A stretch of 61,202 nucleotides of DNA, filler included, from Squatina squatina (taxonomy: Eukaryota), in NCBI GenBank assembly GCA_031763465.1. It is 4 parts of 4 records of this genome, joined end to end, with 100 filler letters (N's around TTAATTAATTAA, not from the genome) between each part and the next. Parts side by side here need not be neighbours in the genome. Positions count along the whole stretch, not along the records: positions 42,483 to 61,202 come from JARFOE010000004.1; 3 more parts are not named here. One strand, 5' to 3'. Under the pieces are notes generated by a model. That model was not told the DNA's origin, did no database searches, and worked only from the letters and a program-made list of their open reading frames with translations. How positions within the stretch are numbered: the first letter of the stretch is position 1; each line of letters starts with the position of its first letter. Of this stretch, positions 1 to 61,202 are shown one piece after another. Position numbers and translations under genes: made by a program.

Positions 1-741
1 AATATTTTCATAGTGGCAACTTTCAACACATCAAAATGTGTTTGCTCAGCAGAAAAATATTTGTGGCACCCGGCTTATTGATACAAGTGTTTGGTTCGGT
101 TTACTCCTGGATTTTTGACATGAAATAGCCATCTGTTAAGGCATTTCCACTCTTTAATAGTGTTCGTTTTTTTTCTTTTTGAGAAAATTTTTTTTTCGCT
201 TTTTTTCATTTGGGATAATTTTGAGCACATGAATGCAAGGGCTGTCTGTTGGGATCCAAACATTTTCCACCTTTTGCACAGTTCCAGTTTTACAGTATTC
301 ATAGCTCAGGTATAGTATGGATCAGACACAGATTACTATACTCTTAACCTCAGTATCGGAAGAGGGATACAACATTTCCACTTCCGATACTAGTCATTCA
401 AGTGGCTTTTCCTGCTGAGAGGGCAATTTACTGCCAAGTAGTACTGAACTAGAAGCAGTCTGTTGTGGACTTGTGTCCATTCACAGTTGTGTTAAGACCC
501 AGGTCCAGATTTTCTGATTCCGCAGGGTTCCCACTGAAAGTGGATCGGAGCAGGACTTCTACCTGCCAACATGACCCCACTGTGACCTTGCTGCATTTTT
601 CAACGTCAGCCTCATTTGTTTATTCTGGGCATGCTCCCAGTATTTCTGCATGCCAGTTGGAGCTCGCCACAGGAGGGCATAGAAAACCGGATGCTTCAGT
701 AGCTTTTAGGAGGTTGTGGCAACTTTAAAGGGACAGATCTT

Positions 742-838
742 TGGGGGTACGGTAGTATAATGGTTATGTTACTGGACTAGTAATCCAAAAGCCTGATCTA
801 ATGATCCAGGGACATGAGTTCAAATCCAGTTAATTAAA
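742..838 (+). mobile_element. tRNA-derived SINE head (truncated by gap)
   Basis: GGTAGTATAATGGTTATGTTACTGGACTAGTAATCC...GAGTTCAAATCC: Pol III A-box and B-box-like motifs; too degenerate to be a tRNA gene. Confidence 0.6.
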
Positions 839-1444
839 NNNNNNNNNNNNNNNNNNNNNNNNNNNNNNNNNNNNNNNNNNNNNNNNNNNNNNNNNNNNNN
901 NNNNNNNNNNNNNNNNNNNNNNNNNNNNNNNNNNNNNNCTGCTACGCAGCCTTCAGCATCGAATTCTCCTCAGGTGCCTGTAATTCTCAGTATACACCCT
1001 GATATCATTGAGACAAACCTCAGTAACCTCTACTAGTCATAACCCAGATAAAATTCATCATATACTTTTACAGTATATGATCTTATTGGGTCTTCATCCC
1101 CTGCTGGACTTGTACGGACTGGTTCTGCTAAAAGTCAGCAAGCAGCAGCTGGCACTAAAAATGATAGATTAGGGTTTATACTTAGAACACATCTGAAGTG
1201 CAGCTTTCCAGAGACAAAACCTTTTTTTAAAAAAAACACCTTTAATAGATGGCAAATCTAAAGAAAAACTTTGTAATAAATATAATTTGAAACTTAAGTT
1301 TAAGATCTTTGATGAAATGCTCAGATGTTTTTTGTTCTGTACAGATGCTGCAACGTGACCAATTTTAGGCAATTTGGAGTCATCCAGTTCTCACATTAGT
1401 GCTACTCAATCAGCTTGTAGTCTTCCTGACAGCACCTTAAATAT

Positions 1445-1550
1445 GTAAAAGACATACATTTATATAGCACATTTCACATACTCAGGATGTTCCAAAGTGC
1501 TTTACAGCCAATGAATTACTTTCTTGAAATGTTGCCACTCTTATGTATAG
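1445..1550 (-). mobile_element. DeuSINE/SacSINE1-like 3' tail fragment
   Basis: Reverse complement of the ...ATTGGCTGTAAAGCACTTTGGAACATCCTGAG...GCTATATAAATG tail also present in the copy at 8592-8990. Confidence 0.55.
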
Positions 1551-2053
1551 TCTCAATCCACTTTTTATAACTTACTAAGCATGGGTAAGTGAAAGAAGCC
1601 TCCTGCCCTTGGACGACTTAAACCAAGTGGGACTTTCCACTAACTGCTGGCAAAGAACTCTGGCAAATTCATCAAGCATATTGCAACATGTTGAAGCTAA
1701 ACTTTGTTGGAATTTGTAAATTATTATTGTATTGCCATCCTGTTAAATATATTTCTTCAATGCATTGCATCTATTAGAAAGAAATCATTAACATTTAAAG
1801 GGGTTAGCAGGAGTAACCACATTTAACATATGCTTACAATACTGAGAAGGTATGACTAAAACTATTAATATNNNNNNNNNNNNNNNNNNNNNNNNNNNNN
1901 NNNNNNNNNNNNNNNNNNNNNNNNNNNNNNNNNNNNNNNNNNNNNNNNNNNNNNNNNNNNNNNNNNNNNNNCTATTAATATTGCCAGAGTATAACCGGTA
2001 ATGGTCTTGCAGATTATTGGTTCCTTCCTGTACCATAATTATGATAATGTCAA

Positions 2054-2216
2054 CAGTTTCGCCTTCAGCAGGGGTGTAAATTGAGCGGTCGTGGATCAGC
2101 CGGCCATTACACATCCCGCCCGATTGAAGTCAATGGAAAGAAAAATCAGAGAGGGTGTAGAGTGGTGTCCGATCTAATCTCACCCGTTTTATGCCCTGCA
2201 AAAGTGAAAGTTCCAC
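2054..2216. mobile_element. Short palindromic MITE (foldback element)
   Basis: Left arm TTTCGCCTTCAGCAGGGGTGTAAA...CCCGCCCGATT and right arm AATCAGAGAGGGTGTA...TTTTATGCCCTGCAAAAGTGAAAG are imperfect reverse complements; a related left end occurs at 41414-41472. Confidence 0.6.
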
Positions 2217-5200
2217 GCGGTATGCTGGAGATTACTCCTAACTTTGTTTTTGACCCGGGCTAATCAGGGTTAATTAATGGCTTAGAACAGATACTGCACA
2301 CTCAGCAGTCTCTGGGTCTTTAGTTTTATTGGCTCCATGTCCTGTTGTTCTGTTTACTGGCAGAATTGATATGCTAATGATTTTACCCAGGCCAGAAAAA
2401 AACTAGAAGTTGATATGTATTCATTAAATGCTGAATTTATTGCTAATTATTGCTGGAAATATTTTGTTCACAGCCTGCTACAACTGGCCTTTGCTTGCTT
2501 CACTATTTTGTTATATTATTTTTGGTATTGATTATTGCCCTTGCCTTGCCAAAAACTATGAACGAACTTCATGTTTGGTTTTTATTTATTATTAATGCGA
2601 ATAATCATTACAGTCCCATTTCTCTCCCTAGTCATATGGCCCTCTAATCAATTCCTTAATCCCATAATGAAATACAAGCATATTGCTTGCATGTTTGGAG
2701 CTGATGTTTTTGGTGGTTACTTAACCTGACAAGAGAATTCAGTATATAGTCACGATTTGTTTATCAGGATTTTGTTAAATTTGCAACTGTGAATTTAACT
2801 GCAAATGAAAAATGAATTTGGACAACTACACACTAACACATCTCAATTCCTATTCTGACATTTACCAAAGAGATTGATCCCCAGTGTGACCTGTGGATTG
2901 ATAGTAATATATTCATAAAAATGCCAATAGAAATGGACTAGAAAAATGTATCTAATTCACACTATAATTATAGTTAATGTTTCCATGAATAGAATGTATC
3001 CTGTTGTCTATACATTATTTAGAAATTCAAAACAAAATCCATAAGCTAATTTATAAAGAAATTTGAAGCTGTGTTAATACTTGTGGCAGGCTCCATTTAA
3101 GTTATTATTTTACATATATTATATTCATAATCCTTGCCTCTCCCCCAGTTCTACAGCTTGCTGACATCTATCTTTTTAAACAGAGAAATGCAGGCGCTTT
3201 TTAGTCTGTGTCTATACAAGCCATACTTAGGCAAAAGTAAACAAGGCTTATATTACAGAGTCACATCTGCAAATGCAGACCATATTCCTGCCGTCTTGTT
3301 TATTCAACACAATTTACCTATGACAAATGTGGTNNNNNNNNNNNNNNNNNNNNNNNNNNNNNNNNNNNNNNNNNNNNNNNNNNNNNNNNNNNNNNNNNNN
3401 NNNNNNNNNNNNNNNNNNNNNNNNNNNNNNNNNTGGATTATGGAGTCGTGATTATAGTTTGGAGCGGTTCCTAGAACAACAGTACCTTCTGGTAAATTGA
3501 AAAAGAACAAAACCTAGTTAGAGGTTATTACCAGAAACTTTTCATGCTGCAGCTCCTTCAGGCTGTGTGATACTTATGTTCCTTGGAATAGTTATGAAGG
3601 CTATTTATACACCTGTTGTTTGTTTGCTACAGCAGTGGGCAAATCAGCTCCAGAGCATTTTGTTAGCTTATGGCAAAGCTCTGACATGGGAATGGTACCT
3701 CAAGTATTGCCCCAGGGTCAGGATAGTTGGTGTTTATTTCAACAGTGTTCAGCTCTGTAGCCTGTTTTGGGTGTAGTACAGATCTGAAGCAGAATGAACA
3801 ATTCCCACAGAATGAGTGATCATTTGGGAAATAACTCCATCAAACAGGGTATTTTTTTAATAAAAAAACAATAATCTGAAAGCATTGGAAGAAGAGTTGA
3901 CTTCAGTGGCTAGTCATGCCTTCTCAGCTTGAAGGCAGGCCGCGACAAAGACATTTGCTGGTGAATGAGGTGGAGCAGTATTGAAACGACAGCTTGTGTT
4001 CGAAGAGAAAATATTTCATTTTGTCTTATTTTTGCATGATTCAGGCAGGTTAAGCAACAAATCTGCAATTCTGGCTAAATATAACCCTTAAACAAATCCC
4101 ATANNNNNNNNNNNNNNNNNNNNNNNNNNNNNNNNNNNNNNNNNNNNNNNNNNNNNNNNNNNNNNNNNNNNNNNNNNNNNNNNNNNNNNNNNNNNNNNNN
4201 NNNNNNNNNNNNNNNNNNNNNNNNNNNNNNNNNNNNNNNNNNNNNNNNNNNNNNNNNNNNNNNNNNNNNNNNNNNNNNNNNNNNNNNNNNNNTTCCTAAG
4301 GTTCAAGAATACCGTTCTCTTTGTGTTTGTGTCCTCGTCTGCTAAGAATTTTTTTTTTAAATATTGGAATATTTAAGCTTAGGTGCTACAGTCTCTACAT
4401 TACTGCTTTGCACCTCTGAAGGTGGCCAGTCTAGGAATAACTGAAGAAAATCTGATCACGTTCAAATGCTTAAAATGTAATTTAACATAGATGGAATTGT
4501 TTCAAACAGTTATTTGAAGTAACTGAATTTGTTAAAAACAGGTTGAAATGAAGTGGCCTTGCAGGATCGCAATCAAGATATCAGCCTCTCCCCCATGTGG
4601 TTACGGGCTGGAGGCCCAGTGCTGGCTGACACCCAAATCTGCCAGCCACATGTGTGATCAGTTACATCAGCACTCAAGCATGTGAAAATGGGAACCTCAC
4701 AGCAAAGAACACAAAAGTAGATGATAAAGTAATTGTTAGCTGAAAAAAAATTAATTGCGAATTATACTTTTATGACTTTTTATATTGCCCGTTGGGCTTT
4801 TTAAATCAATTTGTGCCTTTTCATCACTACCTAGCAATGCTGGCTGTTCACTTTATAGGAACATGATTGACACGGAGTGTAGATGAGTCACTGATGGCTA
4901 AAAATAGGATGTATGATGTCACCATATCATTACCACATCATTTAAATATCTCCATCCATTTTAGAGTGGGCATTTCTGCTATCCTCTCGAAGAGGCAGCA
5001 GAAAATTGGGTGAGTGCATAACTGATCCCCGGCCACTGGATAATCACACGAAAACCAGCCTATTGAGTTCTCAGTATAAGTAGATTTTTTACCAAATTCT
5101 TAATTACGGTATCAAAATGTACATCTTGTTATAAGCAACTTTGCTTGTCTATCCCGATCTACGTGGAACAGGTTTTATCATAGTCGCATATGACTAATGC

Positions 5201-6419
5201 CAGCTATGTATTCTCAAATGGTCTTAATTGCTAGTTTATACATATTTTGAAAGTTCACTCGGTAGAGCTTGTAATATTCTATTTTTGAAATTCAGACTGG
5301 ATTTGGTGGAGGACATTGCTACATTCAATAGCATGTTTGGCAGACAGCTTGATGAGCAAATTAATATTCTGCAGTTACTTCAGAATCTCTCAAAACTTAC
5401 AACTGTAAATTAGCAGATTATACAAGATGGTATACACATTCGGAGAAACAAAAAACCAGAACTTTTAGTTTAGGAATAAGTACACAGCACATGGTTATCC
5501 TCAAGAAGCACCACCTTATAGCTCTTATTTCAATTTGTCTGACCCCCACATTCAAGCTCTCCTGGTTTGGATCTGAACAGACAGGAAGAAGAGTCAGTTA
5601 TTTAAAATTTCCTCTTTGCTAAATGAAAGGCAGAGGCAGTAGTAACAGCAAGTTCCGCCTGGATCAGTGTCAACTTGCAGCACAGAGTTAACAGCTGAAA
5701 CAAACATGTTCAGCAGGCTTAAATGTGTCCGTGGCACCTGTTGATCATTAATTTGGTGAAAATATCACATGTTGGAACTTAACCCATGAGGCTCAAAGCA
5801 ACCTAATAAATATTTTAATTTTTTTTTTACAGCAAAGTTGAATATAGAGAAGTTTAGAGTATAATCTGTTTATTAGATTAGGTATCAGAACTTGCCCACT
5901 TTAAATCAGAGAACAGAACCATATTTTGATTTAGGTTTTTCTGCTTTATATTCTGTTGTGATGCCACAGTTCCAATGAAAGAAATTAGATTACCAGTCAA
6001 GGCTTAGATAATTAGTCCAAAATTCCTCGGGATGCAATCCTTGACACTTATGCCCCATGTATTTGGAAGCACCGGTGCCTGTTCACCATTGGGGGGGGAT
6101 TAGGGGTGAGGAAAGAAGGTGGCCCCAGCCTACCACCAACTTTAGCCATGTCCCCTCTGTCCCACAGTTTAAAAGAACTGATGTAACAAAAAACACATTT
6201 TTTCTCCCCAGGCGACCAGGCTACTGCTCTGGCCTGGACCTCATCAGACGAGTCCACTTTCACCCATGTGCAGGCTGAAATGCTTCAATTTATTCTGTGT
6301 ACCAACCTCCAGAGATTTGGCAACTCCCAACTGAACTAGGCTAGCGAGAGACACGGTGTAGGGAGACCCTCCATCCCTGGCATTTGCTTTGGTGAAGGTG
6401 GGTAGAGGTTCTGCCCCTT

Positions 6420-6642
6420 TGTAAGAATCAGGCCAAAATCCATACTTTAAAACCATAAAACCAGAAACCAGCACAGCAAGAGCCAAATCAGTGGTTCAGG
6501 GACAGAATTAAAAACACAGAAGCAAGGCTGACAGGCTGGGGGTTTCTGTAGAGGCAACCTGAGCTAATACCTAGCTGGATAAAATCAAAAGGTCACTTGT
6601 TATGGTAATTGGTCCTCCCCCAGCCAAACGGGGCTGGGAGCA
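6420..6642 (+). mobile_element. LTR 5' (U3) end of the same ERV family as 44284-52575, cut by an assembly gap
   Basis: Starts TGTAAGAATCAGGCCAAAATC and follows the minus-strand LTR start TGTAAGAATCAGGCGAAAATC (52575 downward) for ~200 nt, e.g. AAAACACAGAA and AAAATCAAA..CACTTGT.ATGGTAATT. Confidence 0.8.
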
Positions 6643-7569
6643 NNNNNNNNNNNNNNNNNNNNNNNNNNNNNNNNNNNNNNNNNNNNNNNNNNNNNNNNNN
6701 NNNNNNNNNNNNNNNNNNNNNNNNNNNNNNNNNNNNNNNNNNCCGTGAGGAAAAACAAACATTTGAGATGCACTCCCACTGTAATACAAGAAAGGGGGCA
6801 ACATTCATTAAAAGAAAAACTTCATAGTTTCCATTGCTAGTGCAATATTCATACTGATTCAGCCAGGGAAATGTTAAAGAGACTTTTTCAAATACAAATT
6901 TATACAAACCATTCCCATGGTGTTGGGTGGGTTAGCATTAATAGAGCAGATGGTTACATATTTTTGTTTTGTTTCTGGAACTTTCCCATTTCTATTCACA
7001 TCACATTTTACCTTGACATTTTAAGTAGGTCCAGACTTAAACAAACCACCATTTTCTGCATGCCCACTGTAATCATTTTGTCACACAAGAAAATGCTTCT
7101 CTATTTGTAAATCATGATGTTACAATGCAACAACATCTCAATGCCTAGAATGAGGAATGGTCTTGCAAGTTTATCAAGCCCACTATCTAATGGACCACTC
7201 TTGCACATTAGCCTTTTCAAATCTAATGGTGCGATTCCTTTGTGCATTAAAAATCACAACCCTGATTGATCATCACTTTCCCCTAGATTGACATATATTC
7301 TTTGCATGAATTTGAGCAAGAAAATCTGTCGAGTTCCCTTTTGAAACAATCAACAGACTTCACATTCACTGAACTAAGTGACAACTTTTGTTCCACAGGT
7401 TAATAATAAGTTTTGAAGTGATTTTTTTTTTTTAACAAATAGGTCCTTAATTCTTAAAGCTAATCCTCTTGTCTTACATTCCTGGTTCCATTAAACAGCA
7501 CTTCTCAATGTTTTAAAATACTTCACTCACAAATCCTCTCACTTCATTTTCTTCAAAGGAATTATTTTC

Positions 7570-7812
7570 ATTTCCTCAGTGAGTTGTTCAAACATGCACC
7601 CTTCTAGCAGTGTCATTGGATGGCAACCAGGAGTGTAATCCTGTTTGGTTTGTCACTCGTTAATCTAGAGGCACTGAGACAAATGGTAGCATCCCAACTA
7701 TCACCCTGGCTGTCTGGCTGAGATCAGCCAACTCGGAATAGACCGGGGATCAAACCTGGGACCTTTGTGGCTCAACTGCTCACTGATTTAACCAGCCGAG
7801 GCACCGGGGAGT
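7570..7812 (-). mobile_element. tRNA-derived SINE (second family)
   Basis: Minus strand CCCAGGTTTGATCCCCGGTCTATTCCGAGTTGGCTGATCTCAGCC (B-box plus shared body); related copies at 8060-8422, 10400-10740, 35395-35550, 40720-41060, 42640-42910. Confidence 0.55.
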
Positions 7813-8059
7813 CTGTAAGCTTTTCAGTACAATACTTCCTTTGCAGAATTTCTCATGAATATTCTGTAAACATCTATTTCTGACAGTTGACTTGGAACTG
7901 CTGCACTGTGGTGTCTTAAAGCAGAGTTCCCTTTACCAAGCTGATTCTACAGAATGAGATGCCCCTTTTGCTCATCTTATTGAGCCTGAGCCTTCGTACA
8001 GCATTGACTTTTAGCTCAATGGGCCTGAAAATAATTAGAAAATTTCAGTCATTAGAAGG

Positions 8060-8422
8060 AATGTTCCCTCTAGTACCACACCCCGAAATTTGACCATTCT
8101 TCACGCTTCAGCCTAAACAATGTGTGTTGGCATTCAGGACATGACAACCAAGCACGGCCCTGCCCATACCCAGGATCATCAAGTGACCATCCTTCATGCA
8201 TCAGCCTAGACAGTGAGTGTCAACAGACTGCTGAACAATGGGCCTCATCTGAGGTTCACCTTACAACACAGAGAACTGAGCAGGAAAGACCAATTGTGGT
8301 GCTCCAGCTGCCCCCTGGTTTTGATCAGTTAACTAAGCACAGACCAGGGGTTGAACCCAGGACCTCCTGCTGTGAACAGCTTCGTGCAGTATGAAATAAC
8401 ACTATTATCCACAAGGGAGCTG
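8060..8422 (-). mobile_element. tRNA-derived SINE (second family)
   Basis: Minus strand GGTCCTGGGTTCAACCCCTGGTCTGTGCTTAGTTAACTGATC...CACTCACTGTCTAGGCT, shared with 7570-7812 and 10400-10740. Confidence 0.55.
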
Positions 8423-8591
8423 AGTAATCTCTTTAGTCTGTTGGTTATTGGTTGAGTCACATTACAGGGATGTCAACATCAATTGCCCCTGTGCACAGTT
8501 GCACTCCTGAATGTTTATTCCTACTCGCTGCAGAGAAGCACAGCAGGATGGTTCCAATAGCTGGTCAACCCTCGCCCTCTCTTCCTCCTAA

Positions 8592-8990
8592 GTGTCAGCC
8601 ATGATTCAATGGGTAAGCATTCTTGCCTCTGAGTTAGAAGGCTGTGGCTCCAGAGACTTGAGCATAAAAACCTCGACTGTTGCTCCAGTGCAGTGCTGCA
8701 CTGTCGGAGGTGCCGTCTTTCGGATGAGACGTTAAAAATGAGGCCCCGTCTGCACTCTCATAAAAGATCCCATGGCCACTATTTCGAAGAAGAGCAGGGG
8801 AGTTATCCCCAGTGTCCTAGTCAATACTTATCCCTTAACCAACATTACTAAAAACAGATTATCTGATCATTATCGCATCGCTCTTTGTGGGAGCTTGCTG
8901 TGCCTGTGGGACCAATTGGCTGCCACGTTTCCTACATAACACTTCAAAAGTAAAGTGCTTTGGGACATCCTGAGGTCGTGAAAGACACTA
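8592..8990 (+). mobile_element. SacSINE1/DeuSINE-type SINE, near full length
   Basis: tRNA-like head, body GTGCTGCACTGTCGGAGGTGCCGTCTTTCGGATGAGACGTTAAA...GAAGAAGAGCAGGGGAG...GTGGGAGCTTGCTGTG...TTGGCTGCC, and tail CTTTGGGACATCCTGAGGTCGTGAAAG. Confidence 0.75.
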
Positions 8991-9548
8991 TAGAAACATA
9001 GAAAATGGGAGCAGGAGTAGGCTATTCGGCCCTTCGAGCCTGCTCCGCCATTTGATCATGGTTGATCCTCTAACTCAACTCCATGTTCCCGCTTTCTCCC
9101 CATACCCCTTGATGTCTTAAGTATCCAGAAATCTATCTATCTCCTTCTTGAATATATTCAGTGACTTGGCCTCCACAGCCTTCTGTAGTAGAGAATTCCA
9201 CAGGTTCACTACCCCTCTGTGTGAAGAAATGTTTCCTCATCTCAGTCCTAAATGGCCGAGCCCCGTATTCTGAGACTGTGACCCCTGGTTCTAGACTCCC
9301 CAGCCAGGGGAAACATCCCCCCTGCATCTAGTCTGTCGAGCCCTGTCAGAATTTTATACGTTTCAATCAGATTCCCTCTCATTCTTCTAAACTCTACTGA
9401 ATACAGGCCTAGTCAACCCAATCTCTCCTCATACCACAATCCTGCCATCCCAGGAATCAGTCTGGTGAACCTTTGCTGCACTTCCTCTATGGCAAATATA
9501 TCCTTTCTTAGGTAAGGAGACCAAAACTGTGCACAATATTCCAGATGT
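8991..9548 (-). mobile_element. CR1 LINE 3' fragment
   Basis: Minus translation HLEYCAQFWSPYLRKDIFAIEEVQQRFTRLIPGM (CR1 ORF2 C-terminus), 3' UTR and TTTCTATG-type tail. Confidence 0.9.
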
Positions 9549-9865
9549 ATATAATGCAAGTCTTTCTTTTTTCCCCATATTAAAATTCTTGACCTTGGAA
9601 GTAAAGGGGGAACTCCAGGCTGACACCCATCCAGCATAAAACTGTGGGTGGCTCTGTCCAGTGCTCTGACACATGGGTCAGACAATGTGAGAATCAGAAA
9701 TGGCCACTCCTAGGAACATAGGTACTGCGAGATGAGAAAAGACCAAGATCCATCTGGTTCGCCTTCTACCATCCTGGTAGTAGAATGATACAATGACAAT
9801 GGAGTTGTTGACTAATCATGGCAATCAATCTCTATCCTTTAGTCTAAACAGACCCGGATATGAGA

Positions 9866-9941
9866 TAGAAACATAGAAAATAGGAGCAGGAGTAGGCCAT
9901 TCGGCCCTTCGAGCCTGCTCCGCCATTCAATGAGATCATGG
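9866..9941 (-). mobile_element. CR1 LINE extreme 3' end
   Basis: TAGAAACATAGAAAATAGGAGCAGGAGTAGGCCATTCGGCCCTTCGAGCC tail, cut by gap. Confidence 0.8.
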
Positions 9942-10399
9942 NNNNNNNNNNNNNNNNNNNNNNNNNNNNNNNNNNNNNNNNNNNNNNNNNNNNNNNNNNN
10001 NNNNNNNNNNNNNNNNNNNNNNNNNNNNNNNNNNNNNNNNNNNNNNNNNNNNNNNNNNNNNNNNNNNNNNNNNNNNNNNNNNNNNNNNNNNNNNNNNNNN
10101 NNNNNNNNNNTGCAATATTGAGGTTAGAAATCGGCTGCTTTTGCCAGGCAAAGATCCCTCTCCGTTGCCCACAGAGTAAATCCCAAATAACTAGCTTGCC
10201 AAAAGAAAAGGATTGCTTCTCTTATTTTTTGATTGAATTTTTGAAAAAAATCATTTTGTGTTCAATCATTATTTTTGGTTCTCTGTTGAATCTATGACTT
10301 TTCCTGTCAACTACTTGAGAAGCAAACGTCATAGCTGCTATTTTCTTAAGTTGCCAAATGTGGTGTTAGTGATTACATTGCCCAATGTAGAATTGAGTC

Positions 10400-10740
10400 A
10401 TACTGATTAGGAGGGGCCAGATCGTTGGTCTGTGCTGAATTAGCTCATTTCACCCAGTGCAACAGTCGGGGAATTACAATAGGCCTCAGCACTCTTGGCC
10501 TTAGAAGCAAAAAAACATCAGCACACATTACCATTCTAATTGTTATCCTTTGGTTCCTGCTGGAATGTATATATGTATGAAAGGCAAGGGAGGGCTGGAA
10601 CAGACATGGTTGCAAAGTGTCCCCCACCTCCCCATCTTGAATGATTTGCTGACACTTGCTGTCTAGGCCCCACACACGTGTGAGGTACCAAAGGCCAGCA
10701 CAAACCAGCACCTGCAGGAGAAAGGCGAGAAGACTGAGGA
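10400..10740 (+). mobile_element. tRNA-derived SINE (second family)
   Basis: GGTCTGTGCTGAATTAGCT...TACAATAGGCCTCAGCAC...GACACTTGCTGTCTAGGC body shared with the other copies. Confidence 0.55.
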
Positions 10741-13689
10741 AGAAATAGTTTTACAGTTTATGCTGCAAAATCTTTACCTTTGTGATTATCAATTCAGAAC
10801 AGTTGTTGTAGGGGTGAAGAGGGAGGGAGAACATTGGATTATTTAGAGTGGGGTTGGATATATATAAAAAATACTTAAAATTCAGAGAGTAAAGCACAAG
10901 AAAACAGGGCAATGGAAAAAAAATAACCAACTATTTTCCGTTTGTAAGTGAATAGTTTCCACCTTGGAGGAATTTAAAAACCTCATAATTCAAAACCAGT
11001 GAGGCGTTTACTGTTTTGTGTTCAAGTCCACTGCATTGTAGTCTCTTTAATGAAATACACACACACACACAAATATGAATTCTCTGTACCCTGTTCCAGC
11101 GGAAGCTGTCAAAAAGCACCTGGTAAAATTGCCTGCAGATTTTTTTTATAATGAGTCTTATGAATCAGCTTAACAAGGGTGATATTGTTTTCTGTTGCCG
11201 ATGTGGGCTCACACACTTTAATGAAGTCAAGACTCAATAAACAAATGACAATGTTTAGAAAAGAGAGAAACTCATTTCCTTTGATACAGTGCAGAGAAGC
11301 CAGGCAATGTGTGTTTATAATTACTGTCTCGTCGAGTTAATGCAAAAGAATCTACTTGTTANNNNNNNNNNNNNNNNNNNNNNNNNNNNNNNNNNNNNNN
11401 NNNNNNNNNNNNNNNNNNNNNNNNNNNNNNNNNNNNNNNNNNNNNNNNNNNNNNNNNNNNNTGTTACCCATTTATAAATAAACAGGATAACAAATTCTGC
11501 CTTCCAATTCAGGGCTACTGCTGTTGAATTTATTTTTGTTCAATTATTTGATACAGGGCAGTAAACAAATGGTAGAATTTGTGCCCGTTTCAATCAGTTG
11601 CACCTTAGATACTCTTATTTTCAAGAACCGAAACTTAAAGCCGTTTTACCAGTTTTTAACAAAATAAAAAGGACATTTTAAAATGTAGGTATGCTTGAGA
11701 AGTTATTGTTCAAGGTCAACCTTGCTTTAAAATCTAAAGCTACATATGAGACATTAGAAATCAGTTGGTCAAACTTAAGAAGACTTGGTGAAATCCCAAA
11801 AAAAATCATTTTACTTGGCAGTGTATCCATGGGACAAGTTGCTACTGGCTCTAAAGTGGTAAGCCAAAAGCAAATTCACACTCCTGAGGACCAGCTGATC
11901 AGAAATAATATAATTTGGAATGAAATCCACCCCTTCCATTCTGCGGGTTAGAAAGAAATATGCCAGTGTTGTCTGGACCAAAAGGTCTCATGGGACATCC
12001 TCGTGTCTTGTGGTTCCTTCGTGTGCCACTAGCTAATCTCTTTATATTTTTATGGATTCCTTGGTGTTCAGTGCTATTTTACAAGCAGACAGTTTTTATT
12101 GGACTGTGAATATAGCTTTTATTCAGATTCCTTTTCAAAGTGCATAAAACTATCAGGAAATTTTTAATATCTATAAATCATTTTACTACTGGACATTTGT
12201 GAAAGAGCGAGTACTTTCCAGATGTGCTCGCAGCTATCTATTATTAAAAAGAGAATGCTGCTTTATTTCAAAAGTTGGAGAATAGTGGTTGACATTATTT
12301 TTGAAGTTAAAAGTGTTGTTGATTCAAGTAACATCCAATTATTTCCCTTATACTCGTTTTAACTGATGCTACGTACACAGTTGGCNNNNNNNNNNNNNNN
12401 NNNNNNNNNNNNNNNNNNNNNNNNNNNNNNNNNNNNNNNNNNNNNNNNNNNNNNNNNNNNNNNNNNNNNNNNNNNNNNNNNNNNNTACAACATTCCTGTA
12501 TGCATCATTTTTATGCAGACGTTTACCTGTTAAATGGATTATCCTATCAACTTTCGTGATTTGAAATGAGACTGATCTCTAATCTGTCACATCCTGATTA
12601 TAATGATACTGTTTTCCTCATTTTTAGATTCTCTTATTCCCTTTCTTAGTCTGCTGTGACAGAATGAGCCCACAAAACTTCAGCGCGTTAGCTTCCGAGA
12701 GGTTGGTAAGAGATTCTACTCTCAAGATTGAAAGGGGCTGGGGGTATAAAGGTAGTGGCTTACAAAATACCTCTTTTCCTTTTCTCCCTTACTCTTGTTC
12801 TTTGCTGCAGTGGGAGAAGTAACTGTAAACCTGAGTAACAGGTTGAGCCCAGGAAAGGTAAAACAATCCACACAGGATGAAAGAGGACCCTTCAGCTGAA
12901 AAGCCATGTTTGACTGCATTCTTTACAGGTTACCTGCTCATTGTTACTCATCTGGTTAGCCTTTAGTCTGAGTACAGCTGTGTTGGGTTATCATGAAGTT
13001 AGACAACACTTGCATTCCTGTATTCAGAGAGGACTCTTTGTATCAATATTTGTTTCTCTGTCTACAATCTCACCAAACCCTCTTCATGGTTATGCTTCCT
13101 GGAAATTCACGACGTTACATTTATGTACTTACATGGAATTTTATTAATCAAATTGGAAATAAAGCCCCCACTTCCGGTAGTGGCTTGGGTGGTATTGGTT
13201 GGAAGGGTAATGCCAGCTGGTTTTACAGTAGTGGTATCATTTGTTGTACTCATTTTGCTTTTGTTCTCAGATAAGATCTAATTCAATGACCTATAAAAAA
13301 AGAAAAGGCATTCAGTATATGCAAATAATGCAAACCCAAGTTATGGTCACATCACAACATGGATCTGGGGAAATCATTCTATTTCCTACCATAGTTACTC
13401 CTTAGCACAAAAACACATAATGTAGAAGAAAGACATTCTGAAAAGCAGACAATATTTTCAAAGGGTGAAATCTATCACATCCTACATTCAAGCCAACCTG
13501 CTTTATGAGAACGATGAGGTTCTTGTCTTCCACTGCTCTTCCAATGGCCCATGCTGACCTAATCAAGGTGCTACCTTTCCCCAATGTCTACACATTTCAG
13601 CCATTTCTGTTCTGTTTGTTTTCTGTTATGGTTCTTTTTGGTTTGGAGACCAATACTGAAGCTTTTTCTAGTGGATGTTAATACAATAT

Positions 13690-13930
13690 AATGCATAATG
13701 CTATTGGAAGTGCTGAGGTTTCCCCAGGTGTACTGGCCAACATTTCCCCCTCAATTGATCCCATCAAAAGAATAGATTAACTGTCAACAGTCATTCATCT
13801 CCCTGCTGGTTGTGGGACACTGCTGGCACAGAATGACTGCTATGTATGGTACAGTTACTGCACTTCAAAGTAATTCCTGGTGTGAAGCACTTTGAAATGT
13901 TTGAGCAGAAGGCACTAGAGAGATGCAAAT
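13690..13930 (+). mobile_element. DeuSINE/SacSINE1-like body and tail, diverged
   Basis: CCCCAGGTGTACTGGCCAACATTT...TGTGGGACACTGCTG...CACTTCAAAGTAATTC...GAAGCACTTTG resembles the 8592-8990 copy. Confidence 0.55.
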
Positions 13931-14440
13931 ATTATGACACAATGAATTCTAAGCAGCTCTTCTTATCAAATGTTGTCAGGTTGCCTCTGTCCATGAAGTT
14001 GGAATGGCAAAGAAAACAGGACCTTGTGATTATCAACTTTTAAATTTCAAGACCCCTTTGATATTGGCCCTGAATTTGCAGTCGGTATGACAGTGTACTC
14101 TCAGAACATTTTTAAGTCTGGTGTGAGGAAGCCTGTTGCACAGCATAAGGGGCCCAGGTGAGAAAATTGTACTACAAAAAGATCTATAACAAGACAATGC
14201 GATAATGGAGGATTTGTTTCAAGGGGTTACAATAATGAAGTGTTTGTAAGCATTAAATGAGTGGTTTGTAACTTTTTTTTAATGAGAAGTTAATAATCAG
14301 AGTGTAAAGTAATGAGAGACTTGTATTGCCAGTATGTGTTACAAGAGGTTTGTAACAACAACTGATGTTTGTGAATTTTGAATAAGCATACTTTGTTCCA
14401 ATGAAATATATACAGTGACAGATTGCAGTTGCAGAATTTA

Positions 14441-14490
14441 TTATAATGGCAGGCTTTTAATGTTCGATTCCACTTCGGAGTCACGTATAT
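14441..14490 (-). CDS. Candidate terminal coding exon of an unidentified gene
   Basis: Strong minus-strand acceptor CTTTCATTTGTCTCTCCTTTCTACAG followed by xIRDSEVESNIKSLPL-stop and AT-rich UTR-like sequence; reading frame and gene not established. Confidence 0.25.
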
Positions 14491-14597
14491 CTGTAGAAAG
14501 GAGAGACAAATGAAAGTTTGACTTCACCCAGAATTTCACTTCGGGAGTATTAAGTAAATCAACTGTCTGTCAGGGTCCCAGCACAAAAATAAATGCA

Positions 14598-14941
14598 TTG
14601 ATTTAAACAACTTTAAAGATTGTCAGAATGTTAGAATAAATATTGCCCCATTATTTGTTGTTTTGAAGATTTCAGTTGCTGCCAAGCTTATATAGTTTGC
14701 TGCAGCTAATATCATCGGTGCAAATGTGATGCAATGTCAGCTGGTAGTTTGTATCTCCCCAAGGCTTAGGTCTGTGGTTTTTAAATAAATGCTCGATACT
14801 GCCTTGTCTTCTATAAATCATAAAATCAGCCATCTTCTCTGTTTCCTGATTGGTTAAGAGTCAGGGAGTGAAAGGAGCATTGCTCCCACCACAATCCCAG
14901 GTTCACAACAGTGCACTCCTGGGCTCCATGGGGTACTACGC
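14598..14941 (+). repeat. Copy 1 of a locally clustered ~480-bp non-autonomous DNA-transposon-like repeat
   Basis: TTGATTTAAACAACTTTAAAGATTGTCAGAATG...GCTGCCAAGCTTAT...CCTGATTGG...GGGCTCCATGGG also at 15059-15540 and 17676-18153. Confidence 0.8.
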
Positions 14942-15058
14942 NNNNNNNNNNNNNNNNNNNNNNNNNNNNNNNNNNNNNNNNNNNNNNNNNNNNNNNNNNN
15001 NNNNNNNNNNNNNNNNNNNNNNNNNNNNNNNNNNNNNNNNNAGCACAAATTAAAATGC

Positions 15059-15540
15059 TTTGATTTACACAACTTTAATGATTATCAAAATGTTAAAATA
15101 AATATTGCCTCATTATTTGTTGTTTTGAAGATTTCAGTTGCTGCCAAGCTTATGCAGTTTATTGCAGCTGACACTGTAAATGTAATTGTGATGTACTCCT
15201 GTCAGCTCATGGTTTGTGCCTCAATGAAGCTTAGGTCTGTGCTTTCTATTGAATGCTTGATACTGCCTTGTCTTCTATAAATCATACAAATCAGCAATTT
15301 CCACTGTTTCCTGATTGGCTGAGAGTCAGGAAGTGAAAGGAGCACCGTCCCTCGTGATCCCAAGTTCGCAAACACACAACAGTGCGCCCCTGGGCTCCAT
15401 GGGCTCTACGCCGCGCACAACTCTGCAACTTTTGAAAGCAAGTTCTCGAACGGGGGCTGGCACAAGTTAAGTGTGGATTTCCTTCAGATGTCAGCAACGT
15501 ACTCCTTAGCTACGCCGCTGACCGCGAATTCAGGGCTAAT
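15059..15540 (+). repeat. Copy 2 of the ~480-bp repeat, ending in a TIR-like GAATTCAGGGC
   Basis: Aligns by eye with copies 1 and 3; end CTGACCGCGAATTCAGGGCTAAT is the near reverse complement of ATTGGCCCTGAATTTGCAGTCGG at 14063-14085. Confidence 0.8.
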
Positions 15541-16718
15541 ATCTTTGCTTGTGCTTTTGTGTCAGCACTTGTTGCACAAGGAATTCTGAGAAAAAGATGG
15601 CCATCCAAGAGCAGGCGATGAAAGTGCACAGTGTGCAAACCACAGGCGTGAAGCACCAAAATAATGAGGGCATGGGAAAGAATTAGTGGGAGACGTGGAG
15701 CTAAGGCTTGCTTTCAGGACAGGGAGGACACAGGCAGGAGAAAGAGTATGTATTTGGCATTCAACCACATGCTATTCAGAAGGAAGAAGAAAGTTGATAC
15801 AATGATAACAATATTGATGCAATTGGAAGACAGGAAAGGATATAATGTAGAATGGGAGCTCAGAGGTGAGATGGAGACTTTTTTTGTTGGATCCAGTCTG
15901 GGAGTGCATCAGAGGTGTTGGCATTCGTAGAATTGAGTACTGCTGAGCGGAAAAGAATTGTTTGATATGTAGGGATAGTTCTGGGGGTAAGGAGAGGAAA
16001 AGTGAGTAATGCGAGAGCAGTGGTTTGTGAGTTTTGGACCCTTTAGAGTTTATGTTGTTGGATAAGGAGAGTGTTAGAGATAATGTGACACCCTGGTTTT
16101 CAGCCAGAGATAAGTTTGATTATGTTTTAACTGTGGGTAGTGTTTCTTCCCACATGTAACTGAACTCCACTGCCTCTGAAGTGCTTTCAAATACCAAAAA
16201 CAGGGATACAGCAATGATGGTGCCCTCAATTCCCTGCACCACTGAAACTGTTCTATCGTGTGAGCAGAGCAACCACGTGTGCATGGACGCATTCCATGGT
16301 ATGGCTGTGGGAGCAGCTGCACCGCGTCAGGAAAGAGTCGAAAAAGAATAGACTGCCCCATTCCAGACACAGCAGCGGCAATCACTAGGTGAGATTATTC
16401 TTCTGGGTTTCTCACAGCATTGCCCAGGAGATCAATCCTCAATTACAGGAGACTCCTGGGAAACCCAGAGGGTTGACAACCCTACTTGTGACATGAGATT
16501 AGTATAAATTGGCCTGTACACATCGTGTAATCACCAGATCTTCTTCAAGAGCATATGAACTCCAGATTTCTCCTGTTTTGAGACACTTTGAATGATTTGA
16601 CTAACAGGGTAGCAGCCTAATTCTTCTAATTGGTTGCTGGTATTGGAGATGATTAGCACTGGTGAATGATTAGGTCAAGTTTTCTGCACAACAACAGTAA
16701 CACCATAAGTCAAAGCCC

Positions 16719-17670
16719 TTGGGGCCAAGATTGGCTGCCTTTTAGTGCCCCTATATTGCAGTCGTTGCTGGGGTGCTAAGAGGTTTTTTGACGTTGGTGG
16801 TGGGTCTGCCACCTCACGGGACATTGGCAGGCCGTTTTGCGGAGGCATCCACAGGAGATGCCGCCGCGGCCCGGCGTGACGCCATTCTCGGCAGCGCATG
16901 GTGATGGTGACATCATTACTATACGCGCTGCCCCCTGAGCAACCCGGCAGAAATTTCGCTGCTGAAACCGCAGGAGCCTGGGGTAAGCAGCGACAGGAAA
17001 AGCTGTCGCTGCAGAGGTGGCCCCTGGTCCGACATCATTTTTTTCCAGTATATATACAACGCAGTCATGAACACAGCAGCGAGTAGGAGGAGGGGCGCGT
17101 GTAAGGCCATGCAGCAGCCGCAATGGAGTAAGACGCGCTTAATTGAGGTGTAACTTTTCAAAGCCATTTACAACTTCATTTTAAGGGCACTTTGCAAGTT
17201 GATGTAAACTGCCCCATGGGTGCTGTACTGTCTTCTGCTGCTCCATCTGAGGAATGACCTCATCAGAGGGAGAAGGTGGAGACAGCTGCAGAGGGAAANN
17301 NNNNNNNNNNNNNNNNNNNNNNNNNNNNNNNNNNNNNNNNNNNNNNNNNNNNNNNNNNNNNNNNNNNNNNNNNNNNNNNNNNNNNNNNNNNNNNNNNNCA
17401 GCCTCTCCGTGATATCACGAAATAAACCTGTTGGCAGATTCTCGAAGTCTCAGTCTTAAATTACTCAATTTCCCTAACAGATTGCTTCTCCCTGTTAGAG
17501 CCACAGCTGAGCTGATTGACATCCCCATTAAGCCCCATTAGCGCCACCACTGAAATTTTTTCCACGAGACCAATGCCTCACTATTTTGCTGGACCCTGAA
17601 ACCGGCGCTAACAAATCCTTTTTTCGGCAGCTAACGCTGCCAACGTGGTGCTAGCCAATTGGGACCTCAA
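16719..17670. mobile_element. GC-rich MITE with terminal inverted repeats (PIF/Harbinger-like ends), spanning a gap
   Basis: Left TTGGGGCCAAGATTGGCT versus right AGCCAATTGGGACCTCAA (imperfect inverted); no credible ORF inside. Confidence 0.45.
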
Positions 17671-17675
17671 AGGCT

Positions 17676-18153
17676 TTGATTTACACAACTTTAAAGATTG
17701 TCAGAATGCTAAAATAAATATTGCCCCATTTTTTGTTTTGAGGATTTCAGATGCTGCCAAGCTTATGCAGTTTACTGCAGCTGATACTGCAAATGTAAAT
17801 ATGATGTGCTCCTGTTAACTCGTAGTTTGTATTTTCATGGAGTTTAGGTCTGTGCTTTTTAATGAATGCTTGATACTACCTTGTCTTCAATAAATCATAC
17901 AAATCAGCAATCTCCACTTTTTCCTGATTGGCTAACAGTCAGGAAGTCCAAGGAGCACCACCCAACATGATCCCAGGTTTGTATGCAGACAAGGGTGCAC
18001 TCCTGGGCTCTGTGGGGTACACTGCTGCGCACAACTCTGCAGCGTTTGAAAGCAAGTTCTCAAAGAGGGGTTCGCATGAGGTAAGTCCAAATTTCCTTCG
18101 GATGTCGATGCCGTGTTCCTTAGCTACGCTGCTGACCATGAATTCAGAGCCAA
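17676..18153 (+). repeat. Copy 3 of the ~480-bp repeat
   Basis: Same sequence blocks as copy 2, ends GCTGACCATGAATTCAGAGCCAA. Confidence 0.8.
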
Positions 18154-18238
18154 GCAACCCAACAGTGACAGAATTTTTACTTTTATTTCATATAGCTAGG
18201 TTTAAAATGTTTAAAGGGAATATACTGGGGATATTGTA

Positions 18239-18338
18239 NNNNNNNNNNNNNNNNNNNNNNNNNNNNNNNNNNNNNNNNNNNNTTAATTAATTAANNNNNN
18301 NNNNNNNNNNNNNNNNNNNNNNNNNNNNNNNNNNNNNN
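18239..18338. other. Artificial scaffold-join linker
   Basis: 44 N + TTAATTAATTAA (stops in all six frames) + 44 N. Confidence 0.95.
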
Positions 18339-18470
18339 GGGGGATCAGGGGGTATGGAGAGAAAGCAGGTACGGGGTACTGAGTTGAAAGATCAGCCATG
18401 ATCATATTGAATGGCGGTGCAGGCTCAAAGGGCTGAATGGCCTATTTTCTATGCTTTCTATGTTTTCTAT
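18339..18470 (+). mobile_element. CR1 LINE 3' UTR and tail
   Basis: GATCAGCCATGATCATATTGAATGGCGGTGCAGGCTC...TTTTCTATG repeats. Confidence 0.85.
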
Positions 18471-21320
18471 GTTACCTGAATATGCACGGCAGTCATAACA
18501 ACATAGAGAAATTGAGAGGACAAATATATAAATAAATGGGTGTGATCTGTTAGCCATTACAGAGACATGGTTGCAATGTGACCAAGACTGAGAACTGGAT
18601 ATTCAGCTTTATTTGACATTTCAGAAGGATAGGCAGAAAGGAAAAGGAGGTGGTGTAGCTCTCTCAATAAAGGATGAAATGGGCACAGTAGTGATAAATG
18701 GTATTGGCTCACAAGGTCAAGATGTAGAATTCATTTGGATGGATGTCAGAAAGAACAGTGGAAAGTTGACACCAGTGGGAGTAGTCTATAGGCCCCCTTA
18801 CAGTAGTTACAGTGCAGAACAGAGTATAAATCAAGAAGTAATGAGTGTTTGTAAAAAGGGTACTAAAATAATCATGGGCCATTTTAATCTTCATGTACAT
18901 TGGACAAATCCAATTGACAAAGGATGCCTTGAGGATGAATTCATAGTGTTTCTTCGAGCAATATGTAAGAGCAGGGAACAGGCTATTTTAGATCTGGCAA
19001 TGTGCAATGACACAGGATTAATCAATCATCTCATAGGAAAAGATCCTCTAGGAAACAGTAATCATAACATAATAGAATTTAACATTCAGTTTGAGAGTGA
19101 GAAACTTGTGTCTGAAACTACTGTATGAAACTTAATTAAGAGCAATTACAAATGAATGAGCAGAGAGTTGGCTAAAATGGACTAGTAAAATAGCTAAGAA
19201 GATATTCCATGAATCTCCGCAAATATATACTCCAGTGAGGAAGAAAGACTCTAAGAAAAGGATAAACCAACTATGGCTCACTAAGGAAGTTAAGGAAGGT
19301 ATTAAATTGAAAGAAAAGGCTTACAATTTGGCAAAGATTAGTGGTAAGTCCGAGGTTTGGGATAATTTTAAAAGCCAGCAAAGAATAACTCAAAATTATA
19401 AAGATGGACAAAATAGATTGAGAGTAAACTAACAAGAAATATAAAAACTGAGAGGAAGAGCTTATATATATATATATAAAAAGTAAGAGATTAGCTAAAG
19501 TAGACATTGGTCGCTTAGACGATGAGACTGGGGAAGCAATAATGGGAAACAAGGAAATGGCAGATGCGTTGAACAGATATTTTGTATCTGTCTTCACAGT
19601 ACAAGCCCCTAAAATCATTGCAATAATTGTGGAACATCAAGGAGCAAAACGGAGGGAGGAACTAAAAACAACTATCACTATCACTGGAAAAGAAGTACTG
19701 GACAAACTAATGGGACTGAAGGTTGATAAGTCCCCTGGACCTGATGGCTTGCATCCTAGGATCTTAAAACAAGTGGCTACAGAGATACAGACTGTATTGG
19801 TAGTAATTTTCCAGAATTGCCTAGTTTCTGGATAATTCCCAGATGATTGGAAAACCACAAATGTAACGCCTTTATTCAAAAATGGAGGGAGATGGAAAGC
19901 AGATAACGATAGGCCAGATAGCCTAACACCTGTCATTGCGTAAATGCTGGAATCCATTATTAAGGAAGTAGTAGCAGGACATTTAGAAACTCATAATGAA
20001 ATCAAGCAGAGGCAGCATGGTTTTTTGAAAGGGATATCATATTTGAAAAATGTATTAGTTATTTGAGGAAGTTTCAAGCAGGGTGGATAAAGGGGAAGCA
20101 GTAGATGTAGTGCATTTCAATTTCCAACAGGCATTCGATAAGGTACCACATAAAAGGTTACAGCACAAGATGAGAGCTAATGGTGTTGGGGGTATTATAT
20201 TAGCATGGATAGAGGATTGACTAATTAGCAGAAAACAGAATCGGGTGAAAAGGGTCATTTTATGGATGGCAATCTGTAACTATTGGGGTATCACCGAGAT
20301 CAGTGCTGGAGCTGCAACTATTTACAATATGTATTAATGACTTGTATGAAGGAAGCGAGTGTATTTCAGCCAAATTTGCTGATGACATAAAGTTAGCTGG
20401 GATAGTAAGGTGTGAGGAGGACACAAAGTAAGGTGTGAGGAGGACACAAAGTGTCTGCAAAGAGACATAGATAGGTTAAGTGAGTGGACAAAAAATTGCC
20501 AGCTGGAGTATAATGTGGGAAAGTGAGGTTCACCACTTTGGTAGGAAAAATGGAAAAGCAAAATATTATTTAAATGGGTAAAGAGTAAAGAATTCTGTAG
20601 CAGAGAGGGATTTGGGGGTCCTCGTACATGGACACATAAAGTTAGCATGTATGCACACCAGGTAATTGGGAAGACAAATGGAATGTTAGACTTTATTGCA
20701 AGGGTAATGGAGTGCAACAATAAGGACATCTTGCGACAACTGTACAGGGCACTGGTGGGACACCACCTAGAGTGCTGCGTACAGGTTTGGTCCCCTCCTT
20801 TAAGGAAGGATATACATGCATGGGAGGAAGCTCAGAGAAGGTTCACAACATTGATACCAAGTATGGAAGGGTTGTCTTATGAGGAAAGGTTGAGCAGGTT
20901 GGGCCTATACTCACTGGAGTTTAGAAGAATGAGAGGAGATCTTATTGAAACATATAAAATTCTGCGGAGGCTTTAGGGGTAAATGCTAAGAGGATGTTTC
21001 CCCTCATCGGGGAATCTAGAACTCAGTGGCAGTTTTGGAATACGAGGTGGCCCATTGAAGGAGTTGAGGAGGATTTTTTTCTCTCAGGTAGTTGTGTGTC
21101 TTTGGAATTCTTTACCCCAGAGAGCTGTTGAGGCTGAGTCATTGAATATAATCAAGGCTGAGATGGACAGGCATTTGATCAGCAAGGGAATCAAAGAATA
21201 TGGGGAACAGGCAGGAAAGGGGAGTTGAGGCGATAATCAGATCAGCCATGGTATCATTGAATGGTAGAGCAAGCTGGAAGGGCCGAATGGCCTACTCCTG
21301 CTCCTATTTCTTATCTTCTG
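18471..21320 (+). mobile_element. CR1 LINE ORF2 (endonuclease + RT), decayed, with 3' UTR
   Basis: KGGGVAL, GVVYRPP, IMGHFN, ILDLAMCN, LGNSNHN (APE endonuclease); KSPGPDGLHPRILK; KFADD; LECCVQVWSP; many stops and frameshifts; 23-bp tandem duplication at ~20405-20450. Confidence 0.93.
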
Positions 21321-21469
21321 TTGGCATTCATTTGCGCTGATAACTCAGAGTAAAAGCTTGCTCCCGTGAGCCATATCTGCTGTAAGTTCTTTTATTGGAC
21401 CCAGGTACTGTCCATTTTGTATCATTGCATCCCCAGACTAGCCAACTGACCCTTGAATCCTGATATCTT

Positions 21470-22005
21470 TGCATTTGTCACCTCCAGACTCAACTATCCC
21501 AATGCCCTTCTGGCTGGTCTCCTATTGCCATCCTTCTTAAATTAGAGGTCAGCCAATCCTCTGTTGCACTTTTCCTAACTCGCACCAACTTCCATTCCCC
21601 CATCGCCCCTGTGCTCGCTCACCCACATTGGTGCATGCTCCGGCAAAGCACCGATTTTAAAATTCTAATTCTTGGATTCAAATCCCTCCTTGGCCTCGCC
21701 CCTCCATATATCCTCCAGCCCTACAAAACGCCGAGATTTTGTGCTCCACCATTTCTGGCCTCTTGATCATCCAGATTTTAATCGCTCCACCCCTGCCTCA
21801 GCTGCCTGGGCACTAAGCTCTGAAGTTCCCTCCCAAACCCTGCCCCTCTCTACCTCTCTCTCTTTATTTAAGACGCTTTATGACCAAGCATTTGTGCACC
21901 TGTTCTAATATCTCTTTCTATGTTCCGATGTCAATGTTTTTGATAATGGTCCCGTGAAGCACCTTGATATGTTTTACTAAGTTAAATAAATGCAATTGTT
22001 ATTGA
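21470..22005 (+). mobile_element. L2-like LINE 3' fragment
   Basis: GCATTTGTCACCTCCAGACTCAACTATCCCAATGCCCTTCTGGCTGG (AFVTSRLNYPNALLAG) and CCCATCGCCCCTGTGCTC; same family as 52576-53260. Confidence 0.75.
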
Positions 22006-22244
22006 TGTTCTTGCAGTTCACGCATTTCACCTACGATCAATTACAATTGACCTGCTATTCACTGTATTCTTGTCTGTGCAACACTACATTAGTAGTTGGC
22101 GAAGTGTTATATCCATAGATAATGTGAAGAATGTCCAGCGACAAGAGAATTGTATGGAGGCAGTGATGTGTCATAGTCCGGAATTCTCTGTGGAAGTAGA
22201 TTCAAAGTGAACTCTTCTAGAAACCACCTCAGCATGTGGAATAA

Positions 22245-22600
22245 TGCTGCGCCGAAGGAGGCCATTCAGCACATCGTGCCGATGCTGGCTCTTTGAATGA
22301 GCCATTCTTCTGCTCTTTCCCCGTAGCCTTGCACTGTTTCCTGTTTAATTAGAGATCGAATATCTTTTAAAAGGTACGATTGAATCTGCTTCAATAACCT
22401 TTCAGGCGTTGCGTTCCAGATCACAAAATATTGCAGCATTAAATAAATTCTCGTTGTCGTCTCTTTTTTTTTGCTAATCATCTGGTTACGAATCCTCCTG
22501 CCAGTGCAAACAGCTTCCCCTTATGTAACCTCGCAAAATTCCTAATAATATTGAACAGCTCAGTTAAATCTCACTTCAACCTTCGCTGATCAAAGGAGCC
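22245..22600 (-). mobile_element. CR1-like LINE 3' fragment, diverged
   Basis: GAAGGAGGCCATTCAGC end, minus-strand IWNATPE and GYGERA remnants. Confidence 0.6.
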
Positions 22601-24032
22601 GAATCCATACATGCTGCAAGCGTTCGCATTTGAGATAGTTGTTCTCCAAAGCCTTTGTTCTGATTAATTACAACATTGAATTTATCCATAACATTTTCTA
22701 AACCTTCTGTCAGTTCTTTTTATGAAATCGGGGATTCTGCTCTTTGTGCTTTATCATCTCATGTCTGCCCAATGATCCCTTTAATTGCACGCACATTGTT
22801 TCATGCTCCCACAATGTCTCTGTCAATTGATGGAAATTTCATTCCGAATTGCGCTTCATAAATTACTGTTTAATTTTTCTGAGAAGAGCACAGTAAAAAT
22901 CTGCACACTTTTGGCTGCATAATTCGGAAGGCAAGAATGCAGATTAGGAAATAGTATACATGGCTTCATGGGTCCGGTTAATGGTAAGTCCGTTTACAGA
23001 TCCTTCCAGGAGATGGACACATTCAGTCTGATTTTCTCCTCGGTCTCACAGATCATAGTTTTGTTCGAGTCGATGTCTGACACTTGCGACATTATCCACC
23101 TCAACGAACGTGTCCAGTGGCCTCTGCTGACGAGGATAAAACTCCACAGTGTCGAGCAGAAATAATTTCCACCGCATTTACTGTGCAAAACACAGACTGC
23201 AGGGACAAGAGACTCAGGATACTCCTGAATCCCCGCCCCTGAAAACCAAGTTCAACTCTGATGAAGAGCAGAAATTCCATTGTAGCTATTTTGGAGAGCA
23301 CGGAATCTGCATAGCAGCATTTATCAATATTCAACATACATATTTTATAGAATTTATAACTCAGAAATAAGCCATTCAACCAAAGTTGTGTTTGCCGGTG
23401 ATTATGCTCCACACGAGCCTCCTCCCATCGTGTTTCATGTAATCCTATTAGCGTTGCATTCTATTCCGTTTTGTTTTCCCTCACGTGCTTGCCCTGAAAT
23501 ACTCCTTGTGATAGCGACGTCCACAGCGCCACCATTCCCTGGTAAATTAAGTTTCTCCTGAATTGCCCACTGAATTTATTTGTGATTGTCTTATATTTAT
23601 TGCATTTAGCTTCGGTCAAATTCAGTCTTGACGCTTAAAAAACATACAAATGCCCCACTGGATGTTTTTTTTAAACAGAAGCTATGGGTTAATTACTTTT
23701 TGGCTATGAAAACCATTGAGGGTGGCGGTGTTCAGTTCCAGAGTTCTTGAATGAAAGCATCAAAAAAATGATCTGAAAAATAATAGACATCATGATCATT
23801 TCCTGACTGCTTGGGGTGGTGCTCAGAACACACCATGTCTGTCCATGCAGCCCATGAGTCTATTAATGACGGATTAACTTGACTAACCTTGTCCTAAATA
23901 GAGCCTCCTGCAACATTTTAATATTGCAGAATCTTAGCTGTTATCTATGTAAATTTCATGAACTTTGACAAATTTTAACTGAAGTTGTTCGGATTATCAG
24001 AGTCTTCCCACATGGTTACCTCTGTCTACAAG

Positions 24033-24985
24033 AGGCACTGAAGGAGCACCTTACTGCCGGTGGGGTAGTACTGAGGGAGCGCTGGAATAATGGAGGGGTA
24101 GTACTGAGGGAGCGCTGGAATAATGGAGGGGTAGTACTGAGGGAGCGATGCACTGTCGGTGGGGTAGTACTGAGGGAGCGCTGCAATGATGGAGTGGTAG
24201 TACTGAGGGAGTGCTTCAATGATGGAGGGGTCGCACTGAGGGAGCGCTGCAATGATGGAGGGGTAGCACTGAGGGAGGGATGCACTGTCGGTGGGGTAGT
24301 ACTGAGGGAGCGATGCACTGTCGGTGGGGTAGTACTGAGGGAGCGCTGCACTGTCGGTGGGGTAGTACTAAGGGAGCGCTGCACTGTCGGTGGGGTAGTA
24401 CTGAGGGAGCGCTGCAATAATGGAGGGGTAGTACTGAAGGAGCGATGCACTGTCGGTGGGGTAATACTGGGGGAGCGCTGCACTGTCGGTGGGGTAGTAC
24501 TGAGGGAGCACTGCAATAATGGAGAGGTAGTACTGAGGGAGCGCTGCAATGTTGGAGGGGTAGTACTGAGGGAGCGCTGCACTGTCCGTGGGGTAGTACT
24601 GAGGGAGCATTGCACTGTCGGAGGGCGAGTACTGAGGGAGTGCTGCACTGTTGGTGGGGTAGTACTGAGGGAGCGCAGCACTCTCAGAGGAGCGGAAATG
24701 AAGGAGCGATGAATTGTCAGAGTAGCAGAACGGAGGGAGCGCTGCACTGTCAGAGTAGCAGTACAGGGGGAGCATTGTACTGTCGGAGGGGCAGTCCGGG
24801 TGGAGCGCCACACTGTCGTAGCGGAAGTACTGACGGAACATTGCACTATCGGAGGGGCAGTGCTGAGGAGTGCTGCACTCTCGGAGGGTCACTATTGAGA
24901 GAGCATTGAACCGTCGCAGGCGAAGTACTGAGGCAGCACTGCACTGTCTGAGCAGCGGAACTGAGGCGATGCTGCACTGCCGGAG
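24033..24985 (+). repeat. 33-bp minisatellite (~29 units) derived from a DeuSINE internal segment
   Basis: Units GTAGTACTGAGGGAGCGCTGCACTGTCGGTGGG and variant GTAGTACTGAGGGAGCGCTGCAATAATGGAGGG; runs directly into a SINE body at ~24985. Confidence 0.95.
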
Positions 24986-25285
24986 ACGCTGTCTTTTGCA
25001 TCAGCCAATAAACTGAAGCACCGTCTGGGCGCCACAGATACCATCGACAAAATTAGGTGAAGAGCACGGGTGCTCAACCCAGTGCTTTGGCCACTATTAA
25101 TCCTTGAACCAATGTCCGCAAAACACATTATCTGGGCAATATCACGTTCTTTTTGTAGCATCTTGTTCTGCGCAATTGGGGGCTGAGTTTCTTAAATCGC
25201 AACAGTGACTACAGTGGGAAAGTCCTTCACTGACGTTGAAGCTTCGGAACATCCTGTGTTTGTGAAAGGCGGTGCAGAAATGCCA
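24970..25285 (+). mobile_element. DeuSINE/SacSINE1-like body and tail continuing from the minisatellite
   Basis: GCTGCACTGCCGGAGACGCTGTCTTT...GAAGAGCACGGG...ATTATCTGGGCAATATCAC...CAACAGTGACTACA...GTGAAAGGCG, collinear with 8695-8990. Confidence 0.75.
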
Positions 25286-26389
25286 GAGGCCCCGCCATCA
25301 CCCGCCTCCACCCCTCACCTACCCAGGGCTCCCATCCTATCTCATTCCTCCTCCCTCTGTCCTTTTCCCATGTTCCCACTGACTCCCCGCGGTTGCGGAG
25401 TCTAAGCTTCCCTTTACGAGGCACCGGCTGAATCTGGAATCAGGGACCTGAACAAATTGGGGCCGTAGGGCACCAAACGGGATTGAATCATTCACATTTA
25501 CTCACCGTGTACTGTACATGTACAGGAGCTGAAACAGATACGTACATACCACGCCAGATTGCAATGGATGGTTCCACAATGCACTGCACATGTACAACAG
25601 CTGAGTCTGCAACACATGCCATTCTGTTCAAAACGGGAGTGAATTGTCCCCTATTACACACATTGCGTGACGACTACATTTAATGATCTATAGATAAAGA
25701 GAACCGGCTTGAAATACACAACTGATCAACAACCTGAATGTGTGTTAACTTCCACCTTCTCCCTAGTCTGGTTGGCGGCTCGTTTTCAGCCCACATTCGG
25801 AATATTCCCTTTATACTGTTGATGTGTTAGCGTCTTTGAACAGTTTGTCAGTAAGGGTTTCATTCCCTTGGGGCTGTTATTGCTAAAACTCTCGTCCTAT
25901 GGGAATGAACCTATGAAGGTCAGATTCTCAAAAAACCTCGCTCCGTGCAACTATATATTTTCCAGCATTAATCCGACGGAATATTTTATCAACATAATTG
26001 AATATTTGACAAAGTTGTCCCAGGCACTGCTTGTGTCTAAATTCCGAAACAATCTCACCTCTTTACTGTAAAAGGTTTCTCTAAAATAGTGCCATTTTAG
26101 TGACTGGGCCTCTCAAATACAGCGACTGATAAACAGAATCATTTTACCTGGTACAACACGACTAACGACTTACAAGAAAACCCTGAGAGTCATGAGGGGA
26201 AATTGAGATGATAGAATGAAGCTTCAGTCTGTGCTCACACAGTGAAGGGTGACATTTGAATCTGAGAATGAAATCACAAACCCTGGGCTGCCCGCCGCTC
26301 GCACATTTGTTGTGCCTGGACCTGATCGGAATCCCCGCCATAGATTCACACTTACAGTCAACATTGCAATATCTCAGTGCACCGTTCCT

Positions 26390-26620
26390 TTTCATCTGCT
26401 GTCTGCTAATACACACACAGACCGTGCCAGGGCATGGGGCCAATCGCATCGACTGGAGATCAGACGGGCCTCGGTTTAATATTGAATTCAAACGACAACT
26501 CCTCTGAAAGTGCAGCACTCGGTCAGTAGTAAACTGCAAACGAGCCTCGAGTATGTGCTTTATTTATTGAGTGGCACTCGAACTCATGACAGTCTGATAA
26601 TCGGAAATGCTGATAACTGT
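26390..26620 (-). mobile_element. DeuSINE/SacSINE1-like 5' half, diverged
   Basis: Plus strand CAGACGGGCCTCGGTTTAA...AGTGCAGCACTC is the reverse complement of the SINE body. Confidence 0.55.
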
Positions 26621-26841
26621 GCATACCTGACAAAAGAAATACTTCAATTTACTAATATAGAGAGACATGTAAACTCCACGACAAAATATCAAACCAGTGC
26701 AGCTGTACATAATTACAACAATGTGCAGACAGATTATCACACCAGTGCAGCTATATATATATATACAGACATAGTATCACACCTGTGCAGATATACATAA
26801 ATACAGCAATAGACAGACATAAGATCACCTGAGTGCAGCAG

Positions 26842-29240
26842 TAGAAACATAGAAAATAGGAGCAGGAGTAGGCCATTTTGCCCTTCGCGCTTGCTCCGCC
26901 ATTCAATATGATCATGGCTGATCCTCTCACTCAGTACCATGTTCCCGCTTTCTACCCATATCCCTTAAGGCCTTTAGTATCAAGAAATATATCTATCTCC
27001 TTCTTAAATATATTTAGTGACTTGGTCTCCATGGCCTTCTCTGGTAGAGGATTTCACAGGTTCACCACCCTCTGAGTGAAAACATTTCTCCTCAGCTCAT
27101 ACTTAAATGGCATACCCCGTATCCTGAGATTGTGACACCTGGTTCTAGACTCCCCAGCCAGGGGAAACATCCTCCCTGCATCTAGTCTGTCTTGTCCTGT
27201 CAGAATTTTATAGATTTCAATGAAGTCCCCTCTCATTCGTCCAGTGAATATGGGCCTAATCGCTCCAATCTCTCCTCATACGTCAGTCCTGCCATCCCTG
27301 GAATCAGTCTGGTGAAACTTCGCTGCACTCCCTGTATGGCAAGAACATCCTTCCTCGGATAAGGGGACCAAAACTGCACACAATACTCCAGGTGTGTCCT
27401 CACCAAGGCCCTATATAATTACAGTAAGACATCCTTACTCCTGTACTCAAATCCTCTCGCAATGAAGGCAAGCACACTATTTGCCTCCATAACCGCTTGA
27501 TGCTCCTGCATGTTTGCTTTCAATGACTATTGTACAAGGACACCCAGCTCTCGATGCACCTCCCCATTTACGAACCTATCATCATTCAGATACTGATCCG
27601 CCTTTCAGTTTTTACTACCAAAGTGGATAACCTCGCACTTATCCACCTTATACTGCGTCTGCCATGTATTTGCCCACTCACTCACTTGAATGGAAGCCTC
27701 TTTGTATCCTCCTCACAAATCACATTCTCCCCTAATTTTGTGTCATCTGCAAACTTGGAAATATTACATTTAGTACCCTTATCCAAATCATTGATATATA
27801 CTGTGAACTGCTGGTTCCCAAGCACCGATCCCTGCTGTACCCAACTAGTTACCGGCACAACCCCAAAACCACCTGTTTATTCCTACTGTCAGTTTCTTGT
27901 CCGCCAACCAGCTGTCAATCCATACCAGTATATTACCCCCAAACCCATGTGCTTTAATTTTGCATACTAACCTCTTATGTGGGACGTTAACAAAAGCCTT
28001 CTGAAAATCAAAATACACAACACATCCACTAGTTCTCCCTTATCTATTCTACTAGTTACATTCTCAAAAAAATCCTTAAAAAAACTCCAGTAGGTTTGTC
28101 AAGCATGATTTCCCTTTCAAAAATCCATGCTGACTATGGCCAATCCTGTCGATTCTTTCCAAGTGCTCTGTTATCACCTCTTTTATGATAGACTCCAGCA
28201 TTTTCCCCACTACTGATGTTAGGCTAACCAGTCAGTAAGTCCCTGTTTTCTCCTCGCTCCTTTTTTAAATAGTGGGATTACATTAGCCGCCCTCTAATCT
28301 GCAGGAACTGTTCCAGAATCTAAAGAATTCTGGAAGATGACCACCAATGCATCCACAATTTCCACGGCCACCTCTTTTAGTTCTCTGCGATGTAGTTATC
28401 TGGCCCTGGCGAATTGTCAGGTTTCAGTCCCATTAATTTGCTCAACACGATTTTTCTACTAATACTGGTTTCCTTCAGTTCTTCCCTCTCATTAGACCCT
28501 TGGTTCCCAAACATTTCTGGGGGGTTATTTATGCCTTCTTTTGTGAAGACAGATCCAGAATATGCTTTTAATTGTTCTTTCTTCCCCATTATAAATTCCC
28601 CCATTTCTGACTGTAATGGACCCACATTTGCCTTCACTAATCTTGTTTTCTTTAATTATTTGCAGAAGCTTTTACAATTTTTTTAATGTTCCTAACAGGT
28701 TTACTCTCATAATCCATTTCCCCCTTCTTAATCAATCGCCTTTTGCGCCTTTGCTGAATTCTAAACTGCTCCCAGTCCCCAGGCTTGCAACTTTTTCTGA
28801 CAACTTGATATGACTCCTCTTTGGATTTAATATTATCCTTGATTTATTTTGTAAGCCGTGTTTGAGCCACCTTTCCTGTTTTGTTTTTGCGCCAGTTGGA
28901 ATGTATAATTGTTGCAATTCATGCATTGGTTCTTTAAGTATTTGCCATTATCTATCTAGCGACAAACCTTTTAGTAAAGTTCCCCATTCTTTGCTGCCAA
29001 CTCGCCCCTCATATCTTCATAATTTACTTTATGGAGATATAGGACCCTAGTTTCGGATTCAACTACTTCACTTTCCATCGTAATGAAGAATCCTATCATG
29101 TTATGGTCACATTTCCCCAGAGGACATCTACAACAAGATCGTTAATTAACCCCTTCTCACTGCACAATACGATATTTATGATGCCTGTTCCCTAGTTGGT
29201 CCCTCAAAGCATTGCTCTAAAAATTCATCTCCTACACACA
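26842..29240 (-). mobile_element. CR1 LINE, 5'-truncated, decayed
   Basis: Tail at 26842; minus translations MRGDFIEIYKILTG, KFADD, MGLKPDNSPGPD, reaching the endonuclease C-terminus. Confidence 0.92.
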
Positions 29241-29306
29241 ATACATAAATACAGCAATATACATAATACTGCAATATACGGACAGAATATCACCCGAGTG
29301 CAGCAG

Positions 29307-30260
29307 TAGAAACAGAGAAAATAGGAGCCTGCTCCGCCATTCCATATGATCATGGCTGATCCTCTAACTCAATACCGTGTTCCTGCTTTCTACCCATATC
29401 CCTTAATGCCTTTAGTATCAACAAATATATCTATATCCCTCTTAGATATATTTAGTGACTTGGTCTCCACAGCCTTCTGTGGTAGAGGATTCCATAGGTT
29501 CACCAGCCTCTGAGTGAAAACATTTCTCCTCAGCTCAGTCTTAAATAGCCTACCCCGTATCCTGAGATTCCGATCCCTGGTTCTAGACTCCCCAGAAATG
29601 TCCTCCCTGCATCTAGTCCGTCTACACCTGTCAGAATTTTATAGATTTCAATTTGGTCCCCTCTCATTCTTCTAAACTCGAGTGAATACGGGCCTAATCG
29701 CCTCAATCTCTCCTCATACGTCAGTCCTGCCATCCCAGGGGTCAATCTGGTGAACTTTCGCTGCACTTTCTGTATGGCAAAAACATCCTTCCACAGATAA
29801 GGGGACCAAAACTGCACACAATACTGCAGGTGTGGTCTCACCAAGGCCCAATTGCAGTAAGACATCCTTACTCCTATACTCAAATCCTCTCGCAATGAAG
29901 GCCAGCATACCAGTTGCCTTCCTAACCGCTTGCTGCTTCTACATGTTTGCTTTCAATGACTGTTGTACAAGGACACCCAGCTCTTGTTGCACCTTCTCAT
30001 TTCCCAACCTATCACCATTCAGAGAATAATCTGCCTTTCAGTTTTTACTACCAAAGTGGATAATCTCGCATTTATCCACGTTATAATGCATCTGCCATGT
30101 ATTTGCCCACTCGCTCAACTTTCCTAGGTCGCATTGAAGCCTCTTTGCATCCTCCTCACAACTCACCTTCCCCCCTAATTTTTTGTCATCTGCAAACTTG
30201 GAAATATTACATTTAGTACCCTTATCCAAATCATTGATATATATTGTGAATAGCTGGGGC
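29307..30260 (-). mobile_element. CR1 LINE 3' part, second copy with the same 3' junction as 26842
   Basis: VRPHLQYCVQFWSPYL, ISKFADDKKLGG; flank GAGTGCAGCAGTAGAAAC shared with the 26830-26850 junction. Confidence 0.92.
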
Positions 30261-30360
30261 NNNNNNNNNNNNNNNNNNNNNNNNNNNNNNNNNNNNNNNN
30301 NNNNTTAATTAATTAANNNNNNNNNNNNNNNNNNNNNNNNNNNNNNNNNNNNNNNNNNNN
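30261..30360. other. Artificial scaffold-join linker
   Basis: 44 N + TTAATTAATTAA + 44 N. Confidence 0.95.
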
Positions 30361-30589
30361 ACCTCGGCCACAACAGTGCAATCACAGAGGAAAGCCTTGC
30401 ATATTGGCAAAAAAAAAAATGTAAATCAACAAGTGATGGAAATGATGTAGAATGCAGAATTCTCGAGACACTTCCGTGCTACATCAGCCAGTGGGAAGGA
30501 TAGATTTGCTTTGCTCTGTGCGATGCCTTGATACATTGCTCAAGTACTGACAAGTAGTAGCGAAGTGAATAGTTCTGGAAGAGAATTCC

Positions 30590-31955
30590 AGTGCACTTGG
30601 AAAAGTATGAGCTGATCAAAGTGAGTCAGAATGGATCCGTAAAAGATAGGTCATATCTGACGCATCAAGTTGAATTAGTTAAGGTGGTCACTGCAAGGTG
30701 AATAGGAGAGTGTCTATCGATATTGTCTACATGGACTTCCAGAAGGTATCTGATAAGGTTCTGCGCAAGAGACTATATAGCGAAAATGAAAGCACATGAA
30801 ATTGGAGGTAACCTTGTGGCATGGGTTGCTAACTGGTTGGGAGACAGAAAATGTAGAAAAGTATGGATAAGTGGATTTACGCCGATTGACAAGTCATGTT
30901 CCCCAGGGATCTGTCTTGGGGCCTCAACCTTTCACCATATAAATCACTGATTGGATGAAGGAATAGGGAGTTGCACAACCAAGTTTGGAGATGACATTAG
31001 GCTCGGAGGCCACAGTAAATTGTGTAGATGGGAGCGGGTAGTTACAAAGGGACATGGACAGATTAAGTGAGTGGGCAGATGTTATTCAACAACAAGTTGC
31101 ATTTATATAGCGCCTTTAACATAGCAAATCCCATGGCGTTACAGGAGCGTTAGTCTCTTGTGCAGAACCATTCAATGCAGGGGAGCGTGAGGTCCTCCAC
31201 TTCGGAGCTGAGAAAGACAAATGAGAATATTTTCTTAACGGAGAGAGACTAGGAGCTGTGGAGGGGCAAGGGATTTGGGCATCCATGTACACAAATCACT
31301 AAACGCTAGTTCACATGTACACAAAGTAATCAAAAAAGCTGATGGAATGTTAGCCTTTACCTCAAGGGGGCTGGAATACAGAAGGGAGGAAGTGATGCTT
31401 CACTTGCACAGAGCCTTGGTCAGACCCCCATCTGGAGCACTGCGTTCAGTTTTGGGCATCACACCTTGGAGGGGGTGAAAGATAGATTCAGCAGAATGAT
31501 ACCAGGGCTTAGAGGGTTAAATTATGAGGACAAGTTGCACAAACTTGGTTTGCATTCCCTTGATTTTAGAAGGCTGAAGGATGATCCAATCGAAGTATTT
31601 GAAATGATAAAGGGATTCGATAAGGTAGATACAGAGAAATTATTTCCTTTGGTGGGGAACTTCAGAACAAGGGGGCACACTCTGAAAATTAGAGCTGGGC
31701 CATTCAGGACTGGCATCAGGAAGCACTTTTTCCCCCCACACAAAAGGGTAGTGAAAATCTAGAATTCTCTCCCCAAAAGCACTGTGGATAATTGCCATTT
31801 TCAGACTGAAAATCGATAGATGCTTTAGGTAAGGGTAGCAGGGGATCTGGAACAAAGGCGGGTAAATGGAGCGGAGGTACAGACCAGCTATGATCTAAGT
31901 GAATGGCTGAACAAGGCATGAGGGGCTGAAAGGTCTTCTCCTGCTCCTATGCTCC
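30590..31955 (+). mobile_element. CR1 LINE RT/3' fragment
   Basis: YMDFQK, VPQGSVLG-like and KFGDD remnants, GMLAFTSRGLEYR, RMIPGLRGLNYEDKL, 3' UTR; short inverted SINE/L2 tail inserted at ~31085-31150. Confidence 0.88.
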
Positions 31956-33105
31956 CGTCAGAGGAATGGAGGGAATGGGAAAAAGCAGTAATCCAGGGTC
32001 GGAAGGCCAAGGCATGAGCGGTAATCCAGGGTCAGAGGATGGGCTGTGTCGTAGACCCAGAGATTCCAAGTGGATCTTTGGTGCAAAGCCTTATTTATTT
32101 ATTTATTTATGGGCGGTGGGGGTGCGGTGGAGAAAGAAGTCATAAATACTTTAAAACTCATCACAAAGTGCTTTGCAGGTTCCGTAGAAATGCCAAGAAT
32201 ACTCCCTCACCAAAATCAAATCATATATTTTTCTTTATCTTTCAGTACTCTTGGATTAGCAAATAATGATAATTGTGACTCAGCTGAGACAAGATTTGCC
32301 CACTTTCCATTAAGCAAGAGATAGCGTGGTTCTTGCGTTCCTCACTGCAGGAAGCAACACCGCGTTGTAGGATAACATATAAATATAATTTAAAAAATAG
32401 CTTAACAATACAGAAGTCCGTATTAATATCTTTTATTATGAGAATGTATTCTGTGTGATAGAGGCTGACATAGATTAGGTCATTAGGATTCTGCAGGGGA
32501 ATGCCAAGTAAGTGGAAGGTGACCGGTTACTGCAATTTAAGAAACATCAAAAGGTTGATGTAAGCATTATAGCTAGTTTGGAGCCAACATGTCTACATTT
32601 CAGCTGTCATTACTTTGTAAAGGTGTGATATTTATAGCCATGCAATACGGTCATATCTTTTCCATAAATGACACTTATATTCCAGTGAGAGTGGAGAATA
32701 TGTGGTACGACAGTGCCGTCTACTGGTGTAGTAGCATATGACACAAAAATCACACGACAAAATTGATGGGTTTAAAAAGCAAGTCATCTGACATTGCCCC
32801 TCTGGGTGTATAAATAGGCTCACTTTCAGTAATCCTTCAATATTCCGTGCTTCAAAAACACGGTTGGATTGGTTAAGTTCCCAGAGACCGATGGATACAT
32901 GTATCTCATTTGCTCACACACTCTGTCGATAATAATANNNNNNNNNNNNNNNNNNNNNNNNNNNNNNNNNNNNNNNNNNNNNNNNNNNNNNNNNNNNNNN
33001 NNNNNNNNNNNNNNNNNNNNNNNNNNNNNNNNNNNNNCTTAGTTGTGTTCCGAAAGCAAAAAAAAAACACAGCAGCTTTAAAAGAAACTGGGAATAAAAC
33101 ACACT

Positions 33106-33820
33106 GACCCAAAATTTGCTCCCAAAATAACGACGTGTTTAATGGGGTTCGCCGTTAGTAATGTGTAAATCGTCCAGCAGCTTGTGGCGAGAAAGAGACA
33201 CACCATGAATCGCGAATCTCTACAGGTTGCTGGGCGATTTGCAACGCTCCGCCATTAGCCTCTCAAAAATGGAAGCGCGCCCTCAACCTCCCCGTGAGTT
33301 TTCATGAAGTTGCTGCATTTATGCATTAAATGCCAATTAAACTCGCCGGAGAAAGTTAGGGCTAGTACTTAACAGCATAAATACCTTTATAAATGACCAA
33401 ATTAATGTTTCAGCAATGCCACACAACTGCTCCAGCCCAAAAAGGGAATAACTGTGGAGTCACATTCCAACAAACTGATTTTCGATATTTTTAATTGTTT
33501 TCTTAATTTTCCTTTCTGCCTTTTTTTTCTCTCTCTTAATCCAACCTTTCTTTCTCTCTCCTCTGTCTGTACCTGGTTTGACTCTAATTCATCCCATTTC
33601 CTTCCCTTCTCAGTTGTTCCTCGCTTTCTTTCTCAATCCTTAAATCTCATTGGTTAAAGAGACAGACTGATTGTCTTGTTGCTCACTGAGGTCCCAGATG
33701 CCCCACTATCACTCGTACTTCCAGCAACTTACAGGGCAAAATTATTTGAAGCTAAAGGGTCAGGGGAAAGGTCTATCGGGGGATGCCGCAAGATGCCCTT
33801 CTCCAGAAAATTCTGGGCTA
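33106..33820. mobile_element. MITE with GCCCAGAATTT-type terminal inverted repeats
   Basis: Left GACCCAAAATTTGC versus right GAAAATTCTGGGC; non-coding interior with pyrimidine tract. Confidence 0.45.
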
Positions 33821-34223
33821 CTGAATCCGCCAGCACCCAGTGTGTAGTGAGTCAGTCAAGGCCCAGCAATGTCCCAAGCAGAACAAATCAGTTGAGGCCT
33901 AGCGAATCTGCCTGAATTTTCAGAGGCAGAAGGGCAGGTAGGCGGGGTTCTACTGGCCGCCATGTTTTCTCCTCCTTGTGGTCAGACCATCCTGCAGTTC
34001 GTGAACANNNNNNNNNNAGCAGGATCTTAAAAATGCGCCTCAAGAGCCAAATAAAAACTACTGAACATATTCTCAGTAAGGTAGCCCTCCCTGGGAATTT
34101 GAGGAGATAAAGGCAATGCAGTAGTCTTCACATTATCCCAGCCCCAGGCAGTTTCAATGAGACTTCATCGGCACCACCCAATCCCATTATTGCAAACAGG
34201 CTAGTCTGTCAGTTGGGACTTAC

Positions 34224-34400
34224 CTGGAAGCTACCGCACATCCCAGAAGGCCAAACCGCTCATAGTCACCTCCATAGATATCCTTAACTAGTTTATCTAC
34301 GTTAGTGCTGTCTCCCTTTGCCGCCATCTCCAAAGCTTCTTCAAAGGTCTCGCACCCAGTCAGCAGACAACACAGGCCGAGGAAAGTCCCCCCACCAAGA
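34224..34400 (-). CDS. PANK1: Pantothenate kinase 1, coding exon (177 bp)
   Basis: AG/GT bounded; (S)[58 protein letters not shown]; phase compatible with the previous exon. Confidence 0.96.
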
Positions 34401-35895
34401 CTGAGGAAGGAAGGGGGAAAAGAATGTTAATTGTGAAGCAAATGCAGATAAATAATACTGAGCACGATTAGCTTTATTAATTCCCAGATGTCTCATTAGG
34501 GCTGCTTGTGTTCCTCCAATGGAGTTAGTTCCTGGTGAAAATGTTGCTTGTATATTGAGATAAGGATTTGGCTTGTCCTAATCNNNNNNNNNNNNNNNNN
34601 NNNNNNNNNNNNNNNNNNNNNNNNNNNNNNNNNNNNNNNNNNNNNNNNNNNNNNNNNNNNNNNNNNNNNNNNNNNNNNNNNNNCCTTCATTTTAAACCAA
34701 CATTTAAACATGAGTCACTCCGAAATCCTTTCTGTGTAGAAGAAAATGATCAACAATCCTGAGGATTGGCTTGAGGAAACCTGCCTTCTGCTAAGGTATT
34801 ACTATATTAGACGGAAGAGAAAAAGGAATTTTTACTTGCACTTTAGGAGTTTCAGTCTTTCAGTGCGACACACACGCATTGACATTGGTGCATTACGTGA
34901 GCTGTAGTCCACCAGTGTGATACAACAGAGCGGCACTGGTGCCCCTGGGAGTCCGCTACTTGGTGCACCCACTTCCCTCAGGGGCCTGGAGAATGCAGCA
35001 GAGCTCAAGCCTCAAGCTTTGGAGAGAGCAAGAGCAAATCTGCATGGTTCAGGAACTTCCTGGAGGCATTTCTAACATTCAGTGGCTAAGTTTAGTGCTT
35101 TCTTCAAAATGGTACATTATCATCTTTTAAACTTTATTTATATGGCTATGTATTCCGCAGCATTAGAAACAAAAATGTCAACTGGAACCACTTAAGAAAT
35201 AAAATGCAGTGTTGGTACTAGTTGAAATAACAGCCTTTCAAATGGCTGCTTTTCTGTGGGATTTTTATGGATCTAACATTTCACAAATCTATGTGCTTAA
35301 TGTTTTAATATTAATCACTGAGAAGAGGATGGCACTCAAATATTTACTTTACAGACTTATTGCACTACCCACAGATTTCATTGGGACATTGGGAGGGGAT
35401 AGAATCAGGCTTGGCTGTGATGCCTACCTCTCTTTCTCTTCCTACCTCAATTAGCCTGTCAATATCCACTGCCTAGGGTCACACATGAAAAATGGATACA
35501 TGGGCAAGGTACCACACAGCACGAGTCAAAACCTTCAGGAAAAGGAAGGAGACAAAAATAGCCAAATAAAAGGATTGAACCCACAGGCACCACAGTTGGC
35601 CCCATCATTGTGTATCATGTATCTTTATGCTATGATACGAACTTGCCCTCTTTTTCTCACCCCCATCCGCTCCACCCCGCCCCGCCCCCGCTCCCCCCAG
35701 CCAAGCCACCCCCCGTCTCCAATTCAGAAAGACAACATAATAGCAGTGGAACAGTACAAGTCAAACAGAAACCAGACTGGAGCTTTAAATGGCACACACA
35801 GTACACTGACATGCTTAAGATTGTAAATCTACCAGTCTACCACTTTACACATGCAAACATCAATGTGGCAAGGTTATGAATGTCTATATGCTTAC

Positions 35896-36149
35896 CTGGT
35901 TCCCGTCACCCTTTTGTAATTATCTTTGGAATAAACTGCCAAGATGCTGACCCCTGAACCTATGTTGACCAGCAACATTGGGTAAGGGTTATCTAAGCAA
36001 TACGGCTTTTTCTGGCACTGGTTGGGGTCGGTGGGTTTTTCAAAATAATAGCATTCAGACTGTCCATTGTACCCAACGGAATCAATGTAAAGAAGGCCTT
36101 GGATTAAACAGTCCAACTCATCCAGTTTGTGGAGCTGTAAATCTGCCAT
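35896..36149 (-). CDS. PANK1: Pantothenate kinase 1, coding exon (254 bp)
   Basis: AG/GT bounded; [39 protein letters not shown]...[40 protein letters not shown]; IQGLLY and [11 protein letters not shown] match PANK1 as recalled. Confidence 0.96.
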
Positions 36150-36599
36150 CTGGAAAACAGTAGTAGTCAAACAAACAGCAAATAAACAAATGCCCATGTG
36201 AGTAACATTTGTGTCAAAGAACAGTAGAAGGCGGCAATGTATAATCTAAACATTTTCCAACTAAGCCAGTTATACAGTTTCTGTTTGTTTTGCAAGGGAA
36301 TGATAATTTACAAAGCATACATGGCATGCCAGAGTAGTAAATGTACCTCATCCTTGCTGATTTGAAATCAATTCACATGGGTTATCCAGATCTTTCTTTA
36401 GTGATAAAATTAAAAAAACCAGATGTGCCAATCCAGGTGTGAATGTTTCTCTGTTATAACCACTTCCAAACATTTAAGACCAATATAAATGCAACTTTTA
36501 AACTGGTGGCAATTTGAAAAAAGCTGTTTATCATCGATATGATTCTGTACCATATACATGGTATCGTTGGCAATGGGATTTGGGATCACTGCAGCAGTG

Positions 36600-37230
36600 A
36601 TACAATGGTGAGGGTAAACGGTGGGTTTTGGGTTAGTAGCTGCAGGTAATAATGTGGCTCGGGATCTGCACTGGGCCCTCTTCTGTTCTCCATTGATGTA
36701 AATAATTTAGACCTAGTCACAAGAAGAATGAGACTGAAGTTTGCTGACGATAACAAATTAAAAGGCATGGCAAATTTTCAGGAAGAATACAAGACATTGT
36801 AGGAGGTGATAAATGGGTTAGCAAAGTGGGGAGATTGATGGCAGATGCAATTCAGTGCAGAGAAATGTGAACTGGGATAAAGAACAATGAAATGAACTAC
36901 ATCAAAAATGGCAAGACTCTTAACAGAGTGCAGGAACAGGGAGATTTAACAATGCCGACAAAAAGATCTTTCGAGATGGAGAATTCAGATAGAAAAAGCC
37001 ATAAAAATATACAAAAAGGAAGTGAAGTTGAACTTGTACAATAATTTGATTAGACTGTGGTTCGGGTATTGCATGCCGTTCTGAGCACCCAATTACAAGA
37101 GGGTTATTAGAGTCACGGAAGGGTACACTAGAATGATTAGCTGAGTTTATGAAGAATTGCTTGAAAAAGCCATTTTTCCACTGGGACAGAAGTGGTTTGT
37201 TGAGGGGGTGGGTGGATCTAACAGTTTGTC
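36600..37230 (+). mobile_element. Old CR1 LINE RT fragment in PANK1 intron
   Basis: QGSALGPLLF-like, LKFADDNKL and WQMQFSAEKC remnants. Confidence 0.7.
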
Positions 37231-37287
37231 AAGCAAGACACTTTCTGCATTCTCTCACAGGAATTAGGTTGCACAACTATGACATAC

Positions 37288-37640
37288 CATTCGAAAATCA
37301 TCCTCAAATTTGTAGGCACCACCTCCTGTGGCACACATAGTGGTGTGTAAACTAGAGAAATTTTTGTCTCTACCCATTTGGATGAATTTAGGCATGGAAT
37401 GCGTTGGAAAGCGAATAAAATGCAAGTTCCCTTTGCGTCCACACATGATCAAGTTCTTTAGCTCCAGGTGCACATCCCGGATCCCTGTTTTTCCATAAGC
37501 TATGTTAGAGGTCAGGTACTTCCGAATGCTCTTCAGGTTCTCCACTTCCTCCTGTTCTTCTTCAGCTGTGATGTCTTTTGGCTCAAAATACACAAGTTTG
37601 ACAAGGGTTCCACCAATATCCATTCCAAACCAAGGGAACG
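37288..37640 (-). CDS. PANK1: Pantothenate kinase 1, coding exon (353 bp)
   Basis: AG/GT bounded; [63 protein letters not shown]...[16 protein letters not shown], including the DIGGT ATP-binding motif. Confidence 0.97.
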
Positions 37641-38699
37641 CTAGGAGGGAGAAAGAAAGTCAGTATTATGTGCATCTGTGTCAGTTGTACATTGTTGTTT
37701 AATTTATGCTGTGAGTAGCATCAGACACTCAAAATCCATCAGACATTTTCAAATCTAAATCAGAAGCAATATCATCAATAAATATTTACTTTTCAACTGA
37801 TCAGTGGGAACGAAGTGTTTTTTTTTCATAAAACAGGAACCAATTCTTAAAGCATACAGGTCACTGTTGGAGAGTTACCATCATGTCTCGAAACTGGATT
37901 CATCAGTACCTGGTACAAAGGGAATCCACCATATTACATGCATATGCCATGACAAAAAATGCATCGTCATCTTCCAGATTCTTTTTCCTTCTTAAAACCG
38001 CAACGATCACCCTTTAAACATTTGTTGTATCCGAGTTCAGTAAATAAGTAATTGTTGTAAATATCTGACCTTTTATTAAAATAAACTATTTGTCTAACCT
38101 TTTGTTATTATGCCAACTAAAATTAAGCTGGGGCACTCCAGTGCAATGTTTTAGCTGACTGAAATGACCCCAAATATAGAAGCAGAATACTGTTTTGTGT
38201 CACAATATTTTGGGCAAATACTGAGAGATAAGCAAAGGTACATTGTAAAACTTTTAAAATTTATTTTTTTTGGGTCAATTTAAAAATTTAAATTGTGAAG
38301 CTTAACTCATTGGTCTTCACATTTCAAAATGGAAGTGGAGAAATCCGAGGGTGCAGTTTGCATGTTTGGCAGTCTTGGATTAAGTATTTTAGAATAGTTC
38401 AAACACGAGTAAATAACTGAAGATATCATTTTCGTTTAACTGGTGCATTCAAAAAGCTCAGATAAAAATCTTTAGTTCCCTCCAAAGTTTGGTTTTACAT
38501 TAGTTGCTTCTGACAATGACATTATGAACTTTGATTTTGACCAGAGAAGCTGGGATTGTTCTCCTTAGAGCAGAGAAGNNNNNNNNNNNNNNNNNNNNNN
38601 NNNNNNNNNNNNNNNNNNNNNNNNNNNNNNNNNNNNNNNNNNNNNNNNNNNNNNNNNNNNNNNNNNNNNNNNNNNNNNCTTGCCATTGGACCATGACCT

Positions 38700-39560
38700 T
38701 GCTCAGCCAAGACAGTGTGGTAGCCGGTGTGCAACAGCAACCCCACGTTAAAAAGTCACCTTCCACGACTTCAGTATGAAGTTGGGACCTGGAATGTCAG
38801 GACCCTCATGGGCAACCCCAACAGTGACAGACCCAAACGGTGCACCGCTATCATAGCACAGGTGATATGCAAGATCCATGCCAAGCCCCTGGACAACATG
38901 GAACACTTCCCATACCTCGGGAGTCTCCTCTCAGCTAGGGCAGACTTAAACGACGAGATCCAGCATCGCCTCCAGGCACCCGAGGAAGAGTGTTGAGGAC
39001 AAAGACTCAGGCCGGACAATCATGGTCTATAGAGCAGCAGTGATACTGCCCTCTTATATGCATCGGTGACATGGGCACAGTACAGCAGACACCTCAAGGC
39101 TCCTGAGAAATACCACCAACACTGCCTTCCCAAAATCCTGCAAATAAACTGGCAGGACAAACACACAGTCAGCGTCCTCACCCGGGCCAACATCGAGGCA
39201 CTGGTTACGCTCAGTCAGCTGCGGTGGGCCGGTCACGTCGTCCGCATACCAGATACAAGCTCTCTATTCCGAACTCCGCCATGGGAAACTCCTCCAAAAA
39301 AGGCAGAGGAAAAGTGACAAGGACGTCAAGGCCTCATTGAAGAAATGCAATATCCCCACCGACTCATGGGAATCCGCAGCCCAAGACCACCCGCAATGGA
39401 GAAGAGCCATCTGGGAAGGCAGCAACCGTTTGAGTCTCTCCGGCGGAAGCATGTTGAGGACAAACTTCGGCAGATGAAGGAGCGTGCAGCAACATGCTCA
39501 TCCCTGCCACTCGTCTCATCAAGTATCACCTGCCCCACGAAAAAGACGATGACGATGAAA
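38700..39560 (+). mobile_element. RTE-clade LINE, internally deleted
   Basis: GTWNVRTLM (endonuclease start) joined directly to RT C-terminal HFPYLGSLLS...EIQHRL, KYHQHCLPKILQINWQD, QLRWAGHVVRIPD. Confidence 0.85.
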
Positions 39561-40719
39561 GCATTTAAGATGTAGACAAGATTAATTCAAAGACTTCAAA
39601 GTATGCCAGAATATTAGAAACCACAGATGAAGGTCAACACAAATGCCAGGAGGGCTCCTTTCAGAAAAAGTGACCACTTATGTCAGAGGCGAAAACATTG
39701 AACTAATTCAAGAAACAGTTAGATTGTCATTTTGGGGTAGTTGGCAGGCAATAACTTTCTATTCTGATGGATGATGTAAGCTGGGTTAAATGGCCTTCCT
39801 CATCTATAACTATCTTGTGAACTTAAGACGTTAGAACATATCAAAGGAAAATAAATACTGAAAATCTAAAAGCGAGAAAGAAAGAAATATACATCAAGTC
39901 AGCATTCTGAAAGAAAAAGTGTCGGAAATTCCTCTAATAGTACCCACTGTTCATATGATCTGCACTTTGCACAATTGCAGACCAACTGAACTGAACATAG
40001 AAAACACACAGGGTTATTACTACCTCCATTAATAACTACTGCTTCTTGGATGTTTAGGTGTAACAGAGTACTCCATTAAGTTCAAGCAATATACTTACTA
40101 GTAGTAGGCGGCACAGTAGTAGAAATTATAGTAGCTGTATGTGGGGAGAGGAAAAAAAAAATTACTCACTCACTGGCTCTGTTAACATAACAGTGCTTCT
40201 CAAAACACGAGACGTACATAAAAGGAAATAAAATCAAATAGACAGCCAACAAATTAAAAAGTATGCTCAAAAGCTAGTGTTTAAGATTACAATAGACACT
40301 CTGCCTTTAAATAGCATATTTTTTGCCAAAGAAATAATATTTTATTTCTCATGTGTTTCATTAGTTTCTGAACACAGCATATCCATAGGAGAATTCTACA
40401 CTAATGAGCTGGTAGATATGTTTCCTGACTTCTGCAGAAGGCAGCCTTTGATTAATACTGTGCCACACATACACTTGAGTGGATTGATTTCTCAATTACT
40501 GTGAAGGAGAAATCAGACTAGTGAGACATATGTGAGAAGCAGATGAATCAAAAGGTTAAACTAGATTTTTTTTTTTTTAAGTTTAAGGCATGAGAAAGCT
40601 CATGATAATTCAACCAAAATGGGTCCATTATACATACACCTAATATTGTATTAAAACTCCTAGTGCAACACTGAGCAGCATGTTTAGAGAACAGTTATAT
40701 GAAAAATTGACTAATCTCT

Positions 40720-41060
40720 CTCTATTCTCAAAGGTGTGGACTCCTGGTGAGTACAGTTCCAGGGTGTGTGCCGCCCTTTGATGTCTCGCCCAAGTTACCT
40801 TTTTTCACATGATTGTAAACGGTCAGTATGAATGTTGGAGCATAACAGCAAAGCCCCATCAGGATATCCACACATATGCAACTTCAACATTAGAAAATGG
40901 ATCCTTGGCTGATTTTAATCACCCCTCCCTAACCTGGAAGTATTTAAGCCAATTATCACACTCCCAACTGGCTCCCCAATGGAAAACAGCTAACTCAGCC
41001 CAGACTCATGACCCTTCTGATCCATATGCCTAATACTATATCAGATGGTACCTTGACTCA
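40720..41060 (-). mobile_element. tRNA-derived SINE (second family), diverged
   Basis: CAGCTAACTCAGCCCAGAC and GGAGTACAGTTCC-like blocks, reverse complement of the family body. Confidence 0.5.
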
Positions 41061-42382
41061 ATGCAAAACTGCAAAATTCTGTCTAGATTGATGTGTAAAT
41101 ACTACGTGTAAGTATGAGGTAAATAGCTAAATTTAGTAAAATTCTAGCTAATTATAACCCTGAGTTAAGCCTCTTTTATTACTTAAATGATTCCTGTTGC
41201 TCTATCTGACCGTATAATTGCTCTGTGTGGGTGTAATTATGATGCAAGATTTTTCCATGTGATCTATTAATTAATAAGATTTTGCCTAAATACTGGCAAA
41301 TTGCTGTCCTCCACCATACATCCCAACTGACATAGAGTTGCTGGATGCTTTGAAGTCGTAGTGGTGACAAAAACAGAATTTCTGATCTACGTCAAATCGG
41401 CAAAATTACTGAGGGTAACTTTCAACTTCAGCAGGGGCGGAAAACTGGTGGTATTGGATCCACCCACTCCCCNNNNNNNNNNNNNNNNNNNNNNNNNNNN
41501 NNNNNNNNNNNNNNNNNNNNNNNNNNNNNNNNNNNNNNNNNNNNNNNNNNNNNNNNNNNNNNNNNNNNNNNNGCCCTGGAACACAGTCCATACCCAAGTT
41601 CCTCCTTAATAAACTTTGTAATAGAATCAAGGTTTTAGTTGAAACTGTTACTAACGTTCTTGTTACCTGTTGATCTGGTTTAAACTCACCTTCTGTCAGT
41701 ACTGACCTTTGTAACAGGTTACTCTGGTATTTTCAAAGGCTTAGTAATGGCACCATCCTATTCAATATAAATCAATCTCGAAACACAATTACAGACTTCT
41801 CACCAGTGAGTGATATTCCAAATTTTATTTTCTGCTCTTATAACTGCTGCGTCCCACATACACGACTGTTGCAATGCAATGAGGTGTTGTTATTTTTTTA
41901 CGCATGTTTTATCCTTCAGAAAACCATTCCATCCAGCAGTGCAGAGTTCCATTCTACTGGTATAACTGAAGAGTTGCCAGCTGGAACCTGAAGCTGGCCA
42001 TTGTTATATATTACACATAGGGTAATGAAGCAATTATAATGGCTTCTGTAATCTTGAAAGCAATATGCAACTTGCCTCTCAAGTGATTATTTATTGCAGA
42101 GCATTTTCCGGTTCTTAATTTTATTCTGTCACTAGCAACAACCCAGATTTATCATAGCAACCAATTATGTATGCGAAAACAAAGCTTGACTCAATTTAGA
42201 TCAACATTTAATTGAAAAGAATGTGCGATTGTAAAGAAGACTTGTTGGATAGATCTACATATCTGCTTCACACAAATGTTCTTGACTTTATGTCTGAAAT
42301 TGGAATAAGATTTCTAGAAATGCAACATTTGTTTAAATGCTAATTGGAAAAATGTGAAGATGATACGCGTTTAATACCACTT

Positions 42383-42482
42383 NNNNNNNNNNNNNNNNNN
42401 NNNNNNNNNNNNNNNNNNNNNNNNNNTTAATTAATTAANNNNNNNNNNNNNNNNNNNNNNNNNNNNNNNNNNNNNNNNNNNN
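42383..42482. other. Artificial scaffold-join linker
   Basis: 44 N + TTAATTAATTAA + 44 N. Confidence 0.95.
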
Positions 42483-44283
42483 GGAAGTATCCCTGATTTC
42501 CCACATAGTGCAGGAGGAGCATACCACGGGGCTGAGCTGCGCTTCCATGACTTACCCTTGAATTAAATAAAATCCAATCCCCAATATAAGAAAATCTTAA
42601 TTTTCTAAACTGAACCCTTAACTTAAAGTACTGATGCAAATACAGTATCAAGATACAAGTACAGATGCAAGTATCAGCCAGGTCTCCCACACTTGCTCAT
42701 TATCCAATGGCATCTGCTGGAAAGTTGGTCCATGTAGACTACTTATAAATACAGGATTCAACTTAGCTTTGAGGCTGCCATGCTGCAGCAACCTGCCAAG
42801 ACATTGTCTCTCATACATAAAGAATGTCTACTTATGAGGTTGTGAAAGTCTGCTGGCACCTCTGGAATCATATCCCAACCTCAGCCTGCTCCCAGAAAGG
42901 AAGAGAGAACACTTGGAAAAAATATGTGCAATTATCACACCTCTGCAAGAACCATAGTTGGCCCCTAATGCAAACAGGTAATGAGGTACTTAACCACCCA
43001 TAAGTTAACAAACAAAAACTGCACAACAAGAAATGGGAACTATGTCACAGAGGTGAGGCTCAAGTTTATTTTGGTTACAAGACAGGCTGCAAGCCTTGGG
43101 GAACATTTTGCACAATCATAATTTTCGATCAATTAATAGAAAAGTACAGCTGTACTAGTCTGAGCTCATATATTCTGCCATCAGTAATCATGTGCCGTTA
43201 AGTATGTCAGCAAGCCTGCTGATAATGTCACAAAGCATTTTGTTTCTCCACAAAAATGATTAACCTAGACAATCAGGATTCTGAGAATGTACCATGCTGA
43301 GAGACTGAATGACTACAGTACATTCTGCCATGAAGGAAATTATATTTACCTGGGGCTGTGATAGAACTGTAGTTGCGCTTGACTCATGACAAGAACCAAC
43401 AGTCAATCAGGAATTTAGATGCACAGGGATCAAAATGGTCTGAATGTAGCTAAGTCTGCCATGGGGTCATCTCTGGAGATGACTCTGTGGTCAGGGCTGA
43501 TATATCTTGTGATGAGATTGCAGTTAAGCAGAGGGAAAGGTTGGCAGAGGTTATGGACATTCAGAAGGTATAGTTCCTCCATGCTTAGGACCTCTGGCTT
43601 CAGGGGATACATCGCAGATGCCAACAGAGTCGATATGACATGACAACATGTATTAGACCCCCACTCTGCAGCTCTTTGAGGCAGCACATCATGACCAGAA
43701 ATGTTATACAGGGAAAGAATAATGGAAGGGAAATCACGCTTTGCTGCACCTTCTGGTGGTCTATAACAGAATGGAATTGGCAAAGGCCTGGGAGCAGGTC
43801 TCCTGTTGTGTTTAGTACATCACGCTACAGGTGGGAAGTGAAACATGTTTTTCAGTACATTGGGATATTTGAAATGACACAGACATAGGCATGCAACTCA
43901 GATTTATAAAATGGGACAGGCTCAGAGCTGCCTGGCCTGTGAACTTCCCACCCATCAATGAACTTTGGCTCCAACCCTGCCTATAGCTCATAAAACTGAA
44001 TTCAAGCACATCCTTCACATTGTGCCATTTCTAGTCAGCAAAGTCCATGCACTTTTCATCCTATTGTTATTGGCCCAAGTGCTCTGCTCAATGAGAAAAA
44101 CTGGAATCCATTGACTATAGTGCAGTCGTTGTATGTTTGAGCACTGGCCACCCACATAAGGTCGTTGCCTAACTTATTCATTTNNNNNNNNNNNNNNNNN
44201 NNNNNNNNNNNNNNNNNNNNNNNNNNNNNNNNNNNNNNNNNNNNNNNNNNNNNNNNNNNNNNNNNNNNNNNNNNNNNNNNNNN

Positions 44284-45398
44284 TCGCAACTGGCCCTTGA
44301 GGTTACTTATTTGTCAATTAAGGGAGCATCGTCAAAACTATTTACAACAGACGTCCCGGTGTTGAACAGAGTGGCAGCATCGTTGATCAAGCCATGTTTC
44401 CTCCTCTCGGGTCCATTGGTCTCCTTGGGGTCGACCTGGGATGTTTTGAACTCCCCATAGTCGAGTTCAAAGAACTGCTGGTACATATCGTGGAGCAGTG
44501 CTGCGTATAAGCGTCCAGTCTTTTCGGGACACCAGGATGGTAACTGGACCTGGGTCATGTTCAATACCATTGTGGCCACTTCGTAATGGACCTTGTGGAA
44601 CATTACTTTTTGTGTTGGTATCAACACTCGACTGTTCTCGGGGCCGGAGGTGGTGCGGGGGCAGTGAGTCTCGTCATTCCTCACCGGTCGGGGAGTGAGG
44701 TGTCGTTCAATCTTCTGTGTCAGGATCTCAGTGGCATTTACTACCCCCAGGGGATTAAATGCAATGCATGTCATCTTACTCCTGTGCCAGCCCATATCGT
44801 TTCCCTCATCCTGCCACTGTCGGTGCAATGCTATGGAAACCATAATGGGACAAACTGGCAAGGACCCCCAAATGCATATGTAAGTCCCCTGTTCTTCTGT
44901 CTAACACTTATTCCAGCACAGTTGTGCTCCCTCCTAGTGTAATGGTCCGATAACTGTCATTCCCTAACATTTCCCAGGCTGCAGTCTTGTTTGCCTTATA
45001 GGCGCCCAGCTTTCGGAGCCACCACCATCTGTCCTGGCGAATGTCGCCGTTGCAGCACAGGCAGACTTTTCTGCCGTCGGCTACTATCAGCCTTCGCGCG
45101 ATCACTCGCACCCTGGGGCAGTTGACAGAGGCCTCCCTGAATGTGAACTAAATTGCACTACCCATAAAACTGGTGGAATTTGAGCCTACCCACCCGGCCA
45201 TCGTCCGCTATGGGCCAGTACGGTCTGTCTGGCGAGTCGCCCCGCACCTCCTGCAGTGACCATGGGGCCGTAACCTGCGCTGCAGCCGAATACCAGTGAA
45301 CTTTCGGTGTCGCCCCTTCGGGAATGTCCATAAAATGGGAAGTTGGTGAGGAAGATCCAGAGTGCTTTTATTGCTTTTTGTCGACTTGGTGTCTTCAT
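44284..45398 (-). pseudogene. env: ERV env (partial): signal-like leader, Ig-like segment, F2-like segment, furin site, fusion peptide, start of heptad repeat
   Basis: Acceptor TTTTTCTCTTTCTTGGTTATCCAG then AACC-ATG (45398) MKTPSRQKAIKALWIFLTNFPFYGHS; RRKH (44405-44394) then GLINDAATLFNTGTSVVNSFD; QISNLKGQLR after a frameshift. Confidence 0.75.
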
Positions 45399-45402
45399 GG
45401 TT

Positions 45403-45428
45403 CTGGATAACCAAGAAAGAGAAAAATG
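45403..45428 (-). promoter_or_regulatory. env splice acceptor
   Basis: Polypyrimidine tract + CAG ending at 45403, 4 nt before an ATG with A at -3. Confidence 0.7.
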
Positions 45429-45519
45429 TTGTCCTCGTGTCGGCTTCCACTAGAAGTGGGTGCCGTCCCAGCAGCACACCCACCAATGGAGGAAACTCCG
45501 TCCTCTGGTGCTCCCTTGC

Positions 45520-48145
45520 CTGCTCTCCCCCAAACAGCATTCCCTCCCTTAAGGTGAACTCGTCTCCCCCAAAGGTGCCTTGGCTCGCTGTCCTGCCTGC
45601 TTGGCTGAAATGGCTTCCTTAAACTGGGGTCTCCCTTTTGCAATGACCGGAGGTCTGTGGCTAAAATTATCCCTGGGGGCGGTACCTGCCCTTGCAGCAC
45701 GTCAATGGGGGCAGTGGTGGGGTCTGTGGCAGAAGGATCCCACTCCTCCCCCGTGCGTGCCCCTTCCTTTGCCAGGTCGTCGGCTCGGGCATTACCTTCC
45801 CACCTTGGCTCAAGTTTCGTGGGTGCCCTGACTTTGTGAATGTAATAACCCAGCCCTCCGTGTTCTACCTCCAGGATTTTCTTTAGGAGCGGGGATGTTG
45901 TTAGTGGTCCCACGTCCACGGACGTGAATCCCCGTCTACACCATAATGCCAGATACTCCGTGCAGGAGTTGCACGTAAACAGGGAGTCTGAGCAGCTGGT
46001 GCAGGGTGTTGGGAAAAGTTCACGGTGGGTGACCACGTACGCGACTGAGGCCAGCTCAGTGTGTTGAGCGCCCATCTGAGCTGGGAGTTTAATTGCCCTG
46101 GACACTCCGGTCTGAGGGTCATAAATTCCGCAGGCAGTGAGCCTCTTCCCATCCACTACGAAGCTCGACACATCGACGTATATGTCCCATACCCCGGGAC
46201 ATAATCCTGCTTTAAAACCCAGATCATGATTCCACACTCCCTTCACTGTACACGTGAGTGGGTCTCCTATGTACAACAAATTTAAAGCTAGCCGGGGTTC
46301 CGCGAGTACCTGGACTCGGATGAGGTATTGAGCCAAGAGCAGGATCCAGCTCGTTATGTGTGCACTGCTCACGGTACCATCCTTGATCCGCCCTTCCAAC
46401 AACATTGCAGTCCGAGTGTGGTTGGTGAGCAGGGTGATGGAGGAAAGGCCCGTGAATGGTTAAAAGTGCTTGACTGTCTAGTAAGTGGCTCGGAGGCGCC
46501 GTTCAAAGTTCGAGTAAGTCTTCTCGACTCCTGTGACAACCTAAGATGTGTATACGATCGGACTCAACTTGCTGTGGCGTTCCTGCATCAGCACCGGTCC
46601 TAAGCTGTCCTCACTTGCAACCGCCTCCAAGATGAACTCATCGTTCTCAGTAATGGCTCCCAGGGCTGGGGCGCTCTTCAGGTCGCGTTTCAATTGCTCG
46701 AACATGTCCTGGCAGGACATATCCCATTCCCAGGCGACACCTTTATGCAGAAGGCGGAGCAGGGGTGCGACTGTCGCCGCATAGCCCTCGATGAAGTCCC
46801 GGCATTACCCGGTCAGCCCCAGGAAGGACCTAATCCCTGGCACATCCCTGGGTACGGGCAACTGCTGTACCGTTTCCCGTCAGGTGTCGTCAATGGCTCT
46901 CGCCCCTCCCCGTAATGTCAGCCCCAGGAATTTCACCGCCCGCTGACCTACTTGGCCTTCTGAGGGTTCACGCTCAACCCACTCTGGTAAAGCAATTCCA
47001 GCAGCTCCTCCAGCAATCACACATGCTCCTCCTCATCGTCTGTGAACAACAGGCGATCATCCACATACTGCACCAGCTGAGCAGGCTTGCTGAACGGCTT
47101 TAACGCGTTCACCATACTCTGGTGAAATATGGACAGACTGTTGTGGAAGCCTAGTGGAAGGCAAGTCCACGTACACTGTTGGCCCTGGAAAGTAAACGCA
47201 AATTTGTACTGGTATTCTCGGCACAACGGGATGGACCAAAATCCCGTAGTGATATCCTGTACCGAGAAGACCGTGGCAGTGTTGGGGAGGGTCCCTATCA
47301 AATCGGCCAAGAGGGCCACGGTGGGGGCTCAAGCTGGGAGGTTCTTATTCAGGACTCGATAGTCCACGGTTGCTAACCACGAGCCGTGCGGTTTTCAGAC
47401 CGGCCACAGAGAGGAGTTGACGTGGGTCGCGATCGGACTGAGATCCCCCTGCCTGGTCAGGGACTCTGGGGCAATGGGCAAATCTGCTTTGGCCTCTCGG
47501 GGGGAAATATACTGCCGGATAGGTCGGGACATCGGGTCCCCCTCTATCCGGACCTCCACCTCGGTCATTTGCCCACAATCGTGCTTGTGTGTGGTGAATG
47601 CACCGAGGTGTCACCTGAGGACACTGTGGAACGCGGGCGGTGGGGGGCAGTCCATGATCATGGCTTCCAGTTTGTACTTGGTCTGGGGCTGCATCGTACA
47701 CACTAGCCCTTCCCCCCACCCCCTGTTCCCTTGGGATTACAGTCACTGTGCGATTCTTCCGTCCTGTCCTGCTGCCCTAAAGGCAGTTGTTCTGCAGGTG
47801 GAGTATGATCCAGTGGGCCAGCAGAAAATCGGCCCCGCTCACCCCTGACCTGCAGTGTCTCCACTGGACCAAGATGGTTTTCCACCTGTGTAATTCCCCT
47901 AACTTGATGCGCAGTGGCTTGGACACGACACCAGCCTGCTCGTCACCCGTGAACCCTGCCAAAAGCTACGGGGTCCCGCTCGACCGAGGGAAGTTCTCGG
48001 GGTCCAGATCGTGGATCACCATGCTCAATGCCGCGGTGTCGATCAGGTAATCCCCAATATGTCCATTTCCCTCCATCTCTACACAGGGGCGATCCCACCT
48101 GTCGTAGTAGATGTGGCAGAGCAGAACAGGCTTTGTTGAGCCCAG
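45520..48145 (-). pseudogene. pol: ERV pro-pol: protease, RT, tether, RNase H; integrase almost entirely deleted
   Basis: YLIDTAA (48049-48029) and GADFL; VDYRVLN, FWSIPL, YKFAFTFQGQQCTWTCLPLGFHNS, QYVDD (YVDD 47067-47056); VSSAHITSWILLL tether end; RNase H IYVDVSS / AQHTEL / SDSLF / GNARADDLAK. Confidence 0.93.
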
Positions 48146-50503
48146 TCACTGGGGTGGTGTCTGGGATGGAGAGTTTTGTGTGTGGGATGTGGTGGCTGGG
48201 CAAACGGTCACAATGGCGGCCTTTTCCTACCCAAAGCTTTCCTTCATGTCCAGCAGGATCTCGGCTATCCTCACCTGCTGATCCAGCGGTGGTACCCTGG
48301 GGATCTCTTTCTCCACCCTTTTACCTGAGGTTTTTCGGTTTGCATCTTTATTGGGTGGTGTCCCGGCATTCCAGCTGCATATGCCTGGGCTTGCCACACC
48401 TGAAGCACACCACGACCATCCCTGTCTTACCCTCCTGCCTCCATTCCCGTTTCTTTTCCACCCCTGTATACCGAATACAGGGGCGGGGATCGGGACCTGG
48501 CCGGCCTGTTGAGCTGTAGACACCGTCTCGACAACCACATCGCCTGTCGTTTGCGCTGATGTGGTGCTGCAGAGCGTGGGCTTTGGTTTCGGGGATGCGT
48601 AACCTTGGATAGGTTGGATGGTAAAGTGTAGGTTAGTTTGGGTTTCCTGGCTGTGTGACTACCTGTACTGGGTGAATCGGAGCCGCCGACACGTAGGTTG
48701 GTGCTGTGACTCCCTGCGGTGGGGGTTGTACTGCGCCTGGGATGCAATAGAGTGCCATCAGTGGGCCGGCCTGGCCAGGCATGTACACCGGAGATTGTGC
48801 GGCCCCTGGTACAGGCACGCCGGCTGCGGCCTGGGGTGGAATTCCTCCACCGTTTCCAAGCTCGGGCTTGGGAGTGGCATCAGTGATGGCAAGGGTTTGG
48901 CAGGCGAGTCCGGGTCTTCAGAGCACCTCCGCATCAGTGTGAGTGATGTTCGAGGGTTAAAACCATGTTTGTGCTGACTTGGAGTGCTCAGGCAAACATT
49001 GAGACACGAGCATCCGGAGCCACTGGCTTCGGTCAGCTGGTCTTAGGTCTTGCCACCTCGGATTGTGTCCGCCGAAGCACTGTGAGTACACAGCCCACAA
49101 GCAGCTCGCAAAAATATCTGGGGTTTCAGTGCGCATTTAGTGAGTGGCATCGACTTGGGCCAATGGGCTGCCAATGTCTAAGCCCATGGCTCTTCGAATC
49201 TGTGCGTGGAGATCAAGAGTGTGAACTCCAGGTGCACGGATATGTGGAAGTAGTCGCTGGTGGATCGTGTCCTCCATAGAGAGCCGCAACATTTTGTTGT
49301 GCTCCTCTGTATTGCACGAATGGACATCAGCCAGCTGACTAATGCGGTCAAAATGTACCAGCAGGTCTCCGTTCAACTGGAGCAGCGGGGTCTTGACCAG
49401 TATAGCTTGCAACTGACTGGCGCTGTGGGGAATATGACATTCTCCCAGTAACGGTCCTCTCCCTCCTGCAAGCCCCGGCGGACCATACTGCCTCTGGGTT
49501 ATCGGGCACATGGGCGCCGCTTCGTCTGGGCTCATATCATACTCCGGGGATTCGTCTGAATCTGACTCCGGATTCGGCAGGCCCCAGCCAACATCACTGC
49601 GGGCCTGTCCCACTATTCGCTCCGGACTCCCCCTTGGTTCCGCTGCCCATCTCTCTGTTTCTCCGGGCTCCGGATCACCCTGGGTTTGGCCGCCCATCTC
49701 GCTAGTTGATTTTCCCATACCCTCTTGGCCTGGGGAGCAATCCTGGAATGCGGGGGCCACAGACCGGTTTAAGGTCTGTGACCACCGCTGGGATTTGTGG
49801 GCAATTCAACCACCGGCTTTCACCCCGCCGGTGGTATCCTCGCTGTCGCTGAGCTCATCCGTGTACCCGAGCAGCAGTGCCGCCGGTGCCTTGAGGCAAA
49901 CTATGCCTCTGGCTGTTGACAGGGCGAACTTCAGCTCCCAGTTCTAAGCCATACAATCGCCATGATCCGCAGCCTCGCGTTTTTGCACCTGCATCACGTG
50001 GTTGGCCCCGCCTTATGTCTTGGAGTTGGACTTCCAGCTGAGACACTTTTTTCATGAGCTCCAGATTATCCGCCGTTCATGCCTTCAACTCTTCCTTGCC
50101 CTCTGCCAGTTCAGTGTGGAGCCGGGTAGTTTCTGCCCGCGACTCGAAGGCAAATTGCCTGAGGTCCTGCTCAGCATTATGGAACTTCTCCAAACACTGG
50201 CTACAGACTACATCTCTGGCGATGACCCTGCTGTGTGCGCTGGTCTTCCTCCGTCAGCTCTTCCAGTCACTCTCGGAGCACCTGGTTCTGCATAAAGAGG
50301 CACAGCAGCCACACAGCCTTCCTGCGGGGGCACTTGTGTTCCTGCGAACTCATCCACCGGGCGGCCCCTAACCTTGGGTCCTCAAACCGGCAGATGGTTT
50401 GGAACCACGTACTTACCATGTTAACTTTTGTGTAGGCGTAATCTAGCATACCCTGTTCCAAATCCTTCAGGAGCGTTTGCTCGTCTACGACATCAACATC
50501 CAT
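48146..50503 (-). pseudogene. gag: ERV gag (frameshifted)
   Basis: ATG at 50503 just after the PBS; coiled-coil-like N-terminal region; helical capsid-like region within the 49760-49137 ORF; Pro/Gln-rich linker; CFRCGKPRHMQLEC zinc knuckle at 48407-48366; TGA at 48148-48146. Confidence 0.85.
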
Positions 50504-50517
50504 TTTCTTGCCTTGAG

Positions 50518-50535
50518 GTCCCAGTTGGGTCGCCA
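50518..50535 (-). promoter_or_regulatory. Primer binding site, tRNA-Arg-like
   Basis: TGGCGACCCAACTGGGAC, 9 nt after the LTR-terminal CA; 16/18 match to the complement of a vertebrate tRNA-Arg(CCG) 3' end as recalled (TGGCGACCCAGATGGGAC). Confidence 0.75.
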
Positions 50536-50544
50536 AAATTTTTA

Positions 50545-52575
50545 TGTCGCATATTCGCTAAACCTGAAGTCTTCCCGTGTGATCGACAGCTGCCCCGACA
50601 CTCATAACTTTTTTTGTATCAGCAGACAGCCGTCAGCTATCTCGTGGTTCATGTGACAGGTAATTAAAGGCAAATGGATGTTTTGGGAAAGTATTGCAGA
50701 GGAACACACACACACAGTGTTTCAGGCTTCAAAAGTGAGTAGGATCTTTATTATCTTTAGCAACACTTCACTCGACACACAATAGGTTGAAAAGGACTGA
50801 GGAAGACCAGCGCTTTCCAATCCCAAGTTCGAATTAATGTGCCCCAATTTAGATAGGCCATCTGAATGGCCCCTAAATGATAGCCCACTAAATCTACACT
50901 CTAAGAGACTGGCCTTTGAGTCCCCTGTTTGGACCTCTGACTGTTCGGGCGAGTATAGACCCACGTGTTGTATGCTCACCTATCTGAAGTTACTGCGCAG
51001 TCGGGTGCCTCATGGATCTCACTGATGGCGTCCTAGCACTGGGGTGGAGATCTCGCACCTCAATGTCTTCTTCGATGGCCCGGCAAGAATCTTTACCGAC
51101 CACAGTCTTTCACACTTCTGTTGAGCGGTACGCTCATTCAGGAGATTGTCCTTCTATCTGTTTAGGTGTCTCAAGGAAAACGACCCCACTACCTCACCAC
51201 GATGTTTTCTGTAGGTCACTGGTCTCCCTCCTGATGATTGCTCTCTGTGTGTCTCGACATTGCTAGTGAAGCGGAGCTAGACGAAGCTCAAACTAAGCTA
51301 AAACGACCGAACCTGAAACGAATCTCATCGAATCGAATCGAATCTTGAATCTCCTCGAATCTTGAACCTTCTGTTGCCTCTTGCTGAGAGCCAGTTATAC
51401 TGTTGAATGTGATTTCAAATCGCGCCAAAGTCTGTCTGGCCTGCACTGAAAAATTAAATGCACTTTTCTCAAATTCCTGAGCAAATACCAGCTCATCCTC
51501 GTGCCTTGAGGTCTGGCTATCCCTCGGGGAGGAGAATTGCTCTCCGTGGGGTTTCTGAGCCCCTCACCTGGGATTTGTTTTCTCATTGAATAGTTTTTCG
51601 ATGGCCGGCTGTCTGGCCCATCGACTTGGATTGCTGTATTTGACACCTTTGTTGTCTGACCTCGCTTGGAACAAAGCCCTTTCTGTATTTTGGATGGGCT
51701 TGATTGCTTCAAAGCCCTTGTGGTTTTGAGAACCAAATTGTCTCCTTTAACCGTTTTCCTAATGAATGGGCCGGGGATACTGGCCCATGTCAATGATGTG
51801 TATTTTGCCAAATGTCCTCTCAACTAGCTTATCGAGGTTAATGGTCCGGGTGTCTGGCCCATGTGTATTCTTCTCCTGGTCTGATTAAAGTCCGTATGGG
51901 TTGGGGTGTCTGGTCCATGTCAAACAAAAGTATCTGTTATTCATCTATTCTTCTCCTCAAGGTCTTCTCATTGATCCCTTTTAGCAGTTAAACTGCAGCT
52001 CATCTCATTCCAGAACATATACCAGTGGTTCTGTTGTTATTTAAAAATCAAGGTGCCGCCAGCTCACGTAGCTGGACTGTCTAATTACCATTTGTGTTGT
52101 CTCTTTGATTGACAGGGTTTTGCAGTAATTCACTGACTGCCAGTTGGTGGTCTGTGTTTTAAATTCCTGGCGCATGTCCAACATTTTGTTCCTTATTGCG
52201 TGGTCCCAGTTTTATGATCTGAAAAACCCACCATGTTGTCCGATTCTTCCACTGGGTTTTCATTGTCTGTTCATCCGGATTTCAATCAATTTAAAACTGT
52301 CATTGTGTTTCTCCAGACTGCAAAACGGCAGTATGTGTTTTCTGAATAATGTCTTCTCAGTCTCACATGGCTGGAGATGATCTAATTACCATCACAAGTG
52401 TCTTTGATTTTTTTGTTCACCTGGTTGTCAGTTTACAGTACACTTGCAGTAAACTTGTCCCTGCTATTGTGGTTTCTGTGTTTTCGATTTTGGTCCATGG
52501 CCCAGTAGTTTGTCTCTTACTGTGCGGGTTTCGGTTATTATGATTTAAAATACAGATTTTCGCCTGATTCTTACA
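50545..52575 (-). mobile_element. 5' LTR (~2.03 kb)
   Basis: TGT...ACA termini; TATAA at 51399-51395; AATAAA at 50752-50747 followed by a GT-rich tract; outer boundary supported by the homologous LTR start at 6420 and an abrupt switch to L2 sequence at 52576. Confidence 0.8.
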
Positions 52576-53260
52576 TATTCAACCCGGAGTTGAGCTTCAG
52601 ACTATATATCTACACCACAACAAAAATCGCTTCTTTCCACCTGCATAATAGCTCTCCTCTCCACCCCTGCCTTAGCTCATCTGCTGCTGAAAACCTAATC
52701 CATATCTTTGTTACCTCGAGACATGATTATTCAATTGCACTCCTGACTTGCCTCTAACGTTCTACCCAACGTAAACTTGAAACCCAAAACTCTGCTCGGC
52801 CTGTCCTACCTTGCACCAAGTCCTCTTCACCAATCACCCCCGTGCTCTCTGAATTATACTGGATCCTGTTTAACCGACGTTTCAATAGTAAAATTCTCAT
52901 TCTTAATTTCAAATCCCTCCGCTGCCTCATTCCTCTCTATCTCCAGAATGTCCCCCACCCACCCACGCCCCCACCCCCCACAAACCCATTGATATCTCTG
53001 GTCCTCTAATTCTGGGTCCTTGTGCATCGCTAATGTTAATCGATCACCATTGGTGTCCGTGCCTTCAGCTGCCTCGGCCCCAAGCCTGTCAATCTCAAAT
53101 TCTACCCTTAAGCCTCTCATTAACTTTTACCGTTTTGGTCATCTGACCTAATTTCTTCTGATGTGACTCGGTGTGAAATTTCGTTTTATAATACACCTGT
53201 CCAGCGTTTGGAACCGTTTTCCTGCTTTAAAGCCGCAATATCAATTCAAGTTGTTGTTGT
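52576..53260 (+). mobile_element. L2-like LINE 3' fragment (ERV integration target)
   Basis: FNPELSFRLYI, AAENLIHIFVTSRHDYSIALL remnants and a CAAGTTGTTGTTG tail. Confidence 0.8.
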
Positions 53261-53299
53261 TATTGGCTGTTCCATTCAAATTGCTTCAAGGCAGAATTT

Positions 53300-53520
53300 G
53301 CCCGTGTGTGGGATCAAGAAGCTCTCGTAAAATTGCAGTTATTGGGAGCCAGGGGGCGCTTTCCACTGGCTGGAGTCATACCTTGCACAGAGTAAGATGG
53401 TTTTGGTTGTTGGAGGCCAATCATCTCAGCCCAGGACTACGCTGCAGGCTTTCCTCAGGGCATATCCCAGGACCAAACAACTTCCATTTATTTGGCAACG
53501 ATCTTCCCTCCATCATCATG
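53300..53520 (+). mobile_element. LINE RT fragment (CR1-group)
   Basis: HWLESYLAQSKMVLVVGGQSSQPRT...FPQG...NDLPSII remnants. Confidence 0.7.
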
Positions 53521-56500
53521 CATGTGCGAGCCAATAGAGATCCATCCAGCCTAATCCCACTTTCCAACTCTTGGTCTCGGTTACGGAAAATCAATGCATA
53601 TCCAAGTACCTTTTAACTGTGATGAGAGTTTCTGTCCCACCATCTTTTCAGGCCATGAACTCCAAACGCCCACCACGCTCAGACTGAAAAGTCCCATCAA
53701 CATCCCCACTAATCCTTCAACCAATTACTTTAAATCTCTGCCCCCTGGTTATTAAATGCATTGCTGGGTGAAATAGCTCCTTCCTTTCCACTCTATTTTA
53801 GGATCCTCATAATTTTATACACCTCAATCAAGGCTTAGTTCCACCTCCTCTATTACACAGAAAACAATCCCAGCCTATCCAATCTTTCCTCATCGCTAAA
53901 CTTCTCCATTCTTGGCAACATCCTGGTAAATCTCCTCTGCACCCTCTTCAGTGCAATCACATCCTTCTTGTAATGTGGTGTTCAGATCTGTACACACTGC
54001 TCTAGCTGTGGTCTAACTAGTGTTTTATACAGTTCAAGCATAACGTCCCTGCTCTGATATTCTGGACTTCGGCTAACAAAGGAAGGTAGGCTGCATGTCT
54101 TCATAACCACCTTATCTACTTGTCCTGCTAACTTCAGGGGTCTGTGGCCATGCACTCCAAGGTCCTTCCGTTCCTCTGCACTGCTCAGTGTGCAACCATG
54201 TATTAATTATTTCCTTTCCTTTTTAGCCCTCCTCAAATGCATTGCCTCACACTCCTCCAGACTGAATTATATTTGGCCACATTTCAGCCCAACTAACCAG
54301 TGCATTGGCAGCTTTCGAATCACTGAAATATCTATGTAGCATTGCACTGTGCCTCCTGCCACTGAGACAAATTAGGATCCAACTTGTCACTTCGCAATGA
54401 ATCCCATGGGCTCTTACTTTACTGACCGATCTGTCATGTGGGACCTTGCCAAAAGCCTTGCTAAAACCCAGATAGAATAAATTAAATGCTCTACCCTCAT
54501 CAACCCTCTTTTTTAACTCCTCAAATAGGTGAGTCAGACAGTCAGCAGGAACTATTCCAGAATCTATAACATTTATGAAGATGACAACCAATGCATCCAC
54601 TATTTCCATGGCCACCTCCTTTAATACTCTGGGAAGTAGCTTATCAGGCCCTGGAGATTTATCAGCTTTCAGTCGCAGTAATTTCTCCAGCACTATTTTT
54701 TTTTACTAATAATAATTTCCTTCAATTCCTCCTTCTCACAAAGCCCGTTGTTCCCTCTCATTTCTGGGAGGTTATTTGTGTCCTCTTCCATGAAGACAGA
54801 ACCAAGTATTTTTTTAATTGCTCTGCCATCTCCTTGTTCTTCATTACAAATATTTCATTTCTGACTGCAGAGGACCTACATTATTCTTCACTAAGCTTTT
54901 TCTTTTTACATAATTGTAGAACCTTTCACACTCCACTTTTATGTTCCTTACAAGTTCACTCTCATAATCTATTTTCCCCTCTTAATCAATCTCTTAGTCC
55001 TCCTTTGCTGAATTCAAAACTGCTCCCAATCCTTAGGTTTGCTACTATTTCTAGCAACTTTCTAGGACTCCTCTTTGGATCTAATACTATCCTTAATTTC
55101 TTTTGTTAGCCATGGTTGGGCTGCTTTTCCAGTTGTGTTTTTGCACTGGAAAGCAATGATTAACTGTTCCAATTCATGCATTAATTCCTTAAATGTAACC
55201 CATTGCCTAATCATCCTCGTACCTTTGAATGAATTTCCCCAATCTATCGTAGCCAACTCGCACCTCATACCTATGTCGTTTCATTTCTTTAGATTTAGGA
55301 CTCTAGTGTCGCATTGAACTACGTAATTTGCCATCTTAATGAAGAACTCTATCTTGTTATGGTCAATTCTCCCTAAAGGACCCCACACAATAAGACTATT
55401 AATTAATCTCTTCTCATTGCACAACAGCAAATCCAGGATAGCCTGTTCCCCAGTTGGCTCCTGAAGTTACTGGTCCAAATAACCATCTCGTACAAACCAC
55501 AGGAATTCATCGTCCACAGTATTATTGCTAATTTGATTTTCCCAGTCTCTATGTAGATTAACATCACCCATGAGTACTGTAGTGCACTTTTTACATGAAT
55601 CTCCAATTTCCTATTTACTGCCTTCCCCGACATGACCACTACTGTTTGGAGGCCTACAGACAACTCTCACTAGTGTTTTCTGTCCCTTGGTGCTTCTTGG
55701 CTCCACCCAGACTGACTCGATATCTTGATTTCCTGAGACAATATCCTTTCCCACTGTCTCATCATTCAGTCTCACAAAGGCCCTATATAACTGCATTAAG
55801 ACATCTTTGCTCCTGTACTCAATCCTCTTGTAATCAACGCAACCATACCATTTTCCTTCCCAATTGCTTGCTGCGCCTGATTTTTTAGCTTGAAGTGACT
55901 CATGTACAAGGATACCCAGGCCCCTTTGACCATTGACATTTCCCAATCTCTCGCCTTTTGTGAAATCATCTGCATTTCTGTTTTTCCGATAAATTCGGTA
56001 AATTCACATTTTTCATCCCCATATTCCATCTGCCATGCTCTTGCCCACTCGCTAAGCCTGTCGATATCCTCCTGAAGCACCTTTGCATCCTCATCACATC
56101 TCCCCTTCCCACCGCGTATTGAGTCATCAGCAAATTTGGATATTTTACATTTTGTCCCCTCATCCAAATCATTGATTTTGATTGTGAATAGCTGGAGACC
56201 AAGCAGTGATCCCGATAGTGCCACACGAGTCACAGCCTGCCAACCTGAAAAAGACACGTTTATCCCTACTCTCTGTTTTCTGACTATTAAACGTTTCGCA
56301 ATCGATGCCGGTATATTAGAAACATAGAAACATAGAAAATGGGTGCAGGAGTAGAATATTAGGCCCTTCAAGACTGCACCGCCATTCAATATGATCATGG
56401 CTGATCATCCAACTCAGTGCCTTGTCCCTGCTTTCTCTCCATACCCCATGATCCCTATAGCCACAAGGGCCAAATCTAACTCCCTCTTAAATATAGCCAA

Positions 56501-56550
56501 TGAACTGGCCTCAACTATTTCCTGTGGCAGAGAATTCCACAGATTCACCA
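53521..56550 (-). mobile_element. Cluster of nested/rearranged CR1 LINE fragments
   Basis: KSPGPDKLLPRVLKEV joined to FSKAFGKVPH; VVCRPPNS endonuclease piece; GSLLGLQLFTIKINDL...KFADD; separate 3' tail at ~56315-56550. Confidence 0.88.
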
Positions 56551-57372
56551 NNNNNNNNNNNNNNNNNNNNNNNNNNNNNNNNNNNNNNNNNNNNNNNNNN
56601 NNNNNNNNNNNNNNNNNNNNNNNNNNNNNNNNNNNNNNNNNNNNNNNNNNTAGATTAAAAATTAGATCCATGCAAAAATCTCCCAGAATAATGTAAAGTT
56701 GTCAATAAATGAAAAGAAATCTGTCCCGTTAAATGTGTTTCACTAACTTTTTTTATGTTGCAGACCCATAGGTGAATTTAAATGGTGAACAAAACAAGTT
56801 CCGACTTTATCAGATGGCTCCTAGATCGGAACAGGACATGCCTGATATTGAACTAATTTGATGCATCATTACAGTCAACATTTTAGATTTTATCCGTATA
56901 AAGGTCTTCTGTCTCCGTTCACGATAGAAATCATGTCTGAAATAAACTTGGTTGCAACTCAGTTTTTGGTGGACTGCTGGTACAAACTGCTGTTATATTG
57001 GCAATGTTGCTGAAAGGCCAAGGATAGCTCCTGTGGGAAATGCAACATTTACACTGGTGCAGTAGTGGACACTTTCCCGAGGTTTAGACTAATGGGATAG
57101 AGTAGATGGAGATTTTTTTGCACATGAGTAGACCTACCTATAAGTATTTGTTGATATGAAATTTGGTGCTTAAATCTCTCCCGTTTTACTTTTGTAGTTT
57201 GACATAATCTTAAATCCACTCTCTCACCAACCCCTCCCCCTCCACAATCACTGATTTTCTTAGTTATTCATTATCCTCTATGTAATTATGTCTTGAATAG
57301 TGGATACCCTGATGAACTAGCGGACGATTAAACTCTTCCGAAGTCTCATAGTTAGGATTTTCTGGGAATTAA

Positions 57373-58360
57373 TACAGGCAAACTTTCACTATAATGAACC
57401 CCCCTTGGGACCGAAAAGAATGTTATATCCGTGTTCACTATAGTAAGGATTGACGATTTGCTGAATCAGAACAATAAAGAAATGAACAATTTGAATTGAA
57501 CAAAATTTTATACTGTTTTTACAAAAACTATACAGTGAACACTGCTTCATATTATTTGTGCTCATCTCAATTCATGCTATCTTGTTAACCAGTCCAAAAA
57601 CATCCTCAGTTCCAGGTAGTGACTGAAGTATTGCACAGTTGTGATTACCTTTCTGAACTCATCCAGTGAAGGATAACTGGTTCTGTTCCTTCCATGTCTG
57701 AGCCACCAGAAGTTTCCACATCCTCTCCCTACTCATTGTCACTGATTCAATAATATTTTCATCGCTCATGGTTGCTTGTGTAGGGGCTTGGATTTCATGA
57801 AATTCAATTTCCTGTCATTTTGTTTCTGACATTCCTGGTGTATCACATTCTTCTCTAACAGACTTCTTTTGATCACCATTTTCTGCAGACCATCCAGCGT
57901 GTTTAAAGCAGTTCACCAAGCACGTTTCTGAACCTTGTTCCCACTAGTCTGCCTGGATTTTGATTACTGCTGTCACTCTATCATCTCCCTCAGTAGGAAC
58001 TTTCTGTACCAGGATTCGAAGCACTGAATAACACCCTGGTCCACAGGCTGTGGAACGTTTGTTGCATGAGGGAGCAGCAAGTGCACAATGATTTCTTTCA
58101 GGTTTTTGACTCTGATGCACAGGAGCAATGTCAATGAACAGAAGCACTTTACGGCATGGAGATTGCATTTCTCTGTCCAACAATCTGATCCATTCAGTCC
58201 AGATGTCGCCAGTTATCCAGGCTTTTTGGTGTTCTTCTACTTTACCAGCAGCATCTTTATATTTTTCAAATACCTGGGATTCGCTGCTTTATCAATTATA
58301 AAAAGGGGCAGACGCTCGGTTCCATCCATGTTTACTCCCAGTAGAAGAATAACTTTGAGT
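57373..58360 (-). mobile_element. Tigger/pogo-type DNA transposon remnant (DDE_1 transposase, 3' part and terminus)
   Basis: LLGVNMDGTERLPLFII, RKVLLFIDIAPVH, QPVDQGVIQ, LVNCFKHAG across frameshifts; TA-CAGGCAAACTTTCACTATAATGAAC terminus. Confidence 0.85.
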
Positions 58361-58374
58361 TATTTAGTATTTGT

Positions 58375-58505
58375 TCAGAATGAAGGCATTATGACTGTTG
58401 CCAGAATACCCGGCATTGACCTGCACAATTCACTGCCTATGTTTGCACACCAGCTGGATGTTGATGCAGTGGAATCCCTTTCGTTTCAAGTATATGGCAG
58501 AGTTA
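58375..58505 (-). mobile_element. PIF/Harbinger transposase fragment
   Basis: YLKRKGFHCINIQLVCKHRQ*IVQVNAGYSGNSHNAFIL matches the Harbinger NRKGxHSxNxQxVC...PGSxHDxxIL signature. Confidence 0.85.
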
Positions 58506-58854
58506 NNNNNNNNNNNNNNNNNNNNNNNNNNNNNNNNNNNNNNNNNNNNNNNNNNNNNNNNNNNNNNNNNNNNNNNNNNNNNNNNNNNNNNNNNNNNNNN
58601 NNNNNAGGGCGGATCTCCCATTTTTATCACTTTAACTGCTCCCACAGTCCAAACCCACCCTCTTTTAGGGTAATATTCAAGCCATAGGAACAGATGCTGA
58701 GCCAAAGAAAGATTAAATACTTGGTCAAAAGGAGGGTCAATCGAGGAGAGAGAGGTGGAGAGGCAGAGTAAGCAGTTTATTCTGGATAAATCCTAAGTAA
58801 ATGAGCCAAAAATGGCTGCACTGTCTGCTCCATTTTAAGTAACAGCCGTCTTAC

Positions 58855-59088
58855 TTTTGTCGAAATAGACTGTTTGCTTCCAGCTCGATTTCTTCCTTTG
58901 TCCTCATCTCTCCTCTTCGTTCTAAGCGACGAACTCTCTCCTCTGCATTGACTGTGAGCAACAGCACCAAATCTGGTGGAACTAGATCCTGGGGCCACTG
59001 GTACAATTCATGGTGAGGTGGAGGGAGGTTCGCCACCTTTCCACTGACTTCTGTTCCGATTGCATACGCTGCAGTGCTGTGCCAGAAT
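58855..59088 (-). CDS. CMPK2: UMP-CMP kinase 2, internal coding exon (234 bp)
   Basis: AG/GT bounded; (R)FWHSTAAYAIGTEVSGKVANLPPPHHELYQWPQDLVPPDLVLLLTVNAEERVRRLERRGEMRTKEEIELEANSLFRQK. Confidence 0.95.
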
Positions 59089-59599
59089 CTAGAATATAAC
59101 ACAACGTACCCATTCCTTATAAAGACATGCAGTATCTTTAAAAATTATGATGAGTTTGTAACTTGTGAGAAAGATTGTCAATAATTTGTGCAATTGATGA
59201 ATTAGTGAATGTCTTAAATTTTTGTGATCATTATTTGGAATAGTTTAATTTACCCTGTCAACAAGGCCCAGCTTCTTTGTTGACTTCATGGAGGCCGGTC
59301 ATTAAATGGAATAAGTACTGCCAATTTACAGAGTTATGTTCTGCTTTGTCAAAAGATGTATTGGGAAGTGTCAGTTTATCTAATAATTTAATTTTTTAAC
59401 GTAAGAAACGAGAAAACCTAACATAATATCCAGCACAGTCTGCAAATTACATTTTATTGAATTTTACTGGCTAGTTTTTAATGACTAGTTCATCAACGAA
59501 ATAGCAATTGAATTGCTGTTTGAAATTACATCGTCGAGTCCAAAGAATAAAAAAGCTCCAGTCAATAAACATATTGACAGCAAATTGGACTCTACCCGA

Positions 59600-59670
59600 C
59601 TCACAGGAACAGGAGTAGGCCATTCAGCCCCTTGAGCCTGTTCCACCATTCAATTAGATCATGGCTAATC
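59600..59670 (-). mobile_element. CR1 LINE extreme 3' end
   Basis: AGGAACAGGAGTAGGCCATTCAGCCCCTTGAGCCTGTTCCACCATTCAA. Confidence 0.75.
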
Positions 59671-60194
59671 NNNNNNNNNNNNNNNNNNNNNNNNNNNNNN
59701 NNNNNNNNNNNNNNNNNNNNNNNNNNNNNNNNNNNNNNNNNNNNNNNNNNNNNNNNNNNNNNNNNNNNNNCTTCTTGTGTGATGTAAAATTATATGATAA
59801 TCTTCCGTACAGGTATGTCGCTTGCTTAACAGCAATCTGAATTTCTGGCACACTGACAAATTAGTTAAATAACCAATTTCTTTTTGGCAATGGGAATATT
59901 TAGCTCTCATTTAAGCAGGTAAGACCGTGCTTGCAGCAGTTGCTAGGTGTGGCATGTAAGCTACCAAGCAATAAATTTAGCATTTATCTGCCACAGTACA
60001 TTATGCAAATTGTACTGGAAAGGCATTCAAACAAGGCAATGTTCATCAGACTGTCAGTATCACATCACTTACTTAATTTTGGTCTTGTTAGAGTTGTATT
60101 TTTCTTTCATAATTGATAATAGCCTTCTACTATCAAGCAATTAAATTGTTAGTTACAGATAATTCTTTCCTCTTTCTTCCAGATTCAGCTTAGA

Positions 60195-60305
60195 ATGACA
60201 ACAGCAAGATACAGGCCTACTTGGGACCTGGCACTGGATCCCCTCGTGTCTTGTAAACTGTGTCTTGGGGAATATCCTCTCGAGCAAATGACGACATTAT
60301 CGCAG
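60195..60305 (+). CDS. RNF144A: RBR E3 ubiquitin ligase RNF144A, first coding exon (cut by gap)
   Basis: Acceptor TTTCCTCTTTCTTCCAG ends at 60182; MTTARYRPTWDLALDPLVSCKLCLGEYPLEQMTTLSQ (N-terminus and start of RING1). Confidence 0.95.
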
Positions 60306-61202
60306 NNNNNNNNNNNNNNNNNNNNNNNNNNNNNNNNNNNNNNNNNNNNNNNNNNNNNNNNNNNNNNNNNNNNNNNNNNNNNNNNNNNNNNNNNNNNNNN
60401 NNNNNGAACAGCAGGTCACCTTTGTTGTGTGAAAATATTATCTGCTTCTGAATAATTATTATTCATAAATTCAGCAAATCATATGAAGTTGTGTTAATTT
60501 GGCAAAGGTCTGTATTAACTGCATAAGTATATGGTGATGAAAATTGCCAGTTATATAGAGGGAATATTTCCACTGATCATTATTTATAGCAAAATTGTAA
60601 AAGCTTACATGCATTCCCCCATACATTTGCCCGTAGTGTTCTCCATAGTGTCTGCCTATTGTGGTACTTGATGTATGGCCATTAGCATCTGTCTCTCTGT
60701 TCCTCTTTGTTCTTGTTTAAAATTACTAATTTGTGAAACATGCGGAGAATAGAGAAATCTTTTGTCCCCACTGGTAAATATTTTAGATTATAATTGACTC
60801 ATCAGTTTTAGGTAATAACTTTATTGAATGAGTCTAGTTTTTTTCATAATTACATAATATAGTAATCATGTTTTATCTTTTTCCCCTGTTTAGGTAGTTG
60901 GAATATTTGCAGGATTTGGCCTTTTGCTGTTGGTAGCATCACCTTTCCTCCTCCTTGCCACACCATTTTTCCTCTGCTGCAAGTGCAAATGTAACAAAGG
61001 AGATGATGATCCTTTACCCACTTAGGTCTGATGCCCAGAAACAGAAAACAGGACAGTGGCATTTTATGAACATTCTTTCCTATTTTACCTATCATCATAA
61101 ACTGCCTTATTTTGACCCACCGTATATCCTCGTGCCAAAATTTGCTTTCCCGATTTGCACAACTAAATCCCACTCGAGTCTGAGAGAGCGCAGTCTTTAT
61201 CC

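Follow-up and report, generated by a model that had tools for sequence, protein, structure and literature searches.

A decayed SnRV-clade endogenous retrovirus of Squatina squatina with lokiretrovirus-like motifs in a probable F-type envelope fragment

F-related envelope (Env) proteins have been published for lokiretroviruses (PMC7947760), foamy viruses (PMC11468914) and errantiviruses (PMC13524379), and a fold survey exists (PMC12583693), as far as the accessible parts of these papers reach; for lokiretrovirus Env, the accessible text of PMC7947760 gives a match to the profile PF00523 at E 2.2e-7. As such proteins are on record for lokiretroviruses and foamy viruses, an F-like Env is less surprising than the first-pass annotation of the DNA studied here implied. 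SnRV-clade endogenous retroviruses (ERVs) have been described in the elephant shark, and Han 2015 groups CmiERV lineage I with SnRV (PMC4422223). Because Env similarity between lokiretroviruses and canonical retroviruses was not detectable, Wang and Han prefer independent Env gains for the two, according to the accessible part of PMC9040795. The portions available to us of PMC8922424, PMC12440569, PMC11089739, PMC10435555, PMC6001957, PMC11521997 and PMC13709493, a set that stands apart from the original SnRV paper, the cartilaginous-fish foamy paper and Calcraft et al. 2024, hold no statement of an F-like Env in the SnRV clade. This class of fusogen is already on record for retroviruses, and its presence in the SnRV clade beside a gamma-type Env appears to be undescribed.

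We analysed a window, meaning the whole stretch of 61,202 nucleotides of Squatina squatina DNA (GCA_031763465.1) joined from four parts, and found that its Env-like peptides form the 3' end of a decayed provirus on the minus strand at about 51300-44284, in the part from JARFOE010000004.1. The env end is truncated by a 100-N assembly gap (44283-44184). The Retroviridae-like order PBS, gag-PR-RT-tether-RH-IN-env is present, with the IN core deleted, and all features given below lie on the minus strand. A probable 5' LTR with leader (50536-51300, outer boundary approximate, multi-copy cover to 51300, where the aligned stretch ends) adjoins the 5' side of a PBS-like 18-mer at 50518-50535, which occurs once in the window and is presumably of the tRNA-Lys type; blastn detected no partner LTR within the window, where the 3' LTR is likewise absent. 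Translations of the broken gag (48350-50500) show a helical, coiled-coil-like N-terminal region, a middle that by its position would be the capsid-like region and one CCHC zinc knuckle at 48407, while a Pfam search of gag gave zero matches. Downstream lie a protease remnant (47780-48055, tblastn match to residues 9-102 of protein P0001, 47%), reverse transcriptase (RT) fingers and palm of SnRV-clade type (46954-47715, RVT_1 at E 9e-22, 4 stops in 254 codons) and a stretch with RT thumb, tether (a degenerate RNase H) and second RNase H (45617-46969, 5 stops in 451 codons). In the latter, Pfam identified RT_RNaseH_2 (E 9.5e-19) and RNase_H (E 1.2e-7), and the top PDB match of the second RNase H was a foamy-virus RNase H. 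Integrase is reduced to its start at 45493-45582, about 30 N-terminal residues (residues 829-860 of P0001 match, 861-1145 do not), the core having been deleted from the present copy. At 45490-45520, where that core is missing, contigs of related copies diverge from the window sequence as loose ends and partial pieces. Over the whole of pol we counted 10 stops in 797 codons. In four runs from one study, 3,582 to 7,542 contigs per run, most of them 80-95% similar, align to 42483-51300, and contigs of related copies cover all bins from 44247 to 51300, hence the provirus belongs to a multi-copy family. The element is one truncated, dead member of this endogenous retrovirus family and unable to make virus.

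Elsewhere in the window, a pantothenate kinase exon, which we take to be PANK1-like, was found at 37267-37659 on the minus strand (Pfam Fumble, E 8.9e-21). The provirus shares the strand of this exon and lies 7-14 kb upstream of it, perhaps within intron 1, with filler (42383-42482) between the two, so that the parts are not necessarily neighbours. The N gaps at 18239-18338, 30261-30360 and 42383-42482 contain a central TTAATTAATTAA spacer, in our assumption an assembly linker and not biology. Furthermore, the window holds LINE fragments, which together with the exon mark the host as a vertebrate, and a GC-rich tandem array of 33-base units at 23938-24897 with at least 21 overlapping registers, and a search of Rfam yielded zero matches. 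Repeats of apparent elasmobranch type, along with the nearest published relative of the element, suggest cartilaginous fish as the host class.

All RT comparisons were pairwise, without a tree, and the lokiretrovirus and CmiERV counts were made by hand from supplement text. The window RT scored 169 bits with SnRV, 116 with prototype foamy virus, 59 with MLV and 53 with Ty3. Identity amounted to 67/138 with SnRV (a hand count reproduced computationally), 74/138 with elephant-shark CmiERV lineage I and 47/138 with the lokiretrovirus Loki-Sri, the palm motif of which also differs (the last two from the accessible supplements). The SnRV reference was the 10,688-base record L005; its RT agrees with the SnRV row in the part of the PMC7947760 alignment at hand, and its length with that of the SnRV GenBank genome as given in the available text of PMC12193657. 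By sequence, the RT of the element is thus of the SnRV-clade type, nearer SnRV than the other groups compared. A foamy virus or foamy-like ERV was rejected, the RT being nearer SnRV and the gag carrying the CCHC knuckle at 48407; such a knuckle argues against a foamy virus, since foamy gag has none according to the accessible part of PMC5210030.

In the env fragment, a single stop-free frame (44900-44310) holds GPENSRV from 44645, a cysteine at 44531, RRKH at 44405-44394, GLINDA from 44393 and TLFNTG from 44372, with a spacing of 18 residues from FFELD to RRKH, and the ORF terminates at a stop at 44309-44307. The peptides quoted in the first-pass annotation all lie on the minus strand, with the exception in frame of QISNLKGQLR, which is off-frame from the rest. 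The F2-like block (44406-44663) comprises a cysteine, the GP motif, a strand, a second cysteine, an amphipathic helix and a polar loop. Hydrophobic moments agree with its original description as strand, cysteine and amphipathic helix: within the env ORF the helical moment peaks in the 18-mer from 44525, and the 9-mers at 44636 and 44594 rank first and third for the strand moment. The basic motif RRKH at the cleavage-site position (44394-44405) is non-canonical in the present copy and fails the R-X-[KR]-R pattern. It is followed by a mildly hydrophobic putative fusion peptide (44334-44393, mean Kyte-Doolittle 0.56 over 20 residues) and by QISNLKGQLR (44284-44313) as a possible start of HRA. The proposed HRA after the fusion peptide is represented by about 10 candidate residues, which stand in a different frame and end at the 100-N gap; the layout of short N-subunit (strand, cysteine, helix), basic site, fusion peptide and possible HRA is found in this order. 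Contig depth in the four runs of the one study falls at 44316-44323, and among 32 pieces listed of 182, all 10 that cross 44300-44345 carry one gap there, so the frame break is likely a lesion of the present copy. The Cys-rich core, HRB and TM region would lie beyond the 100-N gap and are absent from the fragment.

Upstream of the F2-like block, a candidate Ig-like N-terminal module of Env (44820-45093, V-x-L-x-C, Trp and G-x-Y-x-C pattern, read with X at breaks) is interrupted near 44910 by a frameshift and a stop. It had zero Pfam or PDB matches and matched the SnRV Env N-terminus weakly (4/500 shuffles equal, with a segment picked by eye). Two comparable x-x-Y-x-C motifs are present near the N-terminus of SnRV Env. 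A C-x-x-C lies at 45063, upstream of the cleavage site. On the far side of the gap, the DNA at 42483-44183 had been read by eye as a continuation of F1, which we rejected: motif chains built from lokiretrovirus F1 came 30th, 59th and 37th among 82 bins, SnRV Env gives no match, and CpG o/e is 0.14 versus 0.60-0.64 in the element. Related copies provide almost no cover of this DNA, a hole that by itself proves nothing. One contig of run X2, of low depth, matches 43867-44144 and differs from it at 2 of 278 bases.

Direct searches for F-type relatives gave nothing to support them. The Fusion_gly profile check proposed earlier returned no match for the env fragment, in which about one quarter of the domain is present, nor did any other relevant Pfam family; the same holds for SnRV Env. 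Sequence searches of PDB found no relevant match for the env fragment or SnRV Env, and matches to the designed beta-propeller Tako8 were discarded as repeat artefacts. The proposed fold search was likewise without a match, starting from single-sequence models of the env fragment and the SnRV Env core with pLDDT 41 and 37, values too poor for the models to refute the F type. A search with SnRV Env recovered its self match Q88282, besides two F0 entries (E 0.31 and 1.2) that we discounted. Homologues of the env ORF numbered 0/58 among longer and 0/40 among near-length candidates, with none in viral or metagenome contigs, and two tail-protein matches in phage records were set aside as chance. Queries with P0001 or alignment A2 located no related loci. 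Nothing was found in favour of a relation to pneumoviruses in particular or of direct capture from a negative-strand virus. As for the opposite type, no ISD occurs in 42483-46000, and the TM half of env is outside the visible sequence.

The fragment was also compared with residue sets taken from 15 lokiretrovirus Env proteins (16 of 23 published sequences covered, one without the region, from the accessible supplement). At 44375, within the putative fusion peptide, 11 columns of a 14-column block fall within these sets, a match equalled by one unrelated site and exceeded by none among about 122,000, and never reached in 837,000 shuffled positions. The chain of three blocks, which adds the GP block and the basic site, scored 33.0 bits, the best of 121,560 positions (next 19.9), with a maximum of 25.6 bits in 40 shuffles, for motif sets and spacing tolerances that were picked after the match was known and with window spacings near the short edge. 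Judged on these motifs, the similarity of env to lokiretrovirus Env exceeds chance, and no such result was obtained with any F profile or structure. Against the same sets, the fusion-peptide block gave 18.5 bits in the window and 4.3 bits in SnRV Env.

With SnRV Env the relation is seen in global alignment. Segment 44663-44328 aligned best with SnRV Env residues 519-647 among 3,786 windows (51.5, next 27.5), 0/1,000 shuffles were equal, and the alignment pairs both cysteines and the basic site of the two proteins. In the reverse slide of the SnRV segment over the window (4-codon step), env came second of 30,432 positions, with 42.5 versus 45.5 at an unrelated site. Local alignment of the two proteins was non-significant (best BLAST E 0.19; 60/500 and 69/500 shuffles equal). 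Neither ISD nor CX6CC occurs in SnRV Env itself; its cleavage site and TM stand 355 residues apart, and a low-confidence prediction gives this protein the order long helix, strand-rich region, long helix. Since CmiERV lineage I has a gamma-type Env and SnRV Env lacks ISD and CX6CC, the SnRV clade holds two envelope types.

We consider the fragment probably to be the 5' third of the env of a dead ERV with an SnRV-clade RT, encoding an F-type class I Env inherited within the clade. Such an Env would carry the F type beyond lokiretroviruses and foamy viruses to a third deep branch of retroviruses. The explanation builds on what was observed of the element: its proviral anatomy and decay, its membership of a multi-copy family, its RT affinity and the motif matches. 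That the Env is F-type at all, whatever its route, seems to us quite likely; the first-pass claim of a class I F-type fusogen in place of a gamma-type SU-TM is favoured indirectly by the lokiretrovirus motif order and spacing and by the anchored SnRV Env match, and a direct F match to go with them was not obtained. It is improbable, in our estimate, that env encodes an orthoretroviral SU-TM of divergent sequence, such as a gamma-type protein whose SU is short, and that its F-like look is generic to cleaved class I proteins. Zero direct F matches in any library, the C-x-x-C upstream of the site, a TM half hidden from view and the gamma-type Env of the nearest published pol relative all speak for such a protein, and they are opposed by a lokiretrovirus Env motif chain far over its null and by the fact that the best-matching Env, that of SnRV, is without gamma-type marks.

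The route by which the Env was acquired is a separate matter. The gap between 18.5 and 4.3 bits in the fusion-peptide block, together with the Env exchange evidenced in the clade by CmiERV lineage I, would suit an SnRV-clade pol that acquired separately, with a lokiretrovirus or a negative-strand RNA virus as donor, an F-like env other than the gene of SnRV Env. We regard this as unlikely, because the anchored SnRV Env match spans both cysteines and the cleavage site, an N-terminal arm with G-x-Y-x-C occurs in the element and in SnRV Env, and the 15 lokiretrovirus Env proteins, in their published form at hand, mostly begin the core directly after the signal peptide. That the element is itself a true lokiretrovirus was our initial reading, based on the dual RNase H and the foamy-like second RNase H, and the helical gag leader and the Env motif match agree with it. 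It would extend the lineage to cartilaginous fish and be new, given that 0/6 chondrichthyan genomes were positive in Wang and Han (PMC7947760, accessible part). We dropped it after the RT comparison, in which palm motifs and identity alike point to the SnRV type (47/138 vs 67/138 and 74/138); moreover, dual RNase H and coiled-coil gag are non-diagnostic since SnRV has both, and this origin is now very improbable.

Returning to a clade-inherited F-type Env, its fold, cleavage, fusion mechanism and the role of its arm can be proposed as follows. If it works as F and foamy Env do (PMC11468914, accessible part), cleavage of the Env precursor at the basic motif would yield a short F2-like fragment that stays attached to a subunit of F1 type. 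Receptor binding may fall to the upstream arm, which is perhaps Ig-like. The fusion peptide, once released, would enter the target membrane, and HRA and HRB would refold into a six-helix bundle. A broader and more tentative idea, to which we give somewhat less than even chances, is that Env of the SnRV branch as a whole is F-type, bears Ig-like receptor arms and has kept the lokiretrovirus motifs, the F type being ancestral and the gamma type later. If true, F-type Env would be present on three deep branches (lokiretroviruses, foamy viruses and SnRV) as the ancestral retroviral fusogen, and the gamma type would have replaced it at a later stage, a change caught under way within the clade in cartilaginous fish. 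The present copy is a dead fragment and contributes little apart from the motif link. Nevertheless, an SnRV-clade element with lokiretrovirus Env motifs beside a gamma-type pol relative bears on the question of Env origin, and that same-clade relative shows Env exchange within one clade. Furthermore, SnRV is culturable with a molecular clone, according to the accessible part of PMC12193657, and the F fold is therefore a claim that can be tested on a natural protein.

Among the known systems, foamy Env and the F proteins of paramyxo- and pneumoviruses (PMC11468914, accessible part; PF00523) share with the element the proposed fold class, with its short N-subunit of strand and helix, fusion peptide and HRA; sequence and fold searches were without a match to them, and the gag CCHC is unlike foamy viruses. 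Lokiretrovirus Env is similar in the GP motif, the short pre-cleavage block (84 residues in the element, about 91-92 in lokiretroviruses by hand count), the basic site and the conserved block after the fusion peptide, whereas the element differs by its RT lineage, a fusion peptide about 6 residues shorter, an extra cysteine in the F2-like block and the N-terminal arm. CmiERV lineage I has the highest RT identity, the H-K-H-D-C-G motif before RT and membership of the SnRV clade in common with the element, in contrast to its Env (scaffold 2), which is gamma-type with ISD and CX6CC as judged by eye from the accessible supplement of PMC4422223. In comparison with SnRV (clade Huo, class III-related; L005), the element is endogenous and dead, its Env identity is too low for local alignment, and both the pre-cleavage arm (about 170 residues visible, start approximate, versus about 520 in SnRV) and the Cys-to-site block (90 versus 107 residues) are shorter. 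Nevertheless, the two share the closest RT among SnRV, foamy virus, MLV and Ty3, the dual RNase H, a CCHC gag with a coiled-coil region, an N-terminal Env arm with G-x-Y-x-C and an alignable block from cysteine to cleavage site, in a virus whose Env carries no ISD or CX6CC.

Follow-up and report, generated by a model that had tools for sequence, protein, structure and literature searches.

Does a decayed endogenous retrovirus (ERV) of Squatina squatina code for an immunoglobulin (Ig) domain at the N-terminus of an F-like Env, and what would such a domain do there? The original prediction, made from the sequence alone, read an Ig-like module between an env leader and an F2-like region and proposed that a captured module acts as receptor-binding unit or immune decoy. 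We analyzed the window in which it lies, 61,202 nucleotides of GenBank assembly GCA_031763465.1 in four parts joined end to end (Table 1). The quoted peptides are present in its minus strand.

Table 1. Features of the provirus, in order of position along the window
Feature	Position	Strand	Basis or remark
Assembly gap	44184..44283	.	N run; rest of env and 3' LTR not seen in window
Degenerate basic cleavage site, fusion-peptide-like segment, start of heptad repeat A	44284..44405	-	Aligns with post-cleavage segment of relatives; gap ends it
F2-like core	44406..44663	-	Common to sister shark Env lineage; by eye also N-terminus of lokiretroviral Env
Linker, Pro/Thr-rich toward end	44664..44813	-	Residue composition
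Ig-like strands E-F and possible G strand	44814..44933	-	Profile match E=5.6e-14
End of N-terminal subdomain and Ig-like strands A-D	44938..45195	-	Frameshift near 44937; stop 45150-45148
env leader (signal-peptide-like) and first part of 48-aa N-terminal subdomain	45186..45398	-	ATG at 45398; best 11-mer hydropathy 1.4
Short integrase remnant	45400..45700	-	Contigs end or diverge at 45489, 45520-45521
Second RNase H	45758..46183	-	Pfam RNase_H E=1.2e-7; best PDB match foamy RNase H, E=8e-5
Tether (degenerate Ty3-like RNase H)	46481..46726	-	Pfam RT_RNaseH_2 E=1.2e-16
Reverse transcriptase (RT), in-frame stops	46960..47601	-	RVT_1 E=1.7e-20; best PDB match foamy RT, E=2.6e-32
Decayed gag region	48200..50504	-	Between PBS-like site and protease
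Primer-binding-site (PBS)-like stretch beginning TGG	50518..50535	-	Sequence; just upstream of gag

The env of this copy runs on the minus strand from 45398 to the assembly gap at 44283 and contains three frameshifts and two stops. Aligned to natural relatives, it keeps the leader frame until ~45193, continues in a second frame to ~44938 and is in the first frame again from 44933; the last frameshift is near 44320, and the stops are at 45150-45148 and 44903-44901. This copy is unable to make its protein. Its leader piece, ended by the frameshift near 45193, aligns with residues 12-55 of the relative P0013. The piece with strands A-D is identical to P0013 at 35 of 70 residues, and a profile of natural Ig segments matches 45147-44940 with E=8.8e-25. 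It holds the B-strand Cys (45054), an extra Cys (45063) and a Trp cluster (45027-45019); the strand E-F piece holds another extra Cys (44918), the second stop, the F-strand Cys (44876) and a Cys at 44852. The distance between the canonical cysteines is about 59 codons, across the frameshift. Across the six frames of the window, the B-C half-motif has one minus-strand occurrence (45075) and one stray plus-strand occurrence (43724); the F half-motif is found a single time (44894). Six of the last 25 linker residues are Pro or Thr, compared with 7-12 in eight relatives. F1 is missing and the cleavage site is degenerate, with no match to R-x-K/R-R.

Details of the first reading needed correction. 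The frameshift that it placed near 44905 is near 44937 by alignment to natural relatives; an E-strand-like stretch at 44933-44904 is already in the downstream frame and is followed by the in-frame stop at 44903-44901. The second Ig start suggested at 45315-45250 is a frame-mixing artefact: its Cys and Trp come from different frames, and natural relatives follow the leader frame to ~45193, with a 48-aa non-Ig subdomain there.

With X placed at the breaks, the read-through of this copy finds no Ig match in Pfam, nor was one obtained when the window copy was searched by sequence against Pfam and PDB. For the 44307-44900 open reading frame, a word-indexed search found no longer relative among 219 candidates, and the ESM Atlas returned no usable match. 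Contigs of three public runs from one study (944, 1876 and 1165) cover 30 of 30 bins and are mostly <95% alike; contig depth is not equivalent to copy number. At 44902 almost all of the depth differs from the window sequence, and there is a collapse of coverage at both 44936-44941 and the vicinity of 45150. The contig spread and these depths fit a many-copy family with lesions particular to this copy.

A search of 1.84 billion representatives gave 11 matches, from which P0012 was discarded as a spurious cysteine-repeat match; P0013 and P0014 came from a second search. Ten relatives were looked up; all nine named env relatives are from sharks or skates. The N-terminal subdomain, Ig motif, linker and F2-like core share a single frame in P0013 and in the skate gene models P0002 and P0004, and the sawshark gene model P0005 is in a single frame as far as the linker. 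Leader, Ig and F2, whose shared frame the original prediction asked to test, thus form one open reading frame in P0013, P0002 and P0004 and are broken up in this copy, with its frameshifts and stops. Separately, the sawshark gene models P0003 and P0005 join env pieces to Niban-like and zinc-finger genes, which may be an annotation artefact or exonisation.

The Cys, Trp and YxC residues of the proposed domain are conserved in a shared frame in 4/4 relatives, so the test named to refute it, that they never share a frame or are not conserved, came out in its favor. In all four, 61 aa separate the two canonical cysteines, the first of which has a Trp 9-11 residues after it, and further cysteines occur at -3 and -14. 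In the V-domain register, we take the -3 and -14 slots to lie opposite one another on strands B and E, so a second, B-E cross-strand disulfide is predicted beside the canonical B-F one, and the head probably carries both. The full Ig motif, a pattern written after viewing the segments, is found in 4/4 natural segments and in none of 20,000 shuffles of each. Between lineages, identity is 49-64% for the Ig domain, 61-67% for F2 and 39-41% for the linker. Among these relatives we found no natural Ig-lineage protein with a whole F1; the P0002 gene model skips most of it.

Is the domain Ig? All four natural segments match Pfam Ig_3 at E<=10, the best with E=5e-4 over positions 2-74 of the 78 in the profile; its score of 20.9 bits is below the curated cut-off of 30. 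The proposed HMM check therefore succeeds, below threshold, in the relatives and fails in this copy. A profile of the four segments gave 12 PDB matches (E 0.008-0.33), of which 11 are Ig-superfamily and eight of these CRTAM or CD8-alpha entries (best E=0.008 and 0.02, respectively), with both cysteines and the acidic-x-G-x-Y-x-C motif in register. In the ESM Atlas, the three top matches are unnamed clusters and the ten best named matches all belong to the Ig clan (scores 0.91-0.92), an agreement also reached by a third of shuffled control proteins.

Structure predictions agree, at low confidence. The AlphaFold model of P0013 (seven sequences, mean pLDDT 41) is all-beta over residues 82-165, at pLDDT about 52-72. 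With this model, the best Foldseek rows are V domains, none at E<=0.001 and with rmsd about 13 A. In an unbiased VIA search of 48,161 chains, nearly all of the best 50 rows are Ig domains (Z 5.8-6.7), and a second comparison gave Z up to 7.2; these values are within the tool's background of 7-8. The structural alignments span 75-87 residues, with an rmsd of 2.6-3.5 A and 8-23% identity. They draw on residues as early as about 22 and end near 170, which leaves strands A and G uncertain. A BFVD search with the P0013 model gave no match at E<=0.001. The MLV, FeLV and Env-Pb1 heads are not among the fold matches listed, which excludes nothing.

The evidence for an Ig fold is consistent and weak, being below every curated threshold. 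With the single frame in natural relatives and HMM and fold evidence that agree, the claim of an Ig-type domain between leader and F2-like core stands, and we consider it very probable that the N-terminal domain has an Ig fold, probably of V type. It is unlikely, in our judgment, that no module was captured and that the segment instead duplicates F domain II or is a beta-rich viral domain that only mimics the motif of Ig domains. All scores are sub-threshold, the donor gene was not found, and domain II itself has an Ig-superfamily fold according to the available text of PMC11468914, all of which would suit that explanation. Four kinds of search nevertheless point to V- or I-set domains, with Cys, Trp and tyrosine-corner motif in register. 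As far as the same source goes, domain II consists of separated elements flanking domain I, whereas the Ig-like domain here is continuous and upstream of the F2 start. Where the V-type domain came from is a separate matter. A donor search with residues 14-200 of P0002 yielded no host gene, only four ERV-type proteins among 167 candidates (283-903 aa, shared words). Because no donor gene was found and structural identities are 8-23%, capture from a host gene is unproven.

The domain sits on a core that is shared with a sister shark Env lineage (P0007, P0008, P0015-P0020 and others), which has the same F2-like core, cleavage site, heptad and transmembrane (TM) segment. For the F2-like core, the profile of the Ig lineage matches that of the sister lineage (A2 vs A3) with probability 99.7 and E=1.5e-25; core, heptad and TM matches of the sister lineage to the Ig lineage have E=5e-21 and 1e-6. 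Signal peptide, F2, basic cleavage site, fusion peptide, heptad repeats and C-terminal TM are all present in the relatives P0015 and P0002. The F-likeness of the shark core rests on its likeness, by eye, to the start of lokiretroviral F2 and on domain order, and we infer that it is homologous to class Ib fusogens. Pfam Fusion_gly (PF00523) matched none of the 18 proteins scanned, and profile A3 found no match in PDB. The full-length P0015 model (pLDDT 30) is too poor to show an F-type three-domain fold; in BFVD, a torovirus spike and an F0 stand at ranks 2 and 3 with E about 0.01, which we treat as a lead only. The core differs from gamma- and alpha-type cores in being F-like, and neither CX6CC nor ISD was matched in P0015, P0002 or P0008.

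In both lineages a Pro/Thr-rich linker precedes the F2 start. The sister-lineage head (P0007, P0008, P0015, P0017) is an N-terminal module of 130-135 aa with eight cysteines; P0015 looks full-length and has seven cluster members. Homology between this module and the Ig head, suspected by eye, was rejected at a profile probability of 2%, and the Ig motif is absent from the 8-Cys head. In 22 of 23 loki Env proteins from the available supplement of Wang and Han (2020; PMC7947760), the F2 motif starts, by eye, right after the signal peptide, and the remaining one is a fragment; lokiretroviral Envs, which the original prediction asked to survey for the module, thus show no such head in these 22 proteins. 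The head slot therefore occurs in three states: an Ig-type head, the unrelated 8-Cys head of the sister sharks and, as far as published loki Envs in that supplement go, empty.

What would the head do? With modest confidence, and by analogy with other envelope proteins, we favor the reading that, on the surface subunit of the predicted F-like fusion protein, the probable V-type Ig domain serves as attachment head. This is because its position and linker parallel gamma-type Env and heads appear exchanged on one core, and because an F-type fusogen needs an attachment function, which built-in modules meet in foamy Env and coronavirus spike. The head would then be a swappable attachment module on a class Ib fusogen. 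After furin-type cleavage, the surface subunit would consist of head and F2. Carried by its linker, the head would bind a cell-surface protein or glycan and keep the virion in place during refolding and fusion by the F1-like part. Paramyxovirus F requires a separate attachment protein, and the head would supply the attachment that paramyxoviruses get from it. Loki Envs are bare F, and we know of no way in which they bind cells.

The N-terminal module carries 2-4 N-glycosylation sequons besides its extra cysteines, and its conservation is near that of F2 rather than hypervariable. These are features one would expect of a structural, disulfide-rich and glycosylated cap that stabilizes the prefusion trimer or shields it, receptors being bound by another part. 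We think such a cap improbable: loki Envs, in the portion of PMC7947760 available, are headless, and therefore the core needs no cap, and the Pro/Thr linker suggests an independent domain. The immune role named in the original prediction would have the domain engage, as decoy or modulator, a host Ig-superfamily receptor or ligand on lymphocytes instead of serving entry. Its best sequence matches are indeed T-cell surface proteins, CRTAM and CD8-alpha, and immune evasion by newly captured heads is discussed in the available part of Hotzel (2024; 10.1101/2024.03.17.585361). Those matches, however, are weak (E 0.008-0.03) and show fold rather than ancestry, and the non-Ig module in the slot of the sister lineage is easier to square with a general attachment slot than with a specific mimic. 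A decoy is accordingly an unlikely reading.

Several known systems resemble the attachment-head reading in part. As presented in the available sections of Hotzel (2024), gamma-type Envs have a head-linker-core organization with IgV heads that move between Env lineages. The N-terminal IgV-type head, proline-rich linker and Env core found here are like those of gamma-type RBD-C (MLV, FeLV, Env-Pb1) and of Env-Dbi. RBD-C is without the B-F disulfide in that text, whereas the head here keeps both canonical cysteines. Env-Dbi is described there with a SIRP-like IgV head, a clear host donor, and a B-F disulfide plus an extra one; unlike it, our head has no donor that we could find. The part of PMC11468914 available to us presents F as a minimal scaffold that takes receptor-binding modules, and groups foamy Env and coronavirus spike in class Ib. 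The shark Env is like both in having an F scaffold with a built-in receptor-binding module, which in spike is N-terminal, as here. In foamy Env, by the same account, the module sits between the subunits and has its own fold, unlike the extra N-terminal module here. From F2 start to basic site is about 85 aa, without an inserted receptor-binding domain.

For an Ig head on an F-like retroviral Env, we found no report in the literature searched, from which subscription papers were mostly absent. No mention of immunoglobulin was found in the accessible portions of PMC12440569, 10.1101/2023.10.26.564294, PMC5512871, PMC10699275 and PMC9040795. Within this literature, the belief that an Ig+F architecture is undescribed thus holds for F-like Env and has to be narrowed, because gamma- and alpha-type Envs with N-terminal IgV heads are known from earlier work: what is new is that an IgV-type head is paired with an F-like core. 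Capture of an Ig gene that replaces env is also already in print. In CrocERV31, according to the portion of PMC4299795 available, a whole host nectin3 mRNA stands in place of env. The shark element is similarly an ERV with a host-type Ig domain, and differs in that one diverged domain is fused in frame to a fusogen.

To which virus does the env belong? Upstream of env on the minus strand, pol and gag are decayed. This copy has no Pfam match to integrase, most of which appears to have been deleted, with a junction at about 45490-45520. A gag CCHC zinc knuckle lies at 48407-48366 (zf-CCHC E=0.055, below cut-off). A stretch at 50200-49950 (-), in the N-terminal gag region, looks coiled-coil-like by eye; one frame of it was scanned and gave no Pfam match. 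The PBS-like stretch at 50518..50535 presumably resembles a tRNA-Lys site. Self-BLAST found no LTR pair within the window.

In a library without snakehead retrovirus (SnRV), the best PDB matches for RT and the second RNase H are foamy (Table 1). Counting by hand over two blocks of RT, together 71 aa, gave SnRV 48, Loki-Ame 36, MuERV-L 34, Loki-Bsp 33 and SFV 31, in a comparison of five published rows without a tree, with blocks chosen after viewing. A foamy-like reading, taken from the PDB RT match, was dropped after this count and the CCHC motif. Foamy viruses have no gag CCHC knuckle in the available text of PMC5210030; because gag here has one, a foamy assignment is argued against.

The lokiretroviral label of the original prediction fared no better. 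The RT count favors SnRV, and in the table of Wang and Han (2020), as far as that paper was available, none of the five cartilaginous-fish genomes is marked loki-positive; env relatives occur in three of these five species. As in the lokiretroviruses of the available parts of PMC7947760, there is an F-like Env in an LTR element and a dual RNase H; the motif at the F2 start, the basic cleavage site, the fusion peptide and the order of the heptads look the same by eye. The dual RNase H is not diagnostic, because it is common to other retroviruses. What differs from lokiretroviruses, on the same parts of that source, is the N-terminal head and an RT closer to SnRV.

By this sequence comparison, the provirus likely belongs to the snakehead-retrovirus clade, whose RT is most like its own by hand count. 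The clade is known in cartilaginous fish, with CmiERV lineage I of elephant shark a member (PMC4422223, PMC12193657), and some members have a gag zinc finger (PMC4299795), as far as these papers were available. An F-like or Ig-headed Env is undescribed for the clade in the available text of PMC4422223 and PMC12193657. An SnRV-related Pol paired with a gamma-type Env is reported in the accessible part of Chen et al. (10.1101/2021.11.23.469661).

A fuller scenario, which we consider possible and doubtful, is that a snakehead-clade retrovirus of early sharks and rays combined an F-type fusogen with a captured host IgV exon (CRTAM/nectin-like or CD8-like) and entered cells via a mimicked Ig-Ig contact, with sister lineages swapping heads. 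If the captured-IgV reading were true, the Env would be a retroviral parallel to the gain of a head by coronavirus spike. No head, Ig-type head and cysteine-rich head on one scaffold form a natural series in which to test the proposal that class Ib fusogens evolve by taking on modules for receptor binding. The shark Env would in addition carry the acquisition of IgV heads past gamma- and alpha-type Envs, and make a third retroviral lineage with an F-like Env, next to foamy and loki viruses.

The sequence beyond the gap (43050-44183) was considered as the F1 of this copy and rejected, having no match to the Env family. Its GC content and CpG o/e are 43% and 0.17, vs 52% and 0.65. On the minus strand it has coding-like fragments and a 129-aa open frame (43430-43819), without a Pfam match. 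It is possibly another, older element.

Elsewhere in the window, a Pantothenate kinase (Fumble) coding exon lies at 37264-37659 (-) (Pfam E=8.9e-21). The provirus is ~6.5 kb upstream of it on the same strand of the joined stretch, in which parts need not be genome neighbors. Possibly the provirus lies in an intron or the 5' region of the Fumble gene, the distance being read across joined parts. At 23938-24897, a 33-nt unit is repeated in tandem about 21-29 times, and both strands of the array have long open frames. Decayed fragments of LINE-type endonuclease and RT are found at 18592-19128 (+) and 55796-56404 (-), and several dispersed repeat families (D3-D17) occur in the window.
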